NCBI GenBank assembly: GCA_036679495.1 | Contig: JAZDDE010000080.1 | Location: forward strand, 1 to 53,924 | Length of the DNA stretch: 53,924 nucleotides | Source: Gemmatimonadota bacterium | GTDB taxonomy: Bacteria > Gemmatimonadota > Gemmatimonadetes > Palauibacterales > Palauibacteraceae | Reading direction: 5' to 3' | Part shown: piece by piece, positions 1 through 53,924 of the stretch | Layout of the letters: the number at the start of each line of letters is the position of its first letter | How positions within the stretch are numbered: the stretch's first letter is position 1 | The notes under the pieces: model-generated | What the model saw: the letters and a program-made list of their open reading frames with translations, nothing else | Database searches by the model: none | Told to the model about the DNA's origin: nothing | Translations under genes and position numbers: made by a program

Positions 1-276
1 GGCGTTTTCTTCCCATTCCCAGAGACCCAGTTTATTGTATGTGTCCGTATGATAACGGTTTGAATCATGGAAACTCTCATCTATGAGATCAAGAGCATCA
101 GTATCCAACCATCCTAACCAAAAAGCATCAAAAACCATCTGCGACAGCTTTTTTAGCTGCGCAAATCTTTTTTGCGCAGTTAAATAGAGTCTAACTTTAG
201 AAGGGTATTGATTTTTCATAGTTCACGCCGGTACGGCGTCCAGCTCGATATCTGAACCTGGTGCCGACGGCGACCA

Positions 277-942
277 TTAGTTTAGCCGGACGGCGAATCC
301 GGCTGAGAGAACGATGTCGTGCTGCCGTTTCGCGCCGTCCAGAACCGGGTCGTCGAAGCTGGACACGTAGTCGCGGACTCCGAGGCTGAACAGAACTCTG
401 TCATTCAGCGTGACGTCCGCTCCCCCCGAGAGGATCCCTGTCACGTTGGTTGCATCTTCGAAAGGCAGGCCGGGGTCGGTCGGAAACGTCACTCGCCTGG
501 CTCCGGCTCCCACACCGAAGTACGGCCGGACGATCGAGGACGCCCCCGACAGATTGGGCCGATACATCAGACTTCCGCCGAAAAACAGTACGTCCGCATT
601 GCCGAACGAGATGGGAACCGGAAAGCCCATAGAGAGATCCTGAGAAGTCGCCTCGGGGCTGGAGTACGTCACCAATCCGGCGATGCCAAGTCCCCCGGGC
701 AGCCAGTAGGTTACCTCTCCGCCGAACGCACCCGCGGTGGACAGCTCTACTTGAAGCGTGTCGCCCTGGTCGGCCAGCGAACTCAGCGGCGAGTAGAGCC
801 CCACGAACGGCTTGATCTCGATCCCGCCCGGCGCGTGCTGCGCCCAGGCTGGACTCGCGCCCGCAATCACCAAGCTGCCTACCACCAGCGCTGCGATCAG
901 CCCGGTCCGGCGGCCGTGATTCCCGAAAACGCGTCCCATCAT
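277..942 (-). CDS. Outer-membrane beta-barrel protein (OmpA/OmpW-like small barrel)
   Basis: 221 aa; signal peptide ending AWA-Q; alternating amphipathic strands (RPYFGVGAGA, LFSLGVRDY, IVLSAGFAVRLN at C-terminus); 4-nt overlap with upstream gene. Confidence 0.75.
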   Translation of the reverse strand: MMGRVFGNHGRRTGLIAALVVGSLVIAGASPAWAQHAPGGIEIKPFVGLYSPLSSLADQGDTLQVELSTAGAFGGEVTYWLPGGLGIAGLVTYSSPEATSQDLSMGFPVPISFGNADVLFFGGSLMYRPNLSGASSIVRPYFGVGAGARRVTFPTDPGLPFEDATNVTGILSGGADVTLNDRVLFSLGVRDYVSSFDDPVLDGAKRQHDIVLSAGFAVRLN

Positions 943-2171
943 CGATCGCCACTCCCTATTTCGATTTTCCAGAAGCTGATGCCTCCGGCCTGTTTTCCCA
1001 TATCTACCCGTCCGACGGTGGCCAAATTAGTGAGATCGATCATCTCGACCGTTCCTGGCTCTCCGCCAACTCCTTCAACGCTTACGAACCCGTACTTGCT
1101 GTCGGGACTCAGGGCCACCCCATGCGGCAGGGTGCGGCGTGTTGGGATCGCCGCGAGTTCACGGCCGGCGTCCAGATCGAACACCCCGATGGCTGCGCCG
1201 CCCTTGTACGTAATGACCAGTTTCCCCCCATCGGGCGTTATGTCCAGGTTGTACGGGCCGGGGCCGGTCTCGAACCGTCGTGCGATCGTCCACCCGTCAA
1301 GGTCGATCTCGAGGACCTTACGGTTCTTATTGCATGCGACATATGCGCGGCGTCCATCCGGGGATGGATGCACCCAAGTCGGCCCGCAGCGAGTCGCCAT
1401 CGCCTCCATCGTATTGGTACCAAGCTCGGCGCGGGCCTCCAGGATCGACGCATCCAACTCCTGCTCTGCGTCGGGGCCCAGATACATTCGCCGCGTCACA
1501 GCGAGCGAGCGAGTGTCCAGCTCGACCAGTTGCTCGTCTCTCACGCACACCGAATACAGCCGGGTCTGATTCGCGGACAACCGGGCGCCGTGAGGCATGG
1601 CGCAGGTCGGAATCTGCGCGATCTCCTGCATGCTCTCCGTATCGACCACGGAAACGGAGCTTGGCACGGGGTCTCCGTGAAGATTGAAGTTCACGACGAA
1701 CAGCAGGCCGCCATCCGTGACCGCCATTGAGGCGGGGAACAGGCCGACTTCCGCGGCGCCCACTCTCTCGTGGGTGGCGATGTCGTACCGGTGCACCTGC
1801 CCGAACGGGGTTCCATGCGCGATGGAGACGTACCAGTGCGACCCGTCCGGATCGATCGCGATCCCATGCGGCCCGTCAGTCTCCGTGAGCCAAAGGCCGA
1901 CTCCGACGGTCTCGACCAGCTGTCCGCCATCCGGTCCGAACCGGACGACCGACACTTCGTCCTGAGACTCGGCGGCCACGACCACGTAGTAGTTATCGGT
2001 GGGCCACGGCGCTGTTTCGGCTGTCGCGCTCTGGCTCGCCGCCTGGTTTCCACGCTGTCCCGCTGCAGGCGCGCCGTCCTCAGTCGAAATAGAACCGGCC
2101 GGGGCCGACGCACATGCGGCGCCGGCCGCACATGCGATCAGGGCCCCTGCCGGGCGCCAGCTAAGGAACAA
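939..2171 (-). CDS. YncE/YVTN-type beta-propeller protein, probable lipoprotein
   Basis: 410 aa; lipobox-like LIAC/GAAC; repeated blades GPHGIAIDPDG, MPHGARLS, GPYNLDITPDG, LPHGVALSPD. TTG start overlaps upstream stop; exact start uncertain. Confidence 0.8.
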   Translation of the reverse strand: MFLSWRPAGALIACAAGAACASAPAGSISTEDGAPAAGQRGNQAASQSATAETAPWPTDNYYVVVAAESQDEVSVVRFGPDGGQLVETVGVGLWLTETDGPHGIAIDPDGSHWYVSIAHGTPFGQVHRYDIATHERVGAAEVGLFPASMAVTDGGLLFVVNFNLHGDPVPSSVSVVDTESMQEIAQIPTCAMPHGARLSANQTRLYSVCVRDEQLVELDTRSLAVTRRMYLGPDAEQELDASILEARAELGTNTMEAMATRCGPTWVHPSPDGRRAYVACNKNRKVLEIDLDGWTIARRFETGPGPYNLDITPDGGKLVITYKGGAAIGVFDLDAGRELAAIPTRRTLPHGVALSPDSKYGFVSVEGVGGEPGTVEMIDLTNLATVGRVDMGKQAGGISFWKIEIGSGDR

Positions 2172-4167
2172 GGTCTTTTGGCGTGAGCTGAACCGCCCAC
2201 AGACCGGAGTTGAACTCCGTGAAGAACAGATTGCCCTTATGAGGCTGCGGGCCCCATGTCATCGGCGCGTTGGGCAGGAATCCCTCTCCGTCGTAGGCCA
2301 GGTACTGGGCGATTTCGCGCCCCTGCCGGAACAGATCGCCCATAAGCTCACCCGAGATGTCCACTACCCGGACACCGCCGTTGTAGAAAGCCGCATACAG
2401 CCGGTCACCCTCGACCCACAGGTTGTGAGTTCCGGCGCCCGGAACTTCGTAGCGCGCAACCTCTTTCGGGTTCTCCAGGTCGGTGAAGTCTATAAAGTGC
2501 ATATACCCTTCGGCCGCGCACGGCTTATTCAGATCCCTGCACTGTGGCATGATCTCGTCGCCGGCGATCACGTAGAACTTACCGGTGGACTGGCTCCGGA
2601 ACGGAAACGCGGCATGGTTGGCTCCGCTCGGATACGCGTAGCTGCTGATGAAGACCGGATTCGAAGGCGTCCCGCCCTTGATGCCGTTGCCCACGTCCAC
2701 CAGTACCACGCCGTCAGACCAGTTAGACGAGTAGGCAACGCCATCCTCTACCCACACGTCATGGACTGAATGGCCGGGCGTTTCCAACTCAAACCGCCCT
2801 ACGCGGTGCGGGTTGGTGGGATCTTCGATGTTGATGATGTCATACCGCTGGCCCGCGCTAAGTGCGTACACATGACCCGCGTGAATGAACACGTTGTGTA
2901 CGCCGCCTGTGAGTTCGTCGTCGTACTCGGACACGATCTCGACCGCATGCGGGTCGGACACATCCAGAATCACGAGGCCGTTACGCCGGCTCGAAGCTCC
3001 CTCGCGGCTGATCACGGCGATCCGGCCATCCTCCGACACCTTCACGTCATTCACGGTGCGGGCGTCCACCTGAACGCTGTCCACCTTCACGATCGTGGTG
3101 GGATCGGTGACGTCCCAGAAGTACGCCTTGCCCTCGGCGCCCCAGGTTCCGGTCACGGCGTAATCCCGTCCGTCCACACCTTCGAAGACCCATAGGTCTG
3201 AGGTATGGGACTCACCCACGCGCCCCTGGCCGAGCAGCTTCACAATTTCCGCCGCCTCGCGGCCCTCGATCTGCAGTTCGACGCTGCTAGTGGCGCCGCC
3301 CGAACTTGCGAACACCGTGTATACACCCGGCTTCTCCGCCACGAATCTGCCAGCCTGGCTGATCTGGGCGCTGGCGGGCGGGGCGATCAGCGTGTCGGTG
3401 GGCGCGGCTTGCACGGCGAACGAGATCGGAGCTCCTGCGACCGCATTGCCGTCACCATCCAGCGGCGTCGCCTCGATCGTGAGCACGTCCCCAGTCCGGG
3501 CCCTGTCCTGCGCGGCGCTGACAGAAACCGAGCGGACCGGGCTTGTGGCTACCTCGACGGATACCGAGCCTTCAATCCCGTCCGCATCGGCCGACAGAGT
3601 CACTGTACCGGCCTGCAGCGCCTTGAGCCGTCCCGTCACACTCGGAGCCAGAACGGATCGGTCAGAGCTCCGTACCATCGGGTCCAGGTCCGGCCGGGTC
3701 TTGTCGTTAGCCGACATCGCGGTGGCCACTACCGAGTAGGTATTTCCTGTATACATACGGTCGGGGATGCCCGCGAAATCGATACGCTCCACGGCAGGCC
3801 AGGCAACGGTGACCTCCACGTTGATACGTACCCTTGTAGCTCGGCCGTCTTCGCCCAGTGCGACCGCAATGATGCGTCCCTCGCCTCCCGAGATGCCTTC
3901 CACCTCACCGCTCGTGCGATTGACTGCGGCAACTCGGCGCTTGGTCGAGAAAAAGACCACGGTACCCTCCACCTCATTGCCGTCAGCGTCTTTCAAGATT
4001 CCATTCAGGGTAATCTTGTCGCCCACACTCAGGTCGAGTGATGCCGGCTGAACCTCGAGCTCCAGATCCTGCGCGCTGGCGGCGGGGGCACTGAGAAGTG
4101 CGACCGCCGCGACCACCGCAGCAAGTGTGACCATACGGCCGGTTAGTTGTTGGTTCCCAATCTGCAT
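2161..4167 (-). CDS. Secreted protein with Ig-like (BIG2-type) domains and C-terminal LVIVD-repeat propeller
   Basis: 668 aa; signal peptide (ASA-Q); N-half Ig-like repeats (SSDRSVLAPSVTGRLKALQAGTVTLSA); C-half LVIVD repeats (GLVILDVSDP, GVVLVDV, GVRVVDIS); GGAG SD 8 nt before ATG. Confidence 0.8.
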   Translation of the reverse strand: MQIGNQQLTGRMVTLAAVVAAVALLSAPAASAQDLELEVQPASLDLSVGDKITLNGILKDADGNEVEGTVVFFSTKRRVAAVNRTSGEVEGISGGEGRIIAVALGEDGRATRVRINVEVTVAWPAVERIDFAGIPDRMYTGNTYSVVATAMSANDKTRPDLDPMVRSSDRSVLAPSVTGRLKALQAGTVTLSADADGIEGSVSVEVATSPVRSVSVSAAQDRARTGDVLTIEATPLDGDGNAVAGAPISFAVQAAPTDTLIAPPASAQISQAGRFVAEKPGVYTVFASSGGATSSVELQIEGREAAEIVKLLGQGRVGESHTSDLWVFEGVDGRDYAVTGTWGAEGKAYFWDVTDPTTIVKVDSVQVDARTVNDVKVSEDGRIAVISREGASSRRNGLVILDVSDPHAVEIVSEYDDELTGGVHNVFIHAGHVYALSAGQRYDIINIEDPTNPHRVGRFELETPGHSVHDVWVEDGVAYSSNWSDGVVLVDVGNGIKGGTPSNPVFISSYAYPSGANHAAFPFRSQSTGKFYVIAGDEIMPQCRDLNKPCAAEGYMHFIDFTDLENPKEVARYEVPGAGTHNLWVEGDRLYAAFYNGGVRVVDISGELMGDLFRQGREIAQYLAYDGEGFLPNAPMTWGPQPHKGNLFFTEFNSGLWAVQLTPKDLVP

Positions 4168-4204
4168 TTCTGTATCTCCTGGGAGTAGATCCCAAACTCG
4201 GTGC

Positions 4205-4231
4205 GGAATCCCTACTGGAATCCCTATTATA
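4205..4231 (-). promoter_or_regulatory. Perfect TATAAT -10 box (4226-4231) with a tandem 10-bp direct repeat GGAATCCCTA (4205-4214, 4217-4226) just downstream
   Basis: Motifs read directly from sequence, about 60 nt upstream of the 4167 start; no good -35 at canonical spacing. Confidence 0.5.
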
Positions 4232-4311
4232 GAGTTTCATCAGGTTCGCCGCAGGCCCGGAACTCACGGGGCTGAGTGGCTGTCAGACTGTACGGAAAGA
4301 GAGCGAAATTA

Positions 4312-4683
4312 GTTGCGGAGGGGTGCGGGGCCGCGGGCCGCTCAGGCGGTCCGAGGAAAGTCCGGGCTCCACAGGGCACGGTGCCGGGTAACTCCCGGGC
4401 GCTGCAAGGCGACGGAAAGTGTCACAGAGAACAGACCGCCGATGGCGGCCTTAGGGCCGCACAGGTAAGGGTGAAACGGTGGGGTAAGAGCCCACCGCGT
4501 GGCTGGAGACAGGCACGGCACGACAAACCCCACCGGGAGCAAGGCCAAACAGGAGCGAGCGACGGCCCGTCGCGTCTGAGCTCCGGGTAGGCCGCTTGAG
4601 GCGCACAGGCAACTGGCGTCCCAGATAGATGGCTCCGGCGGGCCCTGGCCCGCACAGAACCCGGCTTACAGCCCCTCCGCACT
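4312..4683 (+). ncRNA. rnpB: RNase P RNA, bacterial type A
   Basis: Universal motifs GAGGAAAGTCCGGGCTCC and ACAGAACCCGGCTTAC; P1 GCGGAGGGG/CCCCTCCGC; GGAAAGTGTCACAGAGAACAGACCGCC; GGGTGAAACGGTGGGGTAAGAGCCCACCG; GAGCAAGGCCAAACAGG; CCCAGATAGATGG. Confidence 0.98.
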
Positions 4684-7376
4684 TATTCGCTGATGCGCGG
4701 GTTTCCGAACCGAACCGGTAGCGGCTGAATGGGGATTTCCCACTCCGACATGGTGCCTCCGGTCACAGCGATGAAGTCCGCGATCGGAAGCGTGGTCCGA
4801 GGAGGCAGCGTCTCGGGATCGATCAGTACGGCGTACGTCCCCTGGGGTATGGCCTTGAGGGTGGTAGCGCCATCTCCACCCGCCACGAGAGCCCACGCCT
4901 CATCGCCTTCGCCGACAAGCTGGAAAGCGATACCCGGTAAGCCAGCTTCATCCGCATCACGCACCCCACTCCCATCGCGATCCAGGTAGAACAGCACGCG
5001 CGCTCCGCCGGTTCTGCGCAGCGGAATATCCAGGTGACGCCCGTCGGGAGCCCCATAGGGCCCATCGGACACGAGGCTGCGCCCGAGGCTTCCCGGATCC
5101 ACCCTGACGCCAGCTGTCCCGGCGCCAGCCTCGAACTCATACCGTCCGTCTCGGCCGCTGACTACCGCTTCCCGGCCCATCTGAAGCCGAATCCCGGCCA
5201 GACCGGGCTCATCGGGGTCCTGCCGGCCGCTGCCGTTCAGGTCGTCGAACACGACGCCCTGAAGCACTGCCTGCCGGCGAATCGGAAGGGGCAGGGGCAG
5301 CTTGCGCCGGACGCCCAATGAGAACTCCCAGCGGGCAGATTCCTGGATCGAGCCGGCCATCATCTCGATACCACCGAACAGCGCCATGTCCGGCGCGACT
5401 TCGATTTGGGAGCCTACCTGGAAGGTGATGCCGTCGCCAAAGGTCATGTGGCTCGGAGTCACGAAGAGGGAACCGTACGTCTCAACCGCCGGCGTGAGAC
5501 GCTGGTTGAAACCGAGTTCGATCATCCCCGTACCAGGGCTCCCGAAGTCGTTGGTGTAGGACGCTCCCAGCCGAACCCATCCGTTACCGGAATACCAGTA
5601 CGCAATGCCACGATAGTGTTGGACGATCTCGTCGTTTACGCCGTCCGAGGCGCTTCCCATCTCCGTGAGCAGGTCGACGTGGACATTACCGCCTGTGAGC
5701 CCGGTTCCAGCGCGCACAGTTAGCCGATCGATCTCCTGGAGAGTCCCGGGCGCCGAGCCAAATTGCTTGGCAGAATGATCCTGCCTGATCGCAAACTCAT
5801 ACCGGCGGCTACTGCTGGAGTAGCGCACTCCGATCTCGCCTTTCCTGCGGTCGGACGTCCGCCCCACGCCCAGGAGGTTCCGTGACTGGAGCGTGAACGA
5901 CGCCAGGCCCATAAAAGTGGGGCTGAGATGGCGCGTGCCAATCGCCGTTAGCTCGCGGTCGGGAAGCCGTGCGGTACTGGCAGTAGCGGGAAGGGTCCGG
6001 GCTCGAAGGTCGAACGATGCCGTAATTCCGCGATATCCATATCGAAGGTCAGCCGCCAGACCGGACTCGCTCAGACCCGCTCGCAAGTCCTCGACACGCA
6101 TGATCCCGACGTCACCCGTTATTCGGTGCCCTTCGCCCGGCGCCAGCAGATAGTTGGCTAGCGTCGACCGCACTCGGGTCCGTTCAGTTCGCAGCTCGTT
6201 AGACTCGTCAATATCTGAAACCCTGATCCCAAGACTGCTGACAGGGCTCGAGAACCCGCCGCTGAAAGACCGAACGTGGCCGTCAGTGGAATGCCCCCCG
6301 GAATCGCTTGGGCGCCCAACCGTGAGATCGAACTTGGCCTGACCCACACTCAACTCCGACTGAAACCCGTTTGCAGGGCGCGTAAATCCGAGCAACTGTG
6401 GCAACACCGCGGAAAGGTGCCCTCCCTCAGCCTCAAGACTCCGGTTCCTAAGGCCGGCCCTGAATCTGGGACCCGCAGCCTGCCCACGGAACGCGAAGGA
6501 GGTTCCGTTCGCCGGAAGGCTGTTGTAGGTGACATCCAGTTCCGTGTCGCCCGCTACGAGCCCCTTTGACTGAATCGAGACAACTCCAAGCGTAGTGCTC
6601 CTGCTTGCGTCGTCGATGACCGACGAGCCGACGAAGATCTGGGTCGGGATCTGCACCAGGCCTCGGAGCAGTCCCCGCGGACGCGCAACTAGAAAGCGGG
6701 TCGTCGCTACGGCTTTCTTTTGCCTCCCGGCGGCGATCACCCTGAGATATCCTAGTGATCCGCTGGCAATCGTCGGATCCAGCGCAACAGTGAGTTCAGC
6801 CTCGATTTCATCGAAAGCCGGAACAGCTACAACGCTCGGAAATCCGACAACGGTCGCTCCGTAGCTCGTCAACTGCGTTAGCGCGACTGAGTCCGGCGCG
6901 TTGCCCAGGTTCTTGACGGTCATCCGCACCCCAAACCTCTCGCCCCGGCTGGTGATCGTGTCGGCCGGTTCAAGAATTACTTGCAGCCCGGGCCGCACGT
7001 CCACCTCGATCCAAAGTCCGGCTGAATCAACGGCGCCCGCCAGTGTTTCGAAGTTCACCGTTGCGACTTGCAACCTTCCGGCCGGTATGGAGCCCGGAAC
7101 ACTGAGTGTGACTGGTAGGGACCGACTGGCCGGCAGCGGACGATCAATCGAGCCCGTAGCTGGGCCGAGCAGCCGGACGCCTTCAGCGGGGACGATTTCG
7201 TATCGGATTCGGCGTCCTTCACTGTGAATGGACGTGGGAATCGGCGCCGGAACGGTCACAATGGCGGCCCCGCTCACGCGAGGAACCCTCTGAGCCTCGG
7301 CCGCGCTGGGTATGATCAGCCCGAAACACGCGGTGGCTACTGCGGCGGCAAACGGACGACCGAGCCGGGCTCTCAC
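4683..7376 (-). CDS. Large outer-membrane usher-like protein: N-terminal Ig-like domains, central beta-barrel, two C-terminal SdrD-B-like domains
   Basis: Start re-assigned to GTG 7376 (GTGA overlap with upstream stop, GGAG SD, then signal peptide MRARLGRPFAAAVATACFGLIIPSAAEA); 897 aa; VKNLGNAPD Ig motif; long run of amphipathic strands ending WEFSLGVRR; GVVFDDLNGSGRQDPDEPGLAG and FYLDRDGSGVRDADEAGLPG repeats. Confidence 0.7.
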   Translation of the reverse strand: MRARLGRPFAAAVATACFGLIIPSAAEAQRVPRVSGAAIVTVPAPIPTSIHSEGRRIRYEIVPAEGVRLLGPATGSIDRPLPASRSLPVTLSVPGSIPAGRLQVATVNFETLAGAVDSAGLWIEVDVRPGLQVILEPADTITSRGERFGVRMTVKNLGNAPDSVALTQLTSYGATVVGFPSVVAVPAFDEIEAELTVALDPTIASGSLGYLRVIAAGRQKKAVATTRFLVARPRGLLRGLVQIPTQIFVGSSVIDDASRSTTLGVVSIQSKGLVAGDTELDVTYNSLPANGTSFAFRGQAAGPRFRAGLRNRSLEAEGGHLSAVLPQLLGFTRPANGFQSELSVGQAKFDLTVGRPSDSGGHSTDGHVRSFSGGFSSPVSSLGIRVSDIDESNELRTERTRVRSTLANYLLAPGEGHRITGDVGIMRVEDLRAGLSESGLAADLRYGYRGITASFDLRARTLPATASTARLPDRELTAIGTRHLSPTFMGLASFTLQSRNLLGVGRTSDRRKGEIGVRYSSSSRRYEFAIRQDHSAKQFGSAPGTLQEIDRLTVRAGTGLTGGNVHVDLLTEMGSASDGVNDEIVQHYRGIAYWYSGNGWVRLGASYTNDFGSPGTGMIELGFNQRLTPAVETYGSLFVTPSHMTFGDGITFQVGSQIEVAPDMALFGGIEMMAGSIQESARWEFSLGVRRKLPLPLPIRRQAVLQGVVFDDLNGSGRQDPDEPGLAGIRLQMGREAVVSGRDGRYEFEAGAGTAGVRVDPGSLGRSLVSDGPYGAPDGRHLDIPLRRTGGARVLFYLDRDGSGVRDADEAGLPGIAFQLVGEGDEAWALVAGGDGATTLKAIPQGTYAVLIDPETLPPRTTLPIADFIAVTGGTMSEWEIPIQPLPVRFGNPRISE

Positions 7377-7852
7377 CGGGTTGCACTCCAGGTCATATCG
7401 GCCTGGTACAGCCCTGGTGTATCGACGGCGAAATCGAGCAGGATCCGAAACCGCAGCATCAGGTTTCGGTTGCGGTTGTCCTGCGCAACAAAGTGATCCG
7501 ACGTGCTCAGAGGTGTCCAGGTCGAGCTTCCCTCGAGCTGCCACTGCAGGTCGCCGATATTCTTGCCGTTGTCCATCGCGGAGTCGTCCGACCTGATGCA
7601 CAGCGTCCACGGTCTTCGAGGTCCGTTGTTTCGCACCTGAACCCGGATGGCCTGAGAGTCCACGTAGCCGGCGTCAAAGTCAGCCAGACCCGGAGCAGGG
7701 AAGTCCACCGCCGGCGGTCTGACTCGCATCAGGATGCGACCCGGTTGCGGGTCGCAGCTCTGGGCTTGAACCGGAGTCACGCTCACCACGAGAGCGGTGA
7801 GAACAACTACGCTCCGGGCGATTGCGATTGCGGGTACCGTGGCGCCGCGCAT
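7373..7852 (-). CDS. Putative minor pilin/fimbrial subunit (paralog of 8740-9219)
   Basis: 159 aa; signal peptide ending VQA-Q; beta-rich; three motif blocks shared with the 8740-9219 product; 2 Cys. Confidence 0.65.
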   Translation of the reverse strand: MRGATVPAIAIARSVVVLTALVVSVTPVQAQSCDPQPGRILMRVRPPAVDFPAPGLADFDAGYVDSQAIRVQVRNNGPRRPWTLCIRSDDSAMDNGKNIGDLQWQLEGSSTWTPLSTSDHFVAQDNRNRNLMLRFRILLDFAVDTPGLYQADMTWSATR

Positions 7853-7858
7853 GACTTC

Positions 7859-8656
7859 CTACGGCACCGAGAACGTCACTTGTGCGCCCGCTAGATAATC
7901 GGCCCCGAAGTCCAGAACAGGTACAGCGAGGTAATCCCCGGCTACGAGCCCTAGTCCAACAGGCACGGACACTCGACGACCCTGGCCAGGCAAGACGCTG
8001 AAAGGCCGTACGTCGATCGACCGGACCACGCGACCCTGGTAGTCGCGAATCTCTACAGAACCCATCGGGCGGACCGGCCATGTTCCCGGGTTCTCGAACT
8101 CGAATACGAGCTTTGGGCCGTCCTCGCCTCGTGCGATCTCAGCGATCGTGATCTCGCCGGTCGGCTCTCCAACCAAAGCCAGTCCGTAAACCTTGACGCC
8201 AATCCGCTGACGAACTCTCAGACCCGTCGGCACACGAGCCAGAGTTGCGGCAAACACCATCGACCAACAGGTGTCCGCGCCCTTCCATGGCTCGAAACTG
8301 ATGTTTACGTATCGGGACTCACCGGCCGGGACCGTAATAGCATCCGGCGTGACACGGAGAACCGATTCGCACGAACGGGTGCCTTCGCCTGCGGGAAGAA
8401 AGCTGTGGGTACCCAACTCGTCCTGCTCGAAGTCGTTTACGTAGAGGCGCACGTCGAGCGGTTGGGATCCATCGTTCTTTATCCGCGTCGCCGTTGCCCG
8501 AACGCTGTCGCTACTCGAGAATTGGACGATTACGGGATCGACCGAATATTGACCCTGGACTGCCGGCGGTGCGCCGAACAACAGGCCAGAACCGGCCAGC
8601 GCCAGGAGCGCCGGCCGGCTCGGCCGAAGAGTGTGAGGTTGGCAACGTGTTGCCAT
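7859..8656 (-). CDS. PapD-like periplasmic pilus chaperone (two Ig domains)
   Basis: Start moved to ATG 8656; 265 aa; signal peptide; SVDPVIVQF, IKNDGSQPLDVRLY, VTPDAITVPAGESRYV, alternating strand GLRVRQRIGVKVYG, FENPGTWPVRPMGSVEI; operon context. Confidence 0.75.
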   Translation of the reverse strand: MATRCQPHTLRPSRPALLALAGSGLLFGAPPAVQGQYSVDPVIVQFSSSDSVRATATRIKNDGSQPLDVRLYVNDFEQDELGTHSFLPAGEGTRSCESVLRVTPDAITVPAGESRYVNISFEPWKGADTCWSMVFAATLARVPTGLRVRQRIGVKVYGLALVGEPTGEITIAEIARGEDGPKLVFEFENPGTWPVRPMGSVEIRDYQGRVVRSIDVRPFSVLPGQGRRVSVPVGLGLVAGDYLAVPVLDFGADYLAGAQVTFSVP

Positions 8657-8739
8657 TCCTGCCCCCCCATCTCGCTTCAATGTTTCCGTGAGAAGCCCTC
8701 AGATCAGCCTGCCCTAACGGCTTCGCTACAACTGCGAAA

Positions 8740-9219
8740 TCAGTCCGGAGAAACCGTGAACGTGAACGGCAGCTCGTACAGACCTGGGTCGTCGTTCAGC
8801 AGGCTAAGCAGAACCCGAAAATCGAAGCTCTTGGTATGCTGGCCCCGGGCAGCGCCGTCGTCCAGCAGAACCGGCACGACCGGCATCGCAATCAGACCGG
8901 CGGCGTCCATGTCGTACTGGAGGTCGCTGGCCGGCTTTACGCCCGCCACGCCGTCTTTGTTGAAGACAGCCTGATCGGCAACCACGGTGACGTCATGCAG
9001 AATGTTTCCGCGGTGCGTCAGAGTGAAGCCGGTGACATCCTTGAATCCGGCGGTGAAGTCGGCGTCGGCAGCAGCACCGAAGTCGACGTCACCCGTGAAG
9101 CTGATGAACAGAATCGACGGGACGTTAATCCGCGCCGTCTGGCTGGCAGTCGTCTGGGCCTGCGCACTTGTCGCGAACAACAAGCTTCCGAGCACCAGAG
9201 TAGTAAGAACTCTCTTCAT
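8740..9219 (-). CDS. Putative major pilin/fimbrial subunit
   Basis: Start re-assigned to ATG 9219 (SD GAGG); 159 aa; signal peptide MKRVLTTLVLGSLLFATSAQA; mature N-terminus QTTASQTARINVPS has an alternating donor-strand-like pattern; first gene of the operon; no Cys. Confidence 0.7.
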   Translation of the reverse strand: MKRVLTTLVLGSLLFATSAQAQTTASQTARINVPSILFISFTGDVDFGAAADADFTAGFKDVTGFTLTHRGNILHDVTVVADQAVFNKDGVAGVKPASDLQYDMDAAGLIAMPVVPVLLDDGAARGQHTKSFDFRVLLSLLNDDPGLYELPFTFTVSPD

Positions 9220-9335
9220 TTCGACCTCTTTGACCGAGGGTTTGGAACCGTGCCACCCCGTTTGGTGACGTTGGTCACGCCGCGGCCACGTTCCGAACGA
9301 AAGAACGCACGTGCTCAGGCGCATGTCGGTCGTAG

Positions 9336-9355
9336 AGCAATTGGTATACCAATTG
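9336..9355 (-). promoter_or_regulatory. Sigma54-type promoter TTGGTATA-CCAA-TTGCT inside a perfect 18-bp palindrome CAATTGGTATACCAATTG (9338-9355)
   Basis: Matches YTGGYRYR-N4-TTGCW with GG-N10-GC spacing on the minus strand, about 115 nt upstream of the pilin ATG; the plus-strand reading ends TTGA and lacks the -12 GC. Confidence 0.65.
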
Positions 9356-9547
9356 ATTCGACGATACCGAGGAAGTCGAGGCCAGCGTTCGGCGGAGATG
9401 CGGAACAACGGCCCGGTCGGTGCGCGATCGGCGAGCTGCCAGAGTCGTCGCGTGCCGGTTGGCGATCGCGGCAGACAAGACCAACCAGTCGCATGACTGT
9501 CGCGCTCTGCCATACAGTGACGCAGTTTCCGCCGGCGTACATGATGT

Positions 9548-9712
9548 TCAGGTGACTGCGTGCTGCTGATTGCTTGCGATCTCGACTAGCCGATCTCGAA
9601 ACCACTCGTCGACCCCTCTTGCCTCTTCTTCCGCCGCCCGCTTCATCAGGTTAAACTCTATGGTGGTGCAGTTGATTTGAACGATTTCGGACTGGTGAGT
9701 GCCACCGTTCAT
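9548..9712 (-). CDS. 54-aa small protein, ribbon-helix-helix-like (CopG/Arc/MobC pattern); absent from ORF track
   Basis: Hand translation: MNGGTHQSEIVQINCTTIEFNLMKRAAEEEARGVDEWFRDRLVEIASNQQHAVT; G-run SD 6 nt upstream of ATG; strand-helix-turn(G)-helix pattern. Confidence 0.55.
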   Translation of the reverse strand: MNGGTHQSEIVQINCTTIEFNLMKRAAEEEARGVDEWFRDRLVEIASNQQHAVT

Positions 9713-9799
9713 GAAGATCCCCCCCGCTGGGCTTTGTTGATCTCACGGCTTCTGCTTACGGCGTGCCATACAGTGCCGTACGGATACAGAATCTGGTAG

Positions 9800-9815
9800 A
9801 GCAAGAGGTATACCG
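9800..9815 (-). promoter_or_regulatory. Second sigma54-type promoter CGGTATA-CCTC-TTGCT upstream of the 54-aa gene
   Basis: GG-N10-GC spacing and TTGCT -12; 9796-9814 is identical to 9332-9350 at 17 of 19 positions. Confidence 0.55.
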
Positions 9816-9868
9816 CTGGTAAACCGGCCAATACCAGCTCATTTGACCGCTCGCATTATTCGTTGCAG

Positions 9869-9892
9869 CATACTGACATGCGGTACAGTATG
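9869..9892. promoter_or_regulatory. Inverted repeat CATACTG-N10-CAGTATG, probable TetR operator
   Basis: Perfect 7-bp arms 27 nt upstream of the tetR start; TetR/AcrR regulators typically bind such palindromes at their own promoter. Confidence 0.6.
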
Positions 9893-9918
9893 GTCACTCA
9901 CTACCTCGGGTTCCGTCA

Positions 9919-10485
9919 TTGAAATCGCCGCGAAAAAAGCTTACTGAAGAGGATTGGCTGGCCCAGGCTCTGAAGACACTGGCTGCTGAAGGTGTCTCAG
10001 CGGTCCGGGTCGAGCGTCTGGCAAGTTCGCTAGGAGTCACCAAGGGCAGCTTCTACTGGCACTTCAAGAGCCACGGCGAACTCTTGGCGAGGCTTAGGCA
10101 GTATTGGGCCGACGAATATACGATTAGGGTTGATTCCTCCGAGACCCAGAGCCAGCCAGATGCCGCAGCCATGCTGCTGTGGGTTCTGAGACGGGTCACC
10201 CTGGAGGATGCAAACCGCTACGATCCCGCGATGCGAGCCTGGGGATTGTTCGATTCCCTGACCGCCGAGGCCGTGCGTCGGGTCGACGAAACGAGGCTGG
10301 CCTACGTGACGGACCTGTTTCTACGCATGGGCTTCGATCGGAACGAAGCTGATCTCCGCAGTCGCATGTCGTACTACTACGTGATCGGAGAGAGTTTCGC
10401 GGGTATCGAAAAAACTCCGGAGGATCGACTCACGTTCCTGGACCTGCGCTATCAAAGGCTCATAGACCGAGCGACTATCCGGTAA
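9919..10485 (+). CDS. TetR/AcrR family transcriptional regulator
   Basis: 188 aa; HTH GVSAVRVERLASSLGVTKGSFYWHFKS. Confidence 0.93.
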   Translation: MKSPRKKLTEEDWLAQALKTLAAEGVSAVRVERLASSLGVTKGSFYWHFKSHGELLARLRQYWADEYTIRVDSSETQSQPDAAAMLLWVLRRVTLEDANRYDPAMRAWGLFDSLTAEAVRRVDETRLAYVTDLFLRMGFDRNEADLRSRMSYYYVIGESFAGIEKTPEDRLTFLDLRYQRLIDRATIR

Positions 10486-10567
10486 GCTTGAGTCTCGGCC
10501 GACTCGTCCCTAGCTTGGCGGACTTCGCGCCGATCAGCCATAGAGCCGCCAGACCCCGGATATCGAT

Positions 10568-11923
10568 TTGACCTCGCACTCAGACGCCGACCGATACCGC
10601 TTCGACTACGAAGAACATGTGCTTTCCAACGGCCTGCGCGTGATCGTTCATGAGGAGCGGTCGGCGCCGGTCGTGGCCGTCCACGTCATGTACCACGTCG
10701 GATCTAAGAACGAGAAGAAGGGCCGCACCGGCTTTGCCCACCTATTCGAGCACCTCCTGTTCCAGGGATCGGAGAACGTCGGCGACGACGAGCATATCAG
10801 ACACGTGCAGAACGCCGGGGGCACGCTGAATGGTTCGACCTGGTTCGACAGAACCAATTACTACGAGACGCTTCCTTCTAACCAGTTCGAACTGGCCCTT
10901 TGGCTCGAGTCGGATCGCATGGGGTTTTTCCTCAGCAGCATCACGCAAGAAAAGCTGGATAACCAGCGGGATGTGGTGAAGAACGAGCGTCTTCAGGCGT
11001 ACGAGAACCGTCCCTACGGGCTTGCTGTCGAAACTGTTCTGGCCAACGCATACCCGGATGGGCACCCATACAGGCACCCGACTATCGGGTACATGAAAGA
11101 CCTTGATGCCGCCACGCTCGATGACGTACGCGGCTTCTTCCAGACCTTTTATGGGCCCGGCAATGCGGTCATTGTCATCGCAGGTGATGTCAGGGCCAGA
11201 GACGCGTTTCGTCAGGTCGAGCGATACTTCGGTGCTCTTCCGTCGGTCGCCAAACCGCCTGTCTTGGACTTTCCGTCCGATCCGCCCGAGGAGCAACGAC
11301 GCGCCGAACTGACAGACCGTGTTCAGGCGCCCCGGGTGTACATGATGTATCACGCACCGTCGTTTGCGGATCCGGCCTTCGAGGTAGCCGACGTGCTCGC
11401 CTCGCTGCTGGCGGAGGGCCGCAGTTCTGTGCTGCATAACGAGTTGGTGTACCGAAGGCGCCTGGCCAGCGAAGTCCAGGCGTTCATCTGGCCGCTTGAA
11501 AATACCGGTATGCTTTGGATTGTGACCACCGCGAGGCCCGGGGTCTCGCCATCGGAGCTGGAAGCCGCTGTCGACGAGGTGCTCGGCTCGCTTCTGGCCG
11601 ATGGGCCGCGGCCGGAAGCGGTTGCGGGAGCCAGGAACCGGGCCAAACGGCAACTGGTGGCTCAGCTCGCTGATGTCGGAGGCAGGGCCGACATGATCGC
11701 ACACTCGGTGACACTGCGCGGCGACGCCGGCTATGTGAACCAGTGCTTTGAACGCTACGCCGCCGTCAAGGAGGGTGACGTCAGAGGCCTGGCCGAACAG
11801 CTCCTTCAGCCCGGCCGAAGAACTGTTGTTCACGTTTCGCCTGCCGCTGCCGACGACGACATCGCTGCCGATGCAGCCGGCACCGACGTCTTGAACTCGC
11901 AATCGAATGGAGCGGGCCAGTGA
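10568..11923 (+). CDS. M16 (pitrilysin-like) zinc peptidase, catalytic subunit
   Basis: HLFEH inverted zinc motif; LSNGLRV; VVKNER; no signal peptide. Confidence 0.93.
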   Translation: MTSHSDADRYRFDYEEHVLSNGLRVIVHEERSAPVVAVHVMYHVGSKNEKKGRTGFAHLFEHLLFQGSENVGDDEHIRHVQNAGGTLNGSTWFDRTNYYETLPSNQFELALWLESDRMGFFLSSITQEKLDNQRDVVKNERLQAYENRPYGLAVETVLANAYPDGHPYRHPTIGYMKDLDAATLDDVRGFFQTFYGPGNAVIVIAGDVRARDAFRQVERYFGALPSVAKPPVLDFPSDPPEEQRRAELTDRVQAPRVYMMYHAPSFADPAFEVADVLASLLAEGRSSVLHNELVYRRRLASEVQAFIWPLENTGMLWIVTTARPGVSPSELEAAVDEVLGSLLADGPRPEAVAGARNRAKRQLVAQLADVGGRADMIAHSVTLRGDAGYVNQCFERYAAVKEGDVRGLAEQLLQPGRRTVVHVSPAAADDDIAADAAGTDVLNSQSNGAGQ

Positions 11924-13284
11924 TGCGATTGGACCGTTCCCAGGCCCCGGCAGCCGGCCCGTACCGCGAGCTGACCCTCCCTAAGATCGAGAAGTTCGAG
12001 CTACCCAACGGCCTTCGAATCCAGGTAGTGAGAAGGGCGCAGCTGCCCGAGGTGTCCGTGCGCTTGGTACTGGAGGCCGGCGCCGCCCTGGCTCAGAAGC
12101 GACAGAGCGGGATTGCTTCGCTGACTGCCGAGGCTCTGACGGAGGGGGCAGGAGGCCGGAGTGCTGAGGAAATGGCCCAGTGGCTCGATCGTCTGGGCGC
12201 CGGCTTTCACGCGACGGTGGACCAGGACGGGGCGGAGATCACGATACACACGCTGAGCGAGGAACTCGGAGGGACGCTCGACTATCTGGCCAGCGCCGTA
12301 ACCGTGCCTCACTTCGAGAAAAAAGAAGTAGACAGGCTTCGTCAGGAGCGTATTGATCGCCTGCGGCGGCGCCAGGATGACGCCGCCAATGTAGCCGCAG
12401 ATGGCTTGATGGCGGCTTTGTACGGCGATCACCCATACGGACGGCCGATCCTCGGGCTTCCCGAAACGATCGGCGGGCTGGGACCGGACGACCTTCGGAC
12501 ATTTCACGACGGGCACATGGTCCCAGACGGCTCGACCCTGCTGGTGTGCGGCGACGTGGAACCGCAGGGGGTGGCTCACCTGATCGAACAGAAACTAGGT
12601 GGCTGGAACGGTGTCCGGCGGAAGGAAGTGCTGCCCGATACGCCGCCGGACGCTGTCCGAGAGGCTCAGGTACTCCTGCTGGATCGTCCGGGAAGCGCAC
12701 AGGCCGAGATCCGCATCGGCGCCATCGGTCTTCGGCAGGGGCACCGGGACGAATTCGATGTTACGGTGGCGAACGCAATCCTGGGCGGTCTTTTCAACTC
12801 TCGGATCAACATGAACCTGAGAGAGGACAAGGGCTGGACCTACGGCGCCCGGACGTCGTTCGCGTTCCGGCGAGGCCGCGGACCCTTCGTGGCCCAGGCT
12901 GCCGTGGCTTCCGCAGTTGTCGCCGATGCGCTCCAGGAAATACTGGAGGAGATAGGCGGAATGGTAGAGAATACCCCCTCGAATGAGGAGATCCGGCTCG
13001 CCAAGAACGCCCTTACGTTGTCGCTTCCACGTCAATTTGAGACGTCTGGCCAGATTACCGCCAAGATGGCCCGCCAGGTACGGTACGGCCTGCCAGACGA
13101 CTACTGGGCCACCTACCGGCGAAAGATCGAGGACGTCCGCCGCGACAGCATCGTGATAGCGATAAGAAGCTACTTAGGTCGAGATCGCCTTGTGTGTCTC
13201 GCCGCCGCTGACGCCGAGTCGGCCGGGCCGGCTCTGGAGTCCTTGGGGAACGTCGAAATCGTACCCTCCTTGCAGCCGGCCTAG
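11920..13284 (+). CDS. M16 peptidase, non-catalytic partner subunit
   Basis: LPNGLRI; lacks HxxEH; NSRINMNLREDKGWTYG motif; overlaps preceding gene. Confidence 0.9.
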   Translation: MMRLDRSQAPAAGPYRELTLPKIEKFELPNGLRIQVVRRAQLPEVSVRLVLEAGAALAQKRQSGIASLTAEALTEGAGGRSAEEMAQWLDRLGAGFHATVDQDGAEITIHTLSEELGGTLDYLASAVTVPHFEKKEVDRLRQERIDRLRRRQDDAANVAADGLMAALYGDHPYGRPILGLPETIGGLGPDDLRTFHDGHMVPDGSTLLVCGDVEPQGVAHLIEQKLGGWNGVRRKEVLPDTPPDAVREAQVLLLDRPGSAQAEIRIGAIGLRQGHRDEFDVTVANAILGGLFNSRINMNLREDKGWTYGARTSFAFRRGRGPFVAQAAVASAVVADALQEILEEIGGMVENTPSNEEIRLAKNALTLSLPRQFETSGQITAKMARQVRYGLPDDYWATYRRKIEDVRRDSIVIAIRSYLGRDRLVCLAAADAESAGPALESLGNVEIVPSLQPA

Positions 13285-13384
13285 CTCGGGCCCACGCCGG
13301 AACCACAGCCACATGCCCGCTGTTCCAATGAAGCGGCAGTTGCGGCACCAGCGGAAACCCGCTGCGGAACCGTTCCGATGGAAC

Positions 13385-13412
13385 GCAACCATTTCGCTCC
13401 GGTATACGTCTA
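13385..13412 (+). promoter_or_regulatory. Putative ECF-type autoregulatory promoter GCAAC-N17-CGTCTA
   Basis: AAC...CGT arrangement typical of ECF promoters, 120 nt upstream of the ECF sigma start. Confidence 0.45.
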
Positions 13413-13532
13413 TATAGTGTAAGGGATAGGGATGGCGGCCCAGCGCCGCACTTGTGTGGGGAAACTTTCAGTACAGTCGAGGTGCGCCCGGCGATCGAAC
13501 TGTCGGGCAGCCGCATGGGATGGGAGGAACCC

Positions 13533-14174
13533 ATGGCCAGGCACAGATCTGCACCGAATGACCGGCTTGTCGATACCAGCGAGTTCCGCACGGAACTCAA
13601 GAATCTCGACGACGCGGCGCTTGTGGCCGAATATCTTGAAGGTCGGCGGCTGGCGTTTCACGAGCTGGCGAACCGCTACCACCAGCGCCTTCTCAACTTC
13701 ATATATCGCACGATCGGCGACCGGGACCGGGCCGAAGACCTGGTCCAAGAGACGTTCATCCGGGTGTATCGGCATCTTCACCGGTTCGATCCGACGAAGA
13801 AGTTCTCCACCTGGATCTATACGATCGCCAGCAACCTCGCGAAGAACGAGCTCAGGAACCGGGCCCGCAATCCGTTGGTGCTGTTCCAGGCGATCAAGAA
13901 AAACTGGGATGCCGATCATCGGCCGCTACAGTGGGAGGACAGCACCTACAAGCCTGACGATCTGTTTCGTAAGCGGCATCTTCGTGAACAGGTCGAGTCT
14001 GCCGTCGCGGAGCTACCGGAGCACCACAAGGTTGTCTTCGTTCTCCGTGAGATGGAGGGAAAGACGTACGAGGAGATCTCCGAGATCACCGGCGTCACAC
14101 TTGGAACCGTGAAATCGCGTCTCAATCGGGCTCGCAATCGGTTCGCTCAGATCATTGGCCCAATGCTTGATTGA
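13533..14174 (+). CDS. ECF RNA polymerase sigma factor (RpoE/SigW-like)
   Basis: Start set at ATG 13533 (SD GGAGG); AEDLVQETFIRVY, FSTWIYTIASN, region 4 YEEISEITGVTLGTVKSRLNRAR. Confidence 0.95.
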   Translation: MARHRSAPNDRLVDTSEFRTELKNLDDAALVAEYLEGRRLAFHELANRYHQRLLNFIYRTIGDRDRAEDLVQETFIRVYRHLHRFDPTKKFSTWIYTIASNLAKNELRNRARNPLVLFQAIKKNWDADHRPLQWEDSTYKPDDLFRKRHLREQVESAVAELPEHHKVVFVLREMEGKTYEEISEITGVTLGTVKSRLNRARNRFAQIIGPMLD

Positions 14175-14231
14175 TTGGACGCGCTGAGGGATCTTCACGC
14201 CGGACCGGGGGCGGGTGAGTCGAGAATTCTG

Positions 14232-14260
14232 GGGGTGGTCTGGGGACCGCCCCTTTTTTT
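14232..14260 (+). terminator. Intrinsic terminator between sigma and anti-sigma genes
   Basis: Stem GGGGTGGTC/GACCGCCCC, 4-nt loop, followed by T7. Confidence 0.7.
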
Positions 14261-14284
14261 GTCCAAGGCTCCGCCTATTCGGCT

Positions 14285-14310
14285 GGGAACACGCAACGCA
14301 TGCACGCGTA
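14285..14310 (+). promoter_or_regulatory. Putative ECF-type promoter GGGAAC-N16-CGTA upstream of the anti-sigma gene
   Basis: Motif lies just after the terminator, 41 nt before the ATG. Confidence 0.4.
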
Positions 14311-14351
14311 TGATGGGTCTGTAGAATCAGACCTAAAGGACTCGGAAGGGC

Positions 14352-14912
14352 ATGAACTGCAAGGCTTTTCTAGATACATACACAGAGTATAGAGACGGTC
14401 TGCTGGATGATCTGCACCTCGCGCAGGCGGAGCAGCATCTGGCGACGTGTGAGTCGTGTACGCGGTACGACCGCGTGTTTTGCCGCGGTATCGAACTGCT
14501 CCACACGCTTCCCACTGCCGAATCCGCCGAAGACTTCATGCCCCGTTTGCGCCACCGCCTGTACAACGTCGATGACGGCATCTATCAGGCGTCGCGGCGT
14601 CAGCTTGGCGGCAGCGCGGCTCTAATAGGGGTCGCCTCGGTCGGATTGTTGGCCCTGCTATGGCTTCCGTTCACCACCCGCACCTCAGTTGAGTTTCAAC
14701 TACAGGCCGTGGCGGCGGAGCGGCTGGCCGAGTCCGCGGCTTCACGAGGGCCGGCCCTCTTTCTGTCGGAGCCCATCGTGGCTACCGTAGGCTCGCAGGA
14801 CGGATCGGATCTTGATGCCAAGCTGACTGAATGGCCTCCGCGAAAACACGTACATCCCACGATTCTCCTCGGGTCAAGGAACGCGCAGCTGGTAGCTGTC
14901 GCGGTCGACTGA
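14352..14912 (+). CDS. Zinc-finger (ZAS, zf-HC2) anti-sigma factor with one TM helix
   Basis: MNCKAFLDTYTEYRDG...HLATCESC (HxxxCxxC); TM ALIGVASVGLLALLWLPF; follows the ECF sigma. Confidence 0.88.
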   Translation: MNCKAFLDTYTEYRDGLLDDLHLAQAEQHLATCESCTRYDRVFCRGIELLHTLPTAESAEDFMPRLRHRLYNVDDGIYQASRRQLGGSAALIGVASVGLLALLWLPFTTRTSVEFQLQAVAAERLAESAASRGPALFLSEPIVATVGSQDGSDLDAKLTEWPPRKHVHPTILLGSRNAQLVAVAVD

Positions 14913-14931
14913 CCCGACCTCAGATTCCGGT

Positions 14932-15948
14932 ATGAGCCTGGCAGCCGAGACCGGGCTCGAGCGCGTCCTCAAGAGCGGCGACTTCAGCGGCGTATTTTTC
15001 TTTCATGGAGATGCCAGCCGTCTGCGAAACGAAGCCGCCCGCTGTCTGATCGATGCGGCTTGCGAGCCCGCTACCCGCGATTTCAACCTGGACATTTTCT
15101 CGGGCTTGGAGGTGTCCGCCGAAGCCCTCGCCTCGAGCCTGTCGATGCCGCCAATGATGGCATCTCGCCGCGTGGTGGCCCTGTTTGGCGCCGAAGCGCT
15201 GGGTACTAACAGCCGAAAAGTGGTCGAGGACATGCTCTCGAGCCTGCCGGAAGACGTCACGTTCGTCATTACCGCTACGATCCCACATCAGTCTCGGGCC
15301 TCCCTATACACCAAGCTCAAGAAGGCGGCCAGGTGTTTCGAGTGGTCTGCGCCGCGGACTACCGAGATCCCGGGCTGGATCATGGAGCGAGCTACCAGAC
15401 GTCATGGGATCACGGTCTCCCCTTCGGCCGCTCAGCATATTGCAGCGGCGGTTGGCGCCGACCTCGGTCTCGCCGAAGCGGAGCTCGAGAAACTGGCTAC
15501 TGGAGGGCACACAGACGTTACCGAGGACGTTGCCCGAGAGGTTGTTGCCGGCACCGGCGCCGTGGATCGCTGGGCATGGCTCGACCGGGTGGCCAACCGC
15601 GAATACGACGACGCCCTGAACGAGCTGCCGAACTTGTTGTCCGGGTCATCGGAAAGCGCCGTGGGGCTGATTAGCGCTCTGCTGGACCACCACCTGTGCC
15701 TGGCCGTAGCACGTGAGGGCGGGTCGGCGGGAGTGGCGGACGCGCTAAGCGCAGCCGGTAAACAGTACATCAAGTGGAAAGCCCGGACGTTTGCTGCGCA
15801 AGCGCGTTCCTGGAAATCAGACGAACTGGACCGAGCGGTTCACGCCCTGGCCAGAGCTGACCGCCAGGCCAAGTCAGGCCTCGGCGATCTTCCCGTCGTG
15901 CGCAATCTCCTGCTCGAGCTGAAAGTGGGAGTTCAGCGTTGCGCGTGA
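14932..15948 (+). CDS. holA: DNA polymerase III delta subunit
   Basis: FFFHGD..., FNLDIFSG, PPMMASRRVV, ELEKL; typical length 338 aa. Confidence 0.85.
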   Translation: MSLAAETGLERVLKSGDFSGVFFFHGDASRLRNEAARCLIDAACEPATRDFNLDIFSGLEVSAEALASSLSMPPMMASRRVVALFGAEALGTNSRKVVEDMLSSLPEDVTFVITATIPHQSRASLYTKLKKAARCFEWSAPRTTEIPGWIMERATRRHGITVSPSAAQHIAAAVGADLGLAEAELEKLATGGHTDVTEDVAREVVAGTGAVDRWAWLDRVANREYDDALNELPNLLSGSSESAVGLISALLDHHLCLAVAREGGSAGVADALSAAGKQYIKWKARTFAAQARSWKSDELDRAVHALARADRQAKSGLGDLPVVRNLLLELKVGVQRCA

Positions 15949-16799
15949 GGATGGCAGTGGTGGCCGGCTTGCTCATAGGGCATGCGATCGTCGCGGCGGA
16001 TTCCGGCCTTGCGCAGACGATATCCGCGCTCGCGCAGGCGGAAGATCAGGCGGATGCCGGAAATTTGGCGGAAGCGCGCGACGTGCTGAGCCGATGGTTT
16101 TCGGAATCAAGCTCCGAAGCGACCAAGGAACAGGTGGCGCACGGCCGCTTTCTGCGCGCGCGCCTGGCGCCCACGTCGGCTGCGGCTGAGTCCGACTACC
16201 GCTGGCTCGTGGTGGAGGGCGGGGACGTCTTCGCGCCCGCCTCGCGGCTGCGCCTAGCGCAGCTCAGCCTTGTACGCGGGGATCTCGACGGTGCGGCGAG
16301 CGCGCTTGACCGTTTGCGATCGGACTACCCGGACCACCCGGTAGTCGTTCACGCCTGGCTATGGACGGGACACGTGGCTGAAGCCGGTGGCAATGCAGAG
16401 CAGGCCTGCTCTGCCTGGCGCACCGCGAGCCCCCTGGCCGACGATCCACCCGATAAGTCGGGTTCGTCCAGTGCATCGGGCGGAAATCCGCTTCCGCCGG
16501 CAGGATCTCTGCGCCCCGAAATCGACGACCTCCTCCGTTCCTGTGCCGAGGCAGGCTCTGAACCACGGTTCGCCATCCAGTTCGGCGCGTTCCGGGCTCG
16601 AGGCCCGGCGGAGCAGCTCACCAGCGCTGTGGTCGCCACCGGCGTGGCCGCACACCTGGTCGAGGCTGAGGATGGGTCCGGTTGGTACCGAGTACGCACG
16701 GCCGGATTCGGTTCTCGTCCGCCGGCCGAAAGAACAGCCCGCATGCTTGTGGGTCGCGGATTCGAGGCTGTGGTAGTCCGATTGGAGCCAAATGGCTAA
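15945..16799 (+). CDS. Secreted TPR-like + SPOR domain protein
   Basis: Start moved to GTG 15945 (GTGA overlap); signal peptide; helical repeats (LDRLRSDYPDHP); SPOR motif FAIQFGAFR...WYRVRTAGF. Confidence 0.75.
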   Translation: MRMAVVAGLLIGHAIVAADSGLAQTISALAQAEDQADAGNLAEARDVLSRWFSESSSEATKEQVAHGRFLRARLAPTSAAAESDYRWLVVEGGDVFAPASRLRLAQLSLVRGDLDGAASALDRLRSDYPDHPVVVHAWLWTGHVAEAGGNAEQACSAWRTASPLADDPPDKSGSSSASGGNPLPPAGSLRPEIDDLLRSCAEAGSEPRFAIQFGAFRARGPAEQLTSAVVATGVAAHLVEAEDGSGWYRVRTAGFGSRPPAERTARMLVGRGFEAVVVRLEPNG

Positions 16800-19383
16800 G
16801 ACCGCAGTCCAGACCCCGCTTATCCAGCAGTACCTGGACGTCAAATCCCGCCACCAGGATTCGCTCCTTCTGTTCAGAGTGGGCGACTTCTATGAGATGT
16901 TCTTCGAGGATGCCGAAGAGGGGAGCAAACTTCTCGGTATCGTGCTGACGGCACGGAACAACGGGCCGACAGCGGTGCCGTTGGCTGGCATCCCGGTCAA
17001 GGCGCTCGACGAATACCTGCCTCGCCTGGTCCGGCAGGGCCGGCGCGTAGCCATCTGCGAGCAGGTCGAGGACGCCGGCGAGGCCGAAGGGCTGGTTCGC
17101 AGGGAAGTCACGGAGATCGTTACGCCTGGAACGGCCCTACAAGACTCGCTGCTCACCGCCGGGCGCAACAATTTCCTCGCAGCCATTGCGTTTGGAGACC
17201 GGTCCGGGGCGAACGGGCGGACGGCGGCAATAGCGGCAGCTGACCTCTCCACAGGGGAACTCGAAGTGCGGACGTGTCCGGAGCAGTCACTCGCTGACGA
17301 GCTTGCCCGACTGGAGCCGACTGAGATCGTTGTTGCGACGGATGAAGTCGTGCCCACCGGTGACTGGGTCGAGACGCGGCGGGAACCGTGGCGGTTCGAC
17401 CCTGAATTCGGCGCCGAAACGCTGCGGCGGCACTACGGCGTGCACGGCACCGACGGATTCGGCATCCACCTGGAGGAGGATCCGGAGATGGCTGCCGCGG
17501 CTGGCGCCGTGGTCGCCTACCTGGAGGAAGTCCGGCCTTCGGGAGTGACTCACCTGCAGGTGCCGCGGGTCGATCGGTCGGGCCAGCACGTCCACCTCGA
17601 CGACATGACGCGCCGCAACCTGGAGCTTGTGGAGCCGATTCGGGCCGGGGATGGCGGAACCCTGCTGTCGGTGCTGGACCGAACGCTCACCCCGATGGGC
17701 AAGCGCATGCTCCGTCGCCGAATTCTGCGGCCCCTTACCGATGCGGCGGAGTTGGAGGCCCGCCTGGAGGCCGTCGCCGACCTGCATCAAGAGCGCGATA
17801 CCCGCAAGCAGCTTCGGGCCGCGTTAGGCGAGATCCGAGATCTGGAGCGTCTGGCCACGAAGCTGGCGGCCGGCAGGATCACTCCGCGGGAGCTCCTTTC
17901 CCTGGCGCGCTCTCTGGCTCCGCTTCCCGGGCTTCAGGCAACCCTGGCTGGACCCCGGGCGGCGCGTTTGGGCGATCTGGTACAGGGGCTTGCCATGCTT
18001 GAACCGGTTCGCGAGCGCCTTGATAAGGCGATCGATCCGGAAGCTCCGTCTGCCGTCGGCGCCGGGGGTGTCCTGCGCGGCGAATACTCCGAAGAACTGG
18101 ACGCGCTGCGGTCCGAGCGTGACCACGCGGTGGATTGGATCGCCCAACTACAGCCACGCGAGCGGGAGCGGACCGGTATCGAGCGCCTGAAAATCGGGTA
18201 CAACAAAGTCTTCGGGTACTACATCGAAGTGAGCCGTGCGAATTCGGATCGAGTCCCAGAGGACTATACACGAAAGCAGACCCTGGCCAACGCCGAACGG
18301 TACGTGACCCCGGAACTCAAAGAGTGGGAGTCACGCGTGGTCACGGCGGAAGACCGGATCATGGCTTTAGAGGCGCGTCTCTACGCGGAGCTTCGCGAGT
18401 CACTCGTAGATCAGGTGAGCGCGATTCAGGGAGTGGCCGCGCGCGTCGCCGAATTGGACGTCCACGCCTGCCTCGCCGATGTCGCAGATCGGCATGGGTA
18501 TGTGCGTCCGGTCCTTACATCCGACTTCGTCCTCGACATTCGAGCGGGCAGGCATCCGGTCGTCGAGCTACAGATCGCACGGGAGGACTTCATCCCGAAC
18601 GATGTAAGCCTGGACGAAGACATGTTCTGCATGATCCTCACCGGTCCGAACATGGCGGGCAAGTCCACCGTACTGCGCCAGGTCGGCCTGATCGCGCTCA
18701 TGGCTCAGATCGGATCGTTCGTTCCCGCCGGCTCGGCCCGTGTCGGTCTGTGCGACCGCATATTCACCCGCGTCGGTGCCTCGGACAGCCTGGCACGCGG
18801 ACAGAGCACGTTCATGGTCGAAATGACGGAAACAGCTACCATCCTCAACAGCGCCACGGACCGAAGCCTCGTGCTGCTCGACGAGATCGGACGCGGCACG
18901 TCCACGTACGATGGGGTGGCCATCGCGTGGTCAGTAACGGAACATCTGCACGAGATCATCGGTGCGCGGACCATCTTCGCCACGCACTATCATGAGATGG
19001 TAGAACTGGCGGACACGCTGAGAGGGGTGGGTGCGTTCAACGTAGCGGTGCGCGAGTCCGGTGGTGACATCGTGTTCCTGAGGCGTCTGGAGCCCGGAGG
19101 TAGCGACCGTTCATACGGTGTCCATGTGGCACGCCTTGCAGGTCTTCCGGGCGCCGTCATCGAGCGAGCCAGGGCCATTTTGAGGCGCCTTGAGGAGCGC
19201 CCAGCGTCGGATGGAATGCCGACGGTCGAGGGCACAGCGGAGAGTCAGCTCGGACTCTTTGCCGCCCGCCGGTCTCGTGTTCTGGAGCGGCTTGGTCACA
19301 CGGATCCTGACGCCGTGACCCCGCTTGAGTCCCTGAACATTCTTTCCGAGCTGAAACGCCTGGCGGAGAGCGACGGGCAGTGA
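16792..19383 (+). CDS. mutS: DNA mismatch repair protein MutS
   Basis: FRVGDFYEMF, TGPNMAGKST, STFMVEM, DEIGRGTS, ATHYHE, SYGVHVARLAGLP. Confidence 0.98.
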   Translation: MAKTAVQTPLIQQYLDVKSRHQDSLLLFRVGDFYEMFFEDAEEGSKLLGIVLTARNNGPTAVPLAGIPVKALDEYLPRLVRQGRRVAICEQVEDAGEAEGLVRREVTEIVTPGTALQDSLLTAGRNNFLAAIAFGDRSGANGRTAAIAAADLSTGELEVRTCPEQSLADELARLEPTEIVVATDEVVPTGDWVETRREPWRFDPEFGAETLRRHYGVHGTDGFGIHLEEDPEMAAAAGAVVAYLEEVRPSGVTHLQVPRVDRSGQHVHLDDMTRRNLELVEPIRAGDGGTLLSVLDRTLTPMGKRMLRRRILRPLTDAAELEARLEAVADLHQERDTRKQLRAALGEIRDLERLATKLAAGRITPRELLSLARSLAPLPGLQATLAGPRAARLGDLVQGLAMLEPVRERLDKAIDPEAPSAVGAGGVLRGEYSEELDALRSERDHAVDWIAQLQPRERERTGIERLKIGYNKVFGYYIEVSRANSDRVPEDYTRKQTLANAERYVTPELKEWESRVVTAEDRIMALEARLYAELRESLVDQVSAIQGVAARVAELDVHACLADVADRHGYVRPVLTSDFVLDIRAGRHPVVELQIAREDFIPNDVSLDEDMFCMILTGPNMAGKSTVLRQVGLIALMAQIGSFVPAGSARVGLCDRIFTRVGASDSLARGQSTFMVEMTETATILNSATDRSLVLLDEIGRGTSTYDGVAIAWSVTEHLHEIIGARTIFATHYHEMVELADTLRGVGAFNVAVRESGGDIVFLRRLEPGGSDRSYGVHVARLAGLPGAVIERARAILRRLEERPASDGMPTVEGTAESQLGLFAARRSRVLERLGHTDPDAVTPLESLNILSELKRLAESDGQ

Positions 19384-19781
19384 GGCGAATGGCGGCGACT
19401 GTGCTAACAGGGTTGCTGGTCTCAGGCTGTGCAGACACCATCAACCCGGTGCTGGGCCGGCTCTCGCTGGGCCGCGATGCCGGCCCTCTCAAACCGCCCG
19501 TGCGGGTGGATCAGGGGCGGTTCGCGTACCCAGAGGAGGCTTGGGAGGATAGGGTGGGTGGGACCGTGTGGCTCCGGCTGCATATCACGGCGGTCGGCAG
19601 AGTGGACTCCGTTACGGTTCTGGAATCAAGCGGCAACGCGACCCTGGATTCGGCGGCCCGAGCCGATGGGCTCAGTCTCCGCTTCGCTCCGGCTGAGAGC
19701 GGTGGCGAGCCCGTTGCGGTATGGGCCCATCTGGAGGTCATCTATCCGCTGCCTCAGGAGGTAATAGTCGATGAGCCATAG
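19380..19781 (+). CDS. TonB C-terminal domain protein with lipoprotein signal
   Basis: 133 aa; LVSGC lipobox; YPEEA...GTVWLRLHITAVGRVDSVTVLESSGNATLDSAA...RFAPA. Confidence 0.8.
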   Translation: MRRMAATVLTGLLVSGCADTINPVLGRLSLGRDAGPLKPPVRVDQGRFAYPEEAWEDRVGGTVWLRLHITAVGRVDSVTVLESSGNATLDSAARADGLSLRFAPAESGGEPVAVWAHLEVIYPLPQEVIVDEP

Positions 19782-21153
19782 ACCGCATCCGCGCCCGTAC
19801 GACAACGTGCTGGCGACCATCGGATGGACGCCGCTCATCAGGCTTAACCGTGTGGTGGATGGGGCGAGAACACCTGTGTTCATCAAAGTCGAGTCGTTCA
19901 ATCCGGGCGGATCGGTAAAGGACCGCATCGGTGTAGCGATCATCGAGGCGGCCGAACGGGAGGGCAGATTGGGCCCGGGTGGCACCGTCGTGGAGGGCAC
20001 AGCCGGGAACACTGGCGTCGGGCTCGCGATTGCGGCCGCTGTGAAGGGGTACCGCTGTGTATTCGCGATTCCGGACAAGATGAGTGCTGAGAAGATTCGG
20101 ATGGTACAGGCCTACGGGGCCGAGGTCGTCGTCACTCCCACGGCGGTCAGCCCGGACGATCCGGACTACTACGGCAACGTCGCCAAGCGCATCGCCGCAG
20201 AGACGCCAGGGGCGGTGCTCGCCGACCAGTTCTTCAATCCCGTCAATCCGCAGGCCCACTACGAGACGACGGGTCCCGAAATCTGGGAGCAGACGGACGG
20301 CCGGATCACCCATTTCGTCGGGGCACCGGCCACCGGCGGGACGATCAGCGGTGTGGCCCGGTTTCTCAAGGAGCAAAACCCCGAAGTCCAAGTGATCTCA
20401 GGGGACCCGATCGGTTCGGTACTTGCGGGCTACTTCTCTACCGGAGAACAGGGCCGCGGTGCGCCCTACAAGGTGGAGGGCGTCGGCAACGACAAAATCC
20501 CGAGCACGCTGGATTTCGAGCTTATTGACGAGTTCATGATCGTCTCAGATCGCGACTCGTTCCATATGGCCCGTCGCCTCACCCGGGAAGAGGGACTGTT
20601 CGCGGGCGGATCCTCCGGCCTTATCGTCCACGTGGCAGCCGAAGTGGCCCGTCGCGAGGACGACCCGGACGCTTGTATAGTCTGTATGCTGACAGATACG
20701 GGGGAGCGATACTTGACCAAGCTCTACAACGACGCCTGGATGCAGGAAAACAGAATGCTCGTCCCGGAGCGGGTGGACGCCCGTTTTCTCTTGTCGGTCA
20801 AGACAGCGCCTCACGATGTCGTGAGCGTCTCGCCCGATACAACGGTGCGGGACGTGCTGGAGACGATCGCGCAGCACAACGTGTCGCAGGTTCCTATCAT
20901 GGAAGAAGGGCAGGCCACCGGCAGTGTCACGGAGGCAGCGCTCATGACCGCGGCGCTTCGCGATGCCGGGATTCTCGATTTGTCCGTGACCGAGTTGGCC
21001 GAGGACCCGTTTCCGATTCTGCCGCCCACGACTGACCTGGCGGCTCTCAAGCAGACGTTTGCCCGGCGGACGCCGGCGGTACTCATCGCCGAGGACGGCC
21101 ACATCGAGGGCATTCTCACCCGGCACGATCTCCTGGAGTACCTGGCCCAGTGA
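19771..21153 (+). CDS. cbs: Cystathionine beta-synthase / cysteine synthase family PLP enzyme with C-terminal CBS pair
   Basis: KVESFNPGGSVKDRIG, GTAGNTG, DTGERYLTKLYND, C-terminal CBS domains; no heme domain. Confidence 0.9.
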   Translation: MSHRPHPRPYDNVLATIGWTPLIRLNRVVDGARTPVFIKVESFNPGGSVKDRIGVAIIEAAEREGRLGPGGTVVEGTAGNTGVGLAIAAAVKGYRCVFAIPDKMSAEKIRMVQAYGAEVVVTPTAVSPDDPDYYGNVAKRIAAETPGAVLADQFFNPVNPQAHYETTGPEIWEQTDGRITHFVGAPATGGTISGVARFLKEQNPEVQVISGDPIGSVLAGYFSTGEQGRGAPYKVEGVGNDKIPSTLDFELIDEFMIVSDRDSFHMARRLTREEGLFAGGSSGLIVHVAAEVARREDDPDACIVCMLTDTGERYLTKLYNDAWMQENRMLVPERVDARFLLSVKTAPHDVVSVSPDTTVRDVLETIAQHNVSQVPIMEEGQATGSVTEAALMTAALRDAGILDLSVTELAEDPFPILPPTTDLAALKQTFARRTPAVLIAEDGHIEGILTRHDLLEYLAQ

Positions 21154-22184
21154 CGCTCCGCGTAGCGGTCCTCATGGGCGGGACGAGTGAGGAACGGCGG
21201 GTGTCCCTGGCCAGCGGGACCGCCGTGTGCGGTGCGCTCCGCGAGAGGGGGCACGGGGTGGTGGTGATCGACCCCGCCACCGGAGTGGTCCCGCCCGCCG
21301 CCGAGTCTGAGTTGGCGGCGGAGGCCGGCCGGCCCGGCCCGCCTTCAGACCACGAGCTGGAGGCGCTGGCGAACTCGGCTCTGGGCCTGCGTATCGCAGA
21401 GATACCGGAGCTACTGGATGCTGATCTGGCCTTCCTGGCCCTCCACGGGAGGGGCAGCGAGGATGGCCAACTGCAGGCGATTCTGGATGCCGCGGGGGTC
21501 TGCTATACCGGAGCCGGGATGCTTGGCAGCGCGATCGCGTTCGACAAGCGAGTGTCCAAGGAGTTGCTGCACTACTCTGATCTACGCACGCCCGACTGGG
21601 CGCCGGCCGGCCTGCCTCCCGATGGAATCCTTGCCATGCTCGGACTCCCGCTAGTCATAAAGCCGTCCGGGGGTGGATCCACCGTAGGCCTGACCGTAGT
21701 GCGCCAGGAAGGGGAGCTGGAGGACGCTTTAAGGCTGGCGCAGCGCTTCGATACAGATGTTCTGGTCGAGAGCTTCGTTCCAGGCCGGGAGCTCACCGTC
21801 ACGATCCTTGAGGGCCGGGCACTACCGGCGGTGGAGATCGTGCCCGGAAACGAGATCTATGACTACGAGGCCAAGTACACGGCTGGACTGTCGGAATACC
21901 TGGTGCCGGCGCCGCTCGAACCTGAGCAGGCAGCCCGCCTGGCTGAACTCGCTGTTCAGGTTCAGCACAAGCTTCGCCTCGGTTCCTACGGTCGAATCGA
22001 CTTCCGGCTCGACGACCGTGACGGGTCCTTTTCGTGCCTGGAGGCCAACAGTCTCCCCGGTTTGACCGCCACCAGCCTGGTTCCCAAGTCCGCTGGGGCG
22101 GCCGGGATCTCGTTTCCGGATCTATGCGAACGCATCGCCCTGTCTGCGCTTCGCGGCCAGACCGTAGCCATGACCAGGGCCTGA
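21150..22184 (+). CDS. ddl: D-alanine--D-alanine ligase
   Basis: GGTSEERRVSLASG, ALHGRGSEDG, KPSGGGSTVG, YDYEAKY, LEANSLPG. Confidence 0.95.
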   Translation: MTLRVAVLMGGTSEERRVSLASGTAVCGALRERGHGVVVIDPATGVVPPAAESELAAEAGRPGPPSDHELEALANSALGLRIAEIPELLDADLAFLALHGRGSEDGQLQAILDAAGVCYTGAGMLGSAIAFDKRVSKELLHYSDLRTPDWAPAGLPPDGILAMLGLPLVIKPSGGGSTVGLTVVRQEGELEDALRLAQRFDTDVLVESFVPGRELTVTILEGRALPAVEIVPGNEIYDYEAKYTAGLSEYLVPAPLEPEQAARLAELAVQVQHKLRLGSYGRIDFRLDDRDGSFSCLEANSLPGLTATSLVPKSAGAAGISFPDLCERIALSALRGQTVAMTRA

Positions 22185-22186
22185 GC

Positions 22187-23092
22187 GTGGGATTCTCCGA
22201 CCGGTCGTACAACCAGGTGCCTTCCGGCCCCTCGCGGCGCTGGGCGCCATCCCTCACACCCTGGGTCAAGCGGCTCCTGGTCGTGAATTTTGGCGTGTGG
22301 CTCATAGGGGCCCTGGGGCTTCTGGCGCCCGGCTTCACCGACCTCACCGCCTTTGATCCGCAGGTGCTGGTCACGCATCCATGGACGCCGCTGACCTACA
22401 TGTTTGTGCACGGCGGCTTCTGGCATGTGGCATTCAATATGATCGGCGTCTTCTTCTTTGGCCCGCCACTCGAGCGCCTTTGGGGAGGGCGCGACTTCAT
22501 CCGGTTCTACCTGGTGTGCGGTCTGGGTGCCGCCCTCGCCTCGATTCTGCTTTGGCCACTCATTGGCCCACACTCTGTCGTAGGAGCCTCCGGCGCTGTA
22601 TTCGGCCTTCTGCTGGCGTTTGGGCTGCGCTGGCCCGACCAGCCGATCTACCTGTACGGGCTGTTTCCCATCAAGGCCAAGTGGTTCGTGTCGGGCCTGG
22701 CGCTCTTGTCGCTCATTTCGACGTACCGCGTTGCTGTGGTCGGAAGAGGGGACGGAGTGGCCCACTGGACTCATCTGGGCGGGCTGTTGACGGCCTACCT
22801 GTACCTTAAGTACCGGGAGACAGGCCGGCTCCTGCCCAAACGCCTCTCCATGATGCGCCGCGGATGGAAGGTAAGTAGCGGAGGAGACAACGGTGGAACG
22901 GAGCCGACGACGTCCAGGCAACGGTGGCCCGAGTCGGGCTCCAAGCGCGGAAGCGGCAAGTCCGGGAGCGAGTCCGCGGACCAAGTAGACCAAATCCTCG
23001 AAAAGATTCGTGCTTCCGGGCTGGAATCGCTGTCCGCAGAGGAAAAGCGCGTCCTGGACGAGATGAGTCGCCGCTACCGAGGCGGGTCCTGA
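22187..23092 (+). CDS. Rhomboid family intramembrane serine protease with C-terminal helical extension
   Basis: Start moved to GTG 22187; HVAFNM, VVGASGA (catalytic Ser), AHWTHLGG (catalytic His); tail VDQILEKIRASGLESLS. Confidence 0.92.
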   Translation: MGFSDRSYNQVPSGPSRRWAPSLTPWVKRLLVVNFGVWLIGALGLLAPGFTDLTAFDPQVLVTHPWTPLTYMFVHGGFWHVAFNMIGVFFFGPPLERLWGGRDFIRFYLVCGLGAALASILLWPLIGPHSVVGASGAVFGLLLAFGLRWPDQPIYLYGLFPIKAKWFVSGLALLSLISTYRVAVVGRGDGVAHWTHLGGLLTAYLYLKYRETGRLLPKRLSMMRRGWKVSSGGDNGGTEPTTSRQRWPESGSKRGSGKSGSESADQVDQILEKIRASGLESLSAEEKRVLDEMSRRYRGGS

Positions 23093-23125
23093 GGTTTCCG
23101 GACCCGGACCCGCACCCGTCATTTT

Positions 23126-23154
23126 TTGCCAATAACCTGCCCTCTGTCTAGGTT
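23126..23154 (+). promoter_or_regulatory. Putative sigma70 promoter TTGCCA-N17-TAGGTT for the EF-G-like gene
   Basis: Canonical spacing in a 110-nt intergenic gap; AGGAGG SD downstream. Confidence 0.45.
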
Positions 23155-23202
23155 GATCGATCCCGTTTTCCGCCGTGGATCCTCGCAAGGAGGTGCCGTG
23201 TT

Positions 23203-25284
23203 ATGGGCACTAGTGCTAGAGAGTTTGCAACCGCTGACATCCGAAATATCGTGCTGCTCGGTCACGGAGGCAGCGGAAAAACCACTCTAACCGATGCGAT
23301 CTGCTACATAGCGGGTTCCACGGACCGCAGAGGCTCCGTGGAAGCCGGGAACGCGCACACCGACTTCACCCCTGAAGAGATTGACCACGGAATCTCCATC
23401 AATCTCGGAGTGGCCACCGCCACCTGGCTCGACACCAAGCTGAACCTCATCGACACCCCCGGCTATCTGGACTTTTTCGGCGAAGTTGAGGCTGGTATAC
23501 AGGCAGCCGACGGCGCCCTGGTTGTCGTGGAGGCTTCATCCGGCGTGGAGGTTGGAACCGAGCGCGTGTGGGAGACATGTGAGGCGAGAGGTCTGCCACG
23601 GGTCGTGTTCGTGTCCATGATGGATCGCGACAACGCCTCCTTCGAAAAGACCTTCGGACAGATCAAGGAGACCCTGTCTGCGGCTGCCATCCCGGTCGAA
23701 GTGCCGATCGGAGCCGGCAAAGACTTCCGGGGGATCGTCAACCTTTTCTCGCAGAAAGCGCACATGTACAAAGCGGGCGGGACAAAGGGCGAGTATGACG
23801 AGATGGAGGTTCCCGAAGAGCTCCAGGCGGGAGTCGCGAGATACCGGGAGGCGTTGATCGAAACGATCGCCGCCTCCGATGACGATCTGCTCGAAGCGTA
23901 CCTGGAGGGAGAGGAACTGGACCGCGGGAAGGTCCTGACGGCTATGGCTTCTGCCATGCGGCGTGGCGAGCTGTTCCCGGTGTTCTGCGGTTCGGGGGAG
24001 AGCGGCCGTGGCATTCGCGCCGTGATGAACAAGCTGGTCGAGCTGATGCCGTCACCCCAGGATCGCGGGACGATCACCCACGAGAATGGTGGCACCCCGA
24101 TCGAAATCGAGCCGGCTGACGGGTCGGAATTCGCCGCCCTGGTGTTCAAGACGACCCAGGAGCCGCGAGTCGGCGAGCTAAGTTATTTCAGAGTATTCGG
24201 GGGCATGGCGAAGACCGGAGCTACGGTCTTTAACTCCGTGCGGCAGAAGCCGGAGCGTTTCGCGCACCTGGCGGTCCCCAATGGCGCGGAGCGGACCGAG
24301 GTCGGTGTGCTGCACGCAGGCGACATAGGCGTGGTGGCCAAACTGAAGGATACACATACAGGTGATACGCTCTGCGCCTCAGGAAAATCCACCCGTCTTC
24401 CAGACATCTCATGGCCTGTCCCGGACATCTCGATCGCGATTCATCCCAGCGCGCGAGGGGAAGAGGACAAGCTGGCCAATGGTCTGGCGCGGCTGCATGA
24501 GGAGGATCCCAGCTTCCGCTCGGCCTACGATCCGGAGCTGGGCCAGACGATCGCACGAGGCCTGGGGGAGCTGCATCTGAGCGTGGCCCTTGAGCGGCTG
24601 AAGCGGAAATTCGGCGTCAGCGTGGACACCGAAGCCCCGCGGATTCCCTATCGCGAGACGCTCATGCGAAAAGCGGAGGGTCAGGGCAAATACAAGAAGC
24701 AGTCCGGAGGCCGCGGGCAGTACGGCGATTGTTGGATCCGGATCAAGCCGCAGCCGCGAGGCACGGACTACAAGTTCATCAACAAGATCGTGGGGGGCTC
24801 AATCCCCGGGAAGTTCGTTTCCGCTGTGGACAAAGGGATCCGGGAGGCCGCGGCGCGAGGCGTACTGGCCGGGTATCCGGTGGTGGACTTCACGGTCGAG
24901 TGTTACGACGGTTCCTACCACTCGGTGGATAGTTCCGAACAGGCCTTCAGGGTGGCCGGGTCCATGGCGTTCCAGAAGGTGGCCAAGGACGCGAGTCCCA
25001 TGCTGCTAGAACCCATCATGCAGATCACGGTGAAGACTCCGGAAGAGTACATGGGAGACGTGATCGGAGACCTCAACCAGCGCCGCGGTCGTGTGATGGG
25101 AGTAGACACCCACGGCCACTGGCAGGAGGTCAAGGCTCATGTACCTTTGTCCGAGCTCTATCGGTATTCCACAAAGCTCAGGTCGCTGACGCACGGGAAG
25201 GGCGGGCACCGCCGAATGTTCTCGGGATACGAGCCGGCGCCTGGCGACGTGACGAAGAAAGTCATCGCGGAGTCGGAGAAGTAG
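23203..25284 (+). CDS. fusA: Elongation factor G paralog (EF-G2/EF-G-like)
   Basis: GHGGSGKTT, DTPGY, KKQSGGRGQYG, DGSYHSVDSSE; not in the rpsL-rpsG-tuf cluster; degenerate switch I and G4. Confidence 0.9.
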   Translation: MGTSAREFATADIRNIVLLGHGGSGKTTLTDAICYIAGSTDRRGSVEAGNAHTDFTPEEIDHGISINLGVATATWLDTKLNLIDTPGYLDFFGEVEAGIQAADGALVVVEASSGVEVGTERVWETCEARGLPRVVFVSMMDRDNASFEKTFGQIKETLSAAAIPVEVPIGAGKDFRGIVNLFSQKAHMYKAGGTKGEYDEMEVPEELQAGVARYREALIETIAASDDDLLEAYLEGEELDRGKVLTAMASAMRRGELFPVFCGSGESGRGIRAVMNKLVELMPSPQDRGTITHENGGTPIEIEPADGSEFAALVFKTTQEPRVGELSYFRVFGGMAKTGATVFNSVRQKPERFAHLAVPNGAERTEVGVLHAGDIGVVAKLKDTHTGDTLCASGKSTRLPDISWPVPDISIAIHPSARGEEDKLANGLARLHEEDPSFRSAYDPELGQTIARGLGELHLSVALERLKRKFGVSVDTEAPRIPYRETLMRKAEGQGKYKKQSGGRGQYGDCWIRIKPQPRGTDYKFINKIVGGSIPGKFVSAVDKGIREAAARGVLAGYPVVDFTVECYDGSYHSVDSSEQAFRVAGSMAFQKVAKDASPMLLEPIMQITVKTPEEYMGDVIGDLNQRRGRVMGVDTHGHWQEVKAHVPLSELYRYSTKLRSLTHGKGGHRRMFSGYEPAPGDVTKKVIAESEK

Positions 25285-25288
25285 CGAC

Positions 25289-26041
25289 GTGGCAGGTCAC
25301 AGCAAGTGGTCGCAGATCAAGCGCCAGAAGGCTGTCAACGACAAGGCTCGTGGCCGCCGGTTCTCCAAGTTGGGACGGGAGATTTCCGTTGCATCCCGCC
25401 AGGGAGGGGGCGATCCGGCGTTCAACCCCAGGCTACGAACAGCGATCATCAACGCCAAAGCCGAGAACATGCCCGCCGGAAATATCGAGCGGGCCGTACA
25501 GCGGGGGACGGGCGAGCTGCCCGGGCTCACCCTTGAAGAGGTGATCTACGAGGGCTACGGACCGGGAGGCGCGGCCCTATACATCGAGTGCGTGACAGAC
25601 AATCCGAAGCGAACTGTGGCAGAGCTCCGGCATCTTCTCAGTAAGGCCGGCGGAAATCTGGGCCAGGCGGGCTCCGTTGCCTGGATGTTCGAGCGTAAGG
25701 GCGAGATCCTGCTGCCCGGCGGAGATCTGGACGAGGAAACCGCGCTCGAGCTGGCTCTGGCGGCCGGTGCTGAGGATGTTCGCGCCGAGGACGATTCGTT
25801 CCGCCTGACGACCTCCCCGACCGAGTTTCACGCCGTTCAAGACGTCCTGAAGGCACAGGACGCCGCTGTCGAGGAGGCCGAACTGGTCATGATTCCCAAG
25901 AGCTCAGTCCGAGTCGAAGGCAAAGAGGCTGTTCGCTTGCTCCGCCTGATTTCAGATATCGACGATCACGAAGATGTGATCAAGCTTTCTTCCAATTTCG
26001 ATGTCGATGACGAAGCATGGACAGCGCTGGAGTTGGCCTGA
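25289..26041 (+). CDS. yebC: YebC/PmpR family protein
   Basis: MAGHSKWSQIKRQK, YEGYGPGG, TDNPKRT. Confidence 0.97.
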   Translation: MAGHSKWSQIKRQKAVNDKARGRRFSKLGREISVASRQGGGDPAFNPRLRTAIINAKAENMPAGNIERAVQRGTGELPGLTLEEVIYEGYGPGGAALYIECVTDNPKRTVAELRHLLSKAGGNLGQAGSVAWMFERKGEILLPGGDLDEETALELALAAGAEDVRAEDDSFRLTTSPTEFHAVQDVLKAQDAAVEEAELVMIPKSSVRVEGKEAVRLLRLISDIDDHEDVIKLSSNFDVDDEAWTALELA

Positions 26042-26084
26042 GCCTCGCATTCGGGAGCCGATGGGGGCCGGCGATCCGCCGCCG

Positions 26085-26582
26085 ATGAGAGTCCTCGGAG
26101 TTGATCCTGGAACGGCCGCCACCGGGTATGGTCTGGTCGAGGCCGTATCGGGTTCGTATCGGCTGATCGAGTGCGGCGTGGTCAGGCCGCGGGGCAGCCG
26201 GGATCTGGCCGGCCGACTGGAGCAGATCTACGTTGAGCTTCGCGCGGTTATCGAGCGACTCGAACCCACGTGTATGGCCGTCGAAGGTGTGTTCCACAGC
26301 AAGAACACCCGGACGGTCGTTGTACTGGCCCACGCCCGCGGTGTTGCGCTGCTGGCCGGGGCGCAGTCCGGATTGACCGTCGCCGAATATGCGCCCGCCG
26401 AAATTAAGAAGGCGGTAGTGGGAACCGGGCGTGCCTCTAAAGACCAGGTGGGCTACATGGTGCAAAAGCTCCTTCATCTCGTAGAGCAGCCGCGGCCGGC
26501 CGACGCGGCCGACGGGTGTGCGGCCGCCCTGTGTCATCTCATCGTGAGTCGCCCGGCGCTGGCCGCCGCGGTACGGCAGTGA
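26085..26582 (+). CDS. ruvC: Holliday junction resolvase RuvC
   Basis: VLGVDPG, AVEGVF, IKKAVVGTGRASKDQV, DAAD; start 26085 (alternative ATG 26061). Confidence 0.96.
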   Translation: MRVLGVDPGTAATGYGLVEAVSGSYRLIECGVVRPRGSRDLAGRLEQIYVELRAVIERLEPTCMAVEGVFHSKNTRTVVVLAHARGVALLAGAQSGLTVAEYAPAEIKKAVVGTGRASKDQVGYMVQKLLHLVEQPRPADAADGCAAALCHLIVSRPALAAAVRQ

Positions 26583-26595
26583 GGCAGACCGGGCC

Positions 26596-27183
26596 ATGAT
26601 CTGCCAGGTGCGGGGAGAGTTCTTGGGCCTTTCAGGCGGACGAGTCCGGGTGGCGACAGCCTCCGGCCTTTCGTACGAGATCCTGGTACCCCCGAGCGTG
26701 CTGGGGTGTCTACCCGCTCGTGGAAGTTCAATCGAGCTGCACACGTCGCTGGTGGTGCGGGACGATAGCATGGAGCTGTTCGGCTTCTCCACGGAAGCGG
26801 ATCGCGAGTTGTTCGGCCGCCTTCAGTCCGCCTCTGGAGTGGGCCCGCGGCTGGCGCTAGCCATCCTCGGGTCGCTCCCCTCCGGCCGAATCGTCGAGGC
26901 CATTCGCGCCCGCGACCACTCGGTGCTGCAGACCGTGAGCGGAGTGGGCCGCAAGACGGCGGAGCGCCTGGCTCTGGAGCTTGCCGACAAAATGGACGAC
27001 CTGGCGGCGATGGGTCCCGCGGTGGCCGCAACTTCAGATAGCTCAGCGGCTCTGGAGGCGCTCCGCGCTCTCGGCTATTCCCCATCTGAGGGCGAAGCGG
27101 CGCTGGCCGGTGCTCGGAGCGAACTGGCGGGCGGAGATCCGGACGCGGAAGAGCTGGTCCGCACCGCTCTGAGGCACCTCTAG
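26596..27183 (+). CDS. ruvA: Holliday junction branch migration protein RuvA
   Basis: LFGFST, SGVGPRLALAIL, VSGVGRKTAERLALEL, ALRALGY. Confidence 0.96.
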   Translation: MICQVRGEFLGLSGGRVRVATASGLSYEILVPPSVLGCLPARGSSIELHTSLVVRDDSMELFGFSTEADRELFGRLQSASGVGPRLALAILGSLPSGRIVEAIRARDHSVLQTVSGVGRKTAERLALELADKMDDLAAMGPAVAATSDSSAALEALRALGYSPSEGEAALAGARSELAGGDPDAEELVRTALRHL

Positions 27184-28249
27184 GTGCGGCCTCAAGACGC
27201 GGCAGACCTGGTCGCGACGCAGCGAGTAGAGGTAACCACGCCGGAAGCCCTGCGCAGCGAAACGGCGTTCGACACTGCACTCCGGCCCTCCCGACTGGCG
27301 GAATTCGTCGGCCAGTCTAAGGTGAAGGACAGTCTCGGCGTCTACATCCAGGCGGCTGTCGGCCGCGCCGAGGCCCTCGATCACACGCTGTTCCACGGCC
27401 CGCCGGGGCTGGGCAAGACCACTCTCGCGTTGCTGATGGCCCACGAACTAGGCGTCAACATCAAATTGACCTCGGGCCCGGTTCTCGAGAAGCCTGGTGA
27501 TCTGGCAGGTCTGCTGACGAATCTGGAACCGCGCGACATACTCTTCATCGATGAAATCCACCGTCTGCGGCCGGTTGTAGAGGAATATCTGTACCCGGCG
27601 ATGGAGGATTACCGGGTTGAGATTCGGCTCAGTGAAGGGGCCCGCGCGCAGACCATGTCGATGCGGCTCGAGCACTTCACCCTGATCGGTGCAACGACTC
27701 GTTTCGGCCTTCTGACGGCTCCCATGCGCGCACGGTTCGGCGTCGTCGAACGGCTCAACTACTATCCCGCCGATGAGCTAGCCCAGATCGTGGAGCGCTC
27801 GGCCGGGATCTTGGAAATCGCGATTGACGAGGGCGGTACCGAAGAGATCGCCGGCCGCTCGCGCGGTACACCCCGTCTCGCCAATCGCATCCTTCGCCGG
27901 GTTCGAGACTTCGCCGAGGTAAAGGGCGACGGGCGAATCGACCGGGCCACGGCGCGGGCCGGGCTGGAGATGCTGAGTGTAGATGAGTTCGGCCTCGACG
28001 ACATGGACGCGCGCGTTCTCCGCATGCTGATCGAAAACTTCGAAGGAGGGCCGGTGGGGCTTACCTCGCTGGCCGTAGCGATCGGTGAGGATCCGTCCAC
28101 CATCGAGGAGGTGTACGAGCCCTTCCTCATTCAGAGTGGATTCATGCAGCGAACGGCGCGCGGCCGCCTGGCCACCCCCAGAGCCTACCGCCACTTCGGC
28201 TACGCGCTTCCCACGGATCGCGCCAACCCGCAGGGAGCGCTGTTTGGAG

Positions 28250-28260
<11 letters not shown>
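27184..28260 (+). CDS. ruvB: Holliday junction helicase RuvB
   Basis: [45 protein letters not shown]. Confidence 0.98.
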
Positions 28261-30501
<2,241 letters not shown>

Positions 30502-30511
30502 GGAGGCTTGT

Positions 30512-30823
30512 GTGCTGACCCTGATGGCCGGCCCGTCCGGCGCTGAAGGAGCGAATCCGGGTGCGACGCTCTTCATGTTCATGGGGATCTTCGCGATCCT
30601 CTACTTTCTGCTCATCCGGCCCCAGCGCCAGCAGCAGAAGTCGCATAATCAGATGGTGAGCAGTCTCGGAAAGGGTGACGAGGTAGTCACCCTCGGTGGA
30701 ATCGTCGGTAAGATCGTGCATCTGACGGAGACCCGGGTCACGATTCGCACCGCCGCCGACACGCGTGTGGAGATCGAGCGTGACAAAGTAGGCCGTCGGC
30801 TCACCGAACCCGAGGCTGAGTAA
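30512..30823 (+). CDS. yajC: Preprotein translocase subunit YajC
   Basis: GTG 30512 after AGGAGG; YFLLIRPQRQQQK, GDEVVTLGGIVG. Confidence 0.95.
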   Translation: MLTLMAGPSGAEGANPGATLFMFMGIFAILYFLLIRPQRQQQKSHNQMVSSLGKGDEVVTLGGIVGKIVHLTETRVTIRTAADTRVEIERDKVGRRLTEPEAE

Positions 30824-30831
30824 TACGGCGC

Positions 30832-31365
30832 ATGAGCATCCATGAGATTCGCTGGCTTGGAGATCCTGTGCTCCGGGAGAAATGCCGTGAAGTAACGGAG
30901 ATCGATGCGGAGGTACTCGAACTGGTCAGTGATCTACAGGATACGATGTATGCGGCTGAAGGGGTGGGATTGGCCGCTCCGCAGGTTGGCGTCCCGCTCA
31001 GGATCTTCGTGTACGACATCCGGGAGCCGGAGGAGGAGCCGGGGGTGCTGATCAATCCGGTATTGATCGAATCGGCTGGAGTCGTACGGGAGTCTGAAGG
31101 GTGCCTGAGCATACCGGGTCTCACCGAGGTGGTAGAGCGAGCCGAGACCGTGACTGTGAGAGGAACCCTTCCCGATGGCTCCGAAACGACGATTCAGACG
31201 GGCGGGCTCCTGAGCCGCTGCCTTCAGCATGAGGTCGATCATCTCGAGGGCGTTCTCTTCTTCGACCGGGTCAGTCCCCTGAAGCGAAGAATGCTTCTGG
31301 CCCGCTGGCGGAAGATGGACCACGACGAGCGGCTGACTGCCGCCTCTCGGCAGAGCCAGATGTGA
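30832..31365 (+). CDS. def: Peptide deformylase
   Basis: GVGLAAPQVG, EGCLS, HEVDH. Confidence 0.98.
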   Translation: MSIHEIRWLGDPVLREKCREVTEIDAEVLELVSDLQDTMYAAEGVGLAAPQVGVPLRIFVYDIREPEEEPGVLINPVLIESAGVVRESEGCLSIPGLTEVVERAETVTVRGTLPDGSETTIQTGGLLSRCLQHEVDHLEGVLFFDRVSPLKRRMLLARWRKMDHDERLTAASRQSQM

Positions 31366-32336
31366 TGCGAATCCTTTTCTGGGGCACGCCCGAGTTCGCC
31401 GTTCCTTCCCTGCGGGCGCTGGCTGAAGAGGGCCACGCAGTCGTGGCCGTCGTGACTCAGCCCGACAAGCCTGCCGGCCGTGGCCAGAAACTTCACGCCA
31501 GTCCGGTCAAGCTCGTGGCGCAGCAGGAGGAGATTCCGGTCCTTCAGCCCGTCCGAGCCAGCGAGCCCGAATTCCTAGCCCAGATCGAGGCGTTTGAGCC
31601 TGACATTTCGATCGTCGTAGCATACGGCCAGATTCTCAGTGACGCCGTTCTGAACTCTCCCCGCCTGGGTACGTTCAATGTTCACGCGTCTCTCTTGCCC
31701 GAGCTGCGAGGAGCGGCCCCGATCAATTGGACCATCATCCAGGGGGATTCACACACCGGCGTCTCAATCATCCGGCTCGTTCGGGAGCTGGATGCCGGAC
31801 CCATTCTGGACACAGTCAGCGCCGAGCTCCCGCCGGACATGGTAGCCGGCGAGCTGGCGACGATCCTGGCCGAGTTGGGGGCGCTCGCGCTCATCAACAA
31901 CATGGCTCGGCTAGAGATGGGCGAGACGAGCGAGGTGGAGCAGGACCACGAACGGGCGACGTACGCTCCGAAACTGTCTCGGGAGCTGGTTAGAGTCGAC
32001 TGGAGCCGGCCTGCGGAAGAAATTGGGCGCTGGCTGCGGGGCTGTGACCCACGTCCCGGAGCTTGGAGTGAGTTGGAGGGCGCGCCGATTCAGCTTTTCG
32101 GTCCGGAGCTGGTGGAGATCGATGGGGAGCCGGACGGGGATCCGTCCGAAGCGCAGACGAACATCGTAGCTAATCCGGGGACGGTGTTGGAGGCCGATCC
32201 GAAATCGGGCCTTCTCGTGGCCACAGGCTCCAGTCTGCTGCGCATTCGCGAGGTCAGGCCGGCTGGGAAGCCGCGTATGGAGGCTACCGCTTGGATCTCA
32301 GGTCGCGGTGCGGAGGCCGGGCAAGTCTTCGAGTGA
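31365..32336 (+). CDS. fmt: Methionyl-tRNA formyltransferase
   Basis: GTPEFAVPSL, VVTQPD, VVAYGQIL, NVHASLLP, ELDAG. Confidence 0.97.
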   Translation: MRILFWGTPEFAVPSLRALAEEGHAVVAVVTQPDKPAGRGQKLHASPVKLVAQQEEIPVLQPVRASEPEFLAQIEAFEPDISIVVAYGQILSDAVLNSPRLGTFNVHASLLPELRGAAPINWTIIQGDSHTGVSIIRLVRELDAGPILDTVSAELPPDMVAGELATILAELGALALINNMARLEMGETSEVEQDHERATYAPKLSRELVRVDWSRPAEEIGRWLRGCDPRPGAWSELEGAPIQLFGPELVEIDGEPDGDPSEAQTNIVANPGTVLEADPKSGLLVATGSSLLRIREVRPAGKPRMEATAWISGRGAEAGQVFE

Positions 32337-32959
32337 CATTTCCGGTGCTGCACCTGATTACCGGGGATAACGACCTGCAGGGTTCTGGCACGCTGGATAC
32401 GGTCCGGGCGCTGTGCTCTGATTGTGGTCCTTCGCTCGCCGTTCATCTCCGAATCCGTGAGTTGGACGCCGCCGAACTACTGGAGTTGGCAGCGGTTGTT
32501 CGGGAGATTGCCGATGAATTCGGGTCCTGGAGCGTGCTGAATGGTAGGGTAGATGTGGCGCTTTGCGCCCGAACCCACGCCGTTCAGCTTGGACAGGGAG
32601 CGCTACCCGTCCACCTGGCGCGAGGCTTGCTACCGTCCTCGGTGCGGATCGGAGCTTCGGTGCACGACACAGGCCTGGCCGAGTTGCGCGTCCAAGAGGG
32701 TTGCGACTATCTCGTTTTGGGCACCATGTACCCGACCCGCTCGCACCCGCTCGGACCTGTCGGCGGGCTGCCGCTCCTGCGCCGCTGCGTCGAAGCGGTC
32801 TCAGAGGTTCCGATCGTTGCCATCGGAGGAGTCGATGCGGCCCGGGTGGCAGAAGTCATGGCTTCCGGCGCACGTGGAGTCGCTGTAAACCGGGCCGTGT
32901 GGGGACACACCGACCCGGCGCGCGAAGCCAGGAAGTTGCTAAGAGAGGCGAACGGATGA
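32333..32959 (+). CDS. ThiE/TenI family protein (thiamine phosphate synthase fold; motifs look TenI-like)
   Basis: GTG 32333 (GTGA overlap); VHLR, NGRVDVA, AVQLGQ, GASVH, VAIGG; adjacent to thiS-thiG. Confidence 0.85.
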   Translation: MTFPVLHLITGDNDLQGSGTLDTVRALCSDCGPSLAVHLRIRELDAAELLELAAVVREIADEFGSWSVLNGRVDVALCARTHAVQLGQGALPVHLARGLLPSSVRIGASVHDTGLAELRVQEGCDYLVLGTMYPTRSHPLGPVGGLPLLRRCVEAVSEVPIVAIGGVDAARVAEVMASGARGVAVNRAVWGHTDPAREARKLLREANG

Positions 32960-33168
32960 GTGACGAGGTACAGGTTGAGATCAACGGGAAGAACCAGTCG
33001 GTTCCCGCCGGGCAAACCGTTCGCGGCCTGCTCGACAGCCTAGGATTCGACGCCCGACTCGTAGTAGTGGAGCTGAACCGGCAAGTGGTACGCAGCACCG
33101 AGCACGATGAAGTCGAGCTCGCGGATGGGGACCGGATCGAGCTCGTGAACTTTGTCGGGGGTGGGTAA
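32956..33168 (+). CDS. thiS: Sulfur carrier protein ThiS
   Basis: 70 aa from ATG 32956; VVELNRQVV, GDRIELVNFVGGG C-terminal GG. Confidence 0.96.
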   Translation: MSDEVQVEINGKNQSVPAGQTVRGLLDSLGFDARLVVVELNRQVVRSTEHDEVELADGDRIELVNFVGGG

Positions 33169-33173
33169 GCCTG

Positions 33174-33950
33174 GTGGACGGAGACACGCTGACCATTGCT
33201 GGCCGCCAGTTCAGCTCACGGCTCATCGTAGGAACCGGGAAGTATTCGACCCACGAGCAGACACTCGAAGCGGTCGAGGCTTCAGGGGCGGAGATGGTCA
33301 CGGTCGCCGTTCGGCGAGTGAACCTTGATTCGTCCGTCTCGGAAAGCCTGCTCCACGTCCTGGATCCGAAGACGTACTTTCTCCTGCCTAACACGGCCGG
33401 CTGCTACTCAGCGGAAGAGGCGATTCGCTACGCTCGACTCGGGCGCGAGGCCGGACTCAGTGACTGGGTCAAGCTAGAAGTTCTGGGCGATGAGGCCACA
33501 TTGCTGCCCGATGTGGCGGGCCTGATCGAGGCCACCAAAACGCTCGTGGCGGAGGGCTTCGAAGTCCTGGCCTATACCAATGAGGATCTCGTCACGGCCC
33601 TGAGGTTGCAAGACCTCGGAGTGGCGGCCGTGATGCCCTTGGCCTCTCCGATTGGGAGCGGGCTCGGGCTTCTCAGCCCGCTGTGGATTCGACTGCTCAA
33701 GAGCCGGCTCGAGGTGCCAGTGATTGTCGACGCCGGAGTGGGGACCGCTTCGGATGCCTGTCTCACCATGGAACAAGGCGTGGATGGAATCCTCATGAAC
33801 ACTGCGCTCGCGGAAGCCGAACGACCCGTCCAGATGGCGGCCGCCATGCGGCTGGCCGTCCAAGCGGGCCGACTGGCGTACCGGGCCGGCCGCATGCCGC
33901 GGCGGGAGTGGGGTGTGCCGTCCAGCCCGTCCACAGGGATGCTGAGTTGA
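33174..33950 (+). CDS. thiG: Thiazole synthase ThiG
   Basis: SRLIVGTGKY, LPNTAGC, WVKLEV, MPLASPIGSG, DAGVG. Confidence 0.97.
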   Translation: MDGDTLTIAGRQFSSRLIVGTGKYSTHEQTLEAVEASGAEMVTVAVRRVNLDSSVSESLLHVLDPKTYFLLPNTAGCYSAEEAIRYARLGREAGLSDWVKLEVLGDEATLLPDVAGLIEATKTLVAEGFEVLAYTNEDLVTALRLQDLGVAAVMPLASPIGSGLGLLSPLWIRLLKSRLEVPVIVDAGVGTASDACLTMEQGVDGILMNTALAEAERPVQMAAAMRLAVQAGRLAYRAGRMPRREWGVPSSPSTGMLS

Positions 33951-35311
33951 ATCCCCAGTACCGTGCCCCCGCAGGGGACTACCGTGACCCGGAAGACCGC
34001 TCCGGCGAATCTGACGAATCCTCTTCGGGGGCCGTCCCGCGGGCGGCGGCCTTCCAGATTCTCATTGACGTGGCTCGCGGCGCCCGTGCGGATGACGCCG
34101 CCGAGCGACGCCTGGCCAACCTGCCCAAGCGCGCCCGAGCGCTGGCCATGGAGTTGGCCTTCGGGTGCATTCGATTTCAAGCCCGACTCGACGCGGAGTT
34201 GAGTGAACTGGTGGACCGGCCTTTGCGCCATGTGGACGATCGGGCCAAGTCCTGGATTCGGGTAGGCCTCTACCAGCTTCGCGAAACGCGAATCCCAGAC
34301 CATGCCGCGGTCCACGCAACAGTGGAAGCGGTTCGATCCTCGGGCCGCCCCAGGGTCGCCGGGTTCGTGAACGCCGTGCTCCGCAACGCGACTCGCAGAG
34401 GAGAGCGCTCGACCTACTATCCGGCCTGGGAATTTGACCCTCTGGGGTACCTGAGCACATACGGGTCACACCCCCGCTGGCTCGTCGAACGCTGGATGTC
34501 CCAGTGGCCGCTTGCAGACGTTCGGGCCCTGGTCGAGAATGACAACCGCCCCGCGCCCGTGATACTTCGCATGCTTGAGCCAGGCGGTTCTGACGACTCC
34601 GCCGATGATTTCCGGCCAGTGACTGGTTTTGACGGAAGCTATGTGTTCGAAGGAGGGGATCCGACGGGCGTCCTGAGTCGCATGCGCGCTGTCGTGCAGG
34701 ATCCTGGAGCGTCGGCCGTGGTAGACTACATCGGGCCGGACATCGAAGGACCCGTATACGAAGTCTGTGCGGCGCCGGGCGGAAAGACGCTGGCCGGGCA
34801 AGCCCTGGCCGCCAGCGCCAGGCCCTGGATTACTACAGACGTGAACAGAAGCCGGCTCGATAGCCTTTTGATTGGACGCCCGGCTGCTCTCCACAGTGGA
34901 GATCTCGCGGTGATGGACGGACGCGCGCCTGCCTTGAGGCCGGTACGGACCGTCCTGCTGGATACTCCGTGCAGCGGGACCGGAGTGCTTCGCCGCCGGG
35001 TGGATGCTCGTTGGCGCTTGACTCTCAAAGACCTGAAGTTGCTGATCGAGCTTCAGGCTCAGCTTCTGTCAGGCTGCGCGGAGCGGGTGGCACCAGGCGG
35101 TCTGCTGGTGTATTCGACCTGTTCGCTGGAACCGGACGAGAACGAAATGCAGGTGGACCGGTTTCTGAAGGAAAATCCGGATTTTCACAGAGACGCGCCG
35201 CCGGCTGGATTGTCAGAATCACTTCTGACGGAGTCTGGAGACTTATTGGTGCGCCCGTGGGATCGAGGTACTGACGGGTCATACGCGGCTCGTCTGCGCA
35301 AGGAGGGGTGA
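33947..35311 (+). CDS. rsmB: 16S rRNA m5C967 methyltransferase RsmB/Sun (NusB-like N-domain)
   Basis: Start moved to TTG 33947 (TTGA overlap); GFVNAVLR, SHPRWLV, CAAPGGKT, DTPCSGTG, YSTCS. Confidence 0.92.
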   Translation: MNPQYRAPAGDYRDPEDRSGESDESSSGAVPRAAAFQILIDVARGARADDAAERRLANLPKRARALAMELAFGCIRFQARLDAELSELVDRPLRHVDDRAKSWIRVGLYQLRETRIPDHAAVHATVEAVRSSGRPRVAGFVNAVLRNATRRGERSTYYPAWEFDPLGYLSTYGSHPRWLVERWMSQWPLADVRALVENDNRPAPVILRMLEPGGSDDSADDFRPVTGFDGSYVFEGGDPTGVLSRMRAVVQDPGASAVVDYIGPDIEGPVYEVCAAPGGKTLAGQALAASARPWITTDVNRSRLDSLLIGRPAALHSGDLAVMDGRAPALRPVRTVLLDTPCSGTGVLRRRVDARWRLTLKDLKLLIELQAQLLSGCAERVAPGGLLVYSTCSLEPDENEMQVDRFLKENPDFHRDAPPAGLSESLLTESGDLLVRPWDRGTDGSYAARLRKEG

Positions 35312-36198
35312 TGAAGTACCGGAGGAGGAGGGGGCTCGGAAGAACGGGCACGGACGGGCCGGCGAGTTCACAGGCCACGCCTATGCCGGAAGTCGGCGCC
35401 GACGATGGGAGTATGAAGACGATCAGAGCGATCGGGAACCGCGAGGTTCCGCGACGCTGGATTTCACTATCTGTGGTGGTCGTGGCGCTATTTGGCGTGG
35501 GGTACCTGGCTGCCGCCGAGTGGGTGTTTCCGGCTGAAACACGCGGGGAGGAGGCGCCTGTCGTGCAGGTTCCTGACCTGGTTGGACTCACGGCAGTGCA
35601 GGCCGAAAAACTCGCCACCCGTTTTGAGCTGGAATACGTCGTACGGGCCGGCCTGACGCATCCGAGTGCGGAAGAAGGCTCAGTCCTGGCCCAGAATCCG
35701 TTTCCCGGTCAGTTCACCCGACCGGGCGCCCCCGTTTCGGTAACCTTGAGCCGCGGGCCGGAGACGCATGTTCTCCCCGATGTGACAGGGCTCGCGAGCC
35801 GGCCCGGCACCATCACGTTAGAGCGGCTGGGATTCCGGGTCCGCACCGAGGAGGTGCGAGACGTCGCTCCCGGCGGGCGCATCGTCGGCATGCGGCCCCA
35901 GCCCGGCGAGCAGCTGGCCGTACCGGCGGAGGTGACGATCCTGGTCAGCTCGGGGCCGCCAGCCATGCTTGTCCCGGATCTGGTCGGCCGGCATGTCAAC
36001 GACGCCGCAGATCTTCTGAGAAGAGCCGGCCTGGGCCTAGGCAAAATGATCTCCGACCCGAATGCCCTGGAGGCTCCCGGCCGGATTACGGGCCAATACC
36101 CGCCATCGGGATATCGGCTCGGCCGCGGCAAGTTGGTCGAAGTGCGGGTAGCGGGAACTCGGGTTGAGATCGAGCGCGAGCGCGAAACCGAATCGTGA
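35311..36198 (+). CDS. Membrane-anchored triple-PASTA protein without kinase domain
   Basis: Basic N-terminus, one TM, three repeats VPDLVG/LPDVTG/VPDLVG with QNP/QYP motifs. Confidence 0.88.
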   Translation: MKYRRRRGLGRTGTDGPASSQATPMPEVGADDGSMKTIRAIGNREVPRRWISLSVVVVALFGVGYLAAAEWVFPAETRGEEAPVVQVPDLVGLTAVQAEKLATRFELEYVVRAGLTHPSAEEGSVLAQNPFPGQFTRPGAPVSVTLSRGPETHVLPDVTGLASRPGTITLERLGFRVRTEEVRDVAPGGRIVGMRPQPGEQLAVPAEVTILVSSGPPAMLVPDLVGRHVNDAADLLRRAGLGLGKMISDPNALEAPGRITGQYPPSGYRLGRGKLVEVRVAGTRVEIERERETES

Positions 36199-37154
36199 CG
36201 CCGCAGGAAACTCAGCAGGAGCGCCGCTGGTGGAGGCTGATCACCGATCACTGGGGGTACAAACTCGCGGCGCTTTTTCTCGTGACCCTCCTCTGGATCA
36301 ATGTCACGGCAGACGAGCGACAGCCCACGGGGATTCGCACGCTGCTCGATATCGAAGTACAGGATTCCGCCTGGGTGTTGGTGAATAGTCCACCCGCCGT
36401 CCGAACGACATTTCAGGGTCCGAACCGGGAGATGTTGGCGCTTCTCGCGGATCCACCCGTCATTCGCCAGGTGATAGATAGCGTCACCTCACCCAACCTG
36501 CGTCTATCACTTTCCGGCGACCAAGTCGCCTACGATCGCTCCCTCTCGGTCAGGCCCTTGTCCGTCGAACCGGCCACCATCGACCTCGTATTCGAGCCGC
36601 GCAGCAGCCGGATGGTACCGGTGCTGCCGCTGGTTGAGGCGACCGCGGCGATGGGCTTTGCGGTCGTGCGACCGTTCAAGGCCGAGCCAGACAGCGTCCT
36701 GGTGAGGGGCGCCGAATCCGCCATTGGGAGCATTCGGAGCCTCGCGACCCGTCGCATCTCATTGAACGACCTGGGGCACACGGTCGTACGAGATATTCCG
36801 CTTGCGCTCCCTTCATCAGTGTCGTCTCCCCTGGAGGTGCAGCCTCCATCGGTGTTGGTCACGATCGCGATAGACTCTCTAGTCGAAAGGCGCTTCGCCG
36901 TACCGATACGAATAACAGGAGCGGCGGCGGATGATGTCAGGTCTGAAATCGGCACCGTTGTGGCCGTGATCAGGGGCGCTTCAACGGCCGTTGCCGCTCA
37001 GGCATCCCGGATCGCCGAAGCTGTGATAGAGGTGGACTCCGTTCCGGGCGGCCGGATGCCGTTTACGATCGTGGTGCCGCCCGCCGACGCCCAGTCCGTG
37101 ACCATATCGTTCGAGCCGGGCGAGGTGATGGTGAGCCCCGGGAGAGACGGCTGA
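36195..37154 (+). CDS. YbbR/CdaR-like protein
   Basis: WGYKLAALFLVTLLWINV N-terminal TM; PDSVLVRGAESAI; beta-rich repeats. Confidence 0.78.
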   Translation: MTPQETQQERRWWRLITDHWGYKLAALFLVTLLWINVTADERQPTGIRTLLDIEVQDSAWVLVNSPPAVRTTFQGPNREMLALLADPPVIRQVIDSVTSPNLRLSLSGDQVAYDRSLSVRPLSVEPATIDLVFEPRSSRMVPVLPLVEATAAMGFAVVRPFKAEPDSVLVRGAESAIGSIRSLATRRISLNDLGHTVVRDIPLALPSSVSSPLEVQPPSVLVTIAIDSLVERRFAVPIRITGAAADDVRSEIGTVVAVIRGASTAVAAQASRIAEAVIEVDSVPGGRMPFTIVVPPADAQSVTISFEPGEVMVSPGRDG

Positions 37155-37155
37155 G

Positions 37156-38205
37156 TTGGGTCCGGTCCTGGGTATCGAGACATCCTGTGACGAGACCTCG
37201 GCCGCCGTCGTAGCCGAGGGCCGGGTAACCGGCCACGTGATTCTGTCGCAGGATGCTCACGCCCGGTTTGGCGGTGTCGTGCCCGAGATCGCCGCTCGCG
37301 CTCACGTCAGACAACTGGATCACGTGGTCGCCGCGACTCTGGATGAGGCGCGTCTCTCTCCCCAGGAAATAGCCGCCGTGGGAGTGACCGCGGGTCCTGG
37401 CCTCGTGGGTGCCCTTCTGACGGGCGTCAACTGGGCCAAGGGGTTCGCGTACGGGCTCGGCGTGCCTTGCCTCGGCGTGCATCACATGGAGGCCCATCTT
37501 TATGCCAACTCCATCGAGTCAGAGGAGGCAAGTCCCCCTTTTGTCGCCCTTCTGGTCTCAGGAGGGCATACGCTGCTGCTCCATGCGCTGGAATGGGGAG
37601 AGTACCATAAGCTGGGCCAGACACGTGACGACGCGGCCGGAGAAGCGTTTGACAAAGTGGCCCGGCGACTCGGCCTGGGTTTCCCGGGCGGGCCTGAGAT
37701 AGAGCAGGCCGCCGCCACGGGCCGCTCTGGCCGCTTTACCCTGCCTCGTCCTATGCTCTCTGGGAGGGCGAATCCGCAAGATCCCGGCTGGCTTGATTTC
37801 TCGTTCAGCGGCCTCAAGACGGCTGTGGCACACCTCGCTTCCGAGATTGAAGCGGAGGGTGATGATGCCCTGGCCCAGGCGGTGCCGGATCTAGCGGCCG
37901 AATTCCAGGAAGCGGTCGTCGATGTCCTTGTGGGTAAGACGCTTCGAGCCGTCGAGCTCACGGGATGTCCGCGTGTCTTACTCGGTGGTGGTGTAGCTCG
38001 AAACCGGCTGCTGTCTACCCGTCTGCGGGACGCGCTGGCTGGGACGGGCGAGGTTTTCGCCCCGTCGGCGCGGCTGGCCAGTGACAACGCCGCCATGGTG
38101 GCGAGATTGGCCGAGATGAGACTGACTAACGGCGAGCGCAGCGGCCTGGATCTGAATGCCGACCCCGGGCTACCGTTTCCGGGCATGCACGACCTGACGG
38201 CGTAA
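37156..38205 (+). CDS. tsaD: tRNA t6A threonylcarbamoyltransferase TsaD
   Basis: GIETSCDET, GGVVPEIAARAH, HHMEAH, VSGGHT, DDAAGEAFDK, FSFSGLK, DNAAMV. Confidence 0.98.
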   Translation: MGPVLGIETSCDETSAAVVAEGRVTGHVILSQDAHARFGGVVPEIAARAHVRQLDHVVAATLDEARLSPQEIAAVGVTAGPGLVGALLTGVNWAKGFAYGLGVPCLGVHHMEAHLYANSIESEEASPPFVALLVSGGHTLLLHALEWGEYHKLGQTRDDAAGEAFDKVARRLGLGFPGGPEIEQAAATGRSGRFTLPRPMLSGRANPQDPGWLDFSFSGLKTAVAHLASEIEAEGDDALAQAVPDLAAEFQEAVVDVLVGKTLRAVELTGCPRVLLGGGVARNRLLSTRLRDALAGTGEVFAPSARLASDNAAMVARLAEMRLTNGERSGLDLNADPGLPFPGMHDLTA

Positions 38206-38216
38206 GAGGAAGAGGT

Positions 38217-39044
38217 ATGTATCCCAATCTGTTCAGACTGAACCTGCCGGTCATAGGCGAGCTGACGATCACATCGTTCGGCGCCATGATGGCTCTGGCG
38301 TTCATGGCCGGATATATGCTGATCCGCCACGATCTTAAGCGCAGAGGAGAGGATCCCGAATTCGGTGGTGACATACTCGTGGCTGCGCTCATCGGCGGGA
38401 TCCTGGGCGCCAAGATCTACTACGTCCTCCTGAACTGGGAGCTCACATCCCAGGACCCGTTCGGAATGCTGTTCTCACGCTCCGGCCTGGTGTGGTACGG
38501 CGGACTTATCGGCGCCGCCCTCAGCGTGATCTTCATGTCGAAGCTACGCAAGCAGCCGATCAGTCTCGTGGCGGATGTCTGCGCGCCGGCTCTCGCGCTC
38601 TCCTACGGGATCGGGCGCATCGGCTGTTTCCTGGTCGGCGACGATTATGGGAGGCCCACGGAGAGCTGGGTCGGGATCGCGTTTCCCAATGGTCTCCCGC
38701 CGACGACGGCGGGCAGCCTGCGGCGTAATTTCGGAGTCTCGATTCCTGATTCCGTCCCGGACTTTCAGGTTCTTGCTGTGCACCCGACCCAGCTGTATGA
38801 GACAGCACTGGCGTTCCTTATTCTGGCCGTGCTGTGGAAGCTCAGGATGCGCGACAAGGCCGCTGGGTGGCTGTTCGGGGTCTGGTTGGTGCTCGCGGGA
38901 GCGGAACGTTTCTTCGTCGAAATCTTCCGCGCCAAAGACGACCGGTTCCTGGGAGTGTTCACGCTGGCCCAATTCATCAGCATACTTCTGATCGGCCTCG
39001 GACTCTATTTCATGCAGCGTCTGGCGCGTCCGCGGGCTCGCTAG
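38217..39044 (+). CDS. lgt: Prolipoprotein diacylglyceryl transferase
   Basis: GLVWYGG, GRIGCF, HPTQLYE, RFFVEIFR. Confidence 0.95.
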   Translation: MYPNLFRLNLPVIGELTITSFGAMMALAFMAGYMLIRHDLKRRGEDPEFGGDILVAALIGGILGAKIYYVLLNWELTSQDPFGMLFSRSGLVWYGGLIGAALSVIFMSKLRKQPISLVADVCAPALALSYGIGRIGCFLVGDDYGRPTESWVGIAFPNGLPPTTAGSLRRNFGVSIPDSVPDFQVLAVHPTQLYETALAFLILAVLWKLRMRDKAAGWLFGVWLVLAGAERFFVEIFRAKDDRFLGVFTLAQFISILLIGLGLYFMQRLARPRAR

Positions 39045-39048
39045 CCGC

Positions 39049-39888
39049 ATGCCCGCAATACTCCACGCGTCGGACCTTCATTTTGGTCCACCTTTTCTGC
39101 CGGACAGGGCAGAGGGTCTTCTGGAGCTCGAAACGCGGTTGTCTCCGGATCTCGTTGTTCTTTCGGGAGACTTCACTCAGCGAGCGAAGCGGGTCCAGTT
39201 CGCGGACGCGGCGGCGTATGTGGATCGGCTCCAGGGGCCGACCGTAGTGACATCAGGCAACCACGACGTGCCTCTCTACCGGTTTTGGGAGAGAATGTTT
39301 GCGCCGCACCGAAACTACCGGAAATTCATCGAGTCCAGGCTTGACTACGTGCACGCTCAGCCTGGGCTGACTGTGGTGTCTCTCAATTCCAGCCGCGCCC
39401 TGACCTTCACTAACGGCCGTCTACGGGTTTCCCAGCTGAGGCTGGCTGAGCAGGCCTTCAGCCAGGCTCCTGAGTCCGACATGCGAGTTGTTGTGACACA
39501 CCATCCACTCACGCCGCCGCCGTTACCCGACCCGGAGGTGGCAGAAGGTTGGCGCCGGGCGCTCAGGGCCTTCAGCAGAATGGGCGTCGACGCGGTTCTC
39601 GCGGGCCACAAACACCGCGCCTACGAAGCTCAGTCGGCCGACTGGATACCCGGTGGGAATGAGGCAAACGTGCCCATCATTCACGCGGGAACCGCCACCA
39701 GCAACCGCGGCCGCGGGCTTGAGTTCGGGTGTAACAGCGTCAATTTCCTGCGTGCAGATGAAGACGGACTGCGACTCGCGCTGTACCTGTGGAAGCAGGC
39801 CGGGGGCGCGTTTGAGCTTCAATCAGACAGGCGCGTGGCCCACCGCGACTCATCTCTGCCCGAGCAGGGCGCGGCGCTCGTGTCTTGA
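39049..39888 (+). CDS. Calcineurin-like metallophosphoesterase (Icc/CpdA-like)
   Basis: DLHFG, GDFT, GNHD, HHP, GHKH. Confidence 0.92.
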   Translation: MPAILHASDLHFGPPFLPDRAEGLLELETRLSPDLVVLSGDFTQRAKRVQFADAAAYVDRLQGPTVVTSGNHDVPLYRFWERMFAPHRNYRKFIESRLDYVHAQPGLTVVSLNSSRALTFTNGRLRVSQLRLAEQAFSQAPESDMRVVVTHHPLTPPPLPDPEVAEGWRRALRAFSRMGVDAVLAGHKHRAYEAQSADWIPGGNEANVPIIHAGTATSNRGRGLEFGCNSVNFLRADEDGLRLALYLWKQAGGAFELQSDRRVAHRDSSLPEQGAALVS

Positions 39889-42050
39889 GTGGAACCAAGC
39901 GGCGGCGCGCCTGGATTGCCGGCCTGCTCCTGTGTGTGAGCTCGGTCCTGCCAGGCTCGCTTGCGGCTCAGGGAATCCGCGACCTGGAGGTTCAGGAGGT
40001 TCGGTTCGAGGGAAACACCACGTTTTCGTCGAGCCGGCTTCAAGTTGCCGTAATCACGGAGGCCACTACCTGCCGGACGTTTCTCTTCTATTTTCCGTTA
40101 CCCCTGTGTCCTCTCACGAATTGGGGTCTGGCCAAAGAGCGAAGCTATCTGGATGAGAGCGAGCTGGAGCTGGACGTACTCCGTCTGATTCTGTTCTATC
40201 GCCGGCGCGGCTTTCGTCAGGTCGAGGTGGACACGTTGCTGGAGCGGACACCGACGACGGCCAAGGTGGTGTTTCAGATTGCAGAGCACGCGCCGACGTT
40301 GGTGGCAGTGGTCACAGTGGAGGGCCTGGAGGGCCCGATTGACTCAACGCAGGTGGCGGCTGACCTGCCGATTGCCGTCGGCGGCCGGCTGGATATGATC
40401 GAACTGGCGCGCGCCGAGGCTCTCATCACGGACAGGCTGCGCGAAGCGGGCTACATCAACGCTACTGTTCTCCGGGAGTACTTCATCCCGAACGACGGCG
40501 GCGGAGCCGAGGTCACGCTCACGGCTGAGCCAGGCGCCCTCGCGCGGGTGGGAGAGGTAGAGATCTTCGGTTCTGGCCCTATCGGCGACGATGTCGTTCG
40601 TGCCAACCTCGAGTTCCAGCCGGGCGACACGTTTCGGCCGAGCCGCGTGATTCAAAGCCAGACCCGGCTCTATGGGCTGGAGGCATTCCAAGCGGCCAAC
40701 ATCAGCCGCGTATCTCGCACGGACTCGGATACTCTTGTAGACCTGCTCGTGCAGGTCACTCCGGCGCCCCTCCGGACGATCCATGTCGGAGTGGGGCTCA
40801 GCACGACAGAGTGCGGGCAGATAGAGTCATCGTTCACGCACCGTAACTTTCTGGGCGGCGCTCGTGTGCTGACGATCACCAGCAAACTGTCCAATCTCGG
40901 CGCCCGCAGCCTCGACGGCCGGTTTCCCTGTCAGGACGTGAGCGAGGCCGAGGTGTACCAGGATCTGAACTATGCGCTGCAGGCGGATTTCGCCCAGCCT
41001 GTGTTCGGCCGAAATACGTTTCGTGCGGGCCTGTTCTTTGAGAAGGAGTCTGTGCCGGACCTGTTCGTGAGAAACAGCGCTGGCGGCGAGATTTCTCTTA
41101 CGCGCACTCTGTCGCCCGGCATGCTGCTGTCCCTCCTGTACCGGGCGGAGCGGACTAGCTTCGCGGACCAGTCGGCAGACGTGTTTTTCTGCGTCAGCTT
41201 CGGCGTATGCCAGCCGAGCGATATCGCGCTTCTCTCGGAATCTCGTTGGCTGTCGCCTCTCGTCCTGCGCTGGAATTACGAAAGAACAGACAATCCCTTG
41301 TTCCCCACGTCGGGGCTGCGGCTATTCGCAGAGGCTGAGCGGGCGGGTGCGCTAACTGGTTCCGACTATCGTTACTTTCGGCTACTGACCAGCGGCGCGG
41401 CCTTCCAGCCGCTGGGGCACCGGCTGGTGCTTGCCGTGCATGCCCGGTGGGGCGCCGTATTCCCGACGACCAGTTCGATTTTTTCGCGTGCGGGGGCGCT
41501 CGTGGACGAGATCGTCCACCCCCAAAAGCGTTTCTTTGGTGGGGGACCCAACAGCGTCAGAGGATTCGGTCTCAACTTGCTGGGGCCGACGGTTCTAGTT
41601 GTCGATACCGAGCAAGACTGCCCCGGACTGACTCCCGATGTCTGCGCCGGTCAACTGGAGCCCGGTCAGTTGGACGAGCGTCCCGTCGGTGGGAACTCGG
41701 TTCTGGAGGGAAACATCGAATTGCGATGGCAGGTCAGCCGCAAATGGACGCTGGTAGGATTTCTGGACGCCGGACAGGTGTGGGAGGACCTGAGCAACGT
41801 CTCGGCCCCGATCGCTACGCCCGGACTTGGATTCCGATTCAGGAGTCCCGTTGGATCTCTTCGCCTGGATCTCGGTTACAATCCGACTGGTGTTACCCGC
41901 AAACCGGTTGTCGCTGTGCTGCCGGGAGGAGAAATCCTGGATCTAAATCAGCAACTCGACTTCGACCCGTTCACTTTCGACAATCCGAGCCTGGCCACGG
42001 AGGTGTTTCGTAGGCTCCAGCTGCAGGTTTCGATCGGAGAGGCGTTCTGA
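39885..42050 (+). CDS. tamA: Omp85 family protein, TamA-like (POTRA domains + barrel)
   Basis: Signal peptide; POTRA repeats (VRFEGN); RFFGGGPNSVRGF; LRLDLGY; C-terminal SIGEAF; directly upstream of tamB. Confidence 0.85.
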   Translation: MSGTKRRRAWIAGLLLCVSSVLPGSLAAQGIRDLEVQEVRFEGNTTFSSSRLQVAVITEATTCRTFLFYFPLPLCPLTNWGLAKERSYLDESELELDVLRLILFYRRRGFRQVEVDTLLERTPTTAKVVFQIAEHAPTLVAVVTVEGLEGPIDSTQVAADLPIAVGGRLDMIELARAEALITDRLREAGYINATVLREYFIPNDGGGAEVTLTAEPGALARVGEVEIFGSGPIGDDVVRANLEFQPGDTFRPSRVIQSQTRLYGLEAFQAANISRVSRTDSDTLVDLLVQVTPAPLRTIHVGVGLSTTECGQIESSFTHRNFLGGARVLTITSKLSNLGARSLDGRFPCQDVSEAEVYQDLNYALQADFAQPVFGRNTFRAGLFFEKESVPDLFVRNSAGGEISLTRTLSPGMLLSLLYRAERTSFADQSADVFFCVSFGVCQPSDIALLSESRWLSPLVLRWNYERTDNPLFPTSGLRLFAEAERAGALTGSDYRYFRLLTSGAAFQPLGHRLVLAVHARWGAVFPTTSSIFSRAGALVDEIVHPQKRFFGGGPNSVRGFGLNLLGPTVLVVDTEQDCPGLTPDVCAGQLEPGQLDERPVGGNSVLEGNIELRWQVSRKWTLVGFLDAGQVWEDLSNVSAPIATPGLGFRFRSPVGSLRLDLGYNPTGVTRKPVVAVLPGGEILDLNQQLDFDPFTFDNPSLATEVFRRLQLQVSIGEAF

Positions 42051-42068
42051 CATGAGCGGCCGGCAGAC

Positions 42069-45000
42069 ATGAGCGTTCGTTGGGGCCGGGAATGGGTAGT
42101 CGAATGGATCGGCCGCATCCTCCATGTCTTCGGCCGGATCTCGTTTACAGCGATCGGAATCGCTCTACTGGTCGCTGCGGTCCTGATCGCGGCTCTGAGC
42201 CAGACAGTGGTAGGCCGGCGGATGGCCGCCGATTACGCCGAACGGGCGTTGTCGGAAATCATCGACGGCGAGGTGAGGATCGGTCCCATCATCGGCGGCA
42301 ATCTGGTCAGTCGTGTGCACCTGGCCCACCTGTCGATCATGACGCACGAAGGTGTCCGCTTCGTAGACGCGGATAGCGTCCGCCTGCAGTTCAACCCGCT
42401 CTCCTTCTTCCTGCAGTCGTTCCGGATCCGAAACATGGAAGCACAGCGCCTGCATGTGAACCTCGAGCAGGACGCGAATGGGAGCTGGAACTTCGACCGT
42501 CTGTTCAACGGAGACGACTCGCCGGAAGGTGCTGATAGCTCGGAGTCAGCGCCTGGTTCTACCCGGGTGTTGCTGTCTGATCTCAGGGTCATCAACGGGA
42601 GAATCCGGGTTCGCACGCCATGGGACGATCCCGTGACGCGTCGGCGCCGAACGGGGTCTGAGGAAACCATATGGCGCGTGCTGCAGACAGGTCCGAGGCG
42701 CTGGGAGCGGGTGATAGAGTTGGATTCCCTGGCCGGGAGTTTTCCCCTCGTCCGTTTGGTGGATCCGGTTCGCCCCATGCGGTACGAGCTTTCTCGGGTC
42801 AGCGCGATCGCACGCGCCGTGACGCAGGATCTGACCGTTCGCCGCTTCGACGGAAATGTCACGTTTCGGGACCGGGTGGACATCGAAATCGAGCGACTCG
42901 AGTTCGAGCAGAGCCAGCTGTCAGGGATGGGATACGTGGTGCCGGCCAGTCCGATACAGTTTCGGTTCGATTTGGAGGCCCGCCCGTTCGCGTTCGCGGA
43001 GCTTGCGTGGCTGCCAGTCCCGAAGCCCGATCGCGGTGATGGCACGGCTGATATCGGCCTGTTCACGAGGGGGCGGACCGTCATAGTCGACCTGCGGGAT
43101 GGGGATACGCGCGTAGACGATTCCCGGGTCACCGGCGGTTTTCGGCTCGCCCTCACGAAGCCCGCGCAATTCGAGTCGATGAACCTGAATCTTGAACCAC
43201 TCCGGATCTCGCTCCTAGACGAGATCCTGGCTCGGGATCCCCAGATCGACGGCTATATTCGGGGTCCCGTTGGCGGCAGCGGACCCCTCGACCTCCTTCA
43301 GTTGGACGCGGAACTGCAGCTGTCTGACCTGGACGGCGATACGCCGGAATCGGGAGCGGTGGTACGCGGTGGAATCAGCATCGGCGAACCGCGTCGGTTG
43401 GAGGGCCTGCAGGTCGACTTCCAAGACTTCGAGCCGCGCTGGACAGGCATCATTGGGCTGCCCACCACCTTGGGCGGGAGGTTGGAAGGTCGGGCAGAAT
43501 TCGACGGATTCGTGGGCCGTGATATCACCTTTACGAGCGATGTCGAATACCGGACCGCACAGACCAGTGCATCCCACCTGACCGGCGGTGGGTCGATGGG
43601 GTTGGGTGAGGTTCTGACGATGGACGTGCAGTTTGAGGCCGACCCCCTGTCTCTGACCGTTGTGGACCCTCACATCCCCGGGCTCGACCTGGTCGGCGAC
43701 GTGCGCGGCCCGATCTCGGCCCGTGGATCACTTTCCGATCTACAGATTGTCGCAGATCTGCGCACTCCGCGCGGGCTGCTCAGATTAGATGGGCGTTTCG
43801 ACCTCAGCTCCGAGGAGAAGGCCTACGACGCGACCCTTCTGGCCTCGGACATTCAGCTGCAACAATGGGCCACAGGGCTTCCCTCAACGCAGCTCGCGTT
43901 GCGGGGTAGGGTGGAGGGAGTCGGCACGGATCCCCGCACCCTGCGGGCGGGCTTCGACCTGGAGATTCTCCCCTCCCTGTTCGAGGGCGCGCGCGTGGAT
44001 TCCAGCCTGCTTCGTTTTTCCATGGAAGCCGGAATGGCCCGGGTCGACACGTTTGCAATCCGCACAGACGTCGGCAGCGTGGACGGATTCGGCGTCTTCG
44101 GCCTGGCGGAGGACCGCAGCGGATCGCTGATCCTCGACCTGGCCGCTCCCGACATCAGCACCTGGAACCGCTGGGTCGTCCCGGGCAGGCAGCAGCCTGG
44201 CATAGACGCCGACGTCGATGATCTATTCGCGGAATTCGAGGTCGGACCGCAGAACCTGACGGACAGATCTGCCGAAACGGTTCGCGACACACTGGCGGGT
44301 TCGCTCGCGGCTCGCGGCGTTCTGTTCGGTAATATCCACGACTACTCGTTCGGAGGTCGGCTGATCGGGCTGGATACCAGTTTCGGCGCCGTACGGGCCG
44401 ATTCCCTGCAGATGACCGTGGACATCGCGGATCCAACCGTCCTGGACACCCTCGTAGTACGCACGAACGCGTGGGGCGCGAGGGCGGCGCGAGTATCTGC
44501 CGATTCCTTGTTTGTGCGGTGGCAGCGGATCGGGCCAGCGGACAGCGACCTGGAGTTCTACTCCCGTAGAGACTCGACCGTAGAGCTGGATGGGCATATG
44601 CGCCTGCGCTGGACGGAGGCTCTCCGCCGAATAGATGCGGACAGGCTGAGCCTACGGGTCGGATCCGAGCGGCTTCGGCTCGCCTCTCCCACCCGGCTGC
44701 AACTGGGTGACGCCGGGCTGGCGGTTCGCGATCTCCGTCTGATTGCCAGTTCCGGGGGAGTGATCGCGGCTCACGGCACGCTGCCGGACTCCGGGTCGGC
44801 CAACTTCGCCCTCTCCGTCCGGGATGTCCGGCTTCAGGACTTGTTTTCGATGGCCGATAGCCTGCCGGCCATTGAGGGTACGGTGCGGGCCGATCTACAG
44901 ATGGCCGGGACCATCGGATCACCTCAGTGGGATCTCCGGTTCGATGTCCAGAACCCTAGCCTCGCCGGACTCTCCTATCCCCTCGTGGACGGCCGCCTTC

Positions 45001-46580
45001 AATATCGGGATCGAGTGATCACCCTCGGCATGAGTGTGCGAGATGAGGAGCGGCTGCTGGGCCGGGCCGATGGCACGGTCCGGGCAGACCTGGCCTTCGA
45101 AAGGAGGGAAAGGCGTCTCCTCGATGATCCGGTCAACGTGAAGGTCATCGCCGATAGCCTGCCCATGAACCCGATCGAGCTGGCCTTCGGGACGCTCCAG
45201 GACGTGGAAGGCTACGTGCGCGGTGAGGTCATCATAGGGGGTCGTCCAGGCGCCTTCGACTACCGCGGATCGCTCACGTTCGAGGACGTCGAATCCACAC
45301 TGCCGGCCCTCGGCATCCGGCTGCTCGATATCCGCGGCGACGTCGCTTTTGAGGGGTCTGATGCCGTACCGGACACAGTTCGCTTCACCTCGTCGGCCGG
45401 AGGTAGCGGTTTCGTAACGGGAAGGATTGGTCTGTCCACGCTTACGAATCCGGAGTTTGATCTAGACATCGGTTTGGATGCGTTTCGAGGTATGGAGCGC
45501 CGTCAGCTGACGATGACTATGACAGGCGCTGGCAATTTGGCCGGCACATACCAACAGCCGATCCTGACCGGCGCGTTTCGCGTCTCGGATGGGGAACTCA
45601 GGGGCGATTACTTCCTTCGCCATCGGCGGGTGGTGGATCTGACCGACCCCGACCTGCTCGCGCTCATCGACACCACGACGGTTGGAGAGCTCGACCTTCT
45701 GCGCCGAGCTCAAAATCCCTTCCTTCAAGAAATCCTGGTGAACGTGCAGCTCACGGTTGGGCCGAGCTACAGGGTACGATCCCGGGAATACGAGGTCGAG
45801 CTGGTCGGCGATGTGGACCTCCAGATGCAGCGTTCAAGAGATCTGCTCATAGCCAGCGGGGTCCTGCAGCTCACGCGCGGAAAGTATCAGTACTTCGCCG
45901 GCCGGGGGGAGGATCTGACGAGCGTGTACTCGCGTCAGCTTCAGATTAGCGGCGGTACCGTGACGTTCGTGAGAACGCCGGGCCTGGATCCGAATCTAGC
46001 CATCCGGGCGGAGTACCCGACACGCTCGGATGTGGGTCCGCTGACTATACTACTGGACATCGGTGGTACGTCCCGGAATCCGGAGCTTCACCTGTCGAGC
46101 ACTCCTCAGGTACCCGAGTCCGACTTGCTGTGCCTGCTTTTATTCTCGGCGTCCTGTGCGGGCGCTGGCACGGAGGGTGGACAGTTCGCGGAGAACATCG
46201 TCCGGGAAGGCATCCTGGGAACGGTTGGAACGCAGTTTTCGCAGGTGCTGGTTGGTGACATCGGCCTGGTGGACTACGCGGACTTTCGCTCTACGGGGCT
46301 CGGGTTGGGTTCCAGCAGCGGCTCCGGTAGCACCCTGCTTGTTGGCACGGAGGTGGAAGTCGGACGCTACGTGGGCAGGGATCTGTTTGTGCGCGTTCGC
46401 CAACCCCTCGGCGGCGGCCAGCTTCCGAGTGCGGCGCTCGAATGGAGGTTCCGCGAGGGGTGGCTCCTGGAGGCCAACGCAGAGGATCGGTTCCAGCGGC
46501 TATCCATCCTTTCGTCACTGTCGAATGTGGACACAAAACGCAGCTACGGACTCTTTCTCAAGCGCGAGTGGAGCTTCTAG
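42069..46580 (+). CDS. tamB: Translocation and assembly module TamB (AsmA-like)
   Basis: 1503 aa; N-terminal TM; beta-taco repeats; TamB-type C-terminus (DPNLAIRAEY, EVGRYVGRDLFV, KREWSF). Confidence 0.88.
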   Translation: MSVRWGREWVVEWIGRILHVFGRISFTAIGIALLVAAVLIAALSQTVVGRRMAADYAERALSEIIDGEVRIGPIIGGNLVSRVHLAHLSIMTHEGVRFVDADSVRLQFNPLSFFLQSFRIRNMEAQRLHVNLEQDANGSWNFDRLFNGDDSPEGADSSESAPGSTRVLLSDLRVINGRIRVRTPWDDPVTRRRRTGSEETIWRVLQTGPRRWERVIELDSLAGSFPLVRLVDPVRPMRYELSRVSAIARAVTQDLTVRRFDGNVTFRDRVDIEIERLEFEQSQLSGMGYVVPASPIQFRFDLEARPFAFAELAWLPVPKPDRGDGTADIGLFTRGRTVIVDLRDGDTRVDDSRVTGGFRLALTKPAQFESMNLNLEPLRISLLDEILARDPQIDGYIRGPVGGSGPLDLLQLDAELQLSDLDGDTPESGAVVRGGISIGEPRRLEGLQVDFQDFEPRWTGIIGLPTTLGGRLEGRAEFDGFVGRDITFTSDVEYRTAQTSASHLTGGGSMGLGEVLTMDVQFEADPLSLTVVDPHIPGLDLVGDVRGPISARGSLSDLQIVADLRTPRGLLRLDGRFDLSSEEKAYDATLLASDIQLQQWATGLPSTQLALRGRVEGVGTDPRTLRAGFDLEILPSLFEGARVDSSLLRFSMEAGMARVDTFAIRTDVGSVDGFGVFGLAEDRSGSLILDLAAPDISTWNRWVVPGRQQPGIDADVDDLFAEFEVGPQNLTDRSAETVRDTLAGSLAARGVLFGNIHDYSFGGRLIGLDTSFGAVRADSLQMTVDIADPTVLDTLVVRTNAWGARAARVSADSLFVRWQRIGPADSDLEFYSRRDSTVELDGHMRLRWTEALRRIDADRLSLRVGSERLRLASPTRLQLGDAGLAVRDLRLIASSGGVIAAHGTLPDSGSANFALSVRDVRLQDLFSMADSLPAIEGTVRADLQMAGTIGSPQWDLRFDVQNPSLAGLSYPLVDGRLQYRDRVITLGMSVRDEERLLGRADGTVRADLAFERRERRLLDDPVNVKVIADSLPMNPIELAFGTLQDVEGYVRGEVIIGGRPGAFDYRGSLTFEDVESTLPALGIRLLDIRGDVAFEGSDAVPDTVRFTSSAGGSGFVTGRIGLSTLTNPEFDLDIGLDAFRGMERRQLTMTMTGAGNLAGTYQQPILTGAFRVSDGELRGDYFLRHRRVVDLTDPDLLALIDTTTVGELDLLRRAQNPFLQEILVNVQLTVGPSYRVRSREYEVELVGDVDLQMQRSRDLLIASGVLQLTRGKYQYFAGRGEDLTSVYSRQLQISGGTVTFVRTPGLDPNLAIRAEYPTRSDVGPLTILLDIGGTSRNPELHLSSTPQVPESDLLCLLLFSASCAGAGTEGGQFAENIVREGILGTVGTQFSQVLVGDIGLVDYADFRSTGLGLGSSSGSGSTLLVGTEVEVGRYVGRDLFVRVRQPLGGGQLPSAALEWRFREGWLLEANAEDRFQRLSILSSLSNVDTKRSYGLFLKREWSF

Positions 46581-46654
46581 CGCTTTAGAGACGCGTTCGC
46601 CTAGTCCGAAAGGTAGGTGCCTGCGTAGATTACGGGTTCCACTACACAGGGAGA

Positions 46655-47617
46655 GTGCTTCGGGTGCCTGACTTTCCGATCCCCAACTCGCGTCGGATCC
46701 TGGTCCTTATCAATCCGCGGGCCAGTGGCGGCCAGCCAGCGGTGCTGCGGCGGCGCATCGCCGGTGCATTCGCGGCCCACGGCGTGGCCTTCGATCTGTT
46801 TGAGTCGACGAGTGCGGTAGAGGCTGTGAATGTCATTCACAGCGCTGTGGCCGCCGGATACAAGACGATTGCCGCCGCCGGGGGCGACGGTACGATCGCC
46901 CTGGCTCTTCGCGGCACGGCGGGAACGGATGTGCCGGTAGCGATTCTGCCCTTCGGCACCGGCAACCAGCTCGCGCTCAATTTCGGAATACCTGTATCGC
47001 TCGAGGGCAGCGTGGAGGTGGCCGTCACCGGCGTGTCGGAGCAGATCGATCTTGGCCGGATTGGAGGCGAATATTTCGCGCTGATCGCAGGTACGGGGCT
47101 GGATGCGGACGTGATGGCGGGCGCCACGTCCGAGCTCAAGAGCCGCATCGGGTTCTTGGCCTACCTGTACAGCGGTCTCAAGAACGTCATTACGCCCCGC
47201 AGCGCCGACTACCGGATCGTGGCGGACGGGCAGGAGATCGAAGTTCGTGCCACGATGGTGCTGCTGGCCAACGTCGGCTTGCTCGGCGCGGGCTCGCTGC
47301 CGGTCGAATTCAAAGTAGCGCCCATGACCTCCGTTCAGGACGGCCTCCTGGATGTGTGCGTGTTCGCCCCGCGCCACATTCCGGACATGGCCGGCATGCT
47401 TTGGCGCGTAGCACGGCAAAAATACTCGGGGGATGACCGGATGATCTTCCTGCAGGCCAAGAAGGTCCGGGTGGAATCCGATCCTCCTGTGGCCGCACAG
47501 ATCGATGGCGAGCCCCGCGGGGAGACCCCGGTCGAAGCGGAAGTCGTGCCGCTTGCCGCTCGCATCCTCGTGCCGAGCTGGAGGAGTAGCGCCCCCCATG
47601 AGGCTACGAGCACATGA
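46655..47617 (+). CDS. Diacylglycerol kinase-like lipid kinase (YegS/BmrU family)
   Basis: INPRASG, AAGGDGT, LPFGTGNQLA, QIDGE. Confidence 0.92.
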   Translation: MLRVPDFPIPNSRRILVLINPRASGGQPAVLRRRIAGAFAAHGVAFDLFESTSAVEAVNVIHSAVAAGYKTIAAAGGDGTIALALRGTAGTDVPVAILPFGTGNQLALNFGIPVSLEGSVEVAVTGVSEQIDLGRIGGEYFALIAGTGLDADVMAGATSELKSRIGFLAYLYSGLKNVITPRSADYRIVADGQEIEVRATMVLLANVGLLGAGSLPVEFKVAPMTSVQDGLLDVCVFAPRHIPDMAGMLWRVARQKYSGDDRMIFLQAKKVRVESDPPVAAQIDGEPRGETPVEAEVVPLAARILVPSWRSSAPHEATST

Positions 47618-48823
47618 AGCCGCTCAACGGCCAACGCGCGCTTCTCGAGGACATAGCGGGCCAGGTCGGCACCCCGACCTATGTGTACGATGCCACCCAG
47701 CTGCGGGTCGACTCGGATCGCTGGGTCCAGGCTGCAGGTGAGGGCGCCGTGTTCTACAGCGTGAAGGCCAACGGAAATCTGGCGGTCTTGTCACGGTTGG
47801 CCTCGTGGGGCTTGGGCGCCGAGGTCGGAACAGAGGGGGAACTCGGCCGAGCCCTCGAAGCCGGGATCCCGCCCGCCCGTGTCGTGTTTGGCGGCGTCCC
47901 GAAGAGCGATGCTGCTATTCGGTACGCGCTGGAGGCCGGGCTGGACCTCGTCGTGCTCCAGGCCGACAGGGAAGTGGACGTCGCGCTGAGTCATGCGAAC
48001 CCTGAGCGGCTCGCCGACATAGGCCTTCGGGTCAGGCCCGGCATCATTGCCGGTGCTCATCCGTCGCTGGAGACGGGCCGGAAGGACGCCAAGTTCGGCC
48101 TCTCGCCCGAGGATGTGCCGGGCGCGTGGGCCCGCCTCGCGGCCAGCCCCGGGCTATCACCAACGACCCTGGCGGTCCATCTGGGCTCTGGTCTGGACAG
48201 TCTGGAACCGTATTCCAGGGCCCTGGACACGCTGCTCCATCTGTGTGACGGGCTCGCCGATTCGGGCCAGCCGGTGGAGGGGCTGGATCTAGGCGGAGGC
48301 ATCGGGATCGACTACTCCAACGGTTCGGGTCCCGATCCCTCTGCACTCGCAGCATTTGTCAGCGAGCGGGTGGCCGGGAAGAACCTGCGCGTTCGGTATG
48401 AGCCGGGCCGTTCAGTGGCCGCCCGAGCTGGCGTTCTCCTGATGCGAGTTCTGTACGAGCAACGAAACGGGGGCCGTCCCGCCTTGGTCTGTGATGCCGG
48501 GTTCACCGACTTCTCGCGCTTCATGCTGTATGGGGCTGAGCACCGGATCGAGCCGCTGACGGGACCGGTGGACGGCCCCCCTGACGTCGACGTACTCGGC
48601 CCTACCTGCGAAACGGGCGATGTTCTCGGGACTTCGAGGGCTCTGCACGGAATCGGTGCCGGAGATCTGCTGCTTCTCCGCGATGTCGGGGCCTATGGGT
48701 TTACGATGGCCTCCAATTACAACAGCCGTCCACGCCCGGCTGAGGTGCTAATCGAAGACGATTCCTGGAGCGTGATCCGACCCCGCGAGAGCCTGGTGGA
48801 TTTGTGGCGCGGAGAAGCCGCTC

Positions 48824-48831
<8 letters not shown>
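47614..48831 (+). CDS. lysA: Diaminopimelate decarboxylase
   Basis: FYSVKAN, HLGS, LDLGGG, EPGRS, CETGD, GAYG, SNYNSRPR. Confidence 0.93.
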
Positions 48832-51694
<2,863 letters not shown>

Positions 51695-51761
51695 CATTGA
51701 TCGGTCGTGTCGCTGCGGTTAGTGTAGGATCCGGTTTTGGCTGGCGATCGGACAGGTGCAC

Positions 51762-51787
51762 GAAACCTGGGTCGCCCGCTTCCCGTA
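51762..51787 (+). promoter_or_regulatory. Putative ECF-type promoter GAAAC-N17-CGTA upstream of the psp module
   Basis: Close to the Bacillus SigW/SigM-type consensus; 35 nt before the ATG in the intergenic gap after uvrA. Confidence 0.5.
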
Positions 51788-51822
51788 TTCGAACATGCAG
51801 CACGGAATTGGAATCAAGATAG

Positions 51823-52077
51823 ATGTCCATCGCGGTTTTCGTTCTGCTGATCATTTTCGTTTTGGGCCCGATCGGTCGTGCGGTGGCTCACCGGATCAGC
51901 AAAGCGGGAGCGACTCCGATCGCGCCGGAAGCCGAGGAAGTGCGGCAACTCCGCGAACAGGTGGCGGACCTACAGGGGCACGTGACAGAGTTGGCGGACA
52001 AACAGGAGTTTATGACGCGTTTGCTGGAGGCGGGACCGTCCGCGGCGTCTGACTTCACAGAGGATACAGGCAAATGA
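51823..52077 (+). CDS. Small single-pass membrane protein with coiled coil (PspB-like architecture)
   Basis: 84 aa; N-terminal TM, then EVRQLREQVADLQGHVTELADKQEFMTRLL heptads; ATGA overlap with next gene. Confidence 0.7.
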   Translation: MSIAVFVLLIIFVLGPIGRAVAHRISKAGATPIAPEAEEVRQLREQVADLQGHVTELADKQEFMTRLLEAGPSAASDFTEDTGK

Positions 52078-52472
52078 AGACTCGAGAAGACATCGAGAGC
52101 TATCTGATCCGTACCGGGATCGATCACGAGGAGATCGGCGAAGCCATGTGGCTCGTCGAATCGGCAGATGAGCCCGATGGGGCAGGCCAGAGGCCCAGGA
52201 TCGTAGTGAGTGTCACCGATCCGCTCGTGCTACTGCGGGCCAGCCTTGGCACCGCGCCCTCAGACGAGAAGGAGAGGCTCAGCGCATTTCAGTCTCTTCT
52301 GCAGCGAAACGCGACCGATCTGGTTCATGGGGCGTATGGCCTGGAGGAGGACGAGGTCATCCTGAGCGATTCCATGGAACTCGAGAATCTAGACTATTCG
52401 GAGTTTCTGGCTTCGCTGGAGAGCCTTTCGATCGCGCTCGCATCGCACCGTCTACAACCCGCAACCGACTGA
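52074..52472 (+). CDS. CesT/YbjN-like (type III secretion chaperone fold) protein
   Basis: 132 aa, acidic; LLQRNATDLVHGAYGLEEDEVILSDSMELENLDYSEF pattern. Confidence 0.75.
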   Translation: MKTREDIESYLIRTGIDHEEIGEAMWLVESADEPDGAGQRPRIVVSVTDPLVLLRASLGTAPSDEKERLSAFQSLLQRNATDLVHGAYGLEEDEVILSDSMELENLDYSEFLASLESLSIALASHRLQPATD

Positions 52473-52481
52473 GCTAGAACC

Positions 52482-53312
52482 ATGGGAATCTTTGAGCGAC
52501 TGTCGCGTTTGCTTCGCTCCAACATAAACGACCTCATCGCCCGGGCGGAAAACCCGGAGAAGATGCTCGTGCAGGTCATCGATGACATGCGCAAACAGCT
52601 GGCTCAAGCAAAACAGGAAGTCGCAGTTGCGATTGCCGATGAGCGGAAGCTGAGAGCGCAGGTCGAAGAGGAACGGAAGCAGGCGCTGGAATGGGAACGG
52701 CGAGCCCGGCTGGCCGTGAGGGAGGGCAGGGATGACCTGGCCAAACAGGCCCTGGTGCGAGGCCAGGAGCACGCGACCAACGCCGCTGAGATGGGCGAGC
52801 AGTGGGAACGTCACCGCGCAGAGACGGACCGGCTGAAGGACTCATTGCGTCAGCTCAACTCCAAGATAGAAGAGGCGAAGCGGAAGAAGAACCTTCTCAT
52901 CGCCAAACAGAGGCGAGCTCAGGCGCAGAAACGAATCCACGACACAATGGCGGGGATTGAAGACAAGAGCGCCTTCCGCAGCTTCGATCAGATGGTCGAG
53001 AAGATCGAGGAAACCGAGCGCAAGGCCCTGGCGGCCGCCGAAGTCACCGAAGAGTTGCAAGGCGACGATCTCAGCCGTGAGTTCACAGTGCTGGAGGCCG
53101 GCGGCGACACGGATGTAGAGCACAGGTTGGCGGCTCTGAAGCGAGACATGGGGCTCCTTGCGGCTCCCGAGGCGGCGGAGGAGACGAAGGCTCTCGAGTC
53201 CGGGGATGATGAAAGCGAAGACGGCAAGGACGCGCCCGACATTGTCCCGATGGACGCCGAAGTGATCGCGAAAGTCTCCGAGACTGCGGACGAGGCGGGA
53301 GAGAAGGCCTAG
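52482..53312 (+). CDS. pspA: PspA/IM30 family protein
   Basis: MGIFERLSRLLRSNIN amphipathic helix, ENPEKML, ARLAVREGRDDLAKQAL, FDQMVEKIEE; acidic C-terminal tail. Confidence 0.95.
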   Translation: MGIFERLSRLLRSNINDLIARAENPEKMLVQVIDDMRKQLAQAKQEVAVAIADERKLRAQVEEERKQALEWERRARLAVREGRDDLAKQALVRGQEHATNAAEMGEQWERHRAETDRLKDSLRQLNSKIEEAKRKKNLLIAKQRRAQAQKRIHDTMAGIEDKSAFRSFDQMVEKIEETERKALAAAEVTEELQGDDLSREFTVLEAGGDTDVEHRLAALKRDMGLLAAPEAAEETKALESGDDESEDGKDAPDIVPMDAEVIAKVSETADEAGEKA

Positions 53313-53373
53313 GCAGCACGGCCTGGAGCGCCCAGTCAATCCGTGCTTGCGTTGACTGCGCCGTGAGCTTGCG

Positions 53374-53924
53374 TTGAGCCTGTGGGCCGTAGCCTCCCGG
53401 CCCTCCTTCATCATTCTGGCCGAGGGTCTGTTCGACAACGAGACCTCGAAGACTGCGGCCAGCGCGATCCGCTATCTACCGGACCGCGTTCAGTGCGTCA
53501 TCGACTCTATGCACGCCGGCCGGACTGCCGAGCAAGTACTGGGATTCGGCGGCGATATTCCGATCGTCGGCACGCTCGAAGAAGCGCTGCTAACGGCCGC
53601 TGCGCCGACTGGGGATCCTTCCCGCGCCATCCTCATCGGGATCGCTCCTCAGGGTGGCGTGCTGCCCCCAGAAGCCAGAGCCCTTCTTCTCAGAGCGATC
53701 GACGCTGGACTTGGAATTTGGAGCGGACTGCACACCTTTCTGTCTGACGATCCGGAGCTAAGCGCACGTGCTGCCCAAGCCGACGTATCCCTTGTCGATC
53801 TGAGGCGTCCTCCGGGCGACATCCCGGTGGCCACGGGCAGGGCGGCTGCGTCGAACGCGTTTCGAGTTCTGGCCGTGGGAACGGACTGCAACGTGGGCAA
53901 GATGACGGTTAGCCTGGAGCTGCG
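53374..53924 (+). CDS. DUF1611 family protein (DgcN-like), 3'-truncated by the window edge; absent from ORF track
   Basis: Hand translation from TTG 53374: ...IILAEGLFDNETSKTAASAIRY...IGIAPQGG...SGLHTFLSDDPE...DLRRPP...VGTDCNVGKMTVSLEL. Confidence 0.88.
   Translation, partial: MSLWAVASRPSFIILAEGLFDNETSKTAASAIRYLPDRVQCVIDSMHAGRTAEQVLGFGGDIPIVGTLEEALLTAAAPTGDPSRAILIGIAPQGGVLPPEARALLLRAIDAGLGIWSGLHTFLSDDPELSARAAQADVSLVDLRRPPGDIPVATGRAAASNAFRVLAVGTDCNVGKMTVSLEL

Follow-up and report, generated by a model that had tools for sequence, protein, structure and literature searches.

Ribbon-helix-helix (RHH) proteins form a very large superfamily in which small regulators are already well known, and the gene described here adds one more protein to it. 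The closest sequence relatives of its product are NikA-like or MobC-type proteins (PF21983; R64 NikA, PDB 2ba3). Small RHH proteins of the NikA/MobC/TacA-like branch are usually encoded on mobile elements. PcfF has been described as a related RHH relaxosome accessory protein (PMC6514445), and MobC of RA3 as an RHH relaxosome accessory protein that also autoregulates (PMC4175270). Arc of phage P22 and CopG are minimal RHH repressors of 45-53 aa, which share the strand-helix-helix layout with the protein reported here and are similar in size (54 vs 53 aa). Arc reads DNA via Gln, Asn and Arg residues on its strand and via a basic N-terminal arm. For surface-fibre systems, AmrZ (AlgZ) of Pseudomonas aeruginosa is named as an RHH protein that regulates type IV pili and twitching in a passage of PMC10418997 that cites Baynham et al. 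2006. The present protein can be likened to this transcription factor by fold, AmrZ being among its structural matches; any pilus-regulatory role of the present protein is putative. Unlike the present protein, AmrZ regulates globally, comprises about 108 aa with extended termini and is encoded away from the pilus genes, and the two show no sequence relationship.

The gene is located in a window of 53,924 nt, which denotes the whole stretch of DNA that was analysed and corresponds to contig JAZDDE010000080.1 of a Gemmatimonadota bacterium (assembly GCA_036679495.1). The window genome is a MAG of 3.7 Mb with 62% GC and 89% completeness. A preliminary description had proposed a hidden 54-aa RHH gene at 9548-9712 as a dedicated regulator of the adjacent pilus locus. 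This ORF is indeed present on the minus strand, reading from 9712 to 9548 with an ATG at 9712-9710, 54 codons and a TGA at 9550-9548, and its product MNGGTHQSEIVQINCTTIEFNLMKRAAEEEARGVDEWFRDRLVEIASNQQHAVT matches the translation given there exactly. An in-frame TGA lies ten codons upstream of this ATG, and no other possible start codon intervenes. Orthologs were found in the congeneric MAG G001 and on one metagenome contig, L049, resulting in a set of three together with the window. The SD-like G-run that had been pointed out corresponds to a Shine-Dalgarno-like purine run, GGGGGGGA (9718-9725, minus strand), which precedes the ATG by 5 nt; its counterparts are a canonical GGAGGA with identical spacing in G001 and GGGGGAGA in L049. 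The gene was hidden in that it fell below the ORF track of the preliminary description, but its G001 ortholog had already been listed as a hypothetical protein by public gene callers. As 54-codon open frames are common in DNA of 62% GC, the ORF by itself is no evidence for a gene. It is raised above chance because it is intact in three lineages and because its translation has significant similarity to an RHH family. Based on the orthologs, the profile homology and an RHH-like model, the feature is designated as a small acidic RHH gene, and the claim that the 54-aa ORF is a real RHH-fold gene is, taken alone, very probably correct.

When 1.8 billion representative proteins were searched exhaustively with HMMER, two distant relatives were recovered, with E-values of 3e-5 and 1e-4; one of the two clears the Pfam cut-offs for both NikA-like and TacA1. 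In addition, a profile of 10 unrelated NikA-like RHH proteins, from which the ORF orthologs were excluded, was searched against the 56,428 six-frame stop-to-stop ORFs of at least 40 aa in the ORF's own genome. The ORF ranked second among these 56,428 sequences (E=2.4e-5, 25.6 bits), and the next unrelated match had an E-value of 0.039. Rank 1 was taken by a basic 64-aa paralog on another contig. Alignment of the three orthologs with the NikA-like family by hhalign gave a probability of 97.5% and E=6.4e-12 over 42 ungapped columns. Features common to the window protein and the NikA-like proteins are a Q-x-x-C-T strand end, E..LM.(K/R)AA in helix A and W-(F/L)-R-D in helix B. The window protein itself has zero matches to Pfam and NCBIfam even at E<=1 and stays below the gathering cut-off of PF21983 (27 bits), for which its G001 ortholog scores 15.4 bits (E=0.021). 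PF21983 is nevertheless matched at E<=0.1 by 13 of the 14 aligned relatives and orthologs, and homology to genuine members was found by both the HMM and the hhalign comparison. A word-indexed homolog search with the single sequence as query returned only the query protein, and a scan of metagenome contigs with two peptide patterns gave zero matches. The sequence search of the PDB returned only Arc, with an ungapped alignment that covers helix A and the loop and reaches into the beginning of helix B; at E=0.05, sequence homology to Arc is not significant. The decisive argument for the ORF being coding is this homology at the family level, since non-coding DNA would not yield a translation with significant similarity to an independent protein family. 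The profile comparisons show that the small gene, as judged from its sequence, has its ancestry among small RHH proteins of the NikA/MobC/TacA-like branch.

AlphaFold2 monomer models were calculated with 4 and then with 14 aligned sequences and reached a mean pLDDT of 74 and 78.7, respectively, with values of 84-93 over residues 11-40. Residues 1-16 are modelled as extended and residues 17-29 and 34-52/53 as helices, in agreement with the strand, helix A and helix B that had been delineated by eye. This is the strand-then-two-helices layout within about 45 residues that characterizes the RHH superfamily, and the N-terminal strand stays extended and without a pairing partner, as would be expected of a single RHH chain. 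The inter-helix turn consists of G33-V34-D35 in the window protein, while its orthologs have Gly at position 31 (DGQSVEE, DGKMVEE) and the relatives have G-K-R-L-S-D. When the better model was compared with the PDB by Foldseek, ranks 1-17 were all RHH proteins, including Arc, VapB12, the N-terminal domain of NikA (2ba3), FitA, AtaR, AmrZ and TacA2; CopG, ParD, PutA and CdbA were found at lower ranks. Arc is the best structural match, with a TM of 0.73, an rmsd of 1.5 A over 40 residues and a probability of 0.97. All Foldseek E-values are >0.2 because the domain is tiny (about 45 residues), so that the structure search is supportive but not decisive. The RHH call for the 54-aa protein is supported as a predicted fold: the NikA-like profile homology and the predicted structure, in the form of a monomer model, agree with the CopG/Arc/MobC-like fold that had been suggested.

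All three orthologs have 54 codons with the same ATG and TGA and zero indels. In G001, the gene order is syntenic with the window and comprises the pilin-like gene, the ORF, a divergent TetR gene and M16 peptidase genes, so that the proposed search of related genomes for a conserved frame and synteny was answered positively. The third ortholog, P0005, is 76% identical and is encoded on the 656-nt contig L049 together with the start of the TetR gene. The non-coding flanks of the ORF show 5-10 indel events per ortholog pair. Under neutral change, the probability of finding no indel in 165 nt is about 0.019 for G001 and about 0.13 for L049, and the probability that start, frame and stop are all spared by the observed substitutions is about 0.065 and 0.14, respectively. 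The frame is intact across the three lineages at a nucleotide divergence of 16-26%.

A signal of purifying selection is absent from the two-species codon analysis of the window and G001. The nucleotide identity of the ORF (74%) is barely above that of its flanks (70-71%), the differences at codon positions 1/2/3 are flat (12/15/16), 25 codons differ non-synonymously and 3 synonymously, and amino-acid identity is no higher in the ORF frame than in the other five frames. The dN/dS of the whole ORF is 1.0 for this pair and 0.75 and 0.42 for the other two pairs, compared with 0.10-0.25 for the neighbouring genes. For the core of the ORF (residues 9-47), dN/dS is 0.32-0.73, with 0.32-0.39 in two of the three pairs, while it is about 3 for the tails; the residues that are invariant among the orthologs are located on the strand and the helix cores. 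Equal conservation in six frames and the lack of a third-position excess would also be in line with a non-coding origin, in which conserved cis-regulatory DNA or a leader RNA between the TetR and pilin promoters would have given rise to the open frame incidentally. The dS of the ORF (0.31-0.36), which is below that of the adjacent genes (0.56-0.70), may be read in the same way as a hint of constraint at the nucleotide level. A non-coding origin is very improbable in view of the significant similarity of the translation to an independent protein family, the confidently predicted RHH-like fold and the integrity of the ORF, which is improbable under neutral change. Furthermore, a search of the region against Rfam found zero RNA families, and the covariation term of RNAalifold was unfavourable, leaving an RNA structure unsupported. 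The low dS itself hints at extra nucleotide-level constraint or may be noise from the few synonymous sites, as the ORF has only about 34 of these. Taken by itself, the two-species codon analysis would wrongly have pointed to a non-gene. This illustrates that a flat two-species dN/dS can mask a real gene, which is then uncovered by homology at the family level.

Regarding its surface, the window protein deviates from its relatives. The three orthologs are acidic, with a pI of 4.3-4.9 and a net charge of -4 to -9, whereas all RHH relatives are strongly basic, with a pI of 9.5-11.9 and a net charge of +4 to +12. The relatives carry a KRGRPEL arm and a strand Arg (QFRCT). Both are missing from the window protein, which has zero Lys or Arg in residues 1-23, and its strand reads SEIVQINCT, with N or G at the position of the strand Arg (Asn14 is replaced by Gly in the orthologs). 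The helix-B N-cap is D or E in the orthologs and Ser (LSDW) in the relatives. In contrast to Arc, the window strand offers only Gln12 and Asn14, of which Gln12 is invariant in the three orthologs, as is Glu9. Gln12 could still contact bases, judging from its position on the strand. The polar or basic ribbon residues and the basic arm with which RHH proteins read the major groove of DNA are not present as a set in the window protein. The loss of basic DNA-contact residues together with the acidity makes classical RHH operator binding doubtful, and with such an acidic surface the presumed regulation of the pilus genes through DNA binding by this protein stays unproven.

The ORF is located 328 nt upstream of the first pilin-like subunit gene (8740-9219, minus strand, ATG at 9219), from which it is separated by another promoter-like box. 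This gene is the first of a four-gene fibre operon with the order pilin-like, chaperone-like, pilin-like and large usher-like; in comparisons with Pfam and NCBIfam, the operon genes were unassigned except for SdrD_B repeats. On the other side of the ORF, a divergent gene encodes a TetR-family regulator (9919-10485, plus strand; TetR_N, E=5e-11). Beyond the TetR gene follow genes for two M16 peptidases, an ECF sigma/anti-sigma pair, holA and mutS. Within about 8 kb of the ORF, no toxin, GNAT, PIN, relaxase or integrase genes were found.

The window's genome, G001 and L049 all carry the small ORF together with the TetR gene. Both are absent from a further congener, G002, where neither could be found elsewhere in the genome. 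In G002, the pilin gene and its promoter box are kept and the pilin gene is located directly beside the M16 peptidase gene. The region at 9220-10567 of the window (about 1.35 kb with the small gene and the TetR gene) represents a presence/absence polymorphism relative to positions 1833-2230 of the G002 sequence L013, in which about 200 nt of unalignable sequence lie between the pilin and M16 peptidase genes. This comparison shows that the small gene is paired with the divergent TetR gene in an accessory module of about 1.35 kb between the M16 peptidase genes and the fibre operon.

The first pilin-like gene is 89% identical in both congeners and 27-41% identical in eight other genera, and a pilin homolog is present in 25 of the 145 genomes of the order. 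The small gene occurs next to the pilin gene only in the window's genome and in G001, the L049 contig being too short to show a pilin gene. Other RHH matches in the pilin-bearing genomes of the order are never near the pilin loci. Co-occurrence with the operon across genomes, as would be expected for a dedicated cis-encoded fimbrial regulator with a role like that of PapB/PapI, was not observed. The proposal of a dedicated regulator of the pilus locus is not supported: the operon and the box exist without the gene in G002, the operon exists without the gene in eight other genera, the gene is gained or lost together with the TetR gene, and the DNA-reading face is without the basic residues of its relatives. 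The small gene is real and fast-evolving, is confined to a handful of close relatives within part of one Gemmatimonadota genus, and constitutes an optional accessory of the operon rather than one of its core regulators.

Compared with the small gene, the TetR gene recurs more widely beside the operon. A TetR homolog is located directly beside a pilin homolog on L020 of genome G007 (636-1980; 51% identity, co-directional) and on L017 of genome G096 (1501-2987; 40% identity, divergent). An RHH-like small ORF was sought in both TetR-pilin gaps and was not found. Judging from this arrangement, the TetR protein may be a more general local regulator of the fibre operon.

The affiliation to the NikA-like and TacA-like proteins also raises the question of whether the protein serves in a type II toxin-antitoxin pair as a TacA/ParD/VapB-like antitoxin or acts at an oriT as a relaxosome accessory protein. 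Many antitoxins are acidic overall, as is the window protein, the family relatives match Pfam TacA1 and NikA-like, and TacA2, AtaR, VapB12 and FitA are among the structural matches. Both functions would demand partner genes. The neighbours are pilin-like and TetR genes, no relaxase or oriT context and no toxin partner gene accompanies the ORF, and the surroundings are a conserved chromosomal neighbourhood, unlike those of NikA-like proteins. Moreover, the protein ends 7 residues past the RHH core, so that 54 aa leave no C-terminal segment for neutralising a toxin. The toxin-antitoxin and relaxosome readings were rejected because these partner genes are absent, and their probability is considered minimal.

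Upstream of the ORF, a putative sigma54-type -24/-12 box, CGGTATACCTCTTGCT, is located at 9800-9815 on the minus strand, about 89 nt before the ATG, with its GG at 9814-9813 and its GC at 9802-9801 (P1). A box of the same type, TGGTATACCAATTGCT, is located at 9336-9351 on the minus strand, about 117 nt upstream of the ATG of the pilin-like gene (P2). Both belong to a 19-nt direct repeat, GTAGAGCAA(TT/GA)GGTATACC, at 9332-9350 and 9796-9814, with 17 of 19 positions matching. On the coding strand, the repeat reads (T/C)GGTATACC(AA/TC)TTGCTCTAC, which corresponds to GG-N10-GC with TTGCT and to the -24/-12 spacing of sigma54 promoters. Compared with the consensus TGGCACG-N4-TTGCW, P2 matches at 9 and P1 at 8 of 12 positions. 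The GG-N10-GC of P1 is kept in the orthologs, with CGGTATATCTCTTGCT in G001 and CGGCATATCTCTTGCC in L049, and P2 is conserved in G001 as well as in G002, which is without the small gene and the TetR gene. In all six box copies from four genomes, GG and TTGC and their spacing are invariant. In P1 of L049, the GGTATACC palindrome is broken and the -24 element is shifted towards the consensus GGCA. The window genome encodes rpoN and nine enhancer-binding proteins, none of which is located within the window. Genome-wide, the sigma54 pattern is not enriched (22 found vs about 22 expected), and among about 20 loci with pilin homologs in other genera only two loose and unconvincing matches to a sigma54-type box were found upstream of these genes. 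From the spacing and conservation of the boxes, P1 and P2 may depend on sigma54. Concerning the candidate promoter that had been assigned to the gene, a promoter-like element does exist and is of the sigma54 type (GG-N10-GC), while a sigma70 promoter scan of the region found none. A terminator scan of the region found two weak hairpins that are not conserved.

The P2 region contains further elements. A perfect 18-bp palindrome, CAATTGGTATACCAATTG (9338-9355), overlaps P2, and since part of it is retained in G001 and G002, a dimeric factor may occupy the pilin promoter at this site. An assignment of the GGTATACC palindrome as an operator specific for the TetR/RHH module was rejected for P2, since G002 keeps the palindrome without both genes; it is also opposed by P1 of L049, which breaks the palindrome yet retains GG-N10-GC. 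Just downstream of P2, in the would-be 5' leader of the pilin gene, a terminator-like hairpin, ATGCGCCTGAGCACGTGCGT, is followed by a T-rich run (9305-9324, minus strand). A block from this part of the leader, GAGCACGTGCGTT, is conserved in G001.

A second type of repeat, TGCCATACAGTG(A/C)CG, is found at 9508-9522 and 9764-9778. The copy TGCCATACAGTGCCG at 9764-9778 (plus strand) is located between P1 and the start codon of the ORF and matches in 14 of 15 positions the copy TGCCATACAGTGACG at 9508-9522 (plus strand), which is located 26 nt past the stop codon of the ORF and about 160 nt upstream of P2. A third, inverted box core, CCATACTGTA, is found at 9884-9893 on the minus strand close to the start of the TetR gene. 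The 12-mer TGCCATACAGTG occurs three times in the whole genome, and two of these copies are the ones described here. The copy at 9508-9522 is conserved in L049 and partly in G001, and the copy at 9884-9893 is partly conserved. The CCATAC(A/T)GT boxes are candidate operators. CCATACG-like words, reminiscent of these boxes, are also present in the TetR-pilin gaps of both G007 and G096.

The usual occurrence of the branch on mobile elements raises the possibility that the ORF is an orphan remnant of a mobile-element RHH gene, either a NikA/MobC accessory gene or the head of an antitoxin gene, which came to lie beside the TetR gene, is drifting because selection has been relaxed and has no role in fibre regulation. 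Such a remnant would account for several properties of the ORF: its nearest relatives, like the paralog in its own genome, are found among IS elements or phage-like arrays of small genes, its dN/dS reaches 1.0, the basic DNA-contact residues are lost, and its distribution inside one genus is patchy. Drift does not explain that the frame has stayed intact in three lineages despite their divergence and the frequent indels in the flanks, that the core residues are conserved with a low core dN/dS in two of three pairs, or that both the Shine-Dalgarno sequence and the promoter box have been retained. In addition, the ORF has a syntenic place between the same chromosomal genes, and genes of mobile elements are absent nearby. 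We regard a drifting remnant as unlikely, though it deserves to be taken seriously.

The explanation we prefer as a whole, with a probability slightly better than even, is that a real RHH-fold gene in a TetR-linked accessory module is preceded by a copy of a sigma54-type promoter and encodes a modulator of the locus. According to this model, the small gene is probably transcribed from the sigma54-type promoter P1, and since P1 copies the promoter box of the pilin gene, the small gene would be activated at the same time as the fibre genes. The 54-aa protein would most likely be a small dimeric modulator of the locus, which might regulate its own gene or adjust the output of the TetR and pilin promoters. 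The protein may bind weakly to the CCATAC(A/T)GT boxes in the manner of Arc and CopG. Alternatively, it may act via a protein partner, because the basic DNA-contact residues of its relatives have been lost.

A more far-reaching version of the latter idea is that an RHH protein from a mobile element has turned into an acidic modulator that does not bind DNA, is expressed under the duplicated sigma54 promoter of the pilin gene and acts by protein-protein contact. This version is improbable. If it were true, the acidic protein might, for example, titrate the neighbouring TetR repressor or another DNA-binding protein, and such a titration would result in a feed-forward or feedback loop on the fibre operon of these Gemmatimonadota. 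An RHH protein without the basic DNA-reading residues of its relatives could, if functional, exemplify the reuse of this fold beyond operator binding.

For the preferred modulator model, the locus shows how a tiny regulator gene derived from a mobile element may be wired beside a surface-fibre operon by copying the promoter box of that operon. As the TetR and RHH genes form a presence/absence module within a single genus, they offer a natural comparison for the control of the fibre operon.

Some observations concern the surroundings of the relatives and of the operon. The NikA-like RHH paralog in the window's genome (C157, 7239-7433, minus strand) encodes a protein of 64 aa beginning with MAKKKRMGRPPLPESEK and with a pI of 11.9; it is located about 1 kb from an XRE-type HTH gene and near the contig end, probably in a mobile-element region. 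The distant relative P0003 (56 aa; L010, 4849-5171) lies within a run of >20 co-directional small genes and directly follows another small gene with a weak RHH_1 match, so that its locus resembles the early region of a phage carrying RHH genes in tandem. About 3 kb past the TetR gene of the window, an ECF-type sigma factor (Sigma70_r2/r4_2) is followed by a zf-HC2 anti-sigma factor (13452-14912, plus strand), a pair that represents another possible input to envelope or fibre expression.
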